This document shows positions 1 to 64,000 of a DNA stretch of 64,000 bases, piece after piece. The stretch is from assembly GCA_965248355.1 (NCBI GenBank), contig OZ252098.1:1376001-1440000 (forward strand). The letters run 5' to 3'. This stretch comes from Candidatus Latescibacterota bacterium (lineage in GTDB: Bacteria > Latescibacterota > UBA2968 > UBA8231). The position numbers and the translations under genes were made by a program. The stretch's first letter is position 1; each line of letters begins with the position of its first letter. The notes beneath the pieces were generated by a model that saw nothing but the letters and a program-made list of their open reading frames with translations, did no database searches and was not told the DNA's origin.

Positions 1-17
1 TTCCTCGCCGAGCATCC

Positions 18-674
18 GTGATGGCCGGGGGCCGGGCGCCGACCAAGGCCGAGAAGGCGGGCGTCATCCTGGAAACCCTCGACGGCCTCTACCCCATGCC
101 GCCGATCCCGCTGTCCCACCGCAGCCCCTACGAGTTGCTCATCGCCGTCCTGCTCTCGGCCCAGACCACGGACGTCAAGGTCAACGAGGTGACGCCGGCC
201 CTCTTCGCCCGCGCCGACACGCCGGAGAAGATGGTCAGGCTCGACGTGGAGGAGATCCTGGAGATCGTGCGCACCGTGGGGCTGGCCCCGGGCAAGTCGA
301 GGAACATCCACCGCCTCTCCGAGCTGCTCCTGGAGCGCCACGGCGGGCGCGTGCCAGAGAGCCTGGAGGAGCTGGAGGCGCTGCCCGGCGTCGGCCACAA
401 GACCGCCTCCGTGGTCGTCGCCCAGGCCTTCGGCCGGCCCGCCTTCCCCGTGGACACCCACATCCACCGGCTGGCCTTCCGCTGGGGGCTGTCGAACGGC
501 CGCAGCGTGGAGCAGACCGAGAAGGACCTGAAACGCGCCTTCCCCGAGCAGACCTGGAACCGCCTCCACCTGCAGATCATCTACTTCGGCCGCGAGCACT
601 GCCCGGCGCGCGGCCACGACCTCGCCTCCTGTCCGCTGTGCAGCGTCGTGGGGCGGCGGAGCCTGCTGAAGTAG
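18..674 (+). CDS. nth: Endonuclease III (HhH-GPD DNA glycosylase)
   Basis: LLIAVLLSAQTTD, HhH motif LPGVGHKTA, PVDTH, C-terminal Cys cluster. The start may be ATG 21. Confidence 0.95.
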   Translation: MMAGGRAPTKAEKAGVILETLDGLYPMPPIPLSHRSPYELLIAVLLSAQTTDVKVNEVTPALFARADTPEKMVRLDVEEILEIVRTVGLAPGKSRNIHRLSELLLERHGGRVPESLEELEALPGVGHKTASVVVAQAFGRPAFPVDTHIHRLAFRWGLSNGRSVEQTEKDLKRAFPEQTWNRLHLQIIYFGREHCPARGHDLASCPLCSVVGRRSLLK

Positions 675-777
675 CCTGGGCAAGACTCCCCCGACCTGCC
701 ATCCGGCCCGGGCGGTGCCGGCATCGGCAGGAGCGGGCTTGCCCTTTCGGGAATAGTGATTACAATCACTTATCGCC

Positions 778-1467
778 ATGGAAACCCGGGGAATGGAGGA
801 TGTGTTCGTTGCCGCGGCCCGGCTGCAGGAGTTGGTGCCCGACGCCGTTCTGGTCGGTGGTTCCGCGGCCGTTCACCACGCCGGACACCGAATATCGCTC
901 GACGACGACCACGTCGTCCGGCACCTGCGCGATCGCTTCGACGATGTTCTGGCCGATCTCGAGGCAACCGAGGGTTGGATCACGGCGCGAGTGCAGCGGC
1001 CGGTGCTGATCCTGGGACGTCTCGACGGTGTGGAAACGGGGATCCGGAACCTCGTCCGCCGGCGGCCGCTGGAGGTCGAAGAGGCAGCGGTCGGGGAACG
1101 CAGCTTGCGGGTACCGACCCTGTCCGAGATCGCCCGCATCAAGGCGTGGCTCTGCCTGATGCGGAATGCGACCCGCGACTATCTCGATTTCGCCGCCCTT
1201 GGCGACCGACTTGGCGACAGGGAGGCGGTTGGCGTGATCGTGGAGATGGACCGCTACTACGCCGATCAACTCGGTCCCGGCGGCCGCCGTGTCGCCACCC
1301 AAGTCGCCAGGCAACTGGCGGAACCCCGTCCCGACGACCTGTCGGAAGTGGATCTCGTTTCCTATCGAAGACTTGAACATCGATGGCGCGACTGGCGGAC
1401 CGTCGTCGACGCCTGCCGCCGAATCGCCGTCGAAGTCCTCGATCGGCTCGCAGAGGATTCGCCGTGA
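778..1467 (+). CDS. AbiEii-like nucleotidyltransferase (putative type IV TA toxin)
   Basis: VLVGGSA...HRISLDDD motif and R-N-A-T-R-D-Y-L-D motif; GTGA overlap with the downstream XRE gene. Confidence 0.7.
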   Translation: METRGMEDVFVAAARLQELVPDAVLVGGSAAVHHAGHRISLDDDHVVRHLRDRFDDVLADLEATEGWITARVQRPVLILGRLDGVETGIRNLVRRRPLEVEEAAVGERSLRVPTLSEIARIKAWLCLMRNATRDYLDFAALGDRLGDREAVGVIVEMDRYYADQLGPGGRRVATQVARQLAEPRPDDLSEVDLVSYRRLEHRWRDWRTVVDACRRIAVEVLDRLAEDSP

Positions 1468-1955
1468 ACCATCGCCACCTGGAGGTCGTCTCCGGCACTC
1501 CGGCCGAAGCGCAACCGCTGGCTGCCATCGTCGATATTCTGCAACGAGGCGATCTCGATGAGTGGCGGCCGATCGCCAGGGCCATTCGCCGGGATCCGAT
1601 GGGTGAGTTGGCCGGCAAAGTGCTGCGCCTGGTGGACGCCTACCCGATGTACGGGACCTCCTCTCTCTGGCGGTCGTGGATCGACCGTTGCCGGGCGCGC
1701 GCCGAGGGCGCCGCGCCGTCGGAGGAGGTGGAACCTGCGGCCCTCCGGCGGCGGCTGGGGATGACCCAGGTGGAGGTCGCCGGGCGAATGGGCATCTCCC
1801 AGTCCGACCTGTCCAAGCTGGAGCGCCGGCGCGATCTGCGGCTGTCCACGCTGCGGTCGTATGCGCAGGCCCTCGGGGGCGGCATTCGAGTTCTCTTTGT
1901 CTCGGGCGACGGCCCGACAGCCATCCGGCTGGACGGCACGGACGTCAGGAGCTGA
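1464..1955 (+). CDS. XRE-family HTH protein (putative cognate antitoxin/regulator)
   Basis: C-terminal LRRRLGMTQVEVAGRMGISQSDLSKLE...LSTLRSYAQALGG; GTG start overlaps the upstream stop. Confidence 0.75.
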   Translation: MNHRHLEVVSGTPAEAQPLAAIVDILQRGDLDEWRPIARAIRRDPMGELAGKVLRLVDAYPMYGTSSLWRSWIDRCRARAEGAAPSEEVEPAALRRRLGMTQVEVAGRMGISQSDLSKLERRRDLRLSTLRSYAQALGGGIRVLFVSGDGPTAIRLDGTDVRS

Positions 1956-1996
1956 CCCCAGGGCGCCGGTTTCAGGCTGTGCTGGTTAAGCGCGTC

Positions 1997-3373
1997 ATGA
2001 CGATTCAGGACCTCGTCTTCCGGGACACCCGGCTGCCGGAGGAGCCGTCCCCGGACGACCTGCGGGCGGCAGCCGGCGACTACGAGGCGATCTGCCTGGC
2101 CAACATCCGCGCCGTGGTCGAGCGCTTCGAGCGCCACGACGGCGCCTATCCCTTCGTCGACACCAAGCTCGACCTGCGCACCGGGCGCGACCACCCGGCC
2201 GGCGACCTGGTCCGGGGCTTCGGCACGATCTACGGCTGGATCCAGGGCCGCGGGCTGGAGGCCGTGGCCGGCCACGCGCTCTGGGCGGAGGCCGACTCCC
2301 GCCCGCGGCTTCAGGAACTGGCTCCGCGGCTGCGCGCCATGACCGCGGCCGTCCTCGGCTCGGTGCGCCGGCTGCGGGCCCGCAACGAGGGCCACCTGTT
2401 CTTCTTCATGTCCCCCGACGGATCGCCCTTCGCCATCGGCCCGGGAGACCGCCGCGAGCCGGTGACGATCACCGCCGCCACGCCCAGCGGCTTCAGCGAC
2501 CTCTTCGGCGCCAAGGGCCTCTTCGCCGGCGCCCGGCTTCTCGGAGAGGCCGCCGCCGAGGCCGAGGCCGTGGAGTGGATGGGACGGGTCTCCGCCGACA
2601 TCTGGTCGAGGCGCTTCGCCAGCGACCAGCAGCCCCTCGACCCGACGAACCCGATTGAAACCCTCCCCGGCCGGCACGGCCACGGGGCCTACATGATCCA
2701 GCTCGGGGCCGCCGCCCAGGGCGCCCGGGCGGGGCTCCCCGGCGCCGTGGACGAGGGGCTGCGCCTGATCCGCCACGAGCTGGACAACCACGCCAACCTG
2801 GACGGCCGCCCGGGGTTTCAGGAGGGCGACTTCTGGGAGTTCGTCGACGACGAGGGACGGCCTCTGCGCGAGGAGGGCCGCATCCTCTCCGACCCGGGCC
2901 ACGCCCTGGAGTTCGTCGGGCTCGCCTTCAAGCTCCTAAGGGAGGCGGGGAGCCGGCCGGAAGGGGCCGACTTCACGGTGCCGCTCTTCCGGGTCCTGGA
3001 CCAGGTCTTCGGCTACGGCTTCCAGCCCGAGCCCGGCGGCATCTGCAAGGCCTACGACCTCGTGGCCCGCCGCCCCATCCACACCGGCATGCCCTGGTGG
3101 AGTCTGCCCGAGACGATCCGGGCCGCGGCCCTCTGCTGGCGGACCCTGGACGACGAGGAGGGGAAGCGGCGGTGCCTGCGCATCTGGGCGGCCTGCCACA
3201 ACGCCTTCTTCGAGCACTTCCTGCGGCCCGAGGTCCACCTGATGGCGGTGCAGATGCGCGCCGCCGACGGCTCGGTCTCGCCGGCGATCCCGGCCACGGC
3301 CGACGCCGACCCCGGGTACCACACGGGGCTGAGCCTGCTCGACGTGGTCGAAGCGGTGAGGAGCGAGGTGTGA
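1997..3373 (+). CDS. AGE-family (N-acylglucosamine 2-epimerase-like) protein
   Basis: WIQGR, DPGHALE, PWWSLPE, DPGYH motifs; ATG at 1997 within ORF 1676..3373. Confidence 0.8.
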   Translation: MTIQDLVFRDTRLPEEPSPDDLRAAAGDYEAICLANIRAVVERFERHDGAYPFVDTKLDLRTGRDHPAGDLVRGFGTIYGWIQGRGLEAVAGHALWAEADSRPRLQELAPRLRAMTAAVLGSVRRLRARNEGHLFFFMSPDGSPFAIGPGDRREPVTITAATPSGFSDLFGAKGLFAGARLLGEAAAEAEAVEWMGRVSADIWSRRFASDQQPLDPTNPIETLPGRHGHGAYMIQLGAAAQGARAGLPGAVDEGLRLIRHELDNHANLDGRPGFQEGDFWEFVDDEGRPLREEGRILSDPGHALEFVGLAFKLLREAGSRPEGADFTVPLFRVLDQVFGYGFQPEPGGICKAYDLVARRPIHTGMPWWSLPETIRAAALCWRTLDDEEGKRRCLRIWAACHNAFFEHFLRPEVHLMAVQMRAADGSVSPAIPATADADPGYHTGLSLLDVVEAVRSEV

Positions 3374-4926
3374 GCTACGACACGATTCTCGTGGGCGCCG
3401 GCGCCGCCGGCTGCGTCCTCGCCGCCCGTCTGTCGGAGGCCGGGCGCCGGGTGCTGCTGCTGGAGGCGGGCCCCGACTTCCCCGACCCGGAGGACCTGCC
3501 CACGGAGGTGCGGCGGGCCTACGGCGAGCCGGGCATCTGGTCCCGGGCCTTCGGCTACCGCACCCGCTTCGGCTGGGGCTACCGGGCGCGGGCCACGGAC
3601 AGCCACCCGGACATGCTCGTCCCCCGGGGCCGCCTCGTGGGCGGCTCCAGCGCCGTCAACGCCCAGATCTTCCTGCGCGGCCTGCCCGAGGACTATGACG
3701 GCTGGGCCGCGGCCGGCAACCCGGAGTGGGCCTGGGCGAAGGTCCTGCCCTGCCTGAGGCGGATCGAGGCCGACCCCGACTTCGACGACGACTTCCACGG
3801 CGCCCGGGGGCCGATCCCCGTGCGCCGCTTCCCCTACGAGGCCTGCGCCGCCGAGCAGAAGGCCTTCTACGACGCCCTGCGCGAGCGGGGCCAGCCCGAC
3901 TGCCCGGACCACAACGACCCGGACTCGACCGGCGTCGGCCCCCTGCCCCTCAACAACGCCGGCGGCATCCGCTGGAGCGCGGCCCTGGGCTACCTGACCC
4001 CCGAGGTTCGGGCGCGATCGAATTTGGAGATCCGCAGCCAGGCCCCGGCCGGGCGGATCCTCATCGAGGGGGGACGCGCCGCGGCCGTGGAGATCCGGGG
4101 TCCCGCCGGCGTCGAGCGCATCGCCGCCGGGGAGATCATCCTCACGGGCGGGGCCATCGGCTCGCCCCAGCTGCTGCTGCTCTCCGGGATCGGTCCCGCC
4201 GCCGACCTGCGGGCCCTGGGCATCCCGGTGCAGGCCGACCTGCCGGGGGTGGGCGGCAACCTCCGCTGCCACGCCCAGTGCGGCGTCAACATGGAGGCGG
4301 AGCCGGCCTTCCTCGGCACCGGGGAGGAGCCGCCCTTACAGATGGGGTGCCGGTACACGGCCGCCGGCTCCGGCCTGCGCAACGACATGTTCCTCCACCC
4401 CGGTTCCGCCGCCCCCCGGGGCGGGTATTACGCGGACGCCGAGGTCGTGGGCTTCAACCTGGTGGCCTCCATCTACCTGGCCGCCGGGGCCGGGCACCTG
4501 GGCCTGGCGTCCACCGATCCCGGGCGCCAACCCCGGCTCGACTACAACTACTTGGGGGAGAGCGCCGATCTGGACCGCATGCGCGAGGGGGTGCGGATCC
4601 TGCTGGATCTGCTCGACCACGAGGCCTTCCGCGGCATCGCCCGGGCGCCGCTGAACATCACCGCCGCCGACACCCGCAGCGACGCCGCCCTCGACGACTG
4701 GATGCGCCGCGTCGTGGCCACCAGCCATCACGTCTCGGGCACCTGCAAGATGGGCCCGGACAGCGACCCCGCGGCCGTCGTCGACGAGTGCGGCCGGGTG
4801 AAGGGGGTGGAGGGCCTGCGCGTGGCCGACGCCTCCATCATGCACGACTGCATCCGCGCCAACACCAACCTCACGACCATGATGATCGCCGAGCGCGTGG
4901 CCGAGCTCATGGCGGAAGGACGCTGA
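3370..4926 (+). CDS. GMC-family FAD oxidoreductase (choline dehydrogenase-like)
   Basis: GAGAAG FAD motif, RGRLVGGSSAVN, HVSGTCKMG, VADASIM...NTN; GTGA overlap with the upstream gene. Confidence 0.92.
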   Translation: MSYDTILVGAGAAGCVLAARLSEAGRRVLLLEAGPDFPDPEDLPTEVRRAYGEPGIWSRAFGYRTRFGWGYRARATDSHPDMLVPRGRLVGGSSAVNAQIFLRGLPEDYDGWAAAGNPEWAWAKVLPCLRRIEADPDFDDDFHGARGPIPVRRFPYEACAAEQKAFYDALRERGQPDCPDHNDPDSTGVGPLPLNNAGGIRWSAALGYLTPEVRARSNLEIRSQAPAGRILIEGGRAAAVEIRGPAGVERIAAGEIILTGGAIGSPQLLLLSGIGPAADLRALGIPVQADLPGVGGNLRCHAQCGVNMEAEPAFLGTGEEPPLQMGCRYTAAGSGLRNDMFLHPGSAAPRGGYYADAEVVGFNLVASIYLAAGAGHLGLASTDPGRQPRLDYNYLGESADLDRMREGVRILLDLLDHEAFRGIARAPLNITAADTRSDAALDDWMRRVVATSHHVSGTCKMGPDSDPAAVVDECGRVKGVEGLRVADASIMHDCIRANTNLTTMMIAERVAELMAEGR

Positions 4927-4936
4927 GGGACACCCG

Positions 4937-6622
4937 ATGAGCGGCCGGGACCTGCGCATCCAGCTCGACCTGCGGATCCCCATGCGCGACGACGTCGAGC
5001 TGTACGCGGCCCTGTACCGCCCGCGCGCCGGGGAGCGGTTCCCGGTGCTGCTGATCCGCTCGCCCTACAGCACCCAGCATCCGCGCTACGTCGACTGGGC
5101 CGTGCGCTTCGCCGGGGCCGGGTACGCCGTGGTCATGCAGGACTGCCGCGGCCGCTACGAGTCGGAGGGCAAGTGGCGGCCCTACACCGACGAAACCCTC
5201 GACGGCTACGACACCTGCCAGTGGCTCGGCGCCCAGTCCTGGTGCGACGGCCACATCGGCACCTTCGGGGTCTCCTACCCCGGCTTCACCCAGATCCTGC
5301 CCGCCCACCTGCGCAGCCCCTACGTGAAGGGCCTGGTGCCGATCGCCAACCAGGAGGACAACTACGGGCACTTGCGCTGTGACGGCGTGCTGCAGCTGCA
5401 GAACGCCATGAACTTCATCTGGCTCGGGGACCGCACCAACCAGAACGCCCCCCGGGACCTGATCGACTGGGACCGGGTCTACCGCCGGCTGCCCCTGGTG
5501 AGCGCCCTCGACGACCTCGGCGAGCGCCCCTTCTACCGGGAGATCGTCCGCCACAGCCGCTTCGACGAGTTCTGGAGCTCCTGCAGCATGAAGAAGCGCT
5601 ATCCCGACGTGGAGACCCCGGCCTACTTCATCACCGGCTGGTACGACAACCTGCTGCACGAGGGCTTCAAGTGCTTCCGCGGCTTCCGCACCCGGGGCCG
5701 CGGGCCGGCCCGCCGGCATACCCGCATCCTCGTGGGGCCCTGGACCCACACCGCCATCGGCGACGCCGCTCCCTTTGGCGACTGCGCCCCCTTCGGCGGC
5801 GTTGGCTTCGGCCAACAGGCGGCGGTCGACATCCCCGCCGAGCACCTGCGCTGGTACGACCAGCGCCTGCGCGGCATCGACACCGGGATCGACGAGGAGC
5901 CGCCCGTGCGGCTCTTCGTCATGGGCGCCAACCGCTGGCGCTCCGAGAACGAGTGGCCCCTGGCGGGCACGCGGTGGACGCCCTTCTACCTGCACGGCTC
6001 GGGACGGGCCAACTCCCTCTTCGGCGACGGCCGCCTGTCGACGGAGGCCCCGGCGGAGGGCGAACCGCCCGACGCCTTCACCTACGACCCGGAGGACCCG
6101 GTGCCCACCTGGGGCGGGCCGAGCATGTTCGCCGAGAACACGGGTCCCCGGGACCGCCGGCCCATTCAGCGGCGCGACGACGTCCTGGTCTACACCACCG
6201 ATCCCCTGGAGCGGGGCCTGGAGGTCACCGGGCCGGTGGAGCTGGTGCTCCACGCCGCCTCCGACGCGCCCGACACCGACTTCACGGCAACCCTCGTCGA
6301 CGTGCATCCCGGGGGCGCGGCGATCCACCTGTGCGAGGGGATCGTGCGGGCCCGCTTCCGCGAGTCCTTCACCGAGCCGAGCCTCATCGAGCCGGGGGAC
6401 GTCTACGAGTACCGCATCCGCCTCTGGGAGACGGCCAACCTCTTCGCCCGCGGTCACCGCATCCGCCTGGAGGTCTCGAGCAGCAACTTCCCGCGCTTCG
6501 ACCGCAACCTGAACACCGGCGAGGATCCGGCCGATGACGACCAGCCGAGGCCCGCCGGGCAGAGCGTCTTTCACGACGCCGGGCGCCCCTCTCACCTGAT
6601 CCTGCCGGTGGTGCCCTCATGA
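4937..6622 (+). CDS. CocE/NonD-family serine hydrolase
   Basis: MRDDVEL, QDCRGRYESEG, GVSYPG nucleophile motif, GWYD, GPWTH, SSSNFPRFDRN. Confidence 0.92.
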   Translation: MSGRDLRIQLDLRIPMRDDVELYAALYRPRAGERFPVLLIRSPYSTQHPRYVDWAVRFAGAGYAVVMQDCRGRYESEGKWRPYTDETLDGYDTCQWLGAQSWCDGHIGTFGVSYPGFTQILPAHLRSPYVKGLVPIANQEDNYGHLRCDGVLQLQNAMNFIWLGDRTNQNAPRDLIDWDRVYRRLPLVSALDDLGERPFYREIVRHSRFDEFWSSCSMKKRYPDVETPAYFITGWYDNLLHEGFKCFRGFRTRGRGPARRHTRILVGPWTHTAIGDAAPFGDCAPFGGVGFGQQAAVDIPAEHLRWYDQRLRGIDTGIDEEPPVRLFVMGANRWRSENEWPLAGTRWTPFYLHGSGRANSLFGDGRLSTEAPAEGEPPDAFTYDPEDPVPTWGGPSMFAENTGPRDRRPIQRRDDVLVYTTDPLERGLEVTGPVELVLHAASDAPDTDFTATLVDVHPGGAAIHLCEGIVRARFRESFTEPSLIEPGDVYEYRIRLWETANLFARGHRIRLEVSSSNFPRFDRNLNTGEDPADDDQPRPAGQSVFHDAGRPSHLILPVVPS

Positions 6623-8712
6623 CGCAGGGCGCCGTGCGCATCGGCGCCGACGTGGGCGGCACCTTCACCGATGTCGTCCTCATCGACGGCGGGGGCCGGG
6701 TCCACACCCACAAGGCGCCCTCCACCCCGCCCGACTTCGAGCGCGGCGTCCTCGACGCCGTGGCCCAGCTGCTGGAGAGGGCCGGCGCCGAGGGCGGGCA
6801 GGTGCGGCAGGTCGCCCATGGCACCACGGTGGCCACCAACGCCGTCCTCGAGCGCCGGGGGGCGCGCACCGCCCTGGTCACGACCCGCGGGTTCCGGGAC
6901 GTCCTCGAGCTGCGCCGCATCCGGGCGCCGCAGATCTACGACCTGTTCTTCACCAAGCCGCCGCCCCTGGTGGAGCGCTCCCTGCGGATCGAGGTGGGCG
7001 AGCGCATGGCCGCCGACGGCGAGGTGCTGGAGCCGCTCACCGAGACAGGCTTGGGGGAGCTGGTCGACCGGCTGCGGTCCGAGGCCGTGGAATCGGTGGC
7101 CGTCTGCCTGCTCCACTCCTACGCCTACCCCGCCCACGAGCGGGCCGTCGGCGAGCGCCTGCGCCGCGACCTGCCCGGGGTCCCGGTGTCGCTGTCGTGC
7201 GAGGTGCTGCCGGAGCGCAAGGAGTACGAGCGCTCGGCCACGACCGTGGTCAACGCCTACGTCCGTCCGGTGATGGAGCGCTACCTGCAGTCGTTGCGCG
7301 CCGGCCTGCGCGGCCTCGGAGCCGAGGCGCCGCTGCTGATCATGCAGTCCGCCGGGGGCCTCACCCCCGAGGCCGACGCGGCCTCCCGCCCGGTCTTCGC
7401 CCTGGAGTCGGGGCCGGCCGCCGGGGTGCTGGCCGCGGCCCTGACCTCCGAGGCGGCGGGCGAGCCGAACCTGATCACCCTGGACATGGGCGGCACCACC
7501 GCCAAGGCCTCGATCATCGAGGAAGGAGCCCTCTCCTACAGCCCCCAGTACGAGGTCGGCGCGTCGCTGTCGACCGGCGGCCGGCTGCTGGGGGGCGCCG
7601 GGGAGCTGATCCGGGCGCCGAGCATCGACATCGCCGAGGTCGGGGCCGGCGGCGGCAGCGTCGCCTGGCTGGACCGCGCCGGCGGCCTGCAGGTCGGTCC
7701 GCGCAGCGCCGGCGCCGAGCCGGGCCCGGTCTGCTACGGCCGCGGCGGCACCGAGCCGACCCTGACCGACGCCAACGTCGTCCTCGGGTACATCCGCGCC
7801 GGCGAGCTGGCCGGCGGCGAGGTCCGCATCGACCCGGAGGCCGCCCGCCGGGCGATCCACGACCGCATCGCCGCCCCCCTGTCCCTGGACCTGCTGGAGG
7901 CGGCCGAGGGCATCCACCGCATCGCCAACGCCCGCACCATGCGGGCCCTGCGCTCGGTCTCCACCGAGCGGGGCCGCGACCCCCGGGAGTTCGCGCTCAT
8001 GGCCTTCGGGGGGGCGGGACCCGTGCACGCCGCCGGCCTGGGACGGGAGCTGGGGATCGGGCGCCTCTTCGTGCCCCCCATGCCGGGGCTGTTCAGCGCC
8101 TTCGGCCTGCTGTTCTCCGGGGTCGAGCACCACTCGGTGCGCAGCTGCCTGCTCTCGGGGGAGGAGCTGCGCGCGCCTTCGATCCAGCGGATCCGCGACG
8201 AGCTTTCGGCGGAGCTGCTCGAGCGCTTCGCCGGGGAGGGGTTCGCCGCTGACGAGGTGACCCTGAGCGCCGGGGTCGACGTACGTTTCCGGGGTCAGAC
8301 CTCCGACATCGCCGTCCCCCTCACCGGGGAGGCCCTCACCGCCGAGCGCCTGGATCGCGCACGGGCGGCCTTCGTCGCCGAGCACGAGCGCCTGTACGGG
8401 CACCGGTCCGATCCCGCCAACCCCCTGGAGGTGACGGCCGTGCGGGTCGTGGGCCGGGCCGGGGAGCGAGGCCTGCCGGGCTTCCTCGAGCCGGTCCGGA
8501 CCGGCCCCGGAGAGGGTAGCCGCATGGCCTGCTTCGAGCCCGGGCAGGGGGCCGTGGCGACCCCGGTGGTGTCGAGGGGCGACCTGGCGGATACGGCGGA
8601 GGGGCCGCTGCTGATCGACGAGTACGACTCGACCATCGTCGTCCCCCCCGGGGTGAGGGTGGGGACCGATGGCCTGGGCAACATCCTCATGGAGCTGCGG
8701 GCCGAGAGATGA
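6619..8712 (+). CDS. Hydantoinase/5-oxoprolinase subunit A
   Basis: DVGGTFTD, HGTTVATNA, ESGPAAG, DMGGTT, GAGGGS, PGPVCYGRGG. Confidence 0.93.
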   Translation: MTQGAVRIGADVGGTFTDVVLIDGGGRVHTHKAPSTPPDFERGVLDAVAQLLERAGAEGGQVRQVAHGTTVATNAVLERRGARTALVTTRGFRDVLELRRIRAPQIYDLFFTKPPPLVERSLRIEVGERMAADGEVLEPLTETGLGELVDRLRSEAVESVAVCLLHSYAYPAHERAVGERLRRDLPGVPVSLSCEVLPERKEYERSATTVVNAYVRPVMERYLQSLRAGLRGLGAEAPLLIMQSAGGLTPEADAASRPVFALESGPAAGVLAAALTSEAAGEPNLITLDMGGTTAKASIIEEGALSYSPQYEVGASLSTGGRLLGGAGELIRAPSIDIAEVGAGGGSVAWLDRAGGLQVGPRSAGAEPGPVCYGRGGTEPTLTDANVVLGYIRAGELAGGEVRIDPEAARRAIHDRIAAPLSLDLLEAAEGIHRIANARTMRALRSVSTERGRDPREFALMAFGGAGPVHAAGLGRELGIGRLFVPPMPGLFSAFGLLFSGVEHHSVRSCLLSGEELRAPSIQRIRDELSAELLERFAGEGFAADEVTLSAGVDVRFRGQTSDIAVPLTGEALTAERLDRARAAFVAEHERLYGHRSDPANPLEVTAVRVVGRAGERGLPGFLEPVRTGPGEGSRMACFEPGQGAVATPVVSRGDLADTAEGPLLIDEYDSTIVVPPGVRVGTDGLGNILMELRAER

Positions 8713-10439
8713 CCCGGACCGATCCGATCACGCGCGAGATCGTCAGGAACGCCCTGGCCTCGGCCGCCGACGAGATGGCCGTCGCCCTCTACCGCACCGC
8801 CTACTCCACGGTGGTGCGGGACTGCCTCGACTACTCCACCTCTCTATGCGACGCCGATGGCGAGATGATCGCCCAGGGGGTGACGATCCCCCTGCATCTC
8901 GGCGCGGTGCCGTACGCCATGGAGACCCTCTTCGCCCGCTTCGGCGACGACATGGAGCCCGGCGACGTCTTCATCCTCAACGATCCCTTCGACGGCGGCA
9001 TGCACATCCCCGACATCTTCGTGGTGCAGCCCGTCTTCCGGGGGGATGAACGGGTCGCCTTTGCCGTGAGCACCGCCCATCACCTGGACCTCGGCGGCCG
9101 CCTGCCGGGCAGCTCGGCCTGCGACAACACCGAGATCTTCCAGGAGGGCCTGCGCATCCCCTGGCTCAAGCTCTACCGGCGCGGCGAGCCCGACGAGAGC
9201 CTCTTCACCCTGCTGAGGGCGAACGTGCGGGTGCCGCACATGACGATCGGCGACCTGCGGGCCCAGCTCGCCGCCTGCCACATGGGCGAACGCGCCATCC
9301 ACGAGCTGATCGACCGCTACGGCCGCGAGACCTTCCAGCGCTGCGCCGCCGACCTGATCGACTACACCGAGCGCCTGGTGCGAGCCGAGATCGCCTCCTG
9401 GCCCGACGGCAGCCGCACCTTCGTCGACCACATGGACGACGACGGCGTCGGCGGCGGGCCGGTGCGCCTGCAGGCGAAGATCACCATCGACGGGGACCGG
9501 CTCACGGCCGACTTCACCGGCTCGGCGCCCCAGGTGCGCGGCGCCCTCAACAACACCCTCTCCTTCACCGCCTCGGTGGTGGGCCTGTGCGTGCGCTCGG
9601 TCCTGCGCGGGGAGGTGCCGAACACGTCGGGCATGTTCCGGCCCCTGGAGATCATCGCTCCCAAGGGGACGGTGGTGCACGGGGCCATGCCGGCGGCCTC
9701 CTCCATGCGCGGCGTCACCGGCTTCCGCCTCGTGGACACGGTGCTGGGCGCCCTCTCCGGCCTGCTCCCCGACCGGGTGATGGCCGCCGGCGAGGGCGGC
9801 AACTCCCTCGTCGTCTTCGGCGGCACCCGCGACGACGGGGCGCCGTACGTCTACTACGAGCTGATGTCGGGGACCTGGGGCGGCCGCCCCGACCGCGACG
9901 GCAACGACGGCCTGTGCAACCCCGCCAACGTGGCCAGCAACATCCCGGTGGAACAGGCCGAGTCGGAGTACCCCATCCGCATCGAGCGCTACGGGTACGT
10001 GCCCGACAGCGGCGGCGCCGGCGCCTTCCGCGGCGGTCTGGGCCTGGAGCGGGAGTGGCGCCTGCTGGCGGGCGAGGCCCATCTGGCGATCCGCTCGGAC
10101 CGGCGCCACCACCCGCCCTACGGCCTCTACGGCGGGCGGCCGGGCCGGCCCTCCCACACCGTCCTCCACCACGAGGAGGGGGAGGAGGTGCTGCCGACGA
10201 TGATCTCCACGAGGATCCGCGCCGGCGAGCGGGTGTACCACCGGCAGGCCGGGGGCGGCGGCTGGGGCGACCCGCTGAGCCGGGACCCGCAGGCGGTGGC
10301 CGACGACGTGCGCAACGGCAAGGTCACGGCCGAGGCGGCGAGACAAGAGCACGGGGTGGTGCTGGAGGCGGAGACCGGTGAGGTCGAGACGGAGGCCACC
10401 GAGGCCCTGCGCCGGCGGATGTCCGGGGAGGAGGAATAG
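8709..10439 (+). CDS. Hydantoinase/5-oxoprolinase subunit B
   Basis: RTAYS...D, NDPFDGGMHIPD, HHLDLGG, EGLRIP, GGGGWGDP; ATGA overlap with subunit A. Confidence 0.93.
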   Translation: MTRTDPITREIVRNALASAADEMAVALYRTAYSTVVRDCLDYSTSLCDADGEMIAQGVTIPLHLGAVPYAMETLFARFGDDMEPGDVFILNDPFDGGMHIPDIFVVQPVFRGDERVAFAVSTAHHLDLGGRLPGSSACDNTEIFQEGLRIPWLKLYRRGEPDESLFTLLRANVRVPHMTIGDLRAQLAACHMGERAIHELIDRYGRETFQRCAADLIDYTERLVRAEIASWPDGSRTFVDHMDDDGVGGGPVRLQAKITIDGDRLTADFTGSAPQVRGALNNTLSFTASVVGLCVRSVLRGEVPNTSGMFRPLEIIAPKGTVVHGAMPAASSMRGVTGFRLVDTVLGALSGLLPDRVMAAGEGGNSLVVFGGTRDDGAPYVYYELMSGTWGGRPDRDGNDGLCNPANVASNIPVEQAESEYPIRIERYGYVPDSGGAGAFRGGLGLEREWRLLAGEAHLAIRSDRRHHPPYGLYGGRPGRPSHTVLHHEEGEEVLPTMISTRIRAGERVYHRQAGGGGWGDPLSRDPQAVADDVRNGKVTAEAARQEHGVVLEAETGEVETEATEALRRRMSGEEE

Positions 10440-10556
10440 ACCCCGCATGGCAGGGTCATCCGGCCGCCGGAGACCTCCCGCCGCGCGGAGGCATTGTAGT
10501 GGGCGGCACCGCAGGGCCGCCGGCCGCCGACCCTCGGGACAGGAGTAGACCCGACT

Positions 10557-12170
10557 TTGGCTGGCTCATCCGGCCGCCAGGCCGACCTCCTCCTGCGGGG
10601 CGGCACCGTCGTGGACGGCACGGGAGCGCCGCCGGTCACCGCCGACGTGGCCGTCGGCGGCGGACGCATCCTCGAGGTCGGTCCGGCCCTGGCGCTGACC
10701 GCCGCCGAGACGCTGGACGTCTCCGGCCTGCTCGTGACGCCCGGGTTCATCGACATCCACAGCCACTCCGACTTCACCCTGACCGTCGATCCGCGGGCGG
10801 TCAGCTCCATCGCCCAGGGGGTGACCCTGGAGGTGGTGGGCAACTGCGGCCACGGCTGCGCTCCCGTCGACGACCCGGAGGCCGTCAAGGGCAACGTCTA
10901 CGGCTACTCGGAGGAGCATCCCATCCGCTGGCGCACGGTGGCCGAGTACCTCGATGTGGTGGAGGCGGGAGAGCCGGCGGTCAACGTGCTGACCCTCGTG
11001 CCAAACGGCAACCTGCGCCTCGCCGCCGCCGCCGATCTCTCGCGTCCGAGCACCCCGACGGAGCTGGCTCGCATGGAGCGCCTCCTGGCGCAGGGCCTGG
11101 AGGAAGGCGCATTCGGGCTCTCCACCGGCCTGGAGTACGGGCCCGAGCGGGCCTGCTCCGAGGCGGAGGTGACCCGCCTGTGCCGGGTGACCGCCCGGGC
11201 CGGGGGCTTCTACGCCACCCACACCCGCAACCGCGCCGGCCAGCCCCTGGAGACCGTGGCCGAGGCGGTCCGCACGGCCGAGGCCTCCGGAGTGCCGCTG
11301 CAGGTCTCCCACATCTCTGTGGTGGCGCGGCTGGCCGCCGACGGGGGCCGGGCGGTGGCCGAGGCGGTCGAGCAGGTCGACGCGGCGCGGCGCCGGGGGG
11401 TGGACGCCGGCTTCGACATGCACACCCGGCTCTTCGGCACCACCAACCTGAGCGCCGTGCTGCCCCCCGAGGCCCTGGCCGGCAGCCGCCGGGAGATCGC
11501 CGCCCGGCTGTCCGGGGTCTCCGCCCGCCGGGAACTGAAGCGGTATCCGAGCATCGTCCACGCCTTGGCCAGGGACGACTGGAGCCGCATCCTGCTGGCC
11601 GAGTGCAGCGACCCGGAGCTGTGCCACCGGAGTGTCGCCGAGGTCGCCGAGGCCCGCGGCCTCGAGCCCCTGGACGCGGTCTACGACCTGCTTCTGAAGG
11701 AGATGGAGGATCTGCACCGGCCCATGATCCTGGCCTTCTGCTACCGCGAGGAGGAGATCCGCCCCGCCTTCGAGTACCCGGACTGCATGGTCGGCTCCGA
11801 CGCCACGGCCCTGGCCCCGGACGGTCCGCTGGCGGAGTCCGTCTTCCACGGCGCCTACACCTGGGCGGCCTGGTTCTACCGCCACTTCGTCACCGACCTG
11901 GGTCTGCTGCGGCCCGAGGAGGCGGTCCGGCGCCTCACCTCGCTGCCGGCGGAGCGCCTGGGGCTGTCCGACCGGGGGCGAATCCGCCCCGGGGCCTGGG
12001 CCGACCTGGCGGTGCTGGAGCCGAAGGGGTTCGCGGAAAGAGGCACGACCCGCGACCCGAACCGCACCGCCGCCGGGGTTCGCCACGTCCTGGTCAACGG
12101 CCGCCCGGCCCTGCGCGACGGCGCCCTCACCGGCGAGCGCGCGGGGCAGGTCCTGCGCCGGGCCGCCTGA
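10557..12170 (+). CDS. N-acyl-D-amino-acid deacylase (amidohydrolase)
   Basis: VVDGTG, PGFIDIHSHSD, QGVT..VVGNCG, STGLEY, GSDA, LTSLPAERLGL; TTG start after an AGGAG RBS. Confidence 0.9.
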   Translation: MAGSSGRQADLLLRGGTVVDGTGAPPVTADVAVGGGRILEVGPALALTAAETLDVSGLLVTPGFIDIHSHSDFTLTVDPRAVSSIAQGVTLEVVGNCGHGCAPVDDPEAVKGNVYGYSEEHPIRWRTVAEYLDVVEAGEPAVNVLTLVPNGNLRLAAAADLSRPSTPTELARMERLLAQGLEEGAFGLSTGLEYGPERACSEAEVTRLCRVTARAGGFYATHTRNRAGQPLETVAEAVRTAEASGVPLQVSHISVVARLAADGGRAVAEAVEQVDAARRRGVDAGFDMHTRLFGTTNLSAVLPPEALAGSRREIAARLSGVSARRELKRYPSIVHALARDDWSRILLAECSDPELCHRSVAEVAEARGLEPLDAVYDLLLKEMEDLHRPMILAFCYREEEIRPAFEYPDCMVGSDATALAPDGPLAESVFHGAYTWAAWFYRHFVTDLGLLRPEEAVRRLTSLPAERLGLSDRGRIRPGAWADLAVLEPKGFAERGTTRDPNRTAAGVRHVLVNGRPALRDGALTGERAGQVLRRAA

Positions 12171-12491
12171 GGAGGTCCGATGGTGACGTGGATTCGCGTT
12201 GGAGGACGACCTGCCGGCTCGGGTGAGGCGGTTGCAGGCGGGATGAGGCGAGGCGCCCTCGGCGACGCCATCGTCCGCTGGATTCGCACTGGACGACGGC
12301 TCCCCGTAGCCTGTAGAGTTGCCGTGACCGCGGCATGGAACGGCATAGAACAGGGACGGCCCATGCGGATCTTCAACCCGCCAGCGAATCGGCACGACGC
12401 TCATCTCGAGGTCATGAGACGTGGAAAAGCTAGTTGACCGGTCTCCGGACCGGCGCGGCGTGCGGCCCGGGGGGCGAGGCGTGAGGACGAG

Positions 12492-12817
12492 GTGACCAGC
12501 GGACGGATCATTCGGGATCGCATCTCGCGCACCGAACTGGCGAGCATGGCCGAGGAGCAGTTCGGGGACTGGATCAAGGCCGTGGTCGACGTGTCGCGCG
12601 AGGTCATGGCGGTCGGCGGGGATCTGCACGCGGACGACGAGGCGGCGCTCCTCGCGGATGGATCCGGCCAGCGGGATCTCTGGGGAATCACTGGATCGAG
12701 TTCGATTCGATGATCAACCTGCGCCCGAGCCAGGGCAACCGTTCGCTGGGTGTCGACGACGAGTCGATCCGGGCCCGAATCCGCGAGGTGGTCGAATCCC
12801 TGGTTCCACCGGAATGA
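12492..12817 (+). pseudogene. DUF5674-like protein, frameshifted by an internal deletion
   Basis: N-part KAVVDV...GGDLHADDEAALL..GS.Q.DLWGI. After about 12690 another frame reads WIEFDSMINLRPSQGNRSLGVDD..IR..IREVV to TGA 12817. The family's linker segment is missing. Confidence 0.75.
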
Positions 12818-13215
12818 AGGATGTCGCTGTGACCAGAGTCCTGCACAGGAACGCCGCGGAGGGCTGGGCGCGACTGGAGCTCGTGGAGCAGCTCGGAAAC
12901 GTGGGCAGCGAGGTGGAGCGCGCGATCCGGGCTCGCGAGGCCGGCCGGCCTGACCGCTTCGAGAGCGCGCTCGAGCGGGCCCTGGAGCTGTTCGATCTGA
13001 CCGCCGGCGACCCCCGCTGGCGGGGTCACCGGTGCCAGGAAATCCTGCGCGCACGCGAGCAGTTCTGCCGTCTCTTCTTCGATCCCGACGTGCCGCCCGA
13101 CTCGGCCCGCGGGCTCAGGCGGTACTTCCTCGGATTCGCCTGGGCCGCCCGAGCGCTTCATCATCGCCGACAGGCCGGGGATTACCAGGTCGAACGGCAC
13201 GCTGGCCCCGGGTAG
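12814..13215 (+). CDS. Conserved helical hypothetical protein coupled to the DUF5674-like gene
   Basis: ATGA overlap at 12814; W..L.L.EQLGNVGSEVERA...ERALELFDLT..DP pattern. Confidence 0.65.
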   Translation: MKDVAVTRVLHRNAAEGWARLELVEQLGNVGSEVERAIRAREAGRPDRFESALERALELFDLTAGDPRWRGHRCQEILRAREQFCRLFFDPDVPPDSARGLRRYFLGFAWAARALHHRRQAGDYQVERHAGPG

Positions 13216-13242
13216 ACAACCAGTAGTCCAGGTGCGATGGAC

Positions 13243-13412
13243 TAACCGCAGCAGAGGGAGCTTGCGCGTACGAACAGGTCCTCGGACGCACCAGCCGGTA
13301 GTAAGCCCCGCTGGCCAGCGGCCGGCCCTGACCGTCGCGGGCGTCCCAGCGCAGGCGGTGAAAGCCCGCCTTCTTCGCCCCTTGGTGCAGCACGGCCACC
13401 TGCTGGCCGACC
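13243..13412 (-). pseudogene. Remnant of a FlgD-Ig/T9SS-A-like C-terminal domain
   Basis: GQQVAVL..G...AGFHRLRWDARDGQGRPLASGAY and a frameshifted VRTRKLPLLR tail; no N-terminal part. Confidence 0.7.
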
Positions 13413-13479
13413 GGGAGCTGGACCGGCGGCGGCGGCCTGGGCCACGCCGCGGCCTCGCACCGTCTGAGGAGGTCCAACC

Positions 13480-14964
13480 GTGACGGGAATCCGCATCGAC
13501 CGAGGAGTGGCCAAGGCCGCCGCCGTGACCCTGGCCGCGGCCGGGTTCTACCGCCTTCTCCAGCAACTCATCACCGTTCCCGGCCTGGACCTGTCGGTCC
13601 TGGCCGAGTGGTTCCCGGGCTCGGGCGCTCCCCCGGGGCTGCCCGAAGGCGGGTCTGTGCAACTCGCGGCGCTGTGGATTCCTCACGCCGTGTCGGGGAC
13701 GGCGGCCATCGGCACCTACGTCAGCGCCTCGGTCCTCGTCCTCCTCCTGAGCGGCGTCCTCCCCTTCCTGCGGCGCCTGCGGGAGTCGGGTGTCTCGAAT
13801 CAGGCCGGCTTCCAGCGGGTCATCGCCGCGGCGACGGCCCTCCTGGCGGCGGCCCACGGACTCGGGACGGCCCTCTACCTGGAGGGGATCTCCGGCCCGG
13901 TGTCCGGACTCCCCGCGGTTTCTGCCCCCGGATGGGCCTTCCGCGCGGGAACGGTGCTGACCCTGTCGGCCGCCGCCCTGCTGATCCTGTGGCTGGCCCG
14001 GCAGGTCACGGCCCGCGGTCTCGGCAACGGCGTCGTCGTGCTGCTGGCGGCCGACATACTCGGCCGGTGGTACTCGGCGGCGCCGGCCCAGTGGCGGGCC
14101 TGGTCAGGGGCCGGCGATCCCCTCCACCAGGGACTCCGGGCGGCCCTGTTCCTCCTGGCCCTGCTCGTGCTGGCGGTGATCCTGCTAAAGGCGCGGCGCC
14201 TCATGCCCCTGGAACGGGCCACGGGCGCCGCCGGGGCAGAGACCGGAGCGGCTCCGGCCCTGCCCCTGCGGATCAATCCCGCCGGGGCCTTGCCCGTGGT
14301 GGTAGCCCAGGTGTGGCTCGATCCGTCCCTGGTTGCCGCCATCGCCACCTGCCTTCTCGTGGCGCTGGCCGCCCACCTGTACGCGGTCGAGGTCTTCCAT
14401 CCGCGCGATGCCGTCGAGCGCCTGGGACGGCTCGGGTTCCGCCTCGCCGCAGCCGCCTCCCCGGAGGACGCCGTCCGCCGTCTGCGCGACACTCAGCACC
14501 GTGTCATGGTGCCCGGCACTCTCGGACTCTGCGTGCTGGCGCTGGCGCCATGGATCGCCGCCAGCGGACTGGACCTGCGCCCGGACTGGAGCCTCATGTG
14601 CGGTCTCGACGCGCTGGTCCTCGCCGCCGTGGGCCTGCACCTGCGGCAGCAGGTCCGGAGCAGGAGATCCCTCGCCGGCCGCGAGGTTGCGCCGGTGATG
14701 GCCGCCGAGACCCGGTTCGAGCTAGACCTCGCCGCCGACGTCCTGCGCCGCGCCGGCATCGACAGCCGGATCCGCGACGACCGGGTGATCGCCGCCACCG
14801 GCACCCTCGCCCTCTGGGAGGCGAGCCGGCCGCGGTGGCCGAGCCTGACGGTGTACCCGCATCTCGGCGGCGGTCAGGCCCAGCTGCTGCTGGACGCGGC
14901 CGAGGTAGAGGCCGCCGAGGGAGTGCTGCGGGAGGGCGGCCTGGCCGGGTCAGGCGCCGGCTGA
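13480..14964 (+). CDS. Divergent SecY-like membrane protein with a C-terminal DUF2007-like domain
   Basis: ITVPGLD, IGTYVSASVLVLLL..V.PFL..L..SG, WLARQVTARGLGNG, LPLRINPAGALPV, FHPRDAVE.L. The tail DLAADVLRRAGI...L.LDAAEVEAAEGVL resembles DUF2007. Confidence 0.75.
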   Translation: MTGIRIDRGVAKAAAVTLAAAGFYRLLQQLITVPGLDLSVLAEWFPGSGAPPGLPEGGSVQLAALWIPHAVSGTAAIGTYVSASVLVLLLSGVLPFLRRLRESGVSNQAGFQRVIAAATALLAAAHGLGTALYLEGISGPVSGLPAVSAPGWAFRAGTVLTLSAAALLILWLARQVTARGLGNGVVVLLAADILGRWYSAAPAQWRAWSGAGDPLHQGLRAALFLLALLVLAVILLKARRLMPLERATGAAGAETGAAPALPLRINPAGALPVVVAQVWLDPSLVAAIATCLLVALAAHLYAVEVFHPRDAVERLGRLGFRLAAAASPEDAVRRLRDTQHRVMVPGTLGLCVLALAPWIAASGLDLRPDWSLMCGLDALVLAAVGLHLRQQVRSRRSLAGREVAPVMAAETRFELDLAADVLRRAGIDSRIRDDRVIAATGTLALWEASRPRWPSLTVYPHLGGGQAQLLLDAAEVEAAEGVLREGGLAGSGAG

Positions 14965-14996
14965 GGCGGCCGCACTCGCGGGGAGTGGGCCTCTCG

Positions 14997-15383
14997 TCAC
15001 CAGTGCCGATTCACACCGTACCGGTCGAAAGCCCTGTCGATCGACACGATCACCAGATCGCGCGACAGGGCCTGGGCGATGAGCATCCGGTCGAAGGGGT
15101 CGCGATGTGGTCCGGGCAGGCGTCCGGCTCGTTCGGCATCGGCAACGCTGATGGTCAGTTCCTCGAAACCCTGGCTGGCGACGGCGCCGGCGATATCGAG
15201 CGCCACGGCTCCGCTTGCCTCCAGTCTTCCGAGTCGGAACTTGGTGGCGATCTCCCAGGCAGACGCGGCGCTGACAAGGATTTCGTTCGATTCGTCCGCG
15301 ATCGTGCGGCGCGCGGGGACCGACAACCGCTCGCTGTCGGCGAGCCACCACAGCAACGCATGGGTGTCCAGCAGCGCCCGCAC
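14997..15383 (-). CDS. vapC: VapC PIN-domain toxin
   Basis: LLDTHALLWW, SAASAWEIATK, HRDPFDRMLIAQA. Confidence 0.93.
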   Translation of the reverse strand: MRALLDTHALLWWLADSERLSVPARRTIADESNEILVSAASAWEIATKFRLGRLEASGAVALDIAGAVASQGFEELTISVADAERAGRLPGPHRDPFDRMLIAQALSRDLVIVSIDRAFDRYGVNRHW

Positions 15384-15385
15384 TG

Positions 15386-15619
15386 CTACCCGGCTTCCCA
15401 GACCTTCAGTTCGTCCTCCGGCAGCGGGTCGAGAAAACTGTCGGGAACGACGATCTGGCCCTTGAGGACATCGGGCTGCCGCTTGCCTGGGTGCTTGCAG
15501 CGGACGAGCCGTGCGACGGGCTCGCCCCGGCGGGCGATCACGACCTCCTCGCCGGTCTCGACTTGCGCCAGCAGCCGCGAGAGTTGGGTCTTGGCTTGAT
15601 GGACATTGACGACAACCAT
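15386..15619 (-). CDS. Phd/YefM-family antitoxin
   Basis: VNVHQAKTQLSRLL..VE.GEEVVIARRGEPVARLV; ATG at 15619, directly upstream of vapC. Confidence 0.92.
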   Translation of the reverse strand: MVVVNVHQAKTQLSRLLAQVETGEEVVIARRGEPVARLVRCKHPGKRQPDVLKGQIVVPDSFLDPLPEDELKVWEAG

Positions 15620-15640
15620 GGCTCTCCGCCTTCTTGAAGT

Positions 15641-15668
15641 GATCTTAGCTAAATAGATAGCTAAGATC
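15641..15668. promoter_or_regulatory. Palindromic operator of the TA operon
   Basis: Perfect 11-bp inverted repeat GATCTTAGCTA-N6-TAGCTAAGATC in an AT-rich patch about 20 bp upstream of the antitoxin start. Confidence 0.75.
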
Positions 15669-15813
15669 GGGGAAGTCAAGGCAAGACCGCGTACCGAGCA
15701 GCAATCCCCATGCTCCGCCATCACCCGGACGGCATCGCCGGGAACGGGGATTGGCCCGCTCTGCCCGATGGCCTATGATGGACGACGCCCCACCCCTCGA
15801 TCCTCCACCACGG

Positions 15814-16848
15814 ATGCTGATGTCCAGAGTGAGACTCGCCCTCGTGGGCTGCGGGGGCATGTCCCGGGCGCACCTGCGCCGGTTCCACGTGCTCTCCGAC
15901 CGCCTGGAGCTGGCCGCCGCCGTCGACGTCGATGCCGGCAAGGCCGCCGCCGTGGCCGAGCTGATGCCCGGGGTGCGCGCGGCCTCCGACTACCGCGAGG
16001 TCCTCGACGACGTCGATGCCGTCCTCCTCGTGCTCCCCCACCACGAGCACCACCCGGTGGGGCTCGCGTGCCTGCAGGCCGGCAAGCACGTCCTGCTGGA
16101 GAAGCCCATGGCCATCACCGAGGCCGCCTGCCTGGAGCTGATCGACGCCGGCCGCGCCGCCGGGCGGGTGCTGATGATCGCCTACTGCATGCGCTTTCAC
16201 CCCCTCGTGTCGGGCATGAAGCAGCTCATCGACGACGGCGCCGCGGGCGACATCTTCCAGGTCTCGATCTGGACCGAGCAGCTCACCCGCTACCACGAGG
16301 GGCACTGGGCCCTGAAGGCGGCCACCCTCGGCGGCGGCCAGTTCTTCAGCCACGGCTGCCACTACGTCGACATCCTGCTGTGGTACCTGGGGCGGCCGGT
16401 GCGCGGCGTGCATCTGGGCACCAACCGCGGCACCCCCTGGATGGAGCGTGAGGGCACCAGCAACGCCGTCTTCGAGTTCGAGGGCGGCCGCCTGGGCTAC
16501 CACTTCGGCACCTGGGGCGCCCGCGGCACGCGCTTGGGCTACGCCTTCCACGCCCACGGCACCGAAGGCATGATCGAGGCCGACATCCGGGGCGGCGAGC
16601 TGCGACTGCTCAGAGACGGGCAGACGGAGGTCGTGGGCCGCCACGAGACGGGCAAGCACACGGAGAACGAGATGGCCCATTTCCTCGACTGCATCGAGAG
16701 CGGCCGGGAGCCGCTCACCGGGGGGCCGGCGAGCCTGCAGAGCCTGCGGGCGATCTGGCGCATGTACGAGGCCGAGGCCGCCGGCGGCATGGCCGACCTG
16801 AGGGGCCTGGGCCTGGACCAGGTCGACGAGCGCGGGAGGCTGAGGTGA
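15814..16848 (+). CDS. Gfo/Idh/MocA oxidoreductase
   Basis: LVGCGGM, GKHVLLEKPMA, GGG...SHGCHYVD. Start at 15814 or 15820. Confidence 0.9.
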   Translation: MLMSRVRLALVGCGGMSRAHLRRFHVLSDRLELAAAVDVDAGKAAAVAELMPGVRAASDYREVLDDVDAVLLVLPHHEHHPVGLACLQAGKHVLLEKPMAITEAACLELIDAGRAAGRVLMIAYCMRFHPLVSGMKQLIDDGAAGDIFQVSIWTEQLTRYHEGHWALKAATLGGGQFFSHGCHYVDILLWYLGRPVRGVHLGTNRGTPWMEREGTSNAVFEFEGGRLGYHFGTWGARGTRLGYAFHAHGTEGMIEADIRGGELRLLRDGQTEVVGRHETGKHTENEMAHFLDCIESGREPLTGGPASLQSLRAIWRMYEAEAAGGMADLRGLGLDQVDERGRLR

Positions 16849-18119
16849 GAGTCGGGGTCTCCCGCCTCGACATCACCCCCCGGGAGCCGGTGTGGCTCAC
16901 CGGGTACGCGAACCGCGATCACCGCTCGGAGGGCTCCTACGCGCCGCTCTTCGCCGGCGCCCTCTACCTGGAGGGGGACGGGGACCGCGCCCTGGTGCTG
17001 ACCGCCGACGTCATCGGCTTCTCGCCGCCCTGCGACGCCGAGGCCCGGCAGGCGGTCTGCGACGCCACCGGCCTGCTGCCGCGGCAGGTGGTGCTCACCG
17101 CCACCCACACCCACTGCGGGCCCTTCTTCTCGCCCTGGAACATGCCCGGCGAGGTCGAGGCCGGGTACGCGGACTGGCTGATCGAGCGCCTCCAGGAGGC
17201 CGCGGTCACCGCCATCGGCGCCGCCGTCGAGGGGCGGGTCGAGTTCTCCCGGGGGCGCTCGGCCTTCGGCGTGAACCGGCGCCTTCCCGATGGCCGCGGC
17301 GGCGTCAGCTTCGCGCCGAATCCCGAGGGACCGATCGACCGCGACCTGGACACCCTGTGGTTCCGCAACGCCGGGGGCGAGCTGCTCGCATCGCTCACCG
17401 TGTACGGGTGCCACCCCACCAGCATCGGCGGCTACCTCGTGGGCCCGGACTATCCCGGCTTCCTCTGCCGCCACCTGGGGGCCCGCACCGAGGCCCCAGC
17501 CCTCTTCGCAACGGGATGCGCCGGCGACGTGCGGCCCTGGTTCGGCCGCGGCGACCACGACGGCTTCGCGCGTCCCACGCTGAAGGAGCTGGAGGCGGCC
17601 GGGGCGGGCATGGCGGCGGAGGTCCTGGAGACACTCGCCGCGGCCGAGGCTGTCGCCGCCGACGGCCTGCGCATCGATCACATGTACCACCGGCTTCCCT
17701 ACGCAGGGCTCCCCTCGATCGGGCGCCTCCAGGAGGCGGCGGACAGCCGCGACGACCACTGGCGCCGATGGGGCGAGATGATGCTGCCGCGCGCGAGGGC
17801 CGGCGGGCTCGCCGACGCCTGCGTCCACGAGATCCAGATGCTGCAGCTGAACCCGGACTTCCGGGTCGTCTTCCTCGGCGGCGAGGTGCTCTCCGAGATC
17901 GGCCTGCACATCAAGAAGGCCCTCGCCCCCGCCACGACAATGACGGTGGCCTACGCCAACGGCCTGATCGCCTACGTGCCCGGCGCCGCCGCCGTCCCCC
18001 TCGGGGGCTACGAGGTGGACGGATCGTTCCACTACTTCATGAGGCCCGCCCCCTTCACCGCCGACTGCGAGAGGCTCCTCGTCGAGGGGACCGCCTCCCT
18101 GGCCGCCAGCCTGGGTTGA
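16845..18119 (+). CDS. Neutral/alkaline ceramidase-like metallo-amidohydrolase
   Basis: DITP, ATHTHCGP, GVNRR, YGCHPT, DYPG, GCAGD, YANG...Y.P. Confidence 0.8.
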   Translation: MRVGVSRLDITPREPVWLTGYANRDHRSEGSYAPLFAGALYLEGDGDRALVLTADVIGFSPPCDAEARQAVCDATGLLPRQVVLTATHTHCGPFFSPWNMPGEVEAGYADWLIERLQEAAVTAIGAAVEGRVEFSRGRSAFGVNRRLPDGRGGVSFAPNPEGPIDRDLDTLWFRNAGGELLASLTVYGCHPTSIGGYLVGPDYPGFLCRHLGARTEAPALFATGCAGDVRPWFGRGDHDGFARPTLKELEAAGAGMAAEVLETLAAAEAVAADGLRIDHMYHRLPYAGLPSIGRLQEAADSRDDHWRRWGEMMLPRARAGGLADACVHEIQMLQLNPDFRVVFLGGEVLSEIGLHIKKALAPATTMTVAYANGLIAYVPGAAAVPLGGYEVDGSFHYFMRPAPFTADCERLLVEGTASLAASLG

Positions 18120-18122
18120 GAG

Positions 18123-19031
18123 ATGCCATACGATCCGGAGAACCGCACCTTCGACTGCGACCCCACCCTGAACGACTCCCAGGTCCTCGAGTTCTGCCGC
18201 GAGGGCTACCTGATGCTCCCCGGCGCCGTCCCCGACGAGATCAACGAGCGCGCCTGCCGCTACCTGAACGGGGAGATCCCCGTCGATCCGTCGTGGATGC
18301 CGGAGGGCCTGACCATCGAGGAGCTCGAGCGCATGCGCGGCACCCACGAGCCGAGCGGGATCCTGCTCGAGGACTGGTTCGTCGAGCACGTGCTGCTGAA
18401 CCCCGCCCTGGCCGGGGCCATGCGCTCCCTCCTCGGCGCCCACGTCGGCCTGCCGGTCCTCGTCAGCAACCACAGGGTCGAGTGTCCCGGCGAGGCTCAA
18501 CGCTGGCACCACGACGCCGACCGGGTCTTCGGCCCCGAGCTGGAGTTCGCCGAGGTCTTCTACTTCCCCCAGGACACGCCGCCCGAGCTGGGGCCCACCG
18601 AGATCGCCCCGCGCACCCACATCTCCCGCAGCGACGGCGACTTCACCGGCGAGGGCGTCCTCGCCGGGGGGCCCGCCGGCACCCTGGGCATCCACCACCA
18701 GAGCATCCTGCACCGCCGCGGCGCCTCCACAGCCACGGGGCTGCGCCACATGCTCAAGTACAACTACTGGCGCACCTCGCCCCCCTGCCGCGACTGGATC
18801 GACGACCCGGAGTTCGACCCGCGCACCGCCACGTACGGCGGCCACGCCCACTGCCAGTACGTGGCCCACATGTTCTGGTGGCTCCAAGGCAAGGGGGACG
18901 AGTACCGCATCATCGGGGGCCAGGGCTGGCCCTTCCGCACCCCGAACCAGATCGGCCCGTCCTACGGGTACGGACGGCCCGAGGGATACCAGCCCGACTG
19001 GCGCCGGAACCCGGACGGGTACTCGCGCTGA
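18123..19031 (+). CDS. Phytanoyl-CoA dioxygenase (PhyH) family protein
   Basis: L.D.QV.EF.REGY, WHHD, YFPQD...GPT...P.TH, ILHR. Confidence 0.8.
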   Translation: MPYDPENRTFDCDPTLNDSQVLEFCREGYLMLPGAVPDEINERACRYLNGEIPVDPSWMPEGLTIEELERMRGTHEPSGILLEDWFVEHVLLNPALAGAMRSLLGAHVGLPVLVSNHRVECPGEAQRWHHDADRVFGPELEFAEVFYFPQDTPPELGPTEIAPRTHISRSDGDFTGEGVLAGGPAGTLGIHHQSILHRRGASTATGLRHMLKYNYWRTSPPCRDWIDDPEFDPRTATYGGHAHCQYVAHMFWWLQGKGDEYRIIGGQGWPFRTPNQIGPSYGYGRPEGYQPDWRRNPDGYSR

Positions 19032-19105
19032 GGCCAGGGTAGCCGGGGGCCCTTTGCGGGCAGCCGAGTCCCCGTGGGTCTCGTCAGCCCGGGGTGCCCG
19101 ACCTC

Positions 19106-19345
19106 CTACCGAATCAGGCCGAGCTTTCCGACCCGGACCTGCTTGCCGGCGACGAGGCGGTAGAGGTACAGCCCCGAAGCGAGGGGCGGCCGGCTTCGTC
19201 GGTGCCGGACCAGACGCGGGTGTGAAGCCGGGCGTCAGGATCTCGCCGCGACCAGTTCGGTGACCCGCTGACCCGCGGTGTTGTGAATGGCCAGAGTCAC
19301 CGGCGCGGCCTCCGGCAACTGGAAGCGCAAGGTGGTTTCGGAGTT
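19106..19345 (-). pseudogene. Second remnant of a FlgD-Ig/T9SS-A-like C-terminal domain
   Basis: NSETTLRFQLPEAAPVTLAIHNTAGQRVTELV, then with frameshifts RVWSGTDEAGRP.ASGLYLYRLVAG...KLGLIR*. Confidence 0.75.
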
Positions 19346-19506
19346 TCTTCGCTACCCTCGAAACCGACTTGCCGGACCGTCATGAGCTACTATCGAAAGG
19401 TGTGGAAAAAGAGAAAAGGCGACCCTACCCTTCCTAATTAGCAGCACACCACGAACGGCCCGGGTGACGCCGGGCCTGGAAGGAGAGAGTCGCCGTGAAG
19501 GAATCT

Positions 19507-20871
19507 GGCTCATCCGGGATTACTGTGGGTAGCCCCAACATGTTGTGGTCGCGGGTAGAGGTCGAGTCCGCCGCAATGGAAGTAGATGGCGGTCTGGAAG
19601 TTCGTGCGGTTGCGATAGCCTCGGGCCAGGCGCTTGACCTTCTCCACCTGGGCGTTCACCGCCTCGTTGAGGGCGTTGGTGATCCGGTGTCGCAGGTAGG
19701 TCAGGATGTTGTCCAGGCGCCGCTTCAGCGTGCGGGCCACGGCGATCACCGGCGGCAGACGGCTATGGGTGGCCCAGAAGTACCAGCGTCGGAAGAAGCG
19801 ACGGGCCCACCCTTCCCGGCGGTAGGTCCACAGCTGGCGCAGATTCTCCTTCAGGGCCCAAGCGCGGCTGACCTGCAGGTCCATGGACCGCAACTCCTCG
19901 AACCGGGGCAGCAGGGCCTCGGGGATCCGGTCGGGGTGGTAGAGCCACAGATACTTGGTCCCCGTGAGGCACCTCGTCGTGCTGGGCCCGCAGCTTCTTG
20001 TGTTCTTGGCGGCGCACCCGGTCGACGGCCTCATTCATCAGTCGCAGGACGTGGAACTTGTCGAACACGATCTTGTCCTGGGCGTCGGGCACCCAGGCTT
20101 TCACGGCCGCGATGTAGGGGTCGTGCATGTCCAGGCAGATGGCCTCGATCCGCTCCAACTCCTCTTCGTCGAAGGGGAGGAAATACGCCTCCAGACTCTC
20201 CCGGCCCCGACCGTCGGCCACGTGTTCCACGCTCTGGGTCTGCAGGTCGCAGACCAGGGTCATGTACCGGTGGCGCTTGGCGAAGGCCTTCTCGTCGACG
20301 CCGAGATGGACCGGCACCTTCCACACCTTACGGCGCTGACCCCGGTCCACGGCGCGGCCCATGACCCCCCCACAGCGATCCCAACTGAGCCCGGTGAGGC
20401 GGCTCACCGCCTCGAGGCTGCACTCCTTGGCCAAGTCGATGACGTGGGCCTCCAGGGCCCGGGTCAGACCCGAGCCGGGCTCGGCCCACTCGGAGGCGAT
20501 GGAGAGCACGCCGTGGACCCGGCACTGGACCCGGGGCAGGCGGGTATGGACGTAGGTCGGCAGATCGCAGGTGTCCAGATGGCGCCATTCCCGCTCGGGG
20601 GCATGGTCGTAAACGGGACACCAAGCGTCACAGCGCGGGCAGCGCATTTTGACCCCGCGCTCATGGTCCACGTAGACATCGACCCGCTCCTGGTCCTGGA
20701 ACCGCACCTCGAGCACGATCCAGGGGCGCTCGATGCGAAGCAGACGGGCATAGAACTGCTTGAGGTCGTCCATGGGCGGCCCTCCCCGATGGCGGTGGCA
20801 AGGGACTGCGAGGCTCGATCCCTATGATACCACAACATCTTGGGGGTCCCCACTCTCAACCCGGATGAGCC
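19507..20871 (-). mobile_element. ISL3-family element
   Basis: Terminal IRs GGCTCATCCGGG...; 8-bp target duplication AGGAATCT at 19499-19506 and 20872-20879. Confidence 0.95.
19510..20773 (-). pseudogene. ISL3 transposase, frameshifted near 19970
   Basis: CPRC, WRHLD, PRV.C..HG, LGVDE, DMH.PY, FDKFHV in ORF 19763..20773; continues TKYLWL...ITNA..EA.N..V...KR.ARGYRN in ORF 19510..20034. Confidence 0.9.
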
Positions 20872-21291
20872 AGGAATCTACGCTGGCGTTCCCCCCCGCG
20901 TCCATGCCCAGTTGGGAGACCTTGGAAGGCTGGGCTCGCTCTCAGATCCAGGACCTGCTGCAGCGAGTGTTGGAGGAGGAGGTGACCGAAGTGCTGGGGC
21001 GCACGCGGTATGCGCGCCGATCGGCGGTGGACGGCCCTCCGGGCTCGCGCAACGGCTATGGCAAGCCGCGGCGGCTGTCCCTGATGTCGGGCACCATCGA
21101 GGTAAGACGGCCGCGGGTCCGGGGGCTGGAAGAGCGCTTTGAGAGCCGCATCCTGCCGCTGTTCCAGCGACGCACCCGCGAGGTGACCCAGCTGTTGCCC
21201 GAGCTCTACCTGCACGGGCTGTCGCAGGGCGACTGGAGTTGCCCCCGTTTGGTGGACATCCCCGATATTTGGGCAAAAGGAGGATGTCCTC

Positions 21292-21606
21292 ATGCCACAG
21301 TCTCACCGTCCGTATCCGCCTGAGTTCCGCCAGCAGATGGTCGAGCTGGTGAGAGCCGGGCGGACCCCCGAGCAGTTGAGCCAGGAGTTCGAGCCCTCGT
21401 CCCAGGCGATTCGCAACTGGGTGCGCCAGGCGGATCGCGACGAGGGGCGGGGAGCCGAGGGAGTCACCCGCGCCGAGCGGGACGAGTTGCGGCGCCTGCG
21501 CCGGGAGAACAAGCGCCTGCGCACGGAGCGGGAGATTCTGTCAAAAGCCGCCACCTGGTTCGCTCGGGAGGCCGATTCGAGGTCGTCGAGGTCTTCGGAT
21601 TCGTGA
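21292..21606 (+). CDS. IS3 transposase OrfA
   Basis: YPPEFRQQMVELVRAG...IRNWVRQ...ELRRLRREN..L..EREIL.KA..WFA. Confidence 0.93.
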   Translation: MPQSHRPYPPEFRQQMVELVRAGRTPEQLSQEFEPSSQAIRNWVRQADRDEGRGAEGVTRAERDELRRLRRENKRLRTEREILSKAATWFAREADSRSSRSSDS

Positions 21607-23282
21607 GCGCTCACCAGGATCAGTATCCCATCGCCACCATGTGCCGCGTCCTGGGCGTCTCCCCCAGCGGGTACTATGCGTGGCGCCGCCGGCAGCCGTC
21701 GGCGCGCTCCTTGTCCGATGCGCAGTTGACGCCCTTGATCGACCAGGTCCACACGTGGTCGCGAGGCACCTACGGGGTGCCGCGCATGGTCCGGGAGTTG
21801 AGAGCTCGCGGACAGCCCGTCAACCCCAAGCGCGTGGCTCGCCTGATGCGGGAGGCCGGCTTGCAGGGCGTCAGCCGCCGCAAGTCGACGTGTACCACGC
21901 GGCGCGACGCGGACGCTCCGGCGGCGCCCGACCTGGTCGACCGCGACTTCGCGGCGGCCGGTCCGGACGCGTTGTGGGTGGCGGACATCGAGCGCCACGA
22001 GGCGCTGTGGCACCGTGCGGTGGTGAAAGGCCACCGCCTTCAGTCCGTCGCAGCGGGCTGACGTAGCTGAGGGCAGCCGGATCCCAGGGGACGCGGGAGA
22101 AGGCGACAAGCCGCCCTGACAAAGCCGGGACGGACCAGCACCGTCAGATGGGCCGGGTCCGGCGAGCGAGACAGGAAGGTGTACGCAAGGAACCAGTGTC
22201 AAACGCCCCTCAGGAGACCCACCAGCTCGAACCTGACGGATCCGGGCTGGGTTGCGGTGCGCACTGGCACCGGAGTGGTGCCGGAAACTCCCGCGTCGGT
22301 CGATGTCGCCGGCAGGGAGGCCACGGGGAAGGACTGCGGCGTAACCGTGGCGATACCGCAGGGGCATAGTTGGGCACCTCCCCTGTCGAACGGTGGAACA
22401 GGGAACGTGGGAACCCTCCCAGCGGCCCCACCCCGGTCCGCTTCGGGCGGACCGGCGGGAAGGCTCGTCGCCAGCTGATGCCGAGGGGAGGGGGCGGAGG
22501 GGCCGTAGTAGTCCGAGGCCGGGAAAGCCGGTCACATGGCGAAGGACCCCAGCGTGTTCGCAGCCACGATACATCCCATGGAGGCCGCTGATGAACATCG
22601 GCGCACCGTGGCCCGACCTCGAAGAGGCCGAGCCCCGGGTACGAGGAATGCAATCGAAGCTGCACCAGTGGGCGGTGGCCACTGAGCCGCCACCCATCGG
22701 CATGAACACGGGGAGAGCCGGATGCGGCGAGAGTCGCACGTCCGGTTCGGAGGGCGGACCGCAGAAACCCACTCGTTGCGAAACGAACAGGGCGCTGCGG
22801 TCCGACCCTACACCTACGTGCCGACGTGGTCTGGATTCCTGTATCTGGCCGTGGTCCTGGACGCCTGGAGCCGGCGCGTGGTGGGGTGGGCCATGGCCGG
22901 TCATCTGCGGACGGAGTTGGTCGTGCAGGCCTTGGACATGGCCCTCGGGCAACGACGTCGTCCGGAGGGGGTGATTCATCACTCGGATCAGGGATGCCAG
23001 TATTCGTCGCTGGCCTTCGGGCGCCGTTGCCGGGAGGCCGGGGTGCGGCCGTCGAGGGGCTCGGTGGGCGACTGCTACGACAACGCCCTGTGTGAGAGCT
23101 TCTTCGCCACCCTCGAGTGTGAGCTGCTCGACCGTCGCTGCTTCCCGACGCATGAGGTCGCCCGCCGCGAGATTTTTGACTACATCGAGTCTTGGTACAA
23201 CCGGCATCGCCGTCACTCGGCCCTCAACTACGAATCGCCGATGAACTTCGAACGCGCCCATGTCCAGCCGCAGGTTGCCTGA
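21603..23282 (+). CDS. IS3 transposase OrfB (exons 21603-21989 and 22812-23282; 285 aa after splicing)
   Basis: MCRVLGVS.SGYY, YG.PRM, LWVADI|TYVPT..GFLYLAVVLD.WSRRVVGW, HHSDQG.QY, DNA..ESFFATL; both exons are in phase and open. Confidence 0.88.
21990..22811 (+). ncRNA. Group II intron lacking its RT/maturase ORF (822 nt)
   Basis: 5' GAGCG; DV GAGCCGGATGCGGCGAGAGTCGCACGTCCGGTTC at 22715-22748; DVI with bulged A at 22805 and AC 3' end. EBS1 GATGTC (22302-22307) pairs with IBS1 GACATC; EBS2 ACCCAC (22217-22222) pairs with GTGGGT. Confidence 0.92.
22591..22704 (+). pseudogene. Vestige of the intron-encoded protein (about 30 N-terminal codons)
   Basis: GGAGG RBS, then MNIGAPWPDLEEAEPRVRGMQSKLHQWA, resembling intron-RT N-termini; no RT motifs follow before DV. 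Confidence 0.7.
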
Positions 23283-24399
23283 TGCGGGATCTGTTCGCCA
23301 TGAAGCGGATCTTCCCGGGCCCTCCCGGGACCAGCCGGTGCTCTCCCGACCACCCGGTCTCTCGCACCGGGCCGGGGCGCCACACCGGTACCCCGAGCTC
23401 CACCCGGGCTCCGGGGCCGGGGTACTCCCACTCTACAACTTCCACATTCGGCAAAACCTGCCGAAAGCACTTAACTGTCCACCGTACGGGGGTAGCTCCA
23501 GACTTCGAGTTGGCCTTGCGGGGTCTGCTGGGGGGCGCCCCTGTCGGCCTCGTCCATCGCCCGTCTGCGGGCCACGTGGGAAGAGCAGTTCGAGACCTGG
23601 CAGCAGCGGCGGCTGGACGACCGGGAGTTGGTCTACGCTTGGGCCGACGGTATCTACGTGAAGGCCGGCCTGGAGAAGGACAAGGCGGCGTTGCTGGTCG
23701 TCATCGGAGCCCTGAGCGACGGCCGCAAGGAGATCCTGGCGATCCGTGCTGCGCGATCTTCGGGACCGCGGGCTGCCGGCGCCGCGGTTGGTGCTGGCCG
23801 ATGGCGGCCTGCCGATCTGGAGCGCCGTCGACCAGGTCTGGCCCGAGGCCGCGCAGCAGCGCTGCTGGAATCACAAGATCCTCAACGTGCTCAACGACCT
23901 GCCCAAGCGCGTGCAAGGCGCCGCCCGGGCGCTGCTGACGCAGATCCCCACGGCCAAGACCCGTCTGCAAGCCCAGAGACGACGCGACCGCTTCGTGGCC
24001 CGCTACGGCGAGGCCTATCCGGCCGCGTCGGCCACCCTCGAGCGCGACTGGGAGCGCATGGTCACGTTTTGCGACTTCCCGGAGGCGCACTGGAGGCACC
24101 TGCGCACCACCAATCCGGTGGAGAGCCCCTTTGCCTCGGTCCGTTTGCGGACCAACGCGGGCAAACGCTACAAGCGGGTACAGGGAGCCACCGCCCTCAT
24201 CTGACGCGTGCTGAGGGTGGCCGAGACACGATTCCGCAAGCTCAACGCGCCGGAGCTCCTGCCGGCGGTCTACGCCGGACGGAGATGCCAGGACGGCCAA
24301 CCCGTCCAAGGGTTGTCCTCCACCGAGGAAGGAATCAAGAGGGCCGCCTGATCTCGTTTACACACCTTTTGACAGGACCTCCCGTCAGCGATTTGCCTG

Positions 24400-24562
24400 A
24401 CGCCGCTGCAGGCCTTCAAGAAGGGGGTCCCAACCAAGCCCCGAGCCAAGGAGGCTGCCATGCAGAAAATCGCCGCCTAACCCTCATCCCCGAGCAGGGG
24501 CGAGTGTCAGGTCATTACCGTCACTGTAAACCCCGAGCCCAGGTCATTACCATCACTGCACA
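24400..24562 (+). mobile_element. Probable IS481-like right-end remnant with a duplicated terminal motif
   Basis: TPLQAFKKG...KIAA* tail, then CAGGTCATTACCRTCACTGYAMA twice (24508-24530, 24540-24562). Confidence 0.5.
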
Positions 24563-24564
24563 CC

Positions 24565-24727
24565 AGTTCGTTAACCCTCTGGCGCTCGCGCAGGGCCTCC
24601 AGAGCCACCTTGGCTCCTTGACCTGTGCCGAATGCGTCTTCTTCCTCGCCATCCAGGCCCCTCCGGACAGTGGTTCGGTGCACGCAAAGTCTCGCTTAAC
24701 CACCTGTCCAGGACTTGGGGTGCATCA
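24565..24727 (-). mobile_element. IS3-family left-end remnant
   Basis: TGATGCACCCCAAGTCCTGGACA end, then a frameshifted OrfA start MARKKTHSAQVK..KVALEALRERQRVNEL. Confidence 0.65.
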
Positions 24728-25906
24728 CTGCCGCCGAGTTCTACCTGCGTTCTCACACAAAGACCGCAGTTCCTTAACTCGATCCAGCATGTCCAGATCC
24801 CTGTAGGCATTCATCGCACCGTGCCATTGGGAAATGGCCTCTGGCACTCTGCCTATCCGGACGAGAAAGTAACCAAGGCTTGAACGCGAGTGTGCCACTC
24901 CCTCCTGATTCCCCTCTAGTTGGAAAGCCTGCACTGCGGCACGCCACAGCTTCTCCGCCTCTCTCACATCCCCGCTTTCAGTACTTAATGATGCTGCGCG
25001 CGCATACACCACTGCCGGTGCCCTCTCCCCCGCAGCCTCGTAAGAGTGTAATGCTTCAATCACCAGTCGGTCCGCTCTACGGGCCTCCCCTGATCTATCA
25101 CATATCCAGGCTAACCTCACGGCCGCCACTGCAACGTGCAATGGGCGCTGCAGAAGTCGCAAGACCCTGAGTGCTTCCTCGAACCTGCCCCGAGCCGACT
25201 CCCACTCCCCCCGTTCTGCGTGAATGTTGCCAATCTGCAAAGCCGTTAGGCCTTGAACGACCGACGGCTCCGCGTCTCTCAGCAGAGAGATCGCTCTGAG
25301 TAGAGCGCGCTCTGCCTCAGTCTCTCGCGATGACTCTAGGAAAAGCATGGCCAAGTCATGATATCCTCCACCCCTTGCCTCCTTACTCTCCTGTAGGCGG
25401 ATCGCTGCCCTTAGCCGCTTCTCTGCCTCCAGCAGGCGACCCTGCCGTCGATATACATTGCCCAAGTTCTGTTCATCTACGGCCTGTGCGGCTCGATCTC
25501 CAACCCCTCGGTGCCATTCGAGTGCGTATCCATGAAAAAGCTCCGCATCGTCCAAGTTCCCCTCAGAGCTTGCCAGCCATCCTAGGAAGCTGTAGTTGGC
25601 GGCAAGCCGGCCCTTGTCCTCTAGGTTCTTGTTGATCTCATAGGACTCCCAGACAAACTTCTCCGCCTGGATGCGGTTTCCTCGAGCCTCCTCTAGGTAG
25701 GCAAGCTCCAGGCACGCATCCGCAAAAATCCGCATCTCCTTCCCTTCAGAGGCAATCTCTCGGACTCTGCTCGCAAGCTCAGAACACCTTGCTAGGCCCC
25801 CCGCTTGCCTCTCTTGCTCCGCCTCCTTCAACCACTCCCTCAATTGCTGGACAGAACCAGATACGCGCTCCCTCTCAAGCCTTCGTGATTTGATGGATCG
25901 ACTCAC
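24725..25906 (-). CDS. Tetratricopeptide-repeat protein
   Basis: Repeated A...LG.VY...G....AE.....A helical motifs over about 350 aa; lower GC than the flanks. Confidence 0.8.
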   Translation of the reverse strand: MSRSIKSRRLERERVSGSVQQLREWLKEAEQERQAGGLARCSELASRVREIASEGKEMRIFADACLELAYLEEARGNRIQAEKFVWESYEINKNLEDKGRLAANYSFLGWLASSEGNLDDAELFHGYALEWHRGVGDRAAQAVDEQNLGNVYRRQGRLLEAEKRLRAAIRLQESKEARGGGYHDLAMLFLESSRETEAERALLRAISLLRDAEPSVVQGLTALQIGNIHAERGEWESARGRFEEALRVLRLLQRPLHVAVAAVRLAWICDRSGEARRADRLVIEALHSYEAAGERAPAVVYARAASLSTESGDVREAEKLWRAAVQAFQLEGNQEGVAHSRSSLGYFLVRIGRVPEAISQWHGAMNAYRDLDMLDRVKELRSLCENAGRTRRQ

Positions 25907-26434
25907 TGTCTATTGCCCATAGCCCAAACTGACTGCGAAGATTGGACATTCCGCTACGTCGAGGATACCTGGCGTTCTTGAAGAAAAAGAGAAGAGAGGA
26001 TGGCCTCTTCCTTTGGGACGAAGAGTTGCACGGGGACGGAATGAACACGGGCTACCCACCAGCAACCCCACCCTGAGGACGCTCACCGCTTGCCGGCATT
26101 CGCACTGACCCGTCTGAGCCGGACTTCGGCGCCGTCGATGGCGGAACGATTCTCAAGCAAGCGGCCGGTCCATGCGAACCCGCCGTCGGGGAGAGCTCCT
26201 GCGGTGCGGACCATGAATCCGGGTGGGAGTGCTACAAGCGAGTCCAGAGGGCGACGAGCTCTCATGTGCCGGGTCCTGAGAGTGGAGCAACGATTCCGGA
26301 AGCCCAACGCCCGCGAAACTCTTGGCTGCAGATCTGCGCCGGTCGGAGATACCAAAGGCGGCCAACCGTTCCAGCAGGGGGCCTCAACCAAGGAACGAAG
26401 TCGAGGGTCGCCCGATCTCCTTCTTGGCCACACC

Positions 26435-27952
26435 TCAGAACGGCGTCCAATCTGGGTCCCTGTCTTCCCCAGGATGGTCGACAATATGCTCTTCGGCACC
26501 CCCCCCTATCGAGATCACGTAGATATCAGAAGCCCCTCCGTCTGCCGAGGAATAACCTGCGAAAGCTACCCGTGTGCCATCCGGTGCCCATGTGGGCGAC
26601 CTTCTCAAGGACCTATCGACAGTGAGTTGTCTGGCCCCTCCGCCATCGGCCGCCATTACCCACACATGGCTCTCGGCGGGCCTGAGCTGCTCGATAAAAG
26701 CGATTTGTGTGCCGTCAGGCGACCAGGAAGGATCCCAGACAGGCCAGTCGTTGGTGGAGAGGCGCCGGACATCACCGCTTGGTAGCTGAATGCGAAAGAT
26801 GGCCGAGAGGGTGTCCCGCAAGCTGACATAGGCGATGGACCGGCCGTCCGGTGACCACCTCGGATTGAAGGCACTCACCGGATCAATGGTTAGCTGCTCG
26901 GCGTCGGTGCCGTCGGCCTTCATCACAAAGATATCCGTGTTGTAGAAGCCACTTCCTTTCCGTTGCTCGCGCTCACCGTGACGATCCGATGCGAAGGCGA
27001 TTAGCCGACCGTCAGGCGACCAGCAGGGATGCCCGTCCCACGCCTCGTGCTGGGTGAGGTTTATCGGCTGGCTGCCATCGGCGCGCATCAGGTAGATCTC
27101 GGCGTTCCCATCCCTAAACGAAGTAAATGTCACTCTCAACCCGTCAGGCGACCGAGATGGATGAACTCCGTTCCCCGCCCCCGCTCCGTTTGGAGCAGGC
27201 TTCGTGCTATCCGGTTGCGAGCCATCCGATAGGGCGGTCATACTCAGAGCGGCGGACAGATCGGTGACCTCTCCTGTCTCCAGATCGAGAGAGTATAGTT
27301 CGAGATCGCCTCCAGGGATCGACCCGCTCCGCCGGCTTGAAGAGAACAGCAACTGCGTCTCCCTCAAAGGCGCGACATCGTCATTGGTGAAGCCTGACCA
27401 CTCCGGGGGTGCCTCGAAGTCCACGGTGACGCCCCGTTCACGCAACCCGGCCAGAAAGACCGCCGTTTCCCTGCTCAGCGGATTGCCAGCCAAACCCAGG
27501 CTCTGGAGGCTGTCCAGTCCCGCCACCGCCGACACATCCCGCACCCCATTGTCCGCTAGCAGCAGCACCTGCAACCGCTTGAGCGACGCCAGCGCCGAAA
27601 TGTCCTCGATCCGGTTGCTCTCCAGATCGAGAAAGCGAAGCTGCTGCAGTCCAGCCAGGGGAGAGATGTCGATGATCTCGTTGTGGGAGAGGTCCAGGGC
27701 CTCGAGCCGCGTAAGCTGTTCGATCCCGCCCAACTCGGCGATGCCCCGGTCCTCGGCACTCAGGGCGGTCATCTCCGCGCCCGCTTCAGACTCATGGACC
27801 GCCGCCTGCAGCGCCGAGTCCCGGAAGGCTAAGGCAACTCGGCCGGTTCCACCCGGGTCGGGTCCGCCTGGTCCACGACGGCTTGACTCGCAGCACGTAA
27901 GGGCGATCAATACAAGAAACCCCGTTGCCTTGATGCCCCATGTCGGCGCCAT
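26435..27952 (-). CDS. Exported (possibly lipo-) protein with internalin-type LRRs and a TolB-like PD40 beta-propeller
   Basis: Hydrophobic N-terminus ending LTCC; L..L..L.L..N.I.DIS.L repeats; multiple P.WSPDG..IAF repeats. Confidence 0.88.
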   Translation of the reverse strand: MAPTWGIKATGFLVLIALTCCESSRRGPGGPDPGGTGRVALAFRDSALQAAVHESEAGAEMTALSAEDRGIAELGGIEQLTRLEALDLSHNEIIDISPLAGLQQLRFLDLESNRIEDISALASLKRLQVLLLADNGVRDVSAVAGLDSLQSLGLAGNPLSRETAVFLAGLRERGVTVDFEAPPEWSGFTNDDVAPLRETQLLFSSSRRSGSIPGGDLELYSLDLETGEVTDLSAALSMTALSDGSQPDSTKPAPNGAGAGNGVHPSRSPDGLRVTFTSFRDGNAEIYLMRADGSQPINLTQHEAWDGHPCWSPDGRLIAFASDRHGEREQRKGSGFYNTDIFVMKADGTDAEQLTIDPVSAFNPRWSPDGRSIAYVSLRDTLSAIFRIQLPSGDVRRLSTNDWPVWDPSWSPDGTQIAFIEQLRPAESHVWVMAADGGGARQLTVDRSLRRSPTWAPDGTRVAFAGYSSADGGASDIYVISIGGGAEEHIVDHPGEDRDPDWTPF

Positions 27953-28124
27953 GTTTGGGGCAATTCCAGACTTGCCCCTACAGGCGTCTTCTTCTCTCCC
28001 CCCGTGCGTCCCTTTCCGAAACCGTCTTGAACCCGTACAAATTGGATACAAGCCGATCATGCGGGGACCTCATGCCGATGGCTGGAACCCGCACTCGAGG
28101 GTACCCCTCCCACCTCGCTCTTCC

Positions 28125-29777
28125 TTAGAAGCTTCCACACTCCGGTTCCTCTATGTCCAATACGAAGCCTAGCTGAGTTGCTAGGCCTCGTCGCACTTCC
28201 CCAAGCCCTGCTCTAATCTCGGACGCTCTCACTCTCCGGGCAATTCGGCCATCTAGCCTAGCTATCAGGCTAATCGAATCTTCCGTCGCGCTCCCCTCCT
28301 CCCCCAACGAATGAAGAACCTCCCGCAGCAATGCAGTTCCCTCTAGGACCCGAAGCCGTGGATTTCTCTTTGCCCTAGCAAGCAATTCCTCTCTGCGCTG
28401 GACCGTCTCTTCTCTTCCTGCTCCAACGGGTACTAGGCTCCTGTATAGAGAATCAACCGAGACTCCCCTAGCCTCCGCTGCCGCTCCTACTGCGTATGCT
28501 TCCGCAAACTGACTAGTCGCCCTAACTATCTCCCGGTACACCATGTGATCGTGTTCACACACTTCCTCCATAGGTAGATCTGATGTTGAAACAGTCCCCT
28601 TCGCAGATACCGCAAGGGTATCAAGGCGCCGACTCGTGGCCAGCAGCCCTGGTCCATCGCCTTCCACCGCACGTGCCATGCTAGCCCTCAAGACCCCGAC
28701 CGTAATCTCACCGCGCACTCTCCTACCATTGACAAAAACGGTGGGCGTAGCACGAACGTCACATGCATGCCCAATTGCCATGTGGACACTTAGAGCATCG
28801 CTCAATTCTCCCTTGTCTCGCACCTCTTCATAGCCCTGCGAAGCTATCCCTGACTCCTCTATCACATCCCAAACGACGCCTTGATCAAGCATCCCTCGAT
28901 GGCCCATCAGACGGTCATGGAATTGCCAAAACACTCCCCGTTCCTCTGCAAAAATGGCCGCCTCATGCGCCGGAAAGGCGTTCTCATGAAAGGGTAGGGG
29001 AAAATGGATCAGTTCAAGCCTGACCATTCCCGGATCCTCACTAGCTAACACTTGCACCACGGAGTCAGCCCTAGCGCAGAACGGGCACTCGTAGTCGTAG
29101 AACACGGTCAATCTAATGGGCGCTCCGACGTCGCCAAACCCTGGGGCCACCTCCACCGGGCTTCCGAGGGCCTCACACCTAGGGCCCAGGGGTCGCCTTA
29201 TCAGATACCGCACACCAAAGCTCTCGCGAAGCTTGCGCAGAAGAGAAGCTCTCTCACTCCGCAAGTACTTTGCCGTCAGGGCCTCACGCACCAAGACTAG
29301 GAACCCCCGACTGGGATCATCCCAAACTCCCAGCCGGCTCAACAGCCGTCCCCGCTCCCTAGCGCTTGACGTATCAAACCTTCCTGAGGACCTCAGATCC
29401 TCAATAATCCCCCACAGCCGCTTTTCCACCTCGACATGAATTGCACTTCCCAGATTGTTGGCGGCCAGCTCATCGGAGAACAGAACGGAATCCACTAGCT
29501 CCACTTGGCGATCGAAGATCGAGTCCTTCGTGGAAATCACCCGAGCATCCTGCACCATCTCTTCATAAATTTCCAGGTCACCTACTCGGCCCACAAACCG
29601 AGACTCAGCGAAGCTCCGCACTCCCGACCCCGAGCCTGCCAAGAGCAAAACGACCAGCCACACCAACGGCAGCCGGCCCACTCGACCTCCTGGAGTGAGA
29701 AACGCCCGGAAATACCTACCCGCCTCTCCGCAGCAATGCCGATGCCCATGGTTCACCTTCCCCCTGGCTTCTTCCAT
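28125..29777 (-). CDS. DsbA-family thiol-disulfide oxidoreductase with long helical extensions
   Basis: FYDYECPFC, HFPLPFHENA, FWQFHD.L, V.ATPTVFVNGR; hydrophobic signal-like segment. The start is uncertain. Confidence 0.85.
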   Translation of the reverse strand: MEEARGKVNHGHRHCCGEAGRYFRAFLTPGGRVGRLPLVWLVVLLLAGSGSGVRSFAESRFVGRVGDLEIYEEMVQDARVISTKDSIFDRQVELVDSVLFSDELAANNLGSAIHVEVEKRLWGIIEDLRSSGRFDTSSARERGRLLSRLGVWDDPSRGFLVLVREALTAKYLRSERASLLRKLRESFGVRYLIRRPLGPRCEALGSPVEVAPGFGDVGAPIRLTVFYDYECPFCARADSVVQVLASEDPGMVRLELIHFPLPFHENAFPAHEAAIFAEERGVFWQFHDRLMGHRGMLDQGVVWDVIEESGIASQGYEEVRDKGELSDALSVHMAIGHACDVRATPTVFVNGRRVRGEITVGVLRASMARAVEGDGPGLLATSRRLDTLAVSAKGTVSTSDLPMEEVCEHDHMVYREIVRATSQFAEAYAVGAAAEARGVSVDSLYRSLVPVGAGREETVQRREELLARAKRNPRLRVLEGTALLREVLHSLGEEGSATEDSISLIARLDGRIARRVRASEIRAGLGEVRRGLATQLGFVLDIEEPECGSF

Positions 29778-29785
29778 CTTGCTTT

Positions 29786-30571
29786 TCACTCCGTGAAACG
29801 AATACCCAAGAAGGTTGCTGGGGCGAACAGCAAGGGCCCGGTGTCGGCCCATGTACTCCAATCTGAGAATTCTGGCCAAAATGAGTGCGCCGCGAAATTT
29901 CCTCTCCAGATCTCACCTCTCGGTGCACCCGCCACGAAGAGGTCGCTAAACGGAATAGCCATCTCAACTACCCAGCTCTCCCTCATCCTCCCTACCCCAG
30001 TCAAGAGACCCTTCGCGTCCCACCGCACTCCATCCAAGAATGCCATCTCCACTAGAGTCTCGTCAGAAGGCGTTCCATCCCTTCGAATCTGCTCCACCGC
30101 CTGCTCTGACGGCCACCACCTATCGTATACCAGATTGTCTGCATTCACACAGATCTGGAAGAAAGGACCACTTCCACTAGCTTCTGGCTCCAGGAAGACT
30201 TCCACATCATCACTAGATAGCGCAATTTGCTCATCATCGCGCGCAATCCCTGCTCGTTTCACTTGCCCCTCAACACGATAGGGTGTCTGAAAAGACACAT
30301 AGAAATACGTAGAGTCAAACTGAACACACACATTCGTCCGAGCCATGGGCACGATGGCGCGGCCTGAGGTCGTCACCTTCAGATCAATACAACTTGCCCC
30401 TCCCCATTCCCCCGCACCTAGATCACCATCCACTCTTACCCCCTCAACGGCCACAGGCACTACCAAGTGCGGAGTGACTGTCCCGTCCATTGGCTTGCTC
30501 TCACCACTGACCATCCCGACTGAGCAGATGATCCCCCCGACAAGGGCCAATAGTACCGCATCCTTCCCCAT
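29786..30571 (-). CDS. Exported CBM9-like (DOMON-type sugar-binding) protein
   Basis: Signal-like MGKDAVLLALVGG; VDGDL...EW, DDVEVFL.P, W.VEMAIPF..L, GEIWRGNF. Confidence 0.75.
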   Translation of the reverse strand: MGKDAVLLALVGGIICSVGMVSGESKPMDGTVTPHLVVPVAVEGVRVDGDLGAGEWGGASCIDLKVTTSGRAIVPMARTNVCVQFDSTYFYVSFQTPYRVEGQVKRAGIARDDEQIALSSDDVEVFLEPEASGSGPFFQICVNADNLVYDRWWPSEQAVEQIRRDGTPSDETLVEMAFLDGVRWDAKGLLTGVGRMRESWVVEMAIPFSDLFVAGAPRGEIWRGNFAAHSFWPEFSDWSTWADTGPLLFAPATFLGIRFTE

Positions 30572-30725
30572 CGCCAGTTTCCTCCCCTCTCTCCTTACCG
30601 CCAGTTCCAACCCAGACGCCGAGGAGGCTCCCCCGGAAAGCAAGAAGAGGCGCGCGCGCTTTCCGACGGAGCCTCCCTTTTGGGCGTGCTCTGGCAAGTC
30701 TTGTCCTGGAACCTCCCAGATCCCC

Positions 30726-31082
30726 CTAAGGCACCAACACGCACTCCCAGTGGCAGAACATATCCACCATCGTATTTGGGCAATAGTAGGCATCTCCATT
30801 GCTACAGGAGTCCAGCACTGGTTTCCAACTGTATTGGGAATTGCAGTTGTCGTCACACTGCTGCTGCGCCGTGCCGTATATGTCCGCAGGCACGTCGCAG
30901 TTGTAGGTGCTGCAACTCAACGCCGCGCCGCACCGATACGTCAAGGGCGTCTCACCACAGGTCGGGTTGTTTCCAGCAACAGGTACGGCCACGCCGACAT
31001 ACGCGGCTGCCAACCCCAACCCAGCCATCATTCGGGAGACAACCCCCCGATTCTCCCTTGGGTCACCAGAAACGATTGCCAT
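30726..31082 (-). CDS. Small exported cysteine-rich protein (10 Cys in an 81-aa C-terminal region)
   Basis: AGAGGGAGG RBS, signal-like hydrophobic stretch ending VPVAG, ten Cys, co-oriented with its neighbours. Confidence 0.75.
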   Translation of the reverse strand: MAIVSGDPRENRGVVSRMMAGLGLAAAYVGVAVPVAGNNPTCGETPLTYRCGAALSCSTYNCDVPADIYGTAQQQCDDNCNSQYSWKPVLDSCSNGDAYYCPNTMVDMFCHWECVLVP

Positions 31083-31210
31083 GTGCGTACTTCCCTCCCT
31101 CTTCTAAAGGGTTATGTGGAAAATGCCTCTCCAAAAAAGCGCGCGCCTCATAACCAGAATTCCCTCACTCACAGTCCAAGTGGTTGGCCTAGCCTTCTCA
31201 AGGCCAATCC

Positions 31211-32284
31211 CTAATCGTTCACTCCGTTCACTCTTGGATGATTCCTAAACACCACGGCCGCATCTTCCAAGAGTGCAGCCGAAGGCTGCACGTAGATCTC
31301 GTGCAGATCCACTAGGGAAGGAATCCTCAATTCCTCTGGAGTCAACTCGTCTCCGAGAATGGCGGAGACCCACAGTGGAATCAGTAGGAACCGTTCATCT
31401 CGGTGAATCTTCGCCATGTATTCTATTGCGCGATGCCACCTCGCCATCTGACTTCCGGCTCCTCCACTGCGTCTGCCTTCCTGATCATGATACAAATGGT
31501 AGGTCCTAGCTTCTGATACATGGACGACGCCTACATCCGCCTGCATCAACCTGTACCCCAGCTCCCATCCCTCACTGAATTCAATCTGCTCATCAAATCC
31601 CCCTACCTCCAGAAACGCACTTCTTGGCACCGTCACATTATGAGGAAAAAAAGCCACCCAGGCAAGTCCGCTGTCTGGCCAAGCCAGGAGAAGTTCCTCA
31701 ATTTGCTTCTGTAGTACATCCTGCCCTGGAAAAGGATAGGCACCTTGCACGGACCTAGATCGTATCTTCTCGAAGTAACCTGTCACCATCTCAGGCGAGA
31801 CCCGGACATCCAAAGATCCATCCCTCAAGTGTCGCTTCACAACGCTGGAGATGACGACATCCGCCTTCAATTCCCCACTCGTAGGGTCATCGACAAACTC
31901 CAAGGTCGGTATACACCACAGACCTCCGGTCAACGCACAATGCCGGCGCATGTCGACAGTCCCCAAATAGACTTCCAACCATCCTGGGTCCGGAAGCGCG
32001 TCCCCATCCAAGAACATCACACACTCGCCTCGCGCCACAGACGCACCCACATTCCGAGCCTTACACCTCCCCTCTCTCTTGGAAAGACGCACTTGGCGTA
32101 TCACTAGACCTTGGGACTTCCAATACTGCACCCTGACGTGGCTATTGTCATCGCATCCATCTAGGACCACTACAATCTCATACAGTTGCCTGCTGACCGT
32201 CTGCGCACTAAGGCCAGCAAGAACCAAATGCAGTCGATTCTCCTGATTATGTGTAGCAATTACCACACTGGCCAGAGGACTCAA
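31211..32284 (-). CDS. GT2-family glycosyltransferase
   Basis: SVVIATHN, EIVVVLDG.DD, ARNVGA, FLDGD, GGFDE...EGWELGYRL, HLYH; TTG start overlaps the upstream TGA. Confidence 0.88.
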   Translation of the reverse strand: MSPLASVVIATHNQENRLHLVLAGLSAQTVSRQLYEIVVVLDGCDDNSHVRVQYWKSQGLVIRQVRLSKREGRCKARNVGASVARGECVMFLDGDALPDPGWLEVYLGTVDMRRHCALTGGLWCIPTLEFVDDPTSGELKADVVISSVVKRHLRDGSLDVRVSPEMVTGYFEKIRSRSVQGAYPFPGQDVLQKQIEELLLAWPDSGLAWVAFFPHNVTVPRSAFLEVGGFDEQIEFSEGWELGYRLMQADVGVVHVSEARTYHLYHDQEGRRSGGAGSQMARWHRAIEYMAKIHRDERFLLIPLWVSAILGDELTPEELRIPSLVDLHEIYVQPSAALLEDAAVVFRNHPRVNGVND

Positions 32285-34761
32285 TCGAGAATCTCCGCCT
32301 CCAGGTGGGTCCACCAAGCCGAATCTTGGCTCTTCTTTGCGTCCGGCCTTGTCCACAGAACGTGGGGTATCTGTTTCACCGCGTTTGAGCAAACCACTCG
32401 ATGGAGGTCCAGACTGCCAAAATAGTACTCTTCGAAGGGGGCCTCCTCTTGTTCAGCTTCAGTCCTCAATCGTCTACTCTTGCAGTTTCTCCCGTTCATC
32501 CCACCCAGTCCGATAACCATGCTGTGGAACTCCACAGAGAGCCATCTCCCTTCGACGAACACCTCCGCCCAAGTGTGAGCGAACGGTGTCTCCCTCCAGC
32601 CGCCACACACGAATCTGTGTCCCAGTGGATATCCAAGTAATGCTCCGCTGACCTCTCGAGCAGGGATGCCTGCCAAGCGACAGAGGGAAATGAAGGCTCG
32701 AGCAGCGGTTATGCAATGCATCCCGGAACCCCCATCCAGTGCCTGATAGGTGCTACACTCCAAGCACTGGCAGGTTTCCTCTGTCTTCTCGAAGCGCTTC
32801 CCCTGCCTTATGAAGTCGTACAATGCCCGCGCCTTCTCAATGTCGCTCCCCGACCCAGCAACCCCCACTAGCACCTCTCTGATCCGCCGATCGTCCGCAA
32901 TGGAAGGTGGCACCGACATGAACTCCCCACTGTACGGCGCTGCCAAGAGACCCACTTCCATTTCCCCGCTCCGAAGTGCGTTCACTCTCAAATCGCAGCA
33001 GTAGCCCACCTCCGCTGAACCACCCGGCTCCAAGTCTACCCCAAATCCATAGAAGAGACCGCAGGCCGAGAGTAGATGATTCCGCATCGCCTCTGGTTCC
33101 ACCGACCGCAGTTTGATGTCCCGTTGTCGTCTATGCTGAATCGGGAATGGCACGAAGAGCAGAACTCTCCCGGAGGAAGTGCCAGCCTGCACCGATACCC
33201 TATATTTGAGTCTCAGCACACAGCTGTCTTGTCTAGTCTGGACAGATCCCCGTTCTACAAAGAGGAAGCGTTGTCGCCTTGCCATTTGCGCGCGATACTC
33301 CGCCTCGAAGAACGTCGAACTGTTTCGGTGCAACCAGTTCCACGATCGCAACAGGTCGTACGGGGTGGCAGACTCTTGACTAGAGGGCATACCCGCTCTC
33401 CTGGCCTCTGCAAGTAGTCTATGAACCTCACCCTTGCTTCCGAGCAACGGGTGCCCAATTCTCAGATATTTGACAAAGGTTGTCTCAGAGACTCGATGTA
33501 AGCCGCCAGAGACCCCACTACGGGGATCCTCCTTAGGGTCGACCATTTCCTCAATCACTTGGGATACTCGGTCTACATTGTCCCACTCCCTGACGTGTCT
33601 CGAGAAGGCTCTGCATCGCTCCTCGTACTCCTGATTTTCGATTACGCGATCAACTGTCTTTCTAATTTCCTCTGCATTGGTCCACTGATTCCACTCCAGC
33701 TTAATTCCGAGACCAAGGCTACCTACTCGGTTTAGGTGGTACTCTTGATCAAGATGATCCGCCGCCCCGACAACCGGCACCCCACTCCGAAGAGCATGGT
33801 ATACGGTACCGGCGCCCCCTACCGTGATGACTGCAGATGCCTCTGCCGTAATCCAAGAAGCCGGTAGAAAATCCACTATCCGCACATTTCTAGATGGTGT
33901 AGTGGGAGCAGCCTCCCGGCTCCTGGGGCCTAACACGGTGCAGATAACACGATAGCGCTCCGAGAGCACGGAAAGGGTGTCTATCAGAAACCCCTCAAGA
34001 GCATGTCCCGTGCTGCCGCAATTGAGATAGATTAGGGGCAGGGTTGAGTCCCATCCATTTGAATCCAGGGTGACCACCTGGCGTGGCCGAGCAGGAAGGT
34101 CCAGCAGAGGTCCCACATAGTAGGCTCCCTTCCATTGGCCGGTAGGGTGGAACTGAGGCACATCCGCCACTAGAAGGCAGCTGCGCTTTCTCTTCGCCGG
34201 AGACGAACGGCATCTCCTCAAGTACTCCTCAAACGGCCCCGGCTCTGTCTCGAACCAGGTGGGAAGTTGAATCCTGTGACCGTAACTTGGGCTATTGTAC
34301 GCGGCCTCGACCATGGCTAGATGGAGTCCCATGAGGCCAGCCGAGATTTGAAGGGTGGGCCGCATGTCACCAATTACGACATCGGGTCTGGTGTCCTCAA
34401 TAACATCTCGTTCTGACTCAACGCAGGCATCGATGGACTCCATGTCGTAGAAGTCATACCTTGCAGATTTTATGGATCTGTCCATGGCTTCCTGAGAAAG
34501 GCTCTTCACATGCCGTACGGGGAAACCATGGTCCTTCACCATTGCAGAATTCACTCCGACACCGGCAAACTCAACATGGTGGGTTCGCCTGCGCAAGAAT
34601 CGCCCGATCTTTATTGGGCGCAACGTATGCGCCAAGGAGTCACCATGAAAGAACACCAGGACTTTGAGTCGCCGCGAAGGAACACCGGAAGAAGTGAATC
34701 TCGGGATGAGCCTTTCCAGGCTCTTCTTGGCTCTCTGGGCCAACTGGGCTGATTGGATCAC
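32281..34761 (-). CDS. GT-B (GT1/GT28-like) glycosyltransferase fused to a transglutaminase-like domain
   Basis: N-half: LAH..R, PDVVIGD, YVGP, GSTG, GGAGTVY.AL..GVP...DQ. C-half: HC...A..F..LCR..GIPAR.VSG, HTWAEV...G.W..VE. Confidence 0.85.
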   Translation of the reverse strand: MIQSAQLAQRAKKSLERLIPRFTSSGVPSRRLKVLVFFHGDSLAHTLRPIKIGRFLRRRTHHVEFAGVGVNSAMVKDHGFPVRHVKSLSQEAMDRSIKSARYDFYDMESIDACVESERDVIEDTRPDVVIGDMRPTLQISAGLMGLHLAMVEAAYNSPSYGHRIQLPTWFETEPGPFEEYLRRCRSSPAKRKRSCLLVADVPQFHPTGQWKGAYYVGPLLDLPARPRQVVTLDSNGWDSTLPLIYLNCGSTGHALEGFLIDTLSVLSERYRVICTVLGPRSREAAPTTPSRNVRIVDFLPASWITAEASAVITVGGAGTVYHALRSGVPVVGAADHLDQEYHLNRVGSLGLGIKLEWNQWTNAEEIRKTVDRVIENQEYEERCRAFSRHVREWDNVDRVSQVIEEMVDPKEDPRSGVSGGLHRVSETTFVKYLRIGHPLLGSKGEVHRLLAEARRAGMPSSQESATPYDLLRSWNWLHRNSSTFFEAEYRAQMARRQRFLFVERGSVQTRQDSCVLRLKYRVSVQAGTSSGRVLLFVPFPIQHRRQRDIKLRSVEPEAMRNHLLSACGLFYGFGVDLEPGGSAEVGYCCDLRVNALRSGEMEVGLLAAPYSGEFMSVPPSIADDRRIREVLVGVAGSGSDIEKARALYDFIRQGKRFEKTEETCQCLECSTYQALDGGSGMHCITAARAFISLCRLAGIPAREVSGALLGYPLGHRFVCGGWRETPFAHTWAEVFVEGRWLSVEFHSMVIGLGGMNGRNCKSRRLRTEAEQEEAPFEEYYFGSLDLHRVVCSNAVKQIPHVLWTRPDAKKSQDSAWWTHLEAEILD

Positions 34762-34780
34762 TTTAGAAGTCCCTATTCCA

Positions 34781-34906
34781 GGCTCATTCCGGGAATACTC
34801 CTCGAGGCTCTCCCGGCCCCGGCCGTTGGCGACGGTTCCACGCCCGATGGACCGACTCCACGGTACCAGAGCATCTTGGGGCGCCCAGAGCCAAGAGCGG
34901 GGTGAC
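34781..34906 (-). mobile_element. Internally deleted ISL3-related remnant (about 125 bp)
   Basis: Begins GGCTCATTCCGGG. Contains patches similar to ISL3 20181-20232 (GRGRESLE.Y) and 20825-20850 (TACCA...CATCTTGGGG). Confidence 0.65.
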
Positions 34907-35288
34907 GTCTACGTGTACCATGAGCGCCGGAATCTCCCCCAACCGGGGAATGGCGCCATTCTGAACACGCGCGGCCGCCCCCCAAGTGCGTAATCCGCGG
35001 CCATCTTGGAGGTGCTAGGCCGAGCCCCGATGTGGGCGTCAGTGCGATGGGATCGATCAGATTTCCCACCCTGTGCGATTGAATGTCATGGCTCGCCATC
35101 TGGCCTAGGCAGCCCTGGAAAGGGGACGCTGGCTTGAGAAATAGTAGCTATGGTGTGGCCTCTGACATTAAAGAGGCTCCGAGGGGAGGTCCTGTGCAAT
35201 CGAGAAACCGAAATTAGGCGGTCCTTCTCAATCTCTACCGGTTGGCCGTCCTGGAACCTCCTTATATAAACCTCGGGCTAAGAGGTCC

Positions 35289-35650
35289 GTCAAGGGACCA
35301 CCCAGATTCGCGCACCCCGGATTTGGTCGGGGTCGGTGGTACCGGATCGGTTCTCCCCCTCCTGAGATGAGGTGCACCGAGAACGGGGACCTGCACCGCA
35401 AACCCCGGAGCGGCCCCCGGTCCAGCCAGTGACGCTTGGCGAACGAGGGAATGGGTGTGAGGGATGGTCTTGGCCTCCTTCCGCTCCACGTGTCATTCGG
35501 CCAGTTGCTGCTCCATGTCCCGGAGGCCGAAGCTACGGCCATTGATCTGCAGGACATCGCAGTAGTGCAGCAGTCGATCCCAGATGGCCGTGGCCAGACC
35601 CGTCGGCAGCATCTCCGGCCATTGGCGGATGCTCTTCTTGGAGGTGATCG
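35289..35650 (-). mobile_element. IS21-family right-end remnant (istB 3' end)
   Basis: SIRQWPEML...LATAIWDRLLHYCDVLQINGRSF.LR to TGA 35493, followed by an end-like sequence ...GGTCCCTTGAC. Confidence 0.7.
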
Positions 35651-35673
35651 ATCAGGGTGCTGGCGCGCTGCTA

Positions 35674-36840
35674 GTGTCATGTCGTAGAAATTACTGTACA
35701 TCTTCATGAGGATGCTGTAGGTTTCTCTTATTCTCTTTCCGAAAGGAGAAACCTATGGCGAGGGGACGACCGTTACCGGCGATAGAGTTGAGTCCGTCGG
35801 ACCGGGACCAATTGGAATCGATGGCCAGATCACGGAGTCTCCCCCACGGGTTGGTGCGCCGAGCCGAGATGGTTCTGCTGGCCGCCGACGGCTGGCCCAA
35901 TCAGGCGGTCGCCGCCGCGGTAGGGGTGACGCGGGCGACTGTGGGCAAGTGGCGGCGACGCTTTCTCGAGGGCGGGCTGCCGGGCTTGCATGATGAGCTG
36001 CGTCCGGGGGCGCCGCGATCGATCACGGATGAGCAGGTCGCCGAGGTGGTCTACAAGACCCTGAAGACCAAGCCCAAGGACGAAACCCAGTGGTCGGTGC
36101 GCTCCATGGGCCAGGAAACCGGCCTGTCCAAGGATGCGGTACATCGCATTTGGCGCACCTATGGTCTGCAACCCCACCGACACAAGCACTTCAAGCTGTC
36201 CACCGATCCCTTCTTCGTGGACAAAGTACGGGATATCGCCGGGTTGTACCTGAATCCCCCGGAGCACGCCATGGTTCTGTGCGTGGACGAGAAGAGCCAG
36301 ATCCAGGCCTTGGAACGAACTCAGCCGATGCTGCCCTTGGGCTTGGGATACGTGGAAGGGGTTACGCACGACTACAAGCGGCACGGCACCACCACCCTGT
36401 TTGCCGCCTTGGACGTGGCCACCGGCGAAGTGATGACCCAGTGCAAATCCCGGCATCGTCACCAGGAATTCCTCCAGTTCCTACGCCACATCGAGACCAA
36501 CGTGCCCGAGGATCTCGATATCCATCTCGTCGTCGACAACTACGCCACCCATAAGCATGCCAAGATCAAGCGATGGCTGGCCAACCGTCCCCGGTTTCAC
36601 GTTCACTACACCCCCACGTATGCTTCGTGGCTCAACCAAGTGGAGATCTGGTTCGGGATCATCACGCGCCAGGCCATTCGGCGCGGGTCGTTTCGGAAGG
36701 TCCCGGAGCTGGTCGAGCGGATCGAACGGTACACCGACAAGTGGAACGCCAAGGCCCGGCCCTTCGTCTGGACGGCGACGGCCGATTCCATCCTCGCCAA
36801 GGTCAAACGACTTTGTGAGCGAATCTCTGCGACATGACAC
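35674..36840 (+). mobile_element. IS630-family element, apparently intact
   Basis: IRs GTGTCATGTCGTAGAAATT and (rc) GTGTCATGTCGCAGAGATT, flanked by TA. Confidence 0.95.
35755..36837 (+). CDS. IS630 transposase
   Basis: [59 protein letters not shown]. Confidence 0.95.
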
Positions 36841-36843
36841 TAG

Positions 36844-38363
36844 CAGTCCGTTGGAAAAAGGCGAGGGATGAGGGAGGTACCAACTCCCCTCGTACGGGTC
36901 CTTTACTAGATTAGGCAGGCCACGTACCCAAGGAGCCGGATCGATGTCGCTGAGCCGACGACCCGAGAGCCAGCAACAGGAGATGTGGGTGCCGACCCAC
37001 ACGCTGCCGGAGGCGCCGGGGTGTCCGTTCTACACGCAACTGATTCAGTTGCTGCTGGCGGCGCATGGGTTTGACCGCTTTGTCGAGTCTCGGTGCGCCC
37101 CGTATTACGCCGAGACGCTGGGCCGGCCGAGCATCGCGCCGGGGGTCTATTTCCGCATGCTCTTGATCGGCTACTTCGAGGGCCTGGGCTCGGAGCGGGG
37201 CATCGCCTGGCGGGTGGCCGACTCGGTGTCGCTGCGCCGTTTTCTGGGCTACGCCCTGAGCGAGGCCACGCCGGATCACTCGAGCCTGACGCGCATTCGT
37301 CAGCGTCTGCCGTCGGAGATCTACCAGGAGGTGTTCAACTGGGTGCTGACCGTGCTGGCCAAGGAGGGGCTTTTGAAGGGCAAGACCCTGGCGGTGGACG
37401 CCACGACCCTGGAGGCCAACGCCGCCCTGCGCAGCGTCGTGCGGCGGGACACCGGGCAAGGCTACCGCGAGTACCTGGAGGACTTGGCCCGGGCCGAAGG
37501 AATCGAGACGCCGACGCGCCAGGACCTGGCCCGGCTCGACAAGAAACGGCCGCGCAAAGGCTCCAACCAGGACTGGAAGCATCCCCGAGGATCCGGAGGC
37601 CCGCATCACCAAGATGAAGGACGGGCGGACCCACCTGGCGCATAAAGCCGAACACGCGGTCGATCTGGACACCCAGGCCTTGGTGGCGGTCCAGGTGACC
37701 GGCGCCGACGAGGGAGACACCTCGTCCCTGTCTTGGACGCTGATCCAGAGCGATCTGAATCTGCAGGCCGTGTCGCAGGATCCGAAAGCCAAGAACCATC
37801 TGCATGGCCAACCGATGTCGGAAGTGGTGACGGACAAAGGGGTATCACAGCAACGACACGACCAAGAGGCTGAAGGGCGCTCAGATTCGCGGCTACCTGT
37901 CCGAGCCCGACCGGGGGCGCCGTCGGTGGAAGGACCGGGCCGCCCAGGCGGCCGTGTATGCCAATCGACGCCGGATTCGAGGGCCCCGGGGCCGCGCCCT
38001 GCAACGGCGTCGAGCCGAATGCGCGGAACGCAGTTTCGCTCACACCTACGAACGCGGGGGGCTGCGACGGACGCACCTGCGGGGCCACGCCAACATCTAC
38101 AAGCGGCTGAGCCTTCATGGCAGCGCCTTCAATCTGGGCTTGGCCATGCGGAAGCTCACCGGCTGCGGGACCCCGAGGGGTCTGCGGGCACTGGGGGCCG
38201 TTTTTTCGGTCTTCAAGGCGGGTTTGCAGGTCGCTCGGGCCCTCTCGCGTCGCGCCGGCGGCCTCTTCCTCACCTGGGTCCGGGATCGATTCCTCATCCG
38301 TTGCCGCCGCCTTCACCCAGAGCGACCGGACGTGATCCAAAACGTGGCTTTCTCAACGGGCTG
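36844..38363 (+). mobile_element. IS1182/IS5-like element with a frameshifted transposase (36944-38367)
   Basis: IRs CAGTCCGTTGGAAAAAG and (rc) CAGCCCGTTGAGAAAG, flanked by CTAG. GRPSIAP..YFRMLL.GYFEG, PDHSSL, VDATTLEANAA, KMKDGRTHLAHKAEH, TDKG and ERSFAH are spread over three frames. Confidence 0.88.
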
Positions 38364-38370
38364 CTAGACC

Positions 38371-39249
38371 TCATGTATTGACCGGTACATAAAGGTCTAG
38401 CGATGATTGATGACCTTGAACAGTAGGTGGGCCTTTGCGACCGGTCCAGGGCCCGGCAATCACGTCGGCGCTGTCGACGCTCCAGCACCAGAACTTCTCC
38501 GCGTACCCCACCACCAGGCGCGTGCCCTCGTCGTGGTCGACGTAGGGCGGGCGCGCCGGGCTGTACATGGTGTCGGTGAGGTCGCGGACCAGGGCCGTCT
38601 CCACGCCCCACTTGGTCATCTGCTTGATGCCGAAGCTGCGGTGGAGGACGCACATGTTGGTGTGCACGCCGAGGATCAGCATGCGGGTCACGCCGCGGGC
38701 CTGCAGGCAGGCGTAGACCAGGCGGCCGTCGTCGGAGATCAGGTCCCGCTCCGGATCGATGTCGATGCCGGGGTGCTGGCTCTTCCAGGCCTTGTAGGAG
38801 TCGTTCTCGGCCACGGTGGTGCCGTTGTCGGCGGCGTCCACCGGCAGGGGCGGGTCGTACTCGGCCGCCTCCCCGCCCGGGGCGAAGAGCTGCCCCACGA
38901 GGGAATCGGGATCCTGGGCCGCCGCCGGCAACTCCTCCGCGGGATCTGCCGGCTCCGCCTCCAGGGCACGGAGGCGGGCCGGGTGCTCCGCGTAGAACTC
39001 CATCGTGCCCGAGGGCGCGTGGACGATCTGCACCCCGGCGGCGCGAGCCACCGTCACCGTCTGATTCATGCGCGGCACCAGCGGCTCCATGCGCTCGCGG
39101 GCGCCGCGGCACCAGTGGCTGTCCCAGACGTCGCACAGCAGCAGGGCCGTGGCCGCCGTTGGCCACGCGGCCTCCTCCGTTACCGTGCGCCACACGCGGT
39201 GGCCGCCCTCGTCGAGGGTCAGCCGCTGGCGGCGCAGGTGGAGGTTCAT
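38371..39249 (-). CDS. Isochorismatase/nicotinamidase-family cysteine hydrolase
   Basis: LLLCDVWD.HWC, GVHTNMCV..RSFGI, VRDLTD.MY. The C-terminus may be altered next to the IS. Confidence 0.85.
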   Translation of the reverse strand: MNLHLRRQRLTLDEGGHRVWRTVTEEAAWPTAATALLLCDVWDSHWCRGARERMEPLVPRMNQTVTVARAAGVQIVHAPSGTMEFYAEHPARLRALEAEPADPAEELPAAAQDPDSLVGQLFAPGGEAAEYDPPLPVDAADNGTTVAENDSYKAWKSQHPGIDIDPERDLISDDGRLVYACLQARGVTRMLILGVHTNMCVLHRSFGIKQMTKWGVETALVRDLTDTMYSPARPPYVDHDEGTRLVVGYAEKFWCWSVDSADVIAGPWTGRKGPPTVQGHQSSLDLYVPVNT

Positions 39250-39250
39250 C

Positions 39251-40411
39251 TTAGAAGGAGTCCTTCACGTCCATGGTCCGGGACGGCCCCTCCTTGACCC
39301 TGGAGGTGGCCACGCGCTTCTGCAGCTCGTCGTAGTAGAGGTCGGCGTCGACGGGGATATCGACCCAGCTGTCGGTCCAGGTGGACAGGAGCATGGCGTT
39401 GAACAGCTCGACGCTGTGGATGCCGTCGAGGCCGGGGGCCAGCAGCTCGGTCTCGCCGCCGTCGCGGATCGACTGTACCCAGTTGGCCGTGATCGTCCGG
39501 TGCTCGCCGTCGCCGCCAGCGGGCGGCACCTGGCAGGTCCACACGTCGGGGCTGCCGAAGCCGCCGGGGTACTCCTTGAGAAAGCGGCTCACCGACTGCT
39601 CGGTGCGGTGGAAGACGATGCCGCCGTCCTCAGCGACGATCTTGCCGCGGTCGCCGGTGATCTCGAGGCGGTTGGTCCCCGGGGCGTCGCCGGTGCCGGT
39701 GACGAAGACGCCCGTGGCGCCGTTGGGGTACTCGACGAAGGCGGTGACGTCGTCCTCCACCTCGATGTCGTGGTGCTTGCCGAAGTAGCAGAAGCCCCGC
39801 AGGCGCGAGGGCATGCCGCAGACCCACTGCCACAGGTCGAGGTTGTGGGGGCACTGGTTGGCGAGCACGCCCCCGCCCTCGCCGGCCCAGGTCGCCCGCC
39901 AGCCGCCGGAGTCGTAGTAGCTCTGGGCGCGGAACCAGTTGGTGATGATGTAGTTCGTGCGCTGGATCTCCCCTAACTCGCCGGAGGAGACCAGCTCCTT
40001 CAGCTTCCGCGTCTGGCCGCGGGCCCGCTGGTTGAGCATCAGGGCGAAGACCGTCCCCGCCTTCTCGGCGGCGGCGTTCATCTGTTTCACCTGGCGCGTG
40101 TACACGCCCGCGGGCTTCTCCGACATGACGTGCAGGCCGGCCTCGAAGGCGGCCACGGCGATGGGCGGGTGCAGGTAGTGGGGGGTGGCGATGAGCACGG
40201 CGTCGATCTCGCCCGATCCGATCATCCCCTCCGGGGTGTCGAAGCGCTTCACGCCGTCGCCCAGGCTGCTCTCGGCCCACGCGAGCCTCTCGGGGCTGGC
40301 GTCGGCCACCGCGGCGAGCCGGCCCGCCGGGATCTGCCCCTTCGAGAGGTACTCGCAGTGATTGCCCCCCATGCCGCCGATGCCGGCGACGCCGATCCGT
40401 ACCTCGTCCAT
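39251..40411 (-). CDS. Gfo/Idh/MocA oxidoreductase
   Basis: GIGGMG, IATPHY.H, HVMSEKP, GGGVL.NQCPHNLD. Confidence 0.92.
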   Translation of the reverse strand: MDEVRIGVAGIGGMGGNHCEYLSKGQIPAGRLAAVADASPERLAWAESSLGDGVKRFDTPEGMIGSGEIDAVLIATPHYLHPPIAVAAFEAGLHVMSEKPAGVYTRQVKQMNAAAEKAGTVFALMLNQRARGQTRKLKELVSSGELGEIQRTNYIITNWFRAQSYYDSGGWRATWAGEGGGVLANQCPHNLDLWQWVCGMPSRLRGFCYFGKHHDIEVEDDVTAFVEYPNGATGVFVTGTGDAPGTNRLEITGDRGKIVAEDGGIVFHRTEQSVSRFLKEYPGGFGSPDVWTCQVPPAGGDGEHRTITANWVQSIRDGGETELLAPGLDGIHSVELFNAMLLSTWTDSWVDIPVDADLYYDELQKRVATSRVKEGPSRTMDVKDSF

Positions 40412-40443
40412 CCTGTCTCTCCTGTTTTCTTCCGGTGGTCAGG

Positions 40444-41334
40444 TCAGCCGGCGGCGGAGCCGAGGCGCCCCGGCGCGCCGACGGGTTGGCCGGAACGGCA
40501 GACGACCGGGAAATGGGGTCCCGCCCCGGCCATGGGAGCCCCGTCCGGCAGCTCGACGAACTGCTTCATCACGTGGTTGCCGCTGGCGTCGTAGCGGGCC
40601 TCGCCGGTCATGTAGTGGATGGCGATCGCCCGCCGCGGACGCCCCGAGGTGTTGGGGGGCGAGCCGTGCCAGGTCAGGGAGTGGTGGAAGGAGATCTCCC
40701 CCCGCCTCACCGGCCAGGGCCGCGGCTTCACCTGCGTCACGTCGGTGCCGTCGGGCGGCTCGAAGGCCTCGATGGCCGAGAAGTCGGCCAGGCTCTCCAG
40801 GTGGCGCTGGGTGCGCAGGAACTCGATCTGGTTCCCCCACCGGTGGCTGCCGGGAACCATCCACATGCAGCCGTTCTCCTCGTCGGCGTCGTCCATGGGG
40901 ATCCACGCCGAGACCGGGGTCATGGGCTTGATGATCGGCCACAGGGGCGCGTCCTGGTGCCAGTTGGTGGGCCCCCCCGCCGCCGCCGGCTTGTACTGGA
41001 TCTGGTCGTGCCACACCTGCAAGTCCCGCTGCCCCGTGAGCTGACTGACCGCCTTGACGATGAAGGGATGGTAGATCAGGCGCTCGAAGGCCGGCGAGGC
41101 CTCCCAGATGTTGACGATCTGCCACACCGGCGACGGGCTGACCCCTCCGCCCCGGGACTTCATGTCGTGGAACAGCACCGGCCGCGGCTGCCCGTCGGCG
41201 AAGCCGTCGGGGCCGATCTCCAGGATCGCCTCCAGGCCCTCGGTGATCTCGTCGACCTCGCTCTGCCGCAGGACGGGTCCGCTGTTGAGGAACCCGTCCT
41301 GGTGGAACCGTTCGATCTGTTCGGGAGTGAGCAT
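40444..41334 (-). CDS. Phytanoyl-CoA dioxygenase (PhyH) family protein
   Basis: MLTPEQIERF..DG, WHQD, W..MDDA..ENGCM..VPGSH, HH.LTWHGS..N.S.RPRRA. Confidence 0.92.
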   Translation of the reverse strand: MLTPEQIERFHQDGFLNSGPVLRQSEVDEITEGLEAILEIGPDGFADGQPRPVLFHDMKSRGGGVSPSPVWQIVNIWEASPAFERLIYHPFIVKAVSQLTGQRDLQVWHDQIQYKPAAAGGPTNWHQDAPLWPIIKPMTPVSAWIPMDDADEENGCMWMVPGSHRWGNQIEFLRTQRHLESLADFSAIEAFEPPDGTDVTQVKPRPWPVRRGEISFHHSLTWHGSPPNTSGRPRRAIAIHYMTGEARYDASGNHVMKQFVELPDGAPMAGAGPHFPVVCRSGQPVGAPGRLGSAAG

Positions 41335-41502
41335 CGGGCAAGTGTACGCCGGCGGGATGAGATCTTCAATCGCCCAGCGGGCACCCTTGTATCCCCCGTG
41401 GCGCGGCCCTTCGTTCTTCCGCGCGCGGGGACCGGCGCCGCGGGGGATCGCACCCCGGACGGACGCCCCACCCTCTCCCCCATTCCAGATGGAAGGCCTC
41501 CC

Positions 41503-43449
41503 GTGACCGAATCGGACTGGCTCCGCTACATGTTGCCCCTGCCCCGGCAGGTGTCGATCCCGGGCTCCGTGAGTCGCTCTCGAAAGGCGGTCCGGGTGAC
41601 CGCCGCCGGACCGGCCGACGAGGTCCTGGAGGAGGCCGTGGATCTCCTCACCGAGGCGGTGGGCCACCGCTGCGAGGGGGAGGCGCAGCTGACGATCACC
41701 CTCGGCCGGATCGGTGATCTCGAGGCCGTGCCGGATGAGCGCCTGGCCGGTGCCCGCAACCCCGGGCAGGCGTACGTGATCACCGCTCCCTCGGAGGGCG
41801 AGATCGTCATCGCCGGGGGCTCGAGCGTCGGCGCCCTCTACGGCGCGGTCACCCTGGCTCAGTTGCTGGACGCATCGGCCGGCGCCGACCCCGTCGAGGC
41901 GCCCCTCGCCGAGATCGTCGACTGGCCGGAGATGGAGGAGCGCGGCGTCTGGAACTATCCCGACGCGCCCCGCTGGGTCCCGTGGATGGCCGGCCTCAAG
42001 CTCAACTACGGGAAGATGGCCGGCACCTCCCTCGGCCAGGTGGAGCGCGGCCGGCCGGTTGCGGCAGAGATCGACGCCGACCTCATGGTGCGCGCCCGGC
42101 GGCGGGGATTCGCCTACGTCCCCTTCATCTCGCACCTGAACTTCCTCCACGACAGCGGGATCTTCCGCGCCTGGCCGGAGCTGGCCGGCCAGGGGGACGC
42201 CGCCCTGGCGGGGCGCTACTTCGCTCACAAGGAGGGCAACCAGCACCGGGCGCCCTGCGCCTCGCAGCCGGTCCTCGTCGACCTGCTGGCCGAGTGGATG
42301 CTCTCCATCGCCGAGCAGGGGGCCGGCGAGATCAGCTGCTGGCTCAGCGAGCGCCCCTGCCAGTGCCAGTGCGAGCGCTGCACGCCCGTGGGCCAGTTCG
42401 TGCTGGAGACCCGCGCCTTCGTCGCCGCCTGGCAGCGCGCCCGCCAGCGCTTCCCGGGCCTGGTGATCCGCATCTTCTCCTCCACCACCACCCCGGAGCA
42501 GGACGACCGCGTCCTGGCCGAGCTGCCGGAGGAGGTGCGCTTCGAGCGCGCCTGCGCCACGGCCATGGAGCGCTGGCGCAACCTGCCGCGGGACCGCTTC
42601 GCCAACCCCTGCCTCGACGCGGCCGCCGCCGCCGGCCGCTGGATCGCCAGCTACGACGTGCCGCTGCAGGCCTACGGCAACGTCGACACGCCGGAGTTCA
42701 AGGTGCCCCAGTTCTCGGCCCAGCGGGTGCGGGACTTCGTGGCGCAGCTGGCGCGGCGGGGATACGCCGGCGCCTACGGCATGATGGCCTGGAGCAACAT
42801 GACCCGCGAGACCAGCGGGCTCTGCGTCTGCGCCCTGGCCGAGTACGCTTGGAACCCCGGCGGCCGCGGCGTCCGGGAGTTCGCCGAGGCCTGGGCCACT
42901 CGCGAGGGCTTGTCGGACCCGGCCGCCGTCGGCGCCTGGGCGGAACTGATAGGCGAGGTCGAGTTCGACGTCTACGACTCCGACTTCCCCATGTGCTGGT
43001 CCTGGGGGCACGCGGCGGCCATGGTCGAGGAGGGGCAAGCGCCGCGCTTCGGCGACGGCATGTTCCGCCACTTCTCGGACGAGGAGGACTTCGAGCGAAA
43101 GCTGGAGACCTGCCGGAGGGCGGCCGAACTGGTGGAGGGGTTGGAGCGCGGGGACCTGGCGCTGGCCACGGAGGTGGTGGGCTCGTACGTGGCCCTGATC
43201 CGCGCGGTCTGGAGGATCGCCCACGAAATGGCCCACGCCGACCGGACTTCGGAGGCCGGTCAGCGCGGGCTCATGAAGGGCGTGGAAGAGCTGGAGGAGG
43301 CCGGCGAGGCCAACGTCGAGGCCATCCGGGCCTGGCGCTCGCACTTGGGGCCGGAGCCGTGGAACCAGCGGGTCCACGACGCCATGGCCGGCACCCGCGA
43401 CACGGTGCGGCGCATCGCCGGCCACGTCCGCGACCGCTACATCTACTGA
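41503..43449 (+). CDS. Hypothetical glycoside-hydrolase-like protein with a GH20 domain-2-like N-terminus
   Basis: LPLPRQ, QAYVI, G....GALYG..TL.QL, I.DWP....RG; CQCERC; GTG start at 41503. Confidence 0.6.
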   Translation: MTESDWLRYMLPLPRQVSIPGSVSRSRKAVRVTAAGPADEVLEEAVDLLTEAVGHRCEGEAQLTITLGRIGDLEAVPDERLAGARNPGQAYVITAPSEGEIVIAGGSSVGALYGAVTLAQLLDASAGADPVEAPLAEIVDWPEMEERGVWNYPDAPRWVPWMAGLKLNYGKMAGTSLGQVERGRPVAAEIDADLMVRARRRGFAYVPFISHLNFLHDSGIFRAWPELAGQGDAALAGRYFAHKEGNQHRAPCASQPVLVDLLAEWMLSIAEQGAGEISCWLSERPCQCQCERCTPVGQFVLETRAFVAAWQRARQRFPGLVIRIFSSTTTPEQDDRVLAELPEEVRFERACATAMERWRNLPRDRFANPCLDAAAAAGRWIASYDVPLQAYGNVDTPEFKVPQFSAQRVRDFVAQLARRGYAGAYGMMAWSNMTRETSGLCVCALAEYAWNPGGRGVREFAEAWATREGLSDPAAVGAWAELIGEVEFDVYDSDFPMCWSWGHAAAMVEEGQAPRFGDGMFRHFSDEEDFERKLETCRRAAELVEGLERGDLALATEVVGSYVALIRAVWRIAHEMAHADRTSEAGQRGLMKGVEELEEAGEANVEAIRAWRSHLGPEPWNQRVHDAMAGTRDTVRRIAGHVRDRYIY

Positions 43450-43474
43450 AAGCGGCGGCGGACGCCGGCCGGGA

Positions 43475-43912
43475 TCAGCCGGCCACGGCGGCGTGTATCT
43501 CCGTCCAGTCGTCGAGGTTGTTGAGGTTCACCGCGTCCTTGATCGAGCCGTCGTCGGCGACCCCGGCGGCCGACAGGATGGCGCCGCGGGTGTCGTCGTC
43601 GTGGTCGTAGCCTCGGATGGCGGCGTTGGAGGCCTCGATCTCCCCCTGGGGGATGCTGCCGCCCCGCTGCTGAACGACCCAGGCCTCGAACTGGGCATAG
43701 GTGGGCAGGTTGGACTTGATGTAGCCCACGGCCGCGTCGCGGTCGACCGACAGCCCGTCGAGGACCATCTGGTCGAAGCCCTGTCCGCACTCGTCGTACC
43801 CGTCCTCGAGCTGTCCCTTGGCGCTCAGCAGTACCTTCGACCACAGCCTCGGCAGGTGGATGGCCCCGAGGGGACCGGCCAGGTCCGAGCTGATCAGCGG
43901 AATCGTGCCCAT
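43475..43912 (-). CDS. DUF5069-like protein
   Basis: GPLG.IHLPRLW.K, GY...G.GFD...L, LNNLDDW; GGAGG RBS before ATG 43912. Confidence 0.6.
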   Translation of the reverse strand: MGTIPLISSDLAGPLGAIHLPRLWSKVLLSAKGQLEDGYDECGQGFDQMVLDGLSVDRDAAVGYIKSNLPTYAQFEAWVVQQRGGSIPQGEIEASNAAIRGYDHDDDTRGAILSAAGVADDGSIKDAVNLNNLDDWTEIHAAVAG

Positions 43913-44049
43913 AATGGTTCCTCCGGTGTGAGTGGGGCGGAGAAATAGGGCGGCCCGGTCGCGGGCGTCAAGCATCGGGCTTGCCGGGCACGCGGCAGCC
44001 TGCTATGGTGCACGCAACCCGATATCGACCCGACACCAGGAGCGCGGAC

Positions 44050-45030
44050 ATGCACGCCGGCACCCAGCAGTTCAACACCAGCGATCACGATCTCGAGTTC
44101 CTCGCCCGCCACGGGGTGACCGCCAAGAGCGAGAACCACATCACCTTCCACCGGGAGTTCGGGTGGGACGTGAAGGAGCTGATCGAGAAGAAGGAGAAGT
44201 GCGCCCGCTTCGGCGTCGACCTGGAGATGGTGGCCATCCCCGTCCACTCCCTCGGCGTCGACGGCTGCAGCACTCCCAACTACATGCGCGGCCGGTACGA
44301 CGAGGGCGACCAGGAGATCGAGCTGGTCTGCAACATGATCCGCCAGGCCGCCGAAGCCGGCATCCCGGCGGTGAAGTACTTCCTGTGCGAGATGGAGAAC
44401 CAGCGCACCGAGTCGACGCCCCCGGGACGGGGCAACTCACAATACAGCACCTGGAACCTGGAGAAGGCCGACGACTCGCCGCGCTACGACGAGCCGGTCA
44501 CGGCCGAGCAGAACTGGGAGCGCATCACCCATTACCTGGAACGCGTCGTGCCGGTGGCCGAGGAGTGCAAGGTGCGCATGGCCTGCCACCCCTGCGACCC
44601 GTGGCTGCCGCCGGGCTTCAAGGGCGTCGACCGCGTCCTCGGGGGCCCCGAGGGCTTCCGGCGCTTCATCACCATCTGCGAGAGCGACTACCACGGCGTC
44701 AACCTCTGCCTGGGCTGCATGGCCGAGGCCTCCACCGACCCGCGCAACGAGGTGCCGGAGATCATCCGCTACTTCGGGTCGCGCGACAAGATCTTCCTCT
44801 GCCACTTCCGCAACATCGTCGGCGGCCGCAACAAGTTCCAGGAGGTGTGGCCGGACGAGGGCGTCATGAGCATGCACCGCAACATCGGCGCCCTGAATGA
44901 GGTGGGCTATCCGCACATGGTCGTGCCCGACCACGCCCCCGGCCACCCCGACTCCGACGGCTACCAGGCCTGGGCCTACGAGTTCGGCTACATCCAGGCC
45001 ATGATCCAGTCGGTGACCGACGAGGACTGA
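44050..45030 (+). CDS. uxuA: Mannonate dehydratase-like protein
   Basis: VVPVAEE..VRMACHP.DP, NLCLGC, HFRNI.G, F.E..PDEG, VPDH.P. Confidence 0.8.
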   Translation: MHAGTQQFNTSDHDLEFLARHGVTAKSENHITFHREFGWDVKELIEKKEKCARFGVDLEMVAIPVHSLGVDGCSTPNYMRGRYDEGDQEIELVCNMIRQAAEAGIPAVKYFLCEMENQRTESTPPGRGNSQYSTWNLEKADDSPRYDEPVTAEQNWERITHYLERVVPVAEECKVRMACHPCDPWLPPGFKGVDRVLGGPEGFRRFITICESDYHGVNLCLGCMAEASTDPRNEVPEIIRYFGSRDKIFLCHFRNIVGGRNKFQEVWPDEGVMSMHRNIGALNEVGYPHMVVPDHAPGHPDSDGYQAWAYEFGYIQAMIQSVTDED

Positions 45031-45052
45031 GCGCCCCGAGAGGCGCGGCTCT

Positions 45053-47590
45053 CTACAGAGCCGAGGCGCGCCTCGTCAGCTCGGCCCGGGCCTCGGCGAA
45101 GAGGGCGATCAGCCGCGCCCGCACCTCCTCGTCCCTGAACACGCCGATGCGCTCGGCCCAGGCGACGCCGCCCTCCATGTGGGTGAGCAGGTACTCCCCG
45201 TCGCCCTCCTCGAAGGCGCCCCTCCGGCCGACGTCGACGTAGACCGGCGACGAGTGGGCCATCACCGGCCCGGCGTCGGTGGCGTACGGCCCCCAGCAGC
45301 GGGCGGCGATCCAGCAGGGCTTGCCGCACTCGATCTCCGTCTTCAGGGTGATCGAGCGATCGCCCTCCCCCGCCGTCTCCCGCTCCCGGGGGACGCCGTT
45401 GACCACCAGCTCCACCGCGGTCAGGGGCCAGACGCTCCAGGCCCGGGCCTCCACCTCCACGGTGCCGCCGTTGCCGGGCAGGTCGAGCTGGCCGCCCATG
45501 GGCACGCCGTCGACGCGCAGGTCGATCATGGCGCCGGTGCTGGCGAAGGTCTGACCCGAGCGCACCGCCCGGCACCAGTTGTCGAAGGTGAACTCCCGGC
45601 CCTCGGCGAGGCGGGCATAGGTCCGCGAGCCGCCGAGGATGCGGCCGTTGGACATCTTGTCCGTGCCCCCGACGATGGGCAGCTTCTGGCCCACGTTCAG
45701 CCACCGGTAGTAGCCGCGCTCGCCCTGCCCGATCCGCTCGCCCTCCCAGATCCAGCACATCTCCGCGGCGTCGGCCTGGCCGAGGACGATGTTGGCGGCG
45801 TTCTCGAAGTCGGGGACCGGCATGTGGGGCATGATGACGAGGCCGCCCTGGGCGCGGCACTGCTCCGCCCAGTCCGCCATCAGCGCCTGGATCTCGCCGC
45901 CGACCCAGTCCTCCTGGGGGCCTCCCGTGCACATGGGCGCCACCAGTTCCCGCAGGCCGAGCAGGCTGATGTGGCCGAGCACGTGCTGGCGGTTCTCCTG
46001 GCTCACGTAGACGAGGTGGTTCTCCGTCGACGTGGGCGCCACGCCGCCGGTGAACTCCTCCCAGCTGGTGAACAGCCGCCCCCACTGGCTGGCCAGCAGG
46101 TGCACCACGTTCAGGTCCTCCCCCTCGGCCTCCAGCACGCTCGACTGGGAGGAGAGAAAGTGGACGTGGGTGTCCCCGGACCAGTAGCCCTCGGCCTTCA
46201 TGTCGAAGGCGCGCTGCACGGCCAGGGTCAGGTGCCGCTGCCCGGGCTTGATCTCCAGCTGCCGGCGCGCCGGCTCGTACTCGAAGCCGCGGGCCACCTC
46301 GACGAAGCTGGCCCCCACGGGCAGCTCGATCTGGCAGGTCCCGTCGATGTAGGCGTACGGGGTGCCTCCCGTCTTGCAGTCGCCGCCCATGTCCTCGAAC
46401 CAGGCGATGTTGACGTCGGCCTGGTGGCCGTGGGGGGCGAGGTAGACCCCCTCCTTCGAGCGGAAGTGGACGCGGCAGCCCACCGGGTCCCCCGTGTCGG
46501 CGTCGACGACGCGCACGTGCACCCACTGCCGGCCCTCGCCGTCCACCACCTGGACGCGCACGGGTCCGGACTCGGCCTCGCCCCGCTCCAGGACCTCGCC
46601 CCAGCGGAAGCCGGCGGCCGCCTCCCCCGAGGTCACCTCCAGGTTGGCCAGCGGCGAGCCGTGGACCTCGACCTGGCCTCCCGGGCCGACCTGCTGTCCG
46701 CCGCGGCCCCAGCCGGTCTCGTCGGTGGTCAGGAAGTCCGGGCCGGGAAGGAACAGGTCGTCCTGGCGCGCGATCACCCCCCGGTCCACGCCGACCTCCG
46801 GGGCTTCCTCGCCGCCCTCCACCGTCACCGCCACGGTGCGCCGCGCCTCCCAGTGGAAGGGGTCCTCCTGCTCCTGGCACAGGGTGACGGCGCCGAGGAC
46901 CAGGGGCGTGGGCGTCGCCGCCTCCAGGACCACCTCGGCGATCTCCGCCTCCGGGCTGGGCACGGCCAGGTCGAAGAGCCACCAGCCCGTCAGGTCGCCG
47001 CCCATGGCGCCCGTCCCGCCGGCGGGACGGCCGTCGGCCCGGTCGTAGCGCGAGTACACGCCCACCTGGGAGCCGCCGTACCCGAGGGCCGGCTCGTGGA
47101 GGCCCACGGAGTCGAAGTGCCGGCCGTTGCGGCACAGGAAGGGATGGTGGCCCCAGGGGGCGTTGATGTCGTGGATCTCCCAGCGCCGGCGCAGGGGCTG
47201 CGCGGACTCGGAGCCATCGGCGAAGCGGACGACGTAGCGGCCGAGGGCCTCGCCCGCCCCCTCGAGGGTGGCCCACTCCCCGTCCACGGGAGCGCAGGCG
47301 TGGGCGAAGAGCAGGCGGCGGGCCCGGGCGCCCACGGGGATGACCACCCGCGACTCGGCGGCCTCCCCGGCCGCGGCGACCACGAAGCGCCGCTCGGCGT
47401 CGGCTTTCGCCAGCTGGAAGGGGACGCCGAGGAAGAGGCACTCGCCGGCCGGCAGACCATCCAGAGGCGTGGCGTGCGGATCGTCGCCGGAGTGGGGCCA
47501 CAGCCAGCGCCCGCCGAGATCGATGTTCCCCGTGCCGGCGTTGCAGAGGCTCGTCAGGTCCAGAGGTTGGAAGGAATCGTTCATTGTCAT
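45053..47590 (-). CDS. CehA/McbA-family metallohydrolase
   Basis: RGFEY, WSGDTHVH, QENRQH.LGH, Y.WLN.G..LP..GGTDKM, AHSSPVYV. Confidence 0.85.
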   Translation of the reverse strand: MTMNDSFQPLDLTSLCNAGTGNIDLGGRWLWPHSGDDPHATPLDGLPAGECLFLGVPFQLAKADAERRFVVAAAGEAAESRVVIPVGARARRLLFAHACAPVDGEWATLEGAGEALGRYVVRFADGSESAQPLRRRWEIHDINAPWGHHPFLCRNGRHFDSVGLHEPALGYGGSQVGVYSRYDRADGRPAGGTGAMGGDLTGWWLFDLAVPSPEAEIAEVVLEAATPTPLVLGAVTLCQEQEDPFHWEARRTVAVTVEGGEEAPEVGVDRGVIARQDDLFLPGPDFLTTDETGWGRGGQQVGPGGQVEVHGSPLANLEVTSGEAAAGFRWGEVLERGEAESGPVRVQVVDGEGRQWVHVRVVDADTGDPVGCRVHFRSKEGVYLAPHGHQADVNIAWFEDMGGDCKTGGTPYAYIDGTCQIELPVGASFVEVARGFEYEPARRQLEIKPGQRHLTLAVQRAFDMKAEGYWSGDTHVHFLSSQSSVLEAEGEDLNVVHLLASQWGRLFTSWEEFTGGVAPTSTENHLVYVSQENRQHVLGHISLLGLRELVAPMCTGGPQEDWVGGEIQALMADWAEQCRAQGGLVIMPHMPVPDFENAANIVLGQADAAEMCWIWEGERIGQGERGYYRWLNVGQKLPIVGGTDKMSNGRILGGSRTYARLAEGREFTFDNWCRAVRSGQTFASTGAMIDLRVDGVPMGGQLDLPGNGGTVEVEARAWSVWPLTAVELVVNGVPRERETAGEGDRSITLKTEIECGKPCWIAARCWGPYATDAGPVMAHSSPVYVDVGRRGAFEEGDGEYLLTHMEGGVAWAERIGVFRDEEVRARLIALFAEARAELTRRASAL

Positions 47591-47609
47591 CCTTTCGGTT
47601 CGTGCCAGG

Positions 47610-48578
47610 TCATCCGGCTCCGAGCACTCGGGCATAGTGGTCCAGGGACAGGTTGCCGCCGCTGAGCACCCCCACCACCCGCCGTCCCGCCAGCCGCGGG
47701 CCCAGACGCGCCGCCGCCGCCAGGGGCGCCGCGGCCGCTCCCTCGGCCAGGAGCCGGGCGTCGCGGGCGTACCAGCGGATCGCCTCCTCGATCTCCTCGT
47801 CGGTCACGAGGACGAGGTCGTCGAGGTGGCGCCACAGGATCTCCATGGTCATCTCGAAGGGCACGCGCGTGGCCAGGCCCTCGTGGACGGTCCGCATCTC
47901 CGCCTCCACGTCGAGGCGGCGCTCCGACCAGGCCCGCCAGACCGCGGGGGCCGCGGCGGACTGCACGCCGATGACCTCGATCTCCGGGTTGCGGGCCTTG
48001 GCCGCCAGGCAGGTCCCCGCGGCCGCGCTGCCGCCGCCAACGGGCACGAGGATCACCTCCGTCCCGGGCGCGGCCTCGAGGATCTCCACGGCCATGGTGC
48101 CCGCCCCCGCGATCAGCTCGGGCTCGTTGGCCGAGTGCACGTAGCGTCGCCCCTCCCGCCGGGCCACCTCCTCCACCTCGACCCGCGCCTCGTCGAAGTC
48201 GCGGCCGTGGCGGCGCACCTCGGCGCCGAGGCGCTCCATGGCCTCCAGCTTGGCCGGGTTGGCGCCCTCGGCCGGGGCGTAGATCACCACCGAGGCGCCG
48301 AATCTTCCGCCGGCCCAGGCCATGGCCTGGCCGTGGTTGCCGGTGCTGGCGCTGATCAGGCCGCCGGCGAGCTCGGCCTCCGACAGACGCCCTACAAGGT
48401 TGACGGCGCCGCGGACCTTGAAGGCGCCCACGGGCTGGAAGCTCTCGCACTTGACGGCGTAGTCGCAGCCGAGCCGCTTCGACAGGGCCTCGCTGCCGAT
48501 CAGGGGCGTGGGCGCCAGGTGCTCCTTCAGGAAGGACCTGGCCGCGTCCACGTCGGCCGCCGTGGGAAGCCGGGTCAT
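47610..48578 (-). CDS. PLP-dependent threonine/serine dehydratase family protein
   Basis: KCE.FQP.GAFKVRG, ASTGNHGQ, VPVGGG, SGGN. Confidence 0.9.
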   Translation of the reverse strand: MTRLPTAADVDAARSFLKEHLAPTPLIGSEALSKRLGCDYAVKCESFQPVGAFKVRGAVNLVGRLSEAELAGGLISASTGNHGQAMAWAGGRFGASVVIYAPAEGANPAKLEAMERLGAEVRRHGRDFDEARVEVEEVARREGRRYVHSANEPELIAGAGTMAVEILEAAPGTEVILVPVGGGSAAAGTCLAAKARNPEIEVIGVQSAAAPAVWRAWSERRLDVEAEMRTVHEGLATRVPFEMTMEILWRHLDDLVLVTDEEIEEAIRWYARDARLLAEGAAAAPLAAAARLGPRLAGRRVVGVLSGGNLSLDHYARVLGAG

Positions 48579-49354
48579 GGCCGGTGCTCCCGGACCGCGG
48601 CCAGGGCTTCGGCCAGGTGGCGGCGGTAGAGGTCCAGGTCGAGGCCGACGGCGAGGATGCGGTAGCCCTTGTCGAGCAGCTCGCGAGCCTCCTCCGCGGT
48701 GGCGGCGAGGCGGCCCAGGGCCTTGCCCTCGGCCTCGCAGGCGCGGCGCACTTCCTCCTCGGCGGCCAGGTAGTCGGGGTGGTCGAAGAGGCCCGGGCGG
48801 CCGCTGAAGTTGGCCAGGTCGAACTGGCCGATCCAGAGGACGTCGATCCCCTTCACGGCGGCGATCTCCGGGGCGTTCCGGACCCCCCAGGGGCTCTCGA
48901 TCTGGGCGATCACGAGGGTGCGCTCGTCGGCCTGGCGCATCTTCTCTTCCAGCGCCTCGTCGGCGCGGTAGTCGTCGTGGGCGACGCCGAAGGCGGCTCC
49001 CCGGCGTCCGGCCATGGGGTAGCGGCAGAACCCGGCCAGGCGCCGGGCCTGGTCGGCGTCGTCGACCATGGGCGCCATGACGCCGAGGGCGCCGGCGTCG
49101 AGGACCCGCGCCGCGAAGTGGTACTCGGCGGCCGGGATGCGCACGAAGGGCACCGCGCCGGTCCCGCCGCAGGTGGCCACGAGGCCGCGGATCGTCTCCA
49201 TCGACCAGGCCGTGTGCTCCATGTCGAAGAGCACGAACTCGGCGCCGGCGTTGTCGGCGAGGCGGGCCACGCCGGTGGTCCCGAACTCCATCACCATGGT
49301 GCCGAAGGACCGGCCGCCCTCCAGCAGGCGGCGCTTGACGGGGTTCTCTCTCAC
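48575..49354 (-). CDS. HpcH/HpaI aldolase family protein
   Basis: FDMEH, VLDAGA.GVMAPMV, RYP..GRRG, QIES, IDVLWIGQFDL; GTGA overlap. Confidence 0.9.
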   Translation of the reverse strand: MRENPVKRRLLEGGRSFGTMVMEFGTTGVARLADNAGAEFVLFDMEHTAWSMETIRGLVATCGGTGAVPFVRIPAAEYHFAARVLDAGALGVMAPMVDDADQARRLAGFCRYPMAGRRGAAFGVAHDDYRADEALEEKMRQADERTLVIAQIESPWGVRNAPEIAAVKGIDVLWIGQFDLANFSGRPGLFDHPDYLAAEEEVRRACEAEGKALGRLAATAEEARELLDKGYRILAVGLDLDLYRRHLAEALAAVREHRP

Positions 49355-50397
49355 TCGCCCCTCCGGCGGCGGGCGCAGGCCGCCAGCTTCGCGCGGAACG
49401 GTTCCGCCTCCAGCACCTCGCCGTTGACCACGTGGCCGGGGGCGCGTCCCTCGGAGACGGCGAGGATGCCGGCGAAGGCGCTCTCCCCCATCATGCGGAA
49501 GCTCTCGTCCGTCCAGGCCAGGGAGTGGGGCGCCAGGATCACGTTGTCGAGCAGGAGCAGGGGATCGCGAGGATCGACGGGTTCCTCCTCGAAGACGTCG
49601 AGGGCGGCGCCGGCGATGGCGCCCTGCCCCAGGGCCGCGGTCAGCGCCGCCTGATCGACGATGGGCCCGCGGGCGACGTTGATCAAGTGGGCCGTCGGCT
49701 TCATCCGGTCCAGCTCCGCGGCGCCGATGAGGTGGCGGGTCTCCGGGGTCAGGGCACAGCAGATGAGGACGAAGTCGGCCTCCCTGAGCAAGTCCGCCAA
49801 CGACACCAGCCGCGCCCCCAGCCCGGCGGCGGCCTGCTCGTCGGCGAAGGGATCGGCGGCCAGCAGGGTCATCTCGAAGGGCGCGCACAGCCGGCAGACC
49901 TCGCGGCCGATGTTGCCCAGCCCCACCACGCCGAGGGTGCGCCCCCGCAGGCCGAGGCCCATGTGGTCGACCCTCTCCGGCCAGCGCCCTTCGCGGGTGA
50001 GCCGGTCCTTGGCCGGCAGCCGGTGGGCCAGGGCCAGGAGGAAGGCCATGGCGGCGCTGGCCACGGGACGCCGTACGCCGTCGGGGGTGATGGTCAGGGC
50101 CACCCCGGCGCGCGTGCAGGCGTCCACGTCCACCGAGTCGTAACCGACCCCGATGCGGGCCACCACCGCCAGCCGGCCGGCGTCCGCCAGGGTTGCCGCC
50201 GAGATCCTCGGGGCCAGGACGAGCAGGGCGTCGCAGTCGGCGACGGCCTCGGCCGGCACCTCGTCGGCGCCCTCCTCGAGGCAGTGCCACTCGACGCCCT
50301 CGGTCCGGTCCAGCGGGGAGAGGTCGATATCGGGAAAGGCCTGGCGGCCGTCGGGCCGCAGGAAGTCCATGGTGAGACCGACGCGAAACATCCTCAT
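49351..50397 (-). CDS. D-2-hydroxyacid dehydrogenase (SerA-like)
   Basis: RIGVGYDSVD, GVVGLGNIG, INVARG, LDVFEEEP, PHS. Confidence 0.92.
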   Translation of the reverse strand: MRMFRVGLTMDFLRPDGRQAFPDIDLSPLDRTEGVEWHCLEEGADEVPAEAVADCDALLVLAPRISAATLADAGRLAVVARIGVGYDSVDVDACTRAGVALTITPDGVRRPVASAAMAFLLALAHRLPAKDRLTREGRWPERVDHMGLGLRGRTLGVVGLGNIGREVCRLCAPFEMTLLAADPFADEQAAAGLGARLVSLADLLREADFVLICCALTPETRHLIGAAELDRMKPTAHLINVARGPIVDQAALTAALGQGAIAGAALDVFEEEPVDPRDPLLLLDNVILAPHSLAWTDESFRMMGESAFAGILAVSEGRAPGHVVNGEVLEAEPFRAKLAACARRRRGE

Positions 50398-51134
50398 CCT
50401 CCTCCGGAACGGATTCGGGCCTCGGCCTCGCCCAGGGCCGCGGCGTTGTCCCAGGCGGCGATCAGATCGGCCCGGGCCCGCTCGGTTTCCCCGCCGAGGC
50501 GCCCTGCTTCGGCGACGAGGGCCGGCAGGGCGCGGACGACGTTGTCCACGATGGTCACCGTGGCGGCGCGGGCCGTGCGCGACAGCGGGTTCAGGTCGAC
50601 GGTCAGGACCTGGCGGCCCATGCGGCGCAGGGCCTCGCAGCGGTCGCCGTCCTCGAGGGGGACGAAGATCACGTCCGCCTCGAGCAGTCCCTCGGGGTGC
50701 ACGTGGCGGCGGTTCGAGTCGAGCCCCTCGAGGGCGGTCCCGGCCTCGGGCAGCAGGACACGCTCGGCGCCGTGGGCCTCCAGGTGGGCGGCGATGGCGC
50801 GCTCCCGCTCGCGGGAGCCGTGGAAGATGTTGACCTCGAGGGGAGCCCCGGTGAGCCGGGAGAGCCGCACCAGCTCCCCGGGGACCAGGGCGGCGGCGTT
50901 GCCGTTCACCGAGAGCACCGGTTGGCCGGCGGCCAGCAGCCAGGCCGCCGCCGCTTCGCAGGCGCGCCGGGCCCAGGGTCCGCTGCGCTCGCCCAAGAGG
51001 TAGTCGCAGGCCTCGCCGCGGCCGTGGGCGATCAGCCCGTGAGGCGAGGTGATGCCCGCCTCGACGCCGGCCACGATCAGGTCCCGCGTGAGCAGGGAGG
51101 CGCGGCGCGGATGGCTCTCGGGGACGTCGGTCAC
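50394..51134 (-). CDS. Archaeal-type 4-phosphopantoate--beta-alanine ligase (phosphopantothenate synthetase)
   Basis: VP.SHPR..SL, GLIAHGRGEA.DYLLGE, SVNGN.AAL, EVNIFH, VPLEDGDR, DLNPLSRT...A..TIVDN..RA. Confidence 0.92.
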   Translation of the reverse strand: MTDVPESHPRRASLLTRDLIVAGVEAGITSPHGLIAHGRGEACDYLLGERSGPWARRACEAAAAWLLAAGQPVLSVNGNAAALVPGELVRLSRLTGAPLEVNIFHGSRERERAIAAHLEAHGAERVLLPEAGTALEGLDSNRRHVHPEGLLEADVIFVPLEDGDRCEALRRMGRQVLTVDLNPLSRTARAATVTIVDNVVRALPALVAEAGRLGGETERARADLIAAWDNAAALGEAEARIRSGGG

Positions 51135-51976
51135 GGCTCGATGAGCCCGACGCGGCGGGTCGACAGGGCGGTCTCGGTGGAGCCCGGGAAGGGGACGTCG
51201 CTGAAGACGGCGTTGCCGAGCATGATCATGGAGGCTTGGCCGCCGCGCCGGGTCACCTCGTCGACGGCGGCGCGCACCCCTTCGTGGGCCATGAGGCCGC
51301 TGCCGGACGCGAAGGCCCGGGACTCGCGGATGACGCTGCCCAGGTCCAGGGACGGCGCCTCGCGGAGACCCCCCAAGGCGGCCAGGGCCGAGTCGGCGGC
51401 GGCGTTGATCCGCCGGCGGCGCTCCGGGTCGGAGAGGATGTCCCGCGTGCGGATGGGGCCGAAGTGCCGGTAGTGGATGGAGGCCCCGGGGGCCAGGGGC
51501 ATGCGCTGGGCCGCGAGGGGGTCTCCGGCGACGAGCTTCACCAGGCAGCCGCCGTGGTACTGGGCGCAGACATCCCCCAGGCCGGTGAGGTTCTCCACCT
51601 CGGCCACGTGGGCGGCGGTGGCCAGGGCGCGCTCGGACAGCCCCAGGTCGAGCAGGGCGTTGGCCGCGTAGGCCGCGGCCAGCGAAGAAGCTCCGCTGAG
51701 GCCGAAGCCGCTGCTCAGGGGCAGGGGCGTCTCGACGTCGACGGCCAGCCGCTGCCCGGGCGCGACCCGCTCCAGCACGGCCGCCACCGTGGGGAACTCG
51801 ATCTCCTCGCCGTTGAAGGTGATGCCGCCGCCCCCGCGGCGGACCGAGACGGTGGCCCCCTCGCGCACGGTGAAGCCGAGGCCGAGGGAGTGCATCCGCG
51901 CCGGGTCCTCGTGGGGGATCACCTTGAAGACGCCGGAGATGTTTCCCGGCGCGAAGGCGGCCGCCGCCTCAGCCAT
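51131..51976 (-). CDS. Archaeal-type pantoate kinase (GHMP family)
   Basis: AFAPG.ISG.F, S.G.GF, P.SSGFG.SGA..L, AHVAEV...TGLGDV, SM.MLG..VF; adjacent to the PPS gene. Confidence 0.9.
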   Translation of the reverse strand: MAEAAAAFAPGNISGVFKVIPHEDPARMHSLGLGFTVREGATVSVRRGGGGITFNGEEIEFPTVAAVLERVAPGQRLAVDVETPLPLSSGFGLSGASSLAAAYAANALLDLGLSERALATAAHVAEVENLTGLGDVCAQYHGGCLVKLVAGDPLAAQRMPLAPGASIHYRHFGPIRTRDILSDPERRRRINAAADSALAALGGLREAPSLDLGSVIRESRAFASGSGLMAHEGVRAAVDEVTRRGGQASMIMLGNAVFSDVPFPGSTETALSTRRVGLIEP

Positions 51977-52658
51977 GGACGGCCTCCGGCGCCAGCCGCT
52001 GCGCCTGCAGCCAGCCCGGCAACCGGGCGACTCCGTCGAGCAGGGCCAGGGGCGCGTAGGGGGCGAAGGCCGGAGCCCCGGTGGTGCCGCTGAGGACGGC
52101 CACGAAGCGGATCGCCCCCCGCCGCGCCGCCTCGGCGTCGGGAAGGCTGTCCCCCACGTAGAGGGACTCGGCGGCGTCGACCTGGAGACGGTCCAGGGCC
52201 AGGTGCAGGCAGCCGGGATCCGGCTTGTGCTCGGAGACGTCCTCGGCCCCGATCACGGCCCCCACGAGGTGACGCAACCCCTCCCGGTCGAGGATCCCCT
52301 CGATGCGGTAACGGTACTTGGTGGAGGCGATGGCGCAGGCCAGGCCCCGGGAGCGCAGTTCCTCCAGCACGCCGGGGACGGCGTCGTAGACCACGGTGCC
52401 CGCGGCCATGACCTGGTCGGCGCGCTCGAGGAAGAGCCTTCCGAACTCGACGCTGCGCCCCCGCTCCGCCTCGCCGTTGAGTGCGGCCAGGATGTTGGGT
52501 ACGGAAAGGCCGATGGTGCGCCGGATCTCCTCCTCCCCGGACAGGTCGAGGCCCATGCGCCGCTGGGCATAACGCACGCAGTCGATGACGCCCACGGAGG
52601 AGTCCGCCAGGGTGTAGTCGAAGTCGAAGAGGACCGCCTTGAGCGGCGTCAGGCCCAT
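51969..52658 (-). CDS. HAD-family phosphatase (phosphoglycolate phosphatase-like)
   Basis: FDFDYTLADS, STK, KPDP, YVGDS..D. Confidence 0.88.
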   Translation of the reverse strand: MGLTPLKAVLFDFDYTLADSSVGVIDCVRYAQRRMGLDLSGEEEIRRTIGLSVPNILAALNGEAERGRSVEFGRLFLERADQVMAAGTVVYDAVPGVLEELRSRGLACAIASTKYRYRIEGILDREGLRHLVGAVIGAEDVSEHKPDPGCLHLALDRLQVDAAESLYVGDSLPDAEAARRGAIRFVAVLSGTTGAPAFAPYAPLALLDGVARLPGWLQAQRLAPEAVHG

Positions 52659-52663
52659 GCCGG

Positions 52664-53476
52664 TCACGCTTCGGCCGGCGAGGCCGTGGCCCCCGCCTGG
52701 GCGCCGGCGTTCACCCCCAGCCCGCGGCGGTAGGCCTCCAGGGGCAGCAGATCCTCGGGGCCCACGTTGCCGATGTTGGCCTGGGGGCCGAAGCGGTCGA
52801 TCAGGTCCCGGCGCATGCTGTGCACGTGATGCTCGCTCACCCCGGCGATCCACGGGCCGGGCAGCTCGAACATCACCTTCTCCAGGCCAACGGAGTCGAC
52901 GATCCCGTCGATGTCGGCCGCCGTCCCCGCGTCGCCGCGGATCAGCTCCGCCGCCTCCACCAGAAGCAGGCTGGCTCCCGCCTCCATGCACGCCCTGGCG
53001 TCGTCGGCCAGGGGTACGGCGTTGGCCAAGCCTTCCTTCTTGCCCACCTCCCCGAGGACCTTCAGCCCGAACTCCTCTACCGCCCGGACGATGACCCGCT
53101 CCTTCCACCGCAGCGTCACCGGGGCCAGGTTGTCCGAGACCTCCACCCAGCGGTAGCCGGCCTCGACACAGGCCGGGAGGTAGCGTTCCAGGAGGCCGTG
53201 GACCTCGGCGTACTCCAGGAACTGCCCCCCGGGGAAGGGCTCCACGTGCCACGACAGGTAGCGGTCGATCTTCTCCGTCAGCAGCTTCGCCGGGTGCAGC
53301 CGCGAGAGCCCCACGGCGATCTTGGCGAAGTCGAAGCAGTCGGCCCCGACCGCGATCAGGTCCCGCTGCCGGTGCGGCCCGAGGCCCCAGTCGATGACCA
53401 TTGTCAGCCCCGAGGCGCGCGGCTTGGCGGTGCGCTCCGGGGCCAGATGTCCGTCGAGTCCGTCGAAGGGATGCAC
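52664..53476 (-). CDS. comA: Phosphosulfolactate synthase
   Basis: KPR..GLTMVID.GL, D.AK, PGG..LE, VEVSD, EVGKK, FE.P, N.GNV...D...LE..R.GL. Confidence 0.85.
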   Translation of the reverse strand: MHPFDGLDGHLAPERTAKPRASGLTMVIDWGLGPHRQRDLIAVGADCFDFAKIAVGLSRLHPAKLLTEKIDRYLSWHVEPFPGGQFLEYAEVHGLLERYLPACVEAGYRWVEVSDNLAPVTLRWKERVIVRAVEEFGLKVLGEVGKKEGLANAVPLADDARACMEAGASLLLVEAAELIRGDAGTAADIDGIVDSVGLEKVMFELPGPWIAGVSEHHVHSMRRDLIDRFGPQANIGNVGPEDLLPLEAYRRGLGVNAGAQAGATASPAEA

Positions 53477-53640
53477 TTCGCGGTCCTTCGTGGTGGGTTT
53501 GGAAGCGCGCTAACCTACGAAAAGGCCCCCTACTCCGTCACGGCACTTGCCGCGTTCCCCCGAGGCCCGCGATGTTTCTGACCGCCGCGGGCGACCGAGA
53601 GCCCGCCGGCCGGTTCCGGTCCGAGTAGGAATGACCATCC

Positions 53641-56600
53641 ATGGAAACAGGCTCTACTCTCCCATGTCTCTCGCTGGACCTCGAGGTCGGAAAGCAGGAC
53701 CGTCGCATCCATGCGTTCGCCGCGATCCGATCGGATACCGACGACCGCCTCGTCTTCAACGGCGGTAACCTCGCCGCAGAACTGGCAAGACTGGACGATC
53801 TCGCGCACGGTGCCGACTTCCTGCTGGGCCACAACCTGGTCCTCTTCGACCTGCCGCATCTGAAAGCCGCGAAACCCAACCTCCGGCTGTTGCGGTTGCC
53901 GGCGGTGGATACGCTGTGGCTCAATCCCCTCGCCTTTCCGCGTAACCCCTATCACGGTTTGGTCAAGCATTACCAGGACGGACAACTCAAGCGAGGGCGG
54001 CTGAACGATCCCGAACTCGATGCCCGGCTCGCGCTCGACGTCTTTCGTGACCAATGGCGCGCTCTCGGCTCCGCTTCACCGGATCTCTTGCTCGCGTGGC
54101 ATTGGTTGACAACGGCGGGCGATATCGGGGACGGCTTCGACAGATTCTTCTCCTCGCTGCGTGAGTCTCCCCGGCCCTCGGACGCGGAAGCCCGCGCGGC
54201 GATAGAGGGACGGTTGGCGGACAGCGCCTGCCGGACCCACGGGCGCGAGGCCACGACAGATCCGGCCCTCTTTGGCTGGGCGCTGGCCTACGCCCTCGCC
54301 TGGCTTTCGGTGGCCGGTGGCAACTCTGTCATGCCGCCGTGGGTACGCCACCAATTCCCCGAGGCGGGACGACTGGTTAGCCGGCTGCGGGATACAGCTT
54401 GTGGAGACTCCGCCTGCGTGTGGTGCCGGGAGCGGCATGACGCCCGCAGGGAACTCTCCCGCTGGTTCGGCTTCAACGGCTTCCGTCCCGAACCTTCGAG
54501 CGCGGACGGAAGCCCGATGCAGCAGTCCATCGTTGAAGCGGCGATGGCCGGGGAGCACGTCCTCGGGATCCTTCCCACCGGCACCGGAAAGTCGCTCTGC
54601 TACCAGATCCCGGCTCTTTCGCGTTACGACAAGACCGGCGCCCTTACAGTGGTGATCTCACCCCTGGTCGCGCTCATGGCGGACCAGGTGGCGGGACTGG
54701 AAGCACACGGCATCGGGTCGTGTGTCGCCATTAACGGCCTTCTGTCCATGCCCGAGCGGGCCGATGCGCTGGACCGGGTGCGGCTCGGAGACGCCGGACT
54801 GGTGCTCGTCTCGCCCGAGCAGCTGCGCAGCCAGTCCTTCCGCCGCGTGCTGAACCAGCGCGAGATCGGCGCCTGGGTCATGGACGAAGCCCACTGCCTG
54901 TCGCGATGGGGGCACGACTTCCGACCCGACTACCGCTACGTGGGGCGCTTCATACGCGAGAAGGCGGGATCGGGGCCTGTCCCGCCGGTGTTGTGCCTCA
55001 CCGCGACCGCGAAGCCCGATGTCGTCGAGGACATCGCCCGGTACTTCCGAGACTCCATCGGAGCGGAGCTCACAGTCTTCGACGGCGGAGCCCAGCGCAC
55101 GAACCTCGAGTTCGTGGTGGTTCCGACCACCGGTGGCGAAAAGTTTTCTCACATCCACCAGATCCTGATGGCTGACCTGCCCCAGGACACGCCCGGCGGT
55201 GCCATCGTCTACTGTGCGACCCGGCGTCAGACCGAAGAGGTGGCGGAGTTTCTGCAGATGAAGGAGATCGCGGCGGACCACTTCCACGCGGGTCTGCCGC
55301 CCGAGACCAAGAAGAGCGTCCAGCTACGCTTCATCGCGGGCGAGCTCCGGGTGATCGCCGCCACCAATGCCTTCGGCATGGGCATCGACAAGCCGGACGT
55401 GCGGCTGGTGATCCACGCCGACATCCCGGGCTCGCTCGAGAACTACCTGCAGGAGGCGGGGCGCGCCGGGCGGGACCGGGAGACCGCGCGCTGTGTGCTG
55501 TTGTACTCGACGGACGACGTCGAGCGCCAGTTCGGGATGTCCGCCCGGTCGCGCCTCACGCGCCGGGAAATCCACGGCATCCTGCGGGCGCTCCGGAACC
55601 TCGACCGGAAGAAGCGTCTGAAGGGCGAGGTGGTTGCCACCGCGGGCGAGATCCTCCTGGAGGAGGACGAGAAGGTATTCGAGCGGGACTCAGCCACCGA
55701 CGATACCCGGGTGCGGACCGCCATCGCCTGGTTGGAGGAGGCGGTGCTGCTCACCCGTGAGGAGAACGAGGTGCGGGTGTTTCCCTCGTCCCTTCGGGTG
55801 AGTTCGGTGGAAGAAGCCCGAGCCAAGATCGAGAGCTCGCCCATTGCGGACGCCTACCGCCACCAGTTCCAGCTCATCGCTGAGAAGCTGATCGACGCCG
55901 ACCCGGACGAAGGCATCTCCACCGATGAGCTGATGGGCGTGTCTGGCTTGAGCCCCGAAGGTGTACGCGCCGCCCTCTACGACCTGGAGCGCCTCGGCAT
56001 CGCGAGGAACGAAACGGCGCTCACCGCCTTCGTCCATACCGGGGTGGAGAGAAGCTCGCTGAAGCGTCTTGACGAGGCGGAGAGTCTTGAGAAGGCATTG
56101 ATCGAGCACCTCCGTCTTGCTGCGCCGGACATGGGTAAGGGTGAGTCCTGGGCTCTGCATTTACGAGTCGCGTCGCAGGTTCTGCGAGATGCTGGGGTTG
56201 TCGATCCTCTTCCCGAGCGGCTATGGCGCATTCTTCGCAGCATTGCCGCTGACGGCCGCGGCGAGGGGGGCGGCTCTGGGAGCCTCGGGATCCGGAAGCG
56301 CGATGCGGAGACCGTGCAGGTAACACTGCAACGCGACTGGCAAGCCCTGGAGGAGACCGCATCGCGGCGCCGTGCGGGGTCGAGACGCCTGCTGGAACAC
56401 CTGCTCGCCGGCCTGTCGCCTGGGAGCCGGGGCACGGATCTCCTGGCCGAGACCACCCTGGGAGAGCTCATGGGCGCGCTAATGTCCGACTTGCTCCTCA
56501 AGAGCAGGCTCAAGAGTCCTGAGAAACTGCTGGACCGAGCTCTCCTGTGGCTGCACGAGCAGGAGGTCATCCGCCTCCACAAGGGTCTCGCGGTCTTTCG

Positions 56601-58845
56601 CCCCGCCATGACCATCCGGCTCACGGACGAGAAGCCGGGGCGGGGATTCGCCACGGCCGACTTCGAGCCGCTCAGACTGCACTACGAGGGGCAGGTTCGG
56701 CAAATCCACGTCATGGTGGAATTCGCGCGGCGGGGTCTGGAGGCCATGGCGGAGGCGCTTCGTCTGGCCATGGAATACTTCGGCATGAACGAGGAGGAAT
56801 TCCTGCACCGCTGGCTTCCGGAACGGAGTCGAGAGATCGCCCGCGAGACCACCCCGGAATCGTGGCGGACCATCGTCGAGAGCCTCAAGAACCCCGTCCA
56901 ACAGCGGATCGTTGCGGATGATCGAGAGCAGACGAACGTGCTGGTTCTCGCCGGTCCTGGTTCAGGAAAAACGCGGGTGCTGGTGCATCGCATCGCCTAC
57001 CTGGTGCGGGCCAGACGCGAGAATCCCCGCGGCATCCTGGCCCTTGCCTACAACCGGCACGCGGCGGTGGAAATTCGGCGGCGCATCTTGGGATTGATCG
57101 GTGATGAAGCCCGGGGGGTGACCGTGCTCACGTGCCATGCGCTGGCCATGCGACTGGTGGGAGCCAGCTTCCAAGAGCGAGAACGGCGGCGGCTCGACGA
57201 CGATGCATTCCGGGAGGTGTTGCGCCAGGCAGTAGCACTGCTGCGCGGCGAGGGGCTGGAACCGGAGGAAGCGGACGAACAGCGAGAACGACTTCTTGCG
57301 GGCTTCCGCTGGATCCTTGTGGACGAATACCAGGACATCGCTGCGGATCAGTACGAGTTGATATCGGCCCTGGCCGGACGGACTCAGAGAGATGAGGATC
57401 GCAAGCTCACCCTCTTTGCAGTAGGGGACGACGACCAGAACATCTACGCCTTCAATGGCGCGTCGGTCGAGTTCATCCGCCGCTTCGAAGCGGACTACGG
57501 TCCGAAGCCCACCTACTTGACCGACAACTACCGCTCCACCGGCCACATCATCGCTGCGGCCAATGCATTGATCGAGCCGGCGCGCGAACGGATGAAGACC
57601 GGATATCCCATCTGCATAGATCGGCCTCGTGCGAAGAACCCACCGGGCGGCGACTGGCGGGAACTGGACTCGGTCGCTCAAGGCCGTGTGCAGGTTCTAC
57701 CAGCGCTACACGATCCGATCATACAAGCGCAGGTTGCGATCACGGAGTTGCAACGCCTCGCTACCCTAGCTCCCGACTGGGACTGGTCCAGGTGCGGGGT
57801 CGTCGCGCGGGAATGGAAGTACCTCGATCCGGTACGTGCATTCTGCGAAGTAAATGGTCTTCCGGTCCAGATGGGAAACGAAGACATCCCGAGCTTCTGG
57901 CTCCTGCGAGACACCCGGACGATGGTCGAATGGCTGCGTGGACGGGATACCTCCTTGGTGAACAGCCCCGACCTCCGTGATTGGGTGAATGCACGTCCTT
58001 CAGGACCCTGGGTCGAGCTTCTTCAGGAGGCTCTGGATGAACATGAGCTTGAAACCGGAGCAGGTGCGGAAGTGAGGGTGGACCCCTTCATCGAGTGGCT
58101 GGCCGAGTGGGGCCGGGAACTTCGTCGCCGCCAGCGCGGGCTCCTGCTGTTGACCGCACATCGCGCCAAGGGATTGGAGTTCGACCACGCGGCCGTGCTT
58201 GACGGAGGCTGGAACAAGATCGACGTCGACAAGGGGGAGGACGAGGACGCGCCAAGACGGCTCTACTACGTGGCCATGACCCGCGCCCGGAAGACCCTTG
58301 CTCTGATTCGATTTCCCGGGCCGCATCGGCTGCTTGATGAATTGCAGGGCAATCCCTCGGTGCTGCAACGAGACGCCGGGTGGCCTGACTTCGCGAGGGA
58401 ACCTGAGGCCCCGGCGTATTCGGGGCGATCACGCCCGCACCACGCCCCTGGCGGCTTGCTGCCGGAAACCCTGGAACTCGCGCGTCAATATCGACGGCCG
58501 GGCCTGCGCAGGGTCGATCTGGGATTCGCGGGGCGTCTTCGGCCCAACCATCCGGTGCATCGTGCGATCTCCGCCCTGTCGTCCGGCGATAAGCTGGAGA
58601 CACGCGTGACCGAGGCGGGACGTTGGGAATTGCTCGACCTCTCAGGAAGGGTGGTGGGGCGCCTTGCCCGTGACTTCAAACCCCCACCGGGAACGCAGTG
58701 CAGGTCCGCAACAGTTCTGGCCATCATGTCCTGGAGCCGTGACCTGTCGGACTCAAAATACCACGACAGCATACCGTGCGATTCCTGGGAGGTCGTGGTG
58801 CCGGAGTTGGTGTTCGAACCAGTGGCGAGCAACCCGGAAGGTTGA
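53641..58845 (+). CDS. RecQ-family helicase fused to a UvrD-like helicase (1734 aa)
   Basis: RecQ: LPTGTGKS, DEAH..S.WGHDFRPDY, ATNAFGMGIDK, QEAGRAGRD. UvrD: AGPGSGKT, DEYQD, VGDDDQ, NYRST, H.AKGLEF, YVAMTRA. Confidence 0.92.
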   Translation: METGSTLPCLSLDLEVGKQDRRIHAFAAIRSDTDDRLVFNGGNLAAELARLDDLAHGADFLLGHNLVLFDLPHLKAAKPNLRLLRLPAVDTLWLNPLAFPRNPYHGLVKHYQDGQLKRGRLNDPELDARLALDVFRDQWRALGSASPDLLLAWHWLTTAGDIGDGFDRFFSSLRESPRPSDAEARAAIEGRLADSACRTHGREATTDPALFGWALAYALAWLSVAGGNSVMPPWVRHQFPEAGRLVSRLRDTACGDSACVWCRERHDARRELSRWFGFNGFRPEPSSADGSPMQQSIVEAAMAGEHVLGILPTGTGKSLCYQIPALSRYDKTGALTVVISPLVALMADQVAGLEAHGIGSCVAINGLLSMPERADALDRVRLGDAGLVLVSPEQLRSQSFRRVLNQREIGAWVMDEAHCLSRWGHDFRPDYRYVGRFIREKAGSGPVPPVLCLTATAKPDVVEDIARYFRDSIGAELTVFDGGAQRTNLEFVVVPTTGGEKFSHIHQILMADLPQDTPGGAIVYCATRRQTEEVAEFLQMKEIAADHFHAGLPPETKKSVQLRFIAGELRVIAATNAFGMGIDKPDVRLVIHADIPGSLENYLQEAGRAGRDRETARCVLLYSTDDVERQFGMSARSRLTRREIHGILRALRNLDRKKRLKGEVVATAGEILLEEDEKVFERDSATDDTRVRTAIAWLEEAVLLTREENEVRVFPSSLRVSSVEEARAKIESSPIADAYRHQFQLIAEKLIDADPDEGISTDELMGVSGLSPEGVRAALYDLERLGIARNETALTAFVHTGVERSSLKRLDEAESLEKALIEHLRLAAPDMGKGESWALHLRVASQVLRDAGVVDPLPERLWRILRSIAADGRGEGGGSGSLGIRKRDAETVQVTLQRDWQALEETASRRRAGSRRLLEHLLAGLSPGSRGTDLLAETTLGELMGALMSDLLLKSRLKSPEKLLDRALLWLHEQEVIRLHKGLAVFRPAMTIRLTDEKPGRGFATADFEPLRLHYEGQVRQIHVMVEFARRGLEAMAEALRLAMEYFGMNEEEFLHRWLPERSREIARETTPESWRTIVESLKNPVQQRIVADDREQTNVLVLAGPGSGKTRVLVHRIAYLVRARRENPRGILALAYNRHAAVEIRRRILGLIGDEARGVTVLTCHALAMRLVGASFQERERRRLDDDAFREVLRQAVALLRGEGLEPEEADEQRERLLAGFRWILVDEYQDIAADQYELISALAGRTQRDEDRKLTLFAVGDDDQNIYAFNGASVEFIRRFEADYGPKPTYLTDNYRSTGHIIAAANALIEPARERMKTGYPICIDRPRAKNPPGGDWRELDSVAQGRVQVLPALHDPIIQAQVAITELQRLATLAPDWDWSRCGVVAREWKYLDPVRAFCEVNGLPVQMGNEDIPSFWLLRDTRTMVEWLRGRDTSLVNSPDLRDWVNARPSGPWVELLQEALDEHELETGAGAEVRVDPFIEWLAEWGRELRRRQRGLLLLTAHRAKGLEFDHAAVLDGGWNKIDVDKGEDEDAPRRLYYVAMTRARKTLALIRFPGPHRLLDELQGNPSVLQRDAGWPDFAREPEAPAYSGRSRPHHAPGGLLPETLELARQYRRPGLRRVDLGFAGRLRPNHPVHRAISALSSGDKLETRVTEAGRWELLDLSGRVVGRLARDFKPPPGTQCRSATVLAIMSWSRDLSDSKYHDSIPCDSWEVVVPELVFEPVASNPEG

Positions 58846-58996
58846 GCAACGTCTTGCGGAACAGCTGCGGTGCCCCGGTGCCTGCGCTCGGATTCGCTCA
58901 AGCGGCGGCTGCCTCGGGGCGATTTTCCATCCGCCGCCCGCAAAGCTACCTTCCCGGCAGGCGTCTCGACCCGGCGCCGATCCCGAGGAGGCCGCC

Positions 58997-59905
58997 ATGA
59001 CCATCACAGCCGACGTTCAGACCCTTCCGCAGCGCATCCTCGGCAAGACCGGCGAGCGCGTCCCCGTCCTCGGCCTCGGCTCGGCCTGCGGAGGACTGGG
59101 CCTGGGCGACGCCGAGGCGATCGAGCTCTACGAGAAGGCCATCGACCGCGGCGTCACCTACATCGACACCGCCCCGGGCTACGAGCGCGCCCAGCGGCAG
59201 CTCGGACACGTGGTGCCCCGCCGCCGCGACGAGCTCTTCCTGGTCACCAAGTCGCCCACCGCCGACGGCGCCGAGGCCGTGCGCCTGCTGGAGCAGAACC
59301 TGCGCGATCTCGGCACCGACGCCGTGGACCTGTGCTACGTCCACTCCCTGGGCAACTACGACGTCGACCAGGTCCTGGCCCCCGACGGCGCCCTCGCCGG
59401 TTTGCGAGAAGCCCAGAGGCGGGGGCTGACCCGCTACGTCGGCTTCACCGCACATCACAAGACCGGAAGCTCGGAGCGCGTCCTCCGGGAGGCGGAGGTC
59501 GACGTCATCATGGTGGCCCTCAACTTCGTCGACCACCACACCTACGGCTTCGACCGCACCGTGCTGCCCCTGGCCGCCGAACGCAACGTCGGCGTGGCCG
59601 CCATGAAGGTCTACGGCGGCGCCGAGGCGATGGAGTACCAAACGCGGGAGGACGAGGACCAGCGCCCCTCCGCCCTGGAGGCCAGCGCCCCCGCCTTCGA
59701 TCACGAACGCGCCCTGCGCTGGGCCCTCGGCCTGCCGGGCGTCAACGTCGCCGTGGTCGGCATGTACTCCGAGGAGGAGCTGGACCGCAACATCGAGTGG
59801 GCCCGCCGCTGGCAGCCGCTGACAGCGGAGGAGGAGGCGCAACTGCTGGAGGAAGGCCGGCGTATCGCCCGCTCCTGGGGCGACCACTACGGGGATACCA
59901 CATGA
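58997..59905 (+). CDS. Aldo/keto reductase
   Basis: R.LGKTG..V..LGLG, IDTA..Y, LVTK, L.TD.VDL...H, AMK. Confidence 0.9.
   Translation: MTITADVQTLPQRILGKTGERVPVLGLGSACGGLGLGDAEAIELYEKAIDRGVTYIDTAPGYERAQRQLGHVVPRRRDELFLVTKSPTADGAEAVRLLEQNLRDLGTDAVDLCYVHSLGNYDVDQVLAPDGALAGLREAQRRGLTRYVGFTAHHKTGSSERVLREAEVDVIMVALNFVDHHTYGFDRTVLPLAAERNVGVAAMKVYGGAEAMEYQTREDEDQRPSALEASAPAFDHERALRWALGLPGVNVAVVGMYSEEELDRNIEWARRWQPLTAEEEAQLLEEGRRIARSWGDHYGDTT
59456..59895 (+). repeat. Copy 1 of a ~440-bp imperfect direct repeat (AKR 3' half)
   Basis: Aligns by eye with 61243-61681. Confidence 0.92.
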
Positions 59906-60852
59906 CAACGCCCAAGGGCCAAACAGAACACGCACTGATCGGCGAAGTCGAAAAGCTGATCGATGAAGGAGCGCGGCTCTACGAGAAGGAAACGGAGGAG
60001 TTTCCCCGCCTCCACTTCGACCGGCATCTCTACCAGCCCCTGTTGGTTGAGAAGAGCGACAAGGTAAAGACGGCGCCCCCGGCGTTGAACCAGAGCGAAC
60101 AGCGGTTCGTGAAGGATCTGAAAGCCCACTGGAAAGCCGAACGCGACCGATCCCTCGCCGGGATGGAACTGTTCCTCCTGCGGAATCTGAGCCGTGGGGT
60201 CGGCGTTGGCTTCTTTGAGACAAGAGGCTTCTATCCTGACTTCATCCTCTGGATCAAGAAGGGGGAGCAACAGCACATCGTCTTTGTGGAGCCGCACGGA
60301 ATGATCCACGCAGAAGCATACCAGCACGACGACAGGGCCCGGCTTCACGAAAGGCTGGCGGAGTTGACAAGGGAACTCGGCAATGAGAATGTGACCTTGG
60401 ACTCCTACATCATTTCCGCAACTCGTTACGACGACCTTCGCAAGAGGTACGACGACGGTTCATGGGACATGGAGAGATTTGCAGGGGCGCATATTCTGTT
60501 TGCGGAAGACTGCTACATCAAGAGGATCTTTCAGGGAGTTTGCCAGGCAAGGCTGCACTTCCCTGAAGACAGAATCGCCGAATTCTGCCGGCGCCATCAC
60601 ATCCGGCGCATGGCCCTGTTCGGCTCGGTTCTCCGCGACGACTTCACCTCCGAAAGCGACGTCGATGTGCTGGTGGAGTTCGCGCCCGGCCAAACGCCGG
60701 GACTGGCCTTCATCACCATTCAGGACGAGTTGTCGGAGATATTCGGCCAGCGAGTGGATCTGCACACCTTCAGCGGAATCGAGGGAAGCCGGAACCGGTT
60801 GCTTCGGGAGGAGATTCTCAAGTCTGCGGAGATTCGGTATGAGCAGGCGTGA
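59902..60852 (+). CDS. Restriction-endonuclease-like C-terminal fragment fused in frame to a MntA-type nucleotidyltransferase
   Basis: HLYQPL, LN.SE..FV..L, LLRN...G.GFF...FYPDFILW...FVEPHG; then FGS-x10-DVD and VDL.T. Confidence 0.75.
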   Translation: MTTPKGQTEHALIGEVEKLIDEGARLYEKETEEFPRLHFDRHLYQPLLVEKSDKVKTAPPALNQSEQRFVKDLKAHWKAERDRSLAGMELFLLRNLSRGVGVGFFETRGFYPDFILWIKKGEQQHIVFVEPHGMIHAEAYQHDDRARLHERLAELTRELGNENVTLDSYIISATRYDDLRKRYDDGSWDMERFAGAHILFAEDCYIKRIFQGVCQARLHFPEDRIAEFCRRHHIRRMALFGSVLRDDFTSESDVDVLVEFAPGQTPGLAFITIQDELSEIFGQRVDLHTFSGIEGSRNRLLREEILKSAEIRYEQA

Positions 60853-61183
60853 TGACCGGGTAAGCCTGGTCGATATGCTCATCTACGCCAGGGAAGCCGT
60901 CGCCTTGTCCGGGCAGAAAAGTCTGAAGGACCTGGAAAAGGATCGGGTTGTTCAGCTCGCCCTGCAGAAACTGGTGGAGATTGTCGGCGAAGCGGCCAAT
61001 CGCGTTTCCCAGGAGACACAGCAAGGTCATCTGGAAATCCCTTGGCCCCAAATCATCGGAATGCGCAACCGCCTGGTTCACGGCTACGATGAGGTCAATC
61101 TCGAGATCCTGTGGAAGATTGTTGAGACTGACTTCCCTCCACTCATCCAGCAACTGGAAGAGATCGTTGGAGACGAGCCATAG
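60839..61183 (+). CDS. HepT-like HEPN ribonuclease (DUF86)
   Basis: EIVGEAA, IPW..I.GMRNRLVHGY (Rx4HxY); overlaps the MNT stop. Confidence 0.9.
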   Translation: MSRRDDRVSLVDMLIYAREAVALSGQKSLKDLEKDRVVQLALQKLVEIVGEAANRVSQETQQGHLEIPWPQIIGMRNRLVHGYDEVNLEILWKIVETDFPPLIQQLEEIVGDEP

Positions 61184-61242
61184 CGGCACTTGCCGCCCCG
61201 GACCGGGGGCGGCGATGTTTCGGGCGAGGGCGATCCTACCAC

Positions 61243-61691
61243 CACAAGACCGGAAGCCGGAACGCGTCCTCCGGGAGGCGCAGGTCGACGTCATCATCGT
61301 AACCCTCAACTTCGACGACCACCACACCTACGGCTTCGACCGCACCGTGCTGCCCCTGGCGGCGGAGCGCAACGTCGGCGTGGCGGCCATGAAGGTCTAC
61401 GGCGGCGCCGAGGCGATGGAGTACCGCACCGGTGAGGACGAGGACGGGCGCCCCTCCGCCCTGGAGGCAAACGCGCGGGACTTCGACCACGAGAGAGCCT
61501 TCCGCTGGGCCCTCGGCCTGCTTGGCGTCGGGGTCGCCGTGATCGGCATGTACTCGGAGAAGGAGCTGGACCACAACATCGAGTGGGCCCGCCGCTGGCA
61601 GCCGCTCACGGCGGAGGAGGAGGCGCAATTGCTGGAGGAGGGCCGGCGCATCGCCCGCTCCTGGGGCGACCACTACGGGGACCTGCTGTGA
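61243..61691 (+). pseudogene. Duplicated 3' half of the aldo/keto reductase (repeat copy 2)
   Basis: Near-identical peptide ERVLREA.VDVI...SWGDHYGD; lacks the 5' half; 1-nt deletion near its start. Confidence 0.88.
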
Positions 61692-61933
61692 CCCTCTCCG
61701 CTTTGCGGCGGGAGCCGCCCGAGGGCCGCGCCGACTTCGTCAGGGAGATCGCCGACGACGTGAGCCGGCGCATCCGCGAGGGCCTCGTGGCCGAGGCCGA
61801 GGCCCGGGAGTTGGCCGCGGGTCTGCGCTTTCAGGCGGGACTGCTGCTGCCGGGCCGCCTGGAGGCGTTCGACCGCATCTACGGCTCCCGCTTCGAGCGC
61901 CTGATCCGCCAGTTCCTGCGCGGGGAGAGCTGA
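61688..61933 (+). CDS. Small hypothetical protein
   Basis: GTGA overlap with the AKR copy-2 stop; host-like codon usage; F..IY.SRF.RL..QF. Confidence 0.55.
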   Translation: MTLSALRREPPEGRADFVREIADDVSRRIREGLVAEAEARELAAGLRFQAGLLLPGRLEAFDRIYGSRFERLIRQFLRGES

Positions 61934-62061
61934 AGGCGACGGCGGTGGTCCCTATGCGTTCGGGTATCGTCGACACCAGCCGGCCCGTCTTGCGAGGTAG
62001 GAGGACAGCGCCGAGCGTTGATGAAGTTGGCTCATCGATCGGATGAGGGAAGCTCGGGTTT

Positions 62062-62853
62062 CTACGGTAACAGAACTGGCTTCAGATCAAACCTGTTCCC
62101 ATCGGTGCTCATTTGATAGAGTGGTATATCGGGCATTTCCTTGAGAAGAGCAAGAACCGTCTCGATGTCTGAACGGGAAGCACGTATACCGAAGGTGATG
62201 GACCGTACGCGTGCATCCGTACTCTTTTCACGGACGAGTTCTCCGGGCTCTTTTGAAAAGAAAACTAGCCGCCACTCAAGCTCGTACCTCCAGCACGGAG
62301 CTTTCGTGTACAGAATCTTATTCATGAAGCCCACAGGGTCTTCAAAGAAACTGAGATCCTCGGTTATTGGACGCCTGTTACTGTATTCGACCCTCCTGCA
62401 TGCACTTCCTCCCAGGTCGTTGTTGGGCGTGCGTTCGTATTCGATACAGATACCCCTGTGGTTGTCGGCGTAGTGAGACCACATAAGCACTTCGAACGGC
62501 GTAGCACTGAGCGAAGCAACACCACAAGTCCGTATTGCTTCCTGCATCCACGAGAGGGCTTCAATCATCTTCTGTCTCTCGTCATGCACATTGTCAACGG
62601 TGTAGTTCTCCGGTTCGCCCTTGGATCGTGCGCATTCGTTCAAGTGGGCGGCAATGTCCGCGTCCGAAAATGAAGGCTTGAAGACAGAAAGTGTATCAAA
62701 GGGATCATTGAATGAGCGGGGCTTGGCGAGCCAGAGAATCCCTTTGACCAAGCTCGATATGGAATGTTTGTCAATGGGGCAGTACCTAAACAGTGAAGTA
62801 GGGTTGTCCGAAGAGATTTCCTCTCTTGAAATCAAGACTGCATTCCTCCTCAA
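62062..62853 (-). CDS. DUF2971-domain protein
   Basis: LFRY, FNDPFD, LMWSHYADNH.GICIEY, V.Y, K...W.YE.EWR; markedly lower GC. Confidence 0.85.
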   Translation of the reverse strand: MRRNAVLISREEISSDNPTSLFRYCPIDKHSISSLVKGILWLAKPRSFNDPFDTLSVFKPSFSDADIAAHLNECARSKGEPENYTVDNVHDERQKMIEALSWMQEAIRTCGVASLSATPFEVLMWSHYADNHRGICIEYERTPNNDLGGSACRRVEYSNRRPITEDLSFFEDPVGFMNKILYTKAPCWRYELEWRLVFFSKEPGELVREKSTDARVRSITFGIRASRSDIETVLALLKEMPDIPLYQMSTDGNRFDLKPVLLP

Positions 62854-62928
62854 AGAAAGTGCCTGGCAAGGAGAGGCTTGGATTTCCTCTTCGCAGTCCT
62901 GACGGTTCCGCCGCCCCGGCGGTAACCC

Positions 62929-64000
62929 TCAGAACGCCGTCGCCGAGACCGCCTTGGCGATCATCAGCGTGGCGGCGCAGAACATGCCCACCAGGGACAT
63001 GCCCACCCCGAAGCCGACGGCCAGGACCATGGCGTACTGGCGCCACTGCTGGCGGCCGTAGCGCGGCCAGAAGTAGTGCTTGGCGATGAGGGCGCCGATG
63101 ACCTCGGTGAACATGGCGAAGAAGGTCGCCGCGCCCGCCGAGGCCACGCCCCGGATGAAGCCCCAGACGAAGAACATGGGCATGCCGAGGAACCCGAGGA
63201 TCGAGTAGAGGCCCAGGCCGAAGACCAGGCCCACGACCATGATGGGCCACTTCACGCCCTTCGTGGGGTGGCCCAGGTCCTCGTCGATCTCGCCGTCGCC
63301 GTCGTCGTCCTTCTGGTTGAGGACCTCCTCGTCGGCCAGGCCGTCGAAGTCCTCGTCGCGGCCGTCGCCCGTCGACTTCGGGTCCTTCCAGAAGATCTGG
63401 AAGAACATGGGGGTCTCCAGCGAGCCCTGGAAGAAGTCGCCCCGGAAGCCGGGATGCGTGTCCAGCTCGAAGAGACAGACCACCTCGCGGTCGTGCCAGG
63501 CCTCCGGCAGGCGCACGCGCAGCATGGTCTCGGCCTGGGCCACCACGCCGCCGTCGGCGGGAGACAGCCGCAGGGGCCGCGGCAGGTCCGGGTTGGTCCT
63601 GCTGTCCGGGGGCGGCTCGAGCAGGACCGGCTGCTGCCGGTCGGCGCCGGCGCCGGGGAAGTCGGTGTAGAAGTACCCCGTCGCCGACCAGGGCCCGTAG
63701 CGCCGCAGCCCGGGATTCTGGATCTGCACCTCGTCGGAGACCCGGACGCGCCAGTAGTAGAGGGAACGGTCCTTCAGGTTGGCCGGGCTCCAGGCCACCT
63801 CTCCCGGGGGCAGGACGCGGCCCTCCACCTCTTCCCCCGCCTCGTAGGTGAGGCTGTACTGGGTCGCCGAGAACCGCACCGCCTCCTGGAAGGCGCGGGC
63901 GGGCCAGAAGGTCTGCACGTAGGGGTAGGCGTCGGAGGGGATGGGAGCCAGCTTCCACAGGAAGCTCCAGTACATCAGGCTGGCGCCGAGGACGATGGGC
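62929..64000 (-). CDS. OPT-like oligopeptide transporter, C-terminal part (5' end beyond the window) with a large soluble insertion
   Basis: W.LAPIPS..YPY.Q.FW and terminal TM helices (W..YA.VL.VGF.VG); insert with YYWRVR and DEDFDG..DEE/DDDGDGEIDED. Confidence 0.6.
   Translation of the reverse strand, partial: PIVLGASLMYWSFLWKLAPIPSDAYPYVQTFWPARAFQEAVRFSATQYSLTYEAGEEVEGRVLPPGEVAWSPANLKDRSLYYWRVRVSDEVQIQNPGLRRYGPWSATGYFYTDFPGAGADRQQPVLLEPPPDSRTNPDLPRPLRLSPADGGVVAQAETMLRVRLPEAWHDREVVCLFELDTHPGFRGDFFQGSLETPMFFQIFWKDPKSTGDGRDEDFDGLADEEVLNQKDDDGDGEIDEDLGHPTKGVKWPIMVVGLVFGLGLYSILGFLGMPMFFVWGFIRGVASAGAATFFAMFTEVIGALIAKHYFWPRYGRQQWRQYAMVLAVGFGVGMSLVGMFCAATLMIAKAVSATAF

Follow-up and report, generated by a model that had tools for sequence, protein, structure and literature searches.

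In the published accounts drawn on here, poor splicing of intron RmInt1 in ISRm2011-2 of Sinorhizobium meliloti is argued to limit the spread of its host insertion sequence (IS) (PMC3035460, PMC4238363). The idea that an intron throttles its IS, which an earlier note had put forward for the IS3 element described below, is thus not new but already published for RmInt1. As described there, RmInt1 resembles the present intron lineage in lacking an endonuclease domain and in having its natural homing site within the transposase gene of an IS, on the sense strand. Likened by these descriptions, the two differ in that RmInt1 is abundant and mobile and has its own working intron-encoded protein (IEP), whereas the intron studied here has lost its IEP, is present as a single copy and lacks a cognate IEP in its genome. 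The host IS of RmInt1 belongs to another family than IS3.

A domain IV ORF deletion with shared break-points, as found here in the window and in genomes of two other genera (G124 and G011), has been described for the TeI3 introns of Thermosynechococcus elongatus (PMC2882425). The TeI3 copies are reported to retain recognisable N- and C-terminal ORF remnants, and the good EBS/IBS pairing of copies located at different sites is taken to indicate mobilisation in trans by TeI4 IEPs (PMC2882425). Correspondingly, a single junction is common to the copies of the window, G124 and G011, and two distinct sites that fit the EBS are represented among them. However, 17 ORF-less copies are described together with driver IEPs in the single genome of T. 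elongatus, whereas here each genome holds a single copy, with a maximum of two in G124, and an intact driver was not found; moreover, the TeI3 parent is described as having an endonuclease domain, which the present lineage lacks. IStrons, as portrayed in PMC4227781, likewise unite a ribozyme and a DNA transposon that travel as one unit, but they consist of a group I intron and an IS200/605-type element, and the entire element is spliced from host transcripts. In the present locus a group II intron is lodged within the transposase gene, and it is the IS itself that would profit from splicing.

The window, i.e. the whole stretch of 64,000 nucleotides that was analysed, displays a nested arrangement with the intron inside an IS3 element and the IS3 inside an IS256 element. 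The host elements comprise the following features:

20880 to 21233, forward strand: 5' portion of a transposase gene of the IS256 family (Mutator type), which hosts the IS3 (Pfam Transposase_mut, E 1.8e-11)
21231 to 21233, no strand: left copy of the target duplication GAC, read from the sequence
21234 to 21259, forward strand: IS3 left inverted repeat TGGAG..., the same end being kept in a second, deleted copy
21292 to 21606, forward strand: IS3 orfA, 104 aa (ORF; Pfam HTH_Tnp_1, E 1e-9)
21543 to 21547, forward strand: A-AAA-G, candidate -1 frameshift site from orfA to orfB, which lies in the -1 frame
21603 to 21989, forward strand: orfB exon 1, 129 codons, terminating in WVADI (ORF; Pfam HTH_21, E 6e-20)
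22812 to 23282, forward strand: orfB exon 2, 156 codons and stop, with the DDE catalytic core (Pfam rve, E 5e-18; rve_3; rve_2)
23475 to 23500, reverse strand: IS3 right inverted repeat ...CTCCA, read from the sequence
23501 to 23503, no strand: right copy of the target duplication GAC, read from the sequence

The IS3 extends from 21234 to 23500, and 22 of the 26 terminal positions of its inverted repeats are identical by manual count. Removal of the element together with one GAC yields ...LSQGD|FELAL..., which matches the IS256 transposase of a related genome, G017. Membership in the IS3 family follows from the -1 frame relation of orfA and orfB, the HTH and rve (DDE) domains, the TG...CA repeats and the 3-bp duplication; the frameshift is predicted, A-AAA-G being a motif used for frameshifting by IS3 elements. 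If spliced, orfB would hold 129 + 156 = 285 codons, and neither exon contains a stop. Compared with the corresponding gene of a same-genus genome, G004, these 285 codons display 17 synonymous and 15 non-synonymous changes, a substitution pattern of the exons that fits past purifying selection. Besides the full copy in the window, this genome harbors one internal-deletion derivative of the IS3.

The features of the intron and of its flanking guide targets, all on the forward strand, are:

21974 to 21979, forward strand: IBS2 GTGGGT, with core TGGGT at -15 to -11, complementary to EBS2 (covariation)
21984 to 21989, forward strand: IBS1 GACATC, complementary to EBS1 (covariation)
21990 to 22811, forward strand: ORF-less group II intron (boundaries read from the sequence; RF00029; empty site in G004)
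21990 to 22410, forward strand: domain I, end approximate, with closing CCACG/CGUGG and a 14-bp stem (RNAalifold consensus)
22217 to 22222, forward strand: EBS2 ACCCA(C) (covariation with IBS2)
22302 to 22307, forward strand: EBS1 GATGTC in the 9-nt loop of a 5-bp hairpin (consensus fold; covariation)
22591 to 22680, forward strand: remnant of the IEP gene in domain IV, about 30 codons (aligns with the N-termini of relatives' IEPs)
22681 to 22694, forward strand: deletion junction, about 13 nt lacking a counterpart in full-length relatives (alignment; junction common to G124 and G011)
22715 to 22748, forward strand: domain V, AGC triad present (RF00029 alignment)
22751 to 22809, forward strand: domain VI, bulged branch A at 22805 (RF00029 alignment; relatives compared)

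The intron of 822 nt (21990-22811) interrupts orfB at WVADI|TY. The 5' exon terminates in GACATC (21984-21989) and the 3' exon opens with ACCTACGTG at 22812. An intron-free IS of 94-96% identity is found in G004 (G004:C88), where the junction reads ...GGCGGACATC|ACCTATGTG. Rfam model RF00029 matches positions 22713-22811, scoring 63.3 bits where the gathering threshold is 40, at E 4e-10 and with zero non-canonical pairs flagged; none of the Rfam D1-D4 models matched the intron, even at E up to 10. Over intron positions 1-691 and 705-819 the identity to full-length relatives amounts to 72-79%.

An RNAalifold consensus of domains I-IV, calculated from 14 sequences, contains 169 pairs, 81 of which display compensatory change. 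Out of 162 scorable pairs 152 are formed in the window, 10 are broken, and a further 7 are gapped. At near-invariant columns the window matches 288 of 299 positions, which lies inside the range of the relatives, and at three of the 11 deviating columns contigs of sequencing run X13 carry the lineage consensus (at two of these also contigs of run X1). In a lone-sequence MFE fold the 5' end had been placed in a local hairpin, a solution superseded by the long-range domain I stem of the alignment-based fold. The 10 broken pairs compare with 1-7 in 11 Actinomycetota-type relatives, and a stronger decay of the window copy than of related introns had been considered. It was dropped as a firm claim once G124 and the full-length relative in G166 had been scored: with 9 and 8 broken pairs in these two nearest relatives, additional decay is not clearly indicated.

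Two guide pairings connect the ribozyme to its target, EBS1-IBS1 with 6/6 and EBS2-IBS2 with 5-6/6 pairs in the window, and the spacing between IBS1 and IBS2 is 4 nt across the whole lineage. EBS2 reads the Trp-codon region at -15 to -11, while EBS1 reads the Asp-Ile codons at -6 to -1. Across 48 non-redundant related loci the longest complementary run averages 5.31 for cognate combinations versus 3.75 and 3.62 for non-cognate ones, and for each of EBS1-IBS1 and EBS2-IBS2 none of 2000 permutations attained the observed mean. This covariation shows that the predicted guides of the ribozyme read the target codons.

The molecular anatomy given in the earlier note is borne out by these data. This holds for the 822-nt insert splitting orfB at WVADI|TY, confirmed by the empty site in G004, for the canonical domains V and VI with their branch A, and for the placement of EBS1 GATGTC and EBS2 ACCCAC, which the permutation analysis corroborates. 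The IS likewise retains inverted repeats, target duplication, orfA and a 285-codon spliced orfB, as judged from sequence, ORFs and Pfam, and the RT-less intron lies in the sense strand of orfB in such a way that precise splicing would restore the frame.

Members of the lineage lack an endonuclease domain, are numerous and were sampled mostly in Actinomycetota. A genome scan gave at least 120 stretches, 80 of which were fetched; the counts of 5' ends refer to 81 pattern matches. The 5' end of the window intron reads GAGCG in place of the group II motif GUGYG, and the same end occurs in 16 of these 81 matches. Thirteen of the 16 lie after an IS3-type W-x-x-D-x, two after HWEGDL of IS30, and one has no exon in its locus; Pfam HTH_21 is found upstream in 5 of the 13 at IS3-type sites. 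The claim that the intron is aimed at the catalytic motif hence holds at the level of the lineage. Of the 13 IEP frames examined, 6 are intact through to the conserved C-terminus. Because GAGCG recurs in 16 of 81 relatives, several of them with intact IEP genes, the non-canonical end noted earlier represents a conserved lineage trait rather than decay or damage. The GAGCG group may be one clade. By title, no relevant paper was retrieved in a literature search for group II introns with a GAGCG 5' end.

Full-length relatives in Streptomyces sp. (L099), Nocardioides carbamazepini (L037), Rhodococcus phenolicus (L108) and G166 share with the window both the GAGCG end and the W-x-x-D-I|T type of site. 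They measure 2.15-2.2 kb and carry an IEP gene of about 470 codons, of which about 1350 nt are missing from the window intron. Over the ribozyme, the full-length IS3-homing relatives are 72-88% identical to the window, and EBS1 GATGTC is found, as in the window, in 9 of the 10 IS3-site GAGCG rows of the alignment. The closest of them, with 88% identity, is the 2154-nt intron of G166, a genome of another genus, which is inserted at LWVSDL|TYVPTW of an IS3 homologue and is the apparent parent form at the same IS3 site. The IEP frames of the relatives stop at a conserved maturase-type C-terminus, so that introns of 2.15-2.2 kb have no space left for an endonuclease domain, and in the single cognate IEP that was scanned, the defective L018 copy of G017, RVT_1 and GIIM were the only domains seen. 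In transposase genes of the IS3 family, the W-x-x-D-I|T-Y/E codons are evidently the natural homing site of this branch.

In domain IV of the window intron an RT/maturase gene is absent except for about 30 N-terminal codons. The reduction of the IEP to this length, reported earlier, is confirmed by alignment with the relatives' N-termini: GGAGG at 22580-22584 precedes the ATG at 22591, and beyond the remnant the frame is junk. Relative to L099, about 1350 nt are missing, and the alignment shows that about 1.35 kb of the IEP gene disappeared in a presumed ancestor, with domain IVa and some 30 codons retained.

The deletion form is also present in G124 and G011. The G124 copy, 93% identical and with the identical junction, is inserted in a type I restriction hsdS gene at ALWVRDF|KGND, where IBS2 reads TGGGT and IBS1, which forms 5/6 pairs, GACTTC. 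The G011 fragment (84% identity, identical junction) has a different EBS1 loop. All three copies align straight across the deletion junction, and two different insertion sites with one junction suggest that the short form spread by means of an IEP supplied in trans. A metagenome scan for the junction returned three loci, which were rejected as chance matches, having no similarity past the typed motifs and no RF00029 match. In G017, four near-identical copies of an IS256 with a 796-nt ORF-less intron occur, each flanked by its own 8-9 bp duplication and with an intact spliced transposase frame; an empty copy of this IS256 was not found in that genome. Stripped-down copies have evidently arisen at least twice in the lineage, once for window, G124 and G011 and once for G017, domain IVa and the initial 25-30 codons of the IEP being kept in both events. 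With four near-identical copies in G017 and no empty one found, such composites may stay transposition-competent. Among the comparative data, the best support for an intron riding on an IS is provided by G017 and not by the window.

The genome that contains the window consists of one contig of 5.5 Mb and is rated 95.7% complete. The intron is present in a single copy, as determined by blastn and RF00029, and the search suggested earlier for further IS3 copies carrying it thus came up empty. A Pfam GIIM search of the genome gave nothing, which suggested that maturases are missing; this was misleading, because TIGR04416 detected two IEP genes above its cut-off (342 and 340 bits) at G000:C1:4.18 Mb. 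Both are located beside or near RNA of the D1D4-6 class and are 34-36% identical to a G017 IEP of the related, IS256-homing branch. As these two matches belong to another class, no cognate IEP of the intron's own lineage was detected in this genome with TIGR04416, although at 95.7% completeness one could in principle be missed. None of the cognate IEPs detected within the bacterial family is intact: that of G166 has two in-frame TGA stops, those of G017 have lost the RT palm in two copies, and that of G015 is interrupted by an IS. Regarding the full-length IEP donor sought earlier, a 2154-nt parent at the same site does exist in G166, but its IEP carries the two stops, and TIGR04416 detected no cognate one in this genome. 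In this genome the intron is probably orphaned and immobile.

Evidence at the RNA level was sought in assembled contigs from four runs (X1, X9, X11 and X13). Contigs of X9 and X11 reproduce the window sequence without differences and contain no joint. Two contigs of X13, at a depth of 20.3, join position 21988 directly to 22811, leaving out 822 nt, but this joint is unreadable as splicing, since G004 shows that the IS also occurs in DNA without the intron. The X1 metatranscriptome yielded contigs that match the ORF-less intron at about 95% identity, deletion junction included, with a different upstream exon, for which DNA carry-over is possible; ligated-exon RNA was not found among its contigs. 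The catalytic elements of the intron look intact, with domain V triad, branch A, EBS1, EBS2 and the domain I closing stem all present, and the ribozyme may therefore self-splice or be assisted by the two heterologous IEPs. That the intron still splices at a useful level in vivo nevertheless appears rather unlikely.

Taken together, the insert is almost certainly a non-autonomous, ORF-less group II intron derived from an IS3-homing lineage. The best overall explanation, to which a probability of about 0.8 is assigned, is that of an orphaned derivative of this lineage whose IS3 copy is locked. According to this model, an IEP devoid of an endonuclease domain directs homing into transposase genes of IS3 elements, at the W-x-x-D-I|T-Y/E codons. 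An ancestor would have lost about 1.35 kb of the IEP gene, the resulting short form would have spread with IEP supplied in trans, and one short-form copy would have retrohomed into the IS3 of the window. The element would now be an orphan, as indicated in part by the searches, which gave a single copy, no cognate IEP in the genome and broken cognate IEPs in the family. Without a maturase, the intron would probably splice poorly or not at all in vivo; OrfAB would then be truncated 23 codons into the intron in unspliced mRNA, and for this reason the IS3 copy would be locked.

Of the competing explanations, the one favored by the earlier note survives best but is still improbable. It regards the minimal intron as the maintained working part of a splicing-gated IS3, dependent on self-splicing or a trans maturase, that both rides on and limits the IS. 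The conserved ribozyme (152/162 pairs, 288/299 near-invariant columns, domains V and VI intact) and the intact IS ends, orfA and orfB exons are compatible with such a role, yet the genome holds a single full IS3 and a single intron, the other IS copy being an internal-deletion derivative. A cognate IEP is lacking in the genome and no intact one was found in the family, nor was spliced RNA seen in the contigs of the four runs. The analogous G017 composites, four IS256 copies with ORF-less intron and none empty, would fit as well, but their pattern is also explicable by saturation of homing sites before decay of the IEP. RmInt1, said to limit the spread of ISRm2011-2 (PMC3035460, PMC4238363), offers a precedent, although even with its IEP splicing was reported at 0.07% in vivo (PMC3035460). 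Nothing marks this copy, single and deprived of a cognate IEP, as a selected working composite.

Continued mobility in this genome, with the two heterologous IEPs serving as relaxed-specificity drivers as TeI4h does for TeI3, is very unlikely. Both IEP genes score above the TIGR04416 cut-off (342 and 340 bits), and relaxed-specificity drivers are described for T. elongatus (PMC2882425), but the proteins are only 34-36% identical to a G017 IEP of the related branch and accompany RNA of the other class, D1D4-6. An empty IS256 site at 23640-23657 could pair 6/6 with EBS1 if two wobble pairs are counted; however, this near-cognate site in the window is unoccupied and the intron has remained single. 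Finally, a chance domain-V-like hairpin within an unrelated 822-nt insertion, suggested by a family match limited to the final 99 nt and by the failure of the D1-D4 models at E up to 10, is already refuted and virtually inconceivable, given that the full length aligns with dozens of introns bearing RT/maturase genes, that helices as well as EBS and IBS covary, and that the insert is exactly missing from the IS in G004.

With the orphaned derivative as the preferred reading, the window intron is a stripped-down member of a widespread lineage and thus a known kind of element. The lineage is large, has no matching Rfam D1-D4 model and occupies genes of other mobile elements, often at catalytic-motif codons; one of its branches, which homes to IS3, begins with the non-canonical GAGCG. 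A further idea, tentative and on balance doubtful, is that an IS and its ORF-less intron might multiply as one composite without a cognate maturase, by self-splicing or with a borrowed IEP, transposase being made from spliced RNA only, in a lineage specialised to the Trp/Asp codons of the first catalytic motif common to IS3, IS30 and IS256; G017, with none but RT-dead cognate IEPs, would then be the live example and the IS3 of the window a single-copy instance. If the G017 composites do transpose as units, they would constitute a natural system for group II splicing efficiency in bacteria that lack a maturase of their own, and they could show whether introns restrain insertion sequences or merely ride on them.

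The insert lies in orfB of an IS3 element and its ends can be read exactly from the sequence, the 5' exon ending in ...TGTGGGTGGCGGACATC at 21989 and the 3' exon starting with ACCTACGTGCCG at 22812. The joined exons read ...LWVADI|TYVPTW..., which is where an IS3-family DDE transposase has its first Asp motif, and contribute 129 and 156 codons, respectively, to an orfB of 285. Pfam recognizes HTH_21 in exon 1, rve, rve_2 and rve_3 in exon 2, and HTH_Tnp_1 in orfA. The earlier note had placed the split of WVADI|TY just past the first DDE aspartate, and had described an IS that keeps its inverted repeats, target-site duplication, orfA and spliced orfB; both descriptions are borne out. Contig 88 of G004, a genome of the same genus, carries the same IS at 94–96% identity, and there ...GGCGGACATC is joined directly to ACCTATGTG...; the 822 nt thus represent an insertion into a pre-existing site.

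Features of the insert and its surroundings
19763–20773, minus strand: ISL3-like ORF just upstream, judged by eye
20880–24700: three-deep nesting, intron in IS3 in IS256-family transposase gene
21234–23500: IS3, imperfect terminal repeats TGGAG...CTCCA, 3-bp duplication GAC
21990–22811: insert, 822 nt
22059–22061: stop that would end unspliced OrfAB, 23 codons into the intron
22217–22222: EBS2, ACCCAC, internal loop of domain Id, complementary to GTGGGT (-16 to -11)
22302–22307: EBS1, GATGTC, 9-nt loop of a 5-bp hairpin, complementary to GACATC (-6 to -1)
22580–22584 and 22591: GGAGG and ATG, start of the intron-encoded protein (IEP)
22713–22811: match to Rfam RF00029
22805: bulged A
23640–23657: IS256 site TGG GCC GAC GGT ATC | TAC, intron-free and unoccupied

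The IS3 sits within an IS256-family transposase gene (Pfam Transposase_mut), whose frame ...LSQGD|FELALRGLLG... is regained when the IS3 is removed together with a single GAC, just as it reads in the homologous gene of G017, a genome with related introns. This gene shifts frame near 23745 and a stretch around ...AIRPGYRESKESW... is absent relative to the G017 homologue; the host IS256 is therefore itself dead. The last six bases of its unoccupied site could pair 6/6 with EBS1 of the intron, two wobbles counted, and the same site is occupied by relatives of the intron in G017, in G015 and at locus L087.

Judged by sequence and fold, the insert is a group II intron. RF00029, the sole Rfam match within the 64-kb window, scores 63.3 bits (gathering score 40) with all pairs standard, and its alignment includes the AGC triad and the bulged A. 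The Rfam D1–D4 models gave no match to the intron even at E up to 10. The remainder of the insert aligns to many introns bearing RT/maturase genes, identity to full-length relatives being 72–79% over intron positions 1–691 and 81–88% over positions 705–819. In an RNAalifold consensus of domains I–IV from 14 sequences, 81 of 169 pairs show compensatory changes; the intron forms 152 of the 169, with 10 broken and 7 gapped. At near-invariant columns (agreement of 90% or more among the other sequences) it conforms at 288 of 299, while relatives deviate at 0–31 of about 300. Rfam scanning and folding, named as a check in the earlier note, thus both favour the assignment.

A scan for the 5' motif of the intron, with one genome per species, matched at least 120 stretches, from which 80 loci with 81 matches were retrieved, most of them from Actinomycetota. 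Among these listed matches the 5' end is GTGCG in 60, GAGCG in 16 and different in 5, some of which may not be introns. The listed GAGCG loci lie after an IS3-type W-x-x-D-x motif in 13 cases (e.g. LWVADI, LWVSDI, VWLTDI), with T-Y or T-E in the 3' exon wherever recovered and an upstream HTH_21 domain recognized by Pfam in 5 of them; two others follow the IS30 motif HWEGDL and one has no exon in the locus. Of 13 IEP frames examined, six are unbroken between the start region and the conserved C-terminus. The GAGCG end had been called non-canonical and is indeed present, but because relatives with an intact IEP share it, it represents a trait of a living branch and not a lesion.

Other listed members reside in ISL3, IS110, IS630 and IS4/5-type transposases, in a tyrosine recombinase, a relaxase and the YADD codons of other group II RT genes; a few occupy ordinary genes. 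Where Pfam recognizes an upstream domain in the listed loci, it belongs to a mobile element in 24 and is non-mobile in 4, two of which are without a group II 5' end. Twintron-like introns of the same class are found in YADD codons of another group II RT gene at L064 and L080; L064, with two matches, also has one 1.4 kb upstream, in a tyrosine recombinase at its H-D-L-R motif. At L072 and L089, class members follow ...TFLFTD(V/I), which to the eye resembles the Asp motif for metal binding in class III nucleotidyl cyclases and would place them in a non-mobile host gene; for L072, Pfam gave no match to the short upstream piece of 85 residues.

The proposed pairing of EBS1 and EBS2 with the 5' exon proved right, since guides (EBS) and exon targets (IBS) change in a compensatory manner among relatives.

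Guide and target sequences at related loci
L036: EBS1 AGTGTC, IBS1 GACGCG; EBS2 ATCCA, IBS2 TGGAT
L067: EBS1 TGGGTC, IBS1 GACCTG; EBS2 TCCCG, IBS2 TGGGA
L087: EBS2 GCCCG, IBS2 TGGGC
L088: EBS1 TACGTC, IBS1 GATGTG
L099: EBS2 AGCCA, IBS2 TGGCT

Six interrupted loci and an exact duplicate were removed from the 55 loci with a 20-nt exon; in the rest, the longest complementary run had a mean of 5.31 in cognate pairs, versus 3.75 (EBS1) and 3.62 (EBS2) in non-cognate ones. For both pairings, all 2000 permutations fell short of the observed mean; as related loci are not independent, this should be taken as strong support and not as a probability. Moreover, leaving aside three interrupted rows, TGG occupies positions -15 to -13 in all 16 alignable rows of the alignment of relatives, comprising IS3, IS30 and IS256 sites. 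In the first catalytic motif, the Trp codon is therefore read by EBS2 and the Asp region by EBS1.

The intron keeps the start of its IEP, and the next approximately 30 codons (MNIGAPWPDLEEAE...LHQWA) match the IEPs of relatives. Beyond them a stretch of about 1350 nt has been lost, homology picking up again about 35 nt before domain V, and the in-frame sequence past the remnant is junk extending across domains V/VI and on into exon 2. An ORF-less copy of 820 nt (L157 1501–2320, G124:C1:1767959–1768778), 93% identical and with the same deletion junction, is found in G124, a genome of another genus. There it splits not an IS but the type I restriction specificity gene hsdS (Pfam Methylase_S) at ALWVRDF|KGND; with TGGGT and GACTTC available for pairing with the same guides, this is, on its sequence, an ectopic site mimicking the IS3 target. 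A fragment in G011 (84% identical) shares the junction and has a different EBS1 loop. The common junction indicates a single deletion event, after which the intron inserted at two sites or more, and this requires an IEP supplied in trans. Such mobilization of ORF-less introns has been shown experimentally for TeI3/TeI4 (PMC2882425). The 796-nt introns of G017 arose by an independent deletion of similar extent and L048 may be a further short form; ORF loss thus recurs in the lineage, with domain IVa kept.

The window's own genome (G000), a single 5.5-Mb contig rated 95.7% complete, contains the intron once (blastn, RF00029), so that the search for other IS3-plus-intron copies suggested in the earlier note came back empty; the search for a full-length IEP donor did likewise. 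A Pfam GIIM search of this genome gave no match, missing two group II IEP genes of another class that TIGR04416 detects 10 kb apart at 4.18 Mb (L002 and L003, G000:C1:4181444–4182541 and 4191433–4192545; about 342 and 340 bits). A D1D4-6 class RNA (174.9 bits) lies ahead of one of them, RF00029 has no match near either, and the proteins are 34–36% identical to a G017 IEP of the related IS256-homing branch. Cognate IEPs found within the bacterial family are all damaged: the full-length, parent-type intron of G166, from another genus (L158, G166:C164:6817–8970; 2154 nt, same IS3 site, 88% identical), has two in-frame TGA stops, both where relatives have Trp (TGG), two G017 copies are without the RT palm, and in G015 a different IS interrupts the copy. 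Matches to the intron occur in 8 of 168 phylum genomes, all in one family, and in none of 9 other same-genus genomes.

The sole other copy of this IS3 in G000 (G000:C1:2057062–2057809, at 82% identity) is an internal-deletion derivative in which the first 56 nt connect to the 3' part, with CCT microhomology at the joint, within about 1–5 nt of the intron site; this may be coincidence or a trace of imprecise intron loss.

An intron-less joint is seen in public contigs of one run of unknown type, and empty IS DNA could give the same joint. Sponge metatranscriptome contigs contain a 95% relative of the ORF-less intron and no ligated exons. Bacterial group II introns generally need their own maturase in vivo. 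For this reason, and because PMC3035460 reports splicing of 0.07% for RmInt1 with its own IEP, useful splicing of the window intron appears unlikely, at roughly one chance in four.

On our analysis the element belongs to a known kind. It resembles RmInt1 in ISRm2011-2 in placing an intron in an IS transposase gene, an arrangement proposed to limit the host IS (PMC3035460, PMC4238363), and the TeI3 introns in its ORF-less form (PMC2882425).

One result would favour IS and intron working as a composite. G017 carries four copies (L014–L017; G017:C1 near 147 kb, 207 kb, 1.369 Mb and 3.555 Mb) of an IS256-family element with a 796-nt ORF-less intron at WADGI|YVKAG. They are 99.8–100% identical over 2172–2176 bp, each with its own 8–9 bp duplication and an intact spliced transposase frame; swapped flanks and duplications of the 147-kb and 207-kb copies indicate an inversion between them. 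The composite may have transposed as a unit, or else the intron may have filled every site before the IEPs decayed; an empty copy of this IS is absent from G017, as no other IS there exceeds 83% identity to it. The interest lies at the level of the lineage: a branch beginning with GAGCG, guides that read Trp and Asp codons in three DDE families, ORF loss that happened more than once while domain IVa was kept, and the composites of G017.
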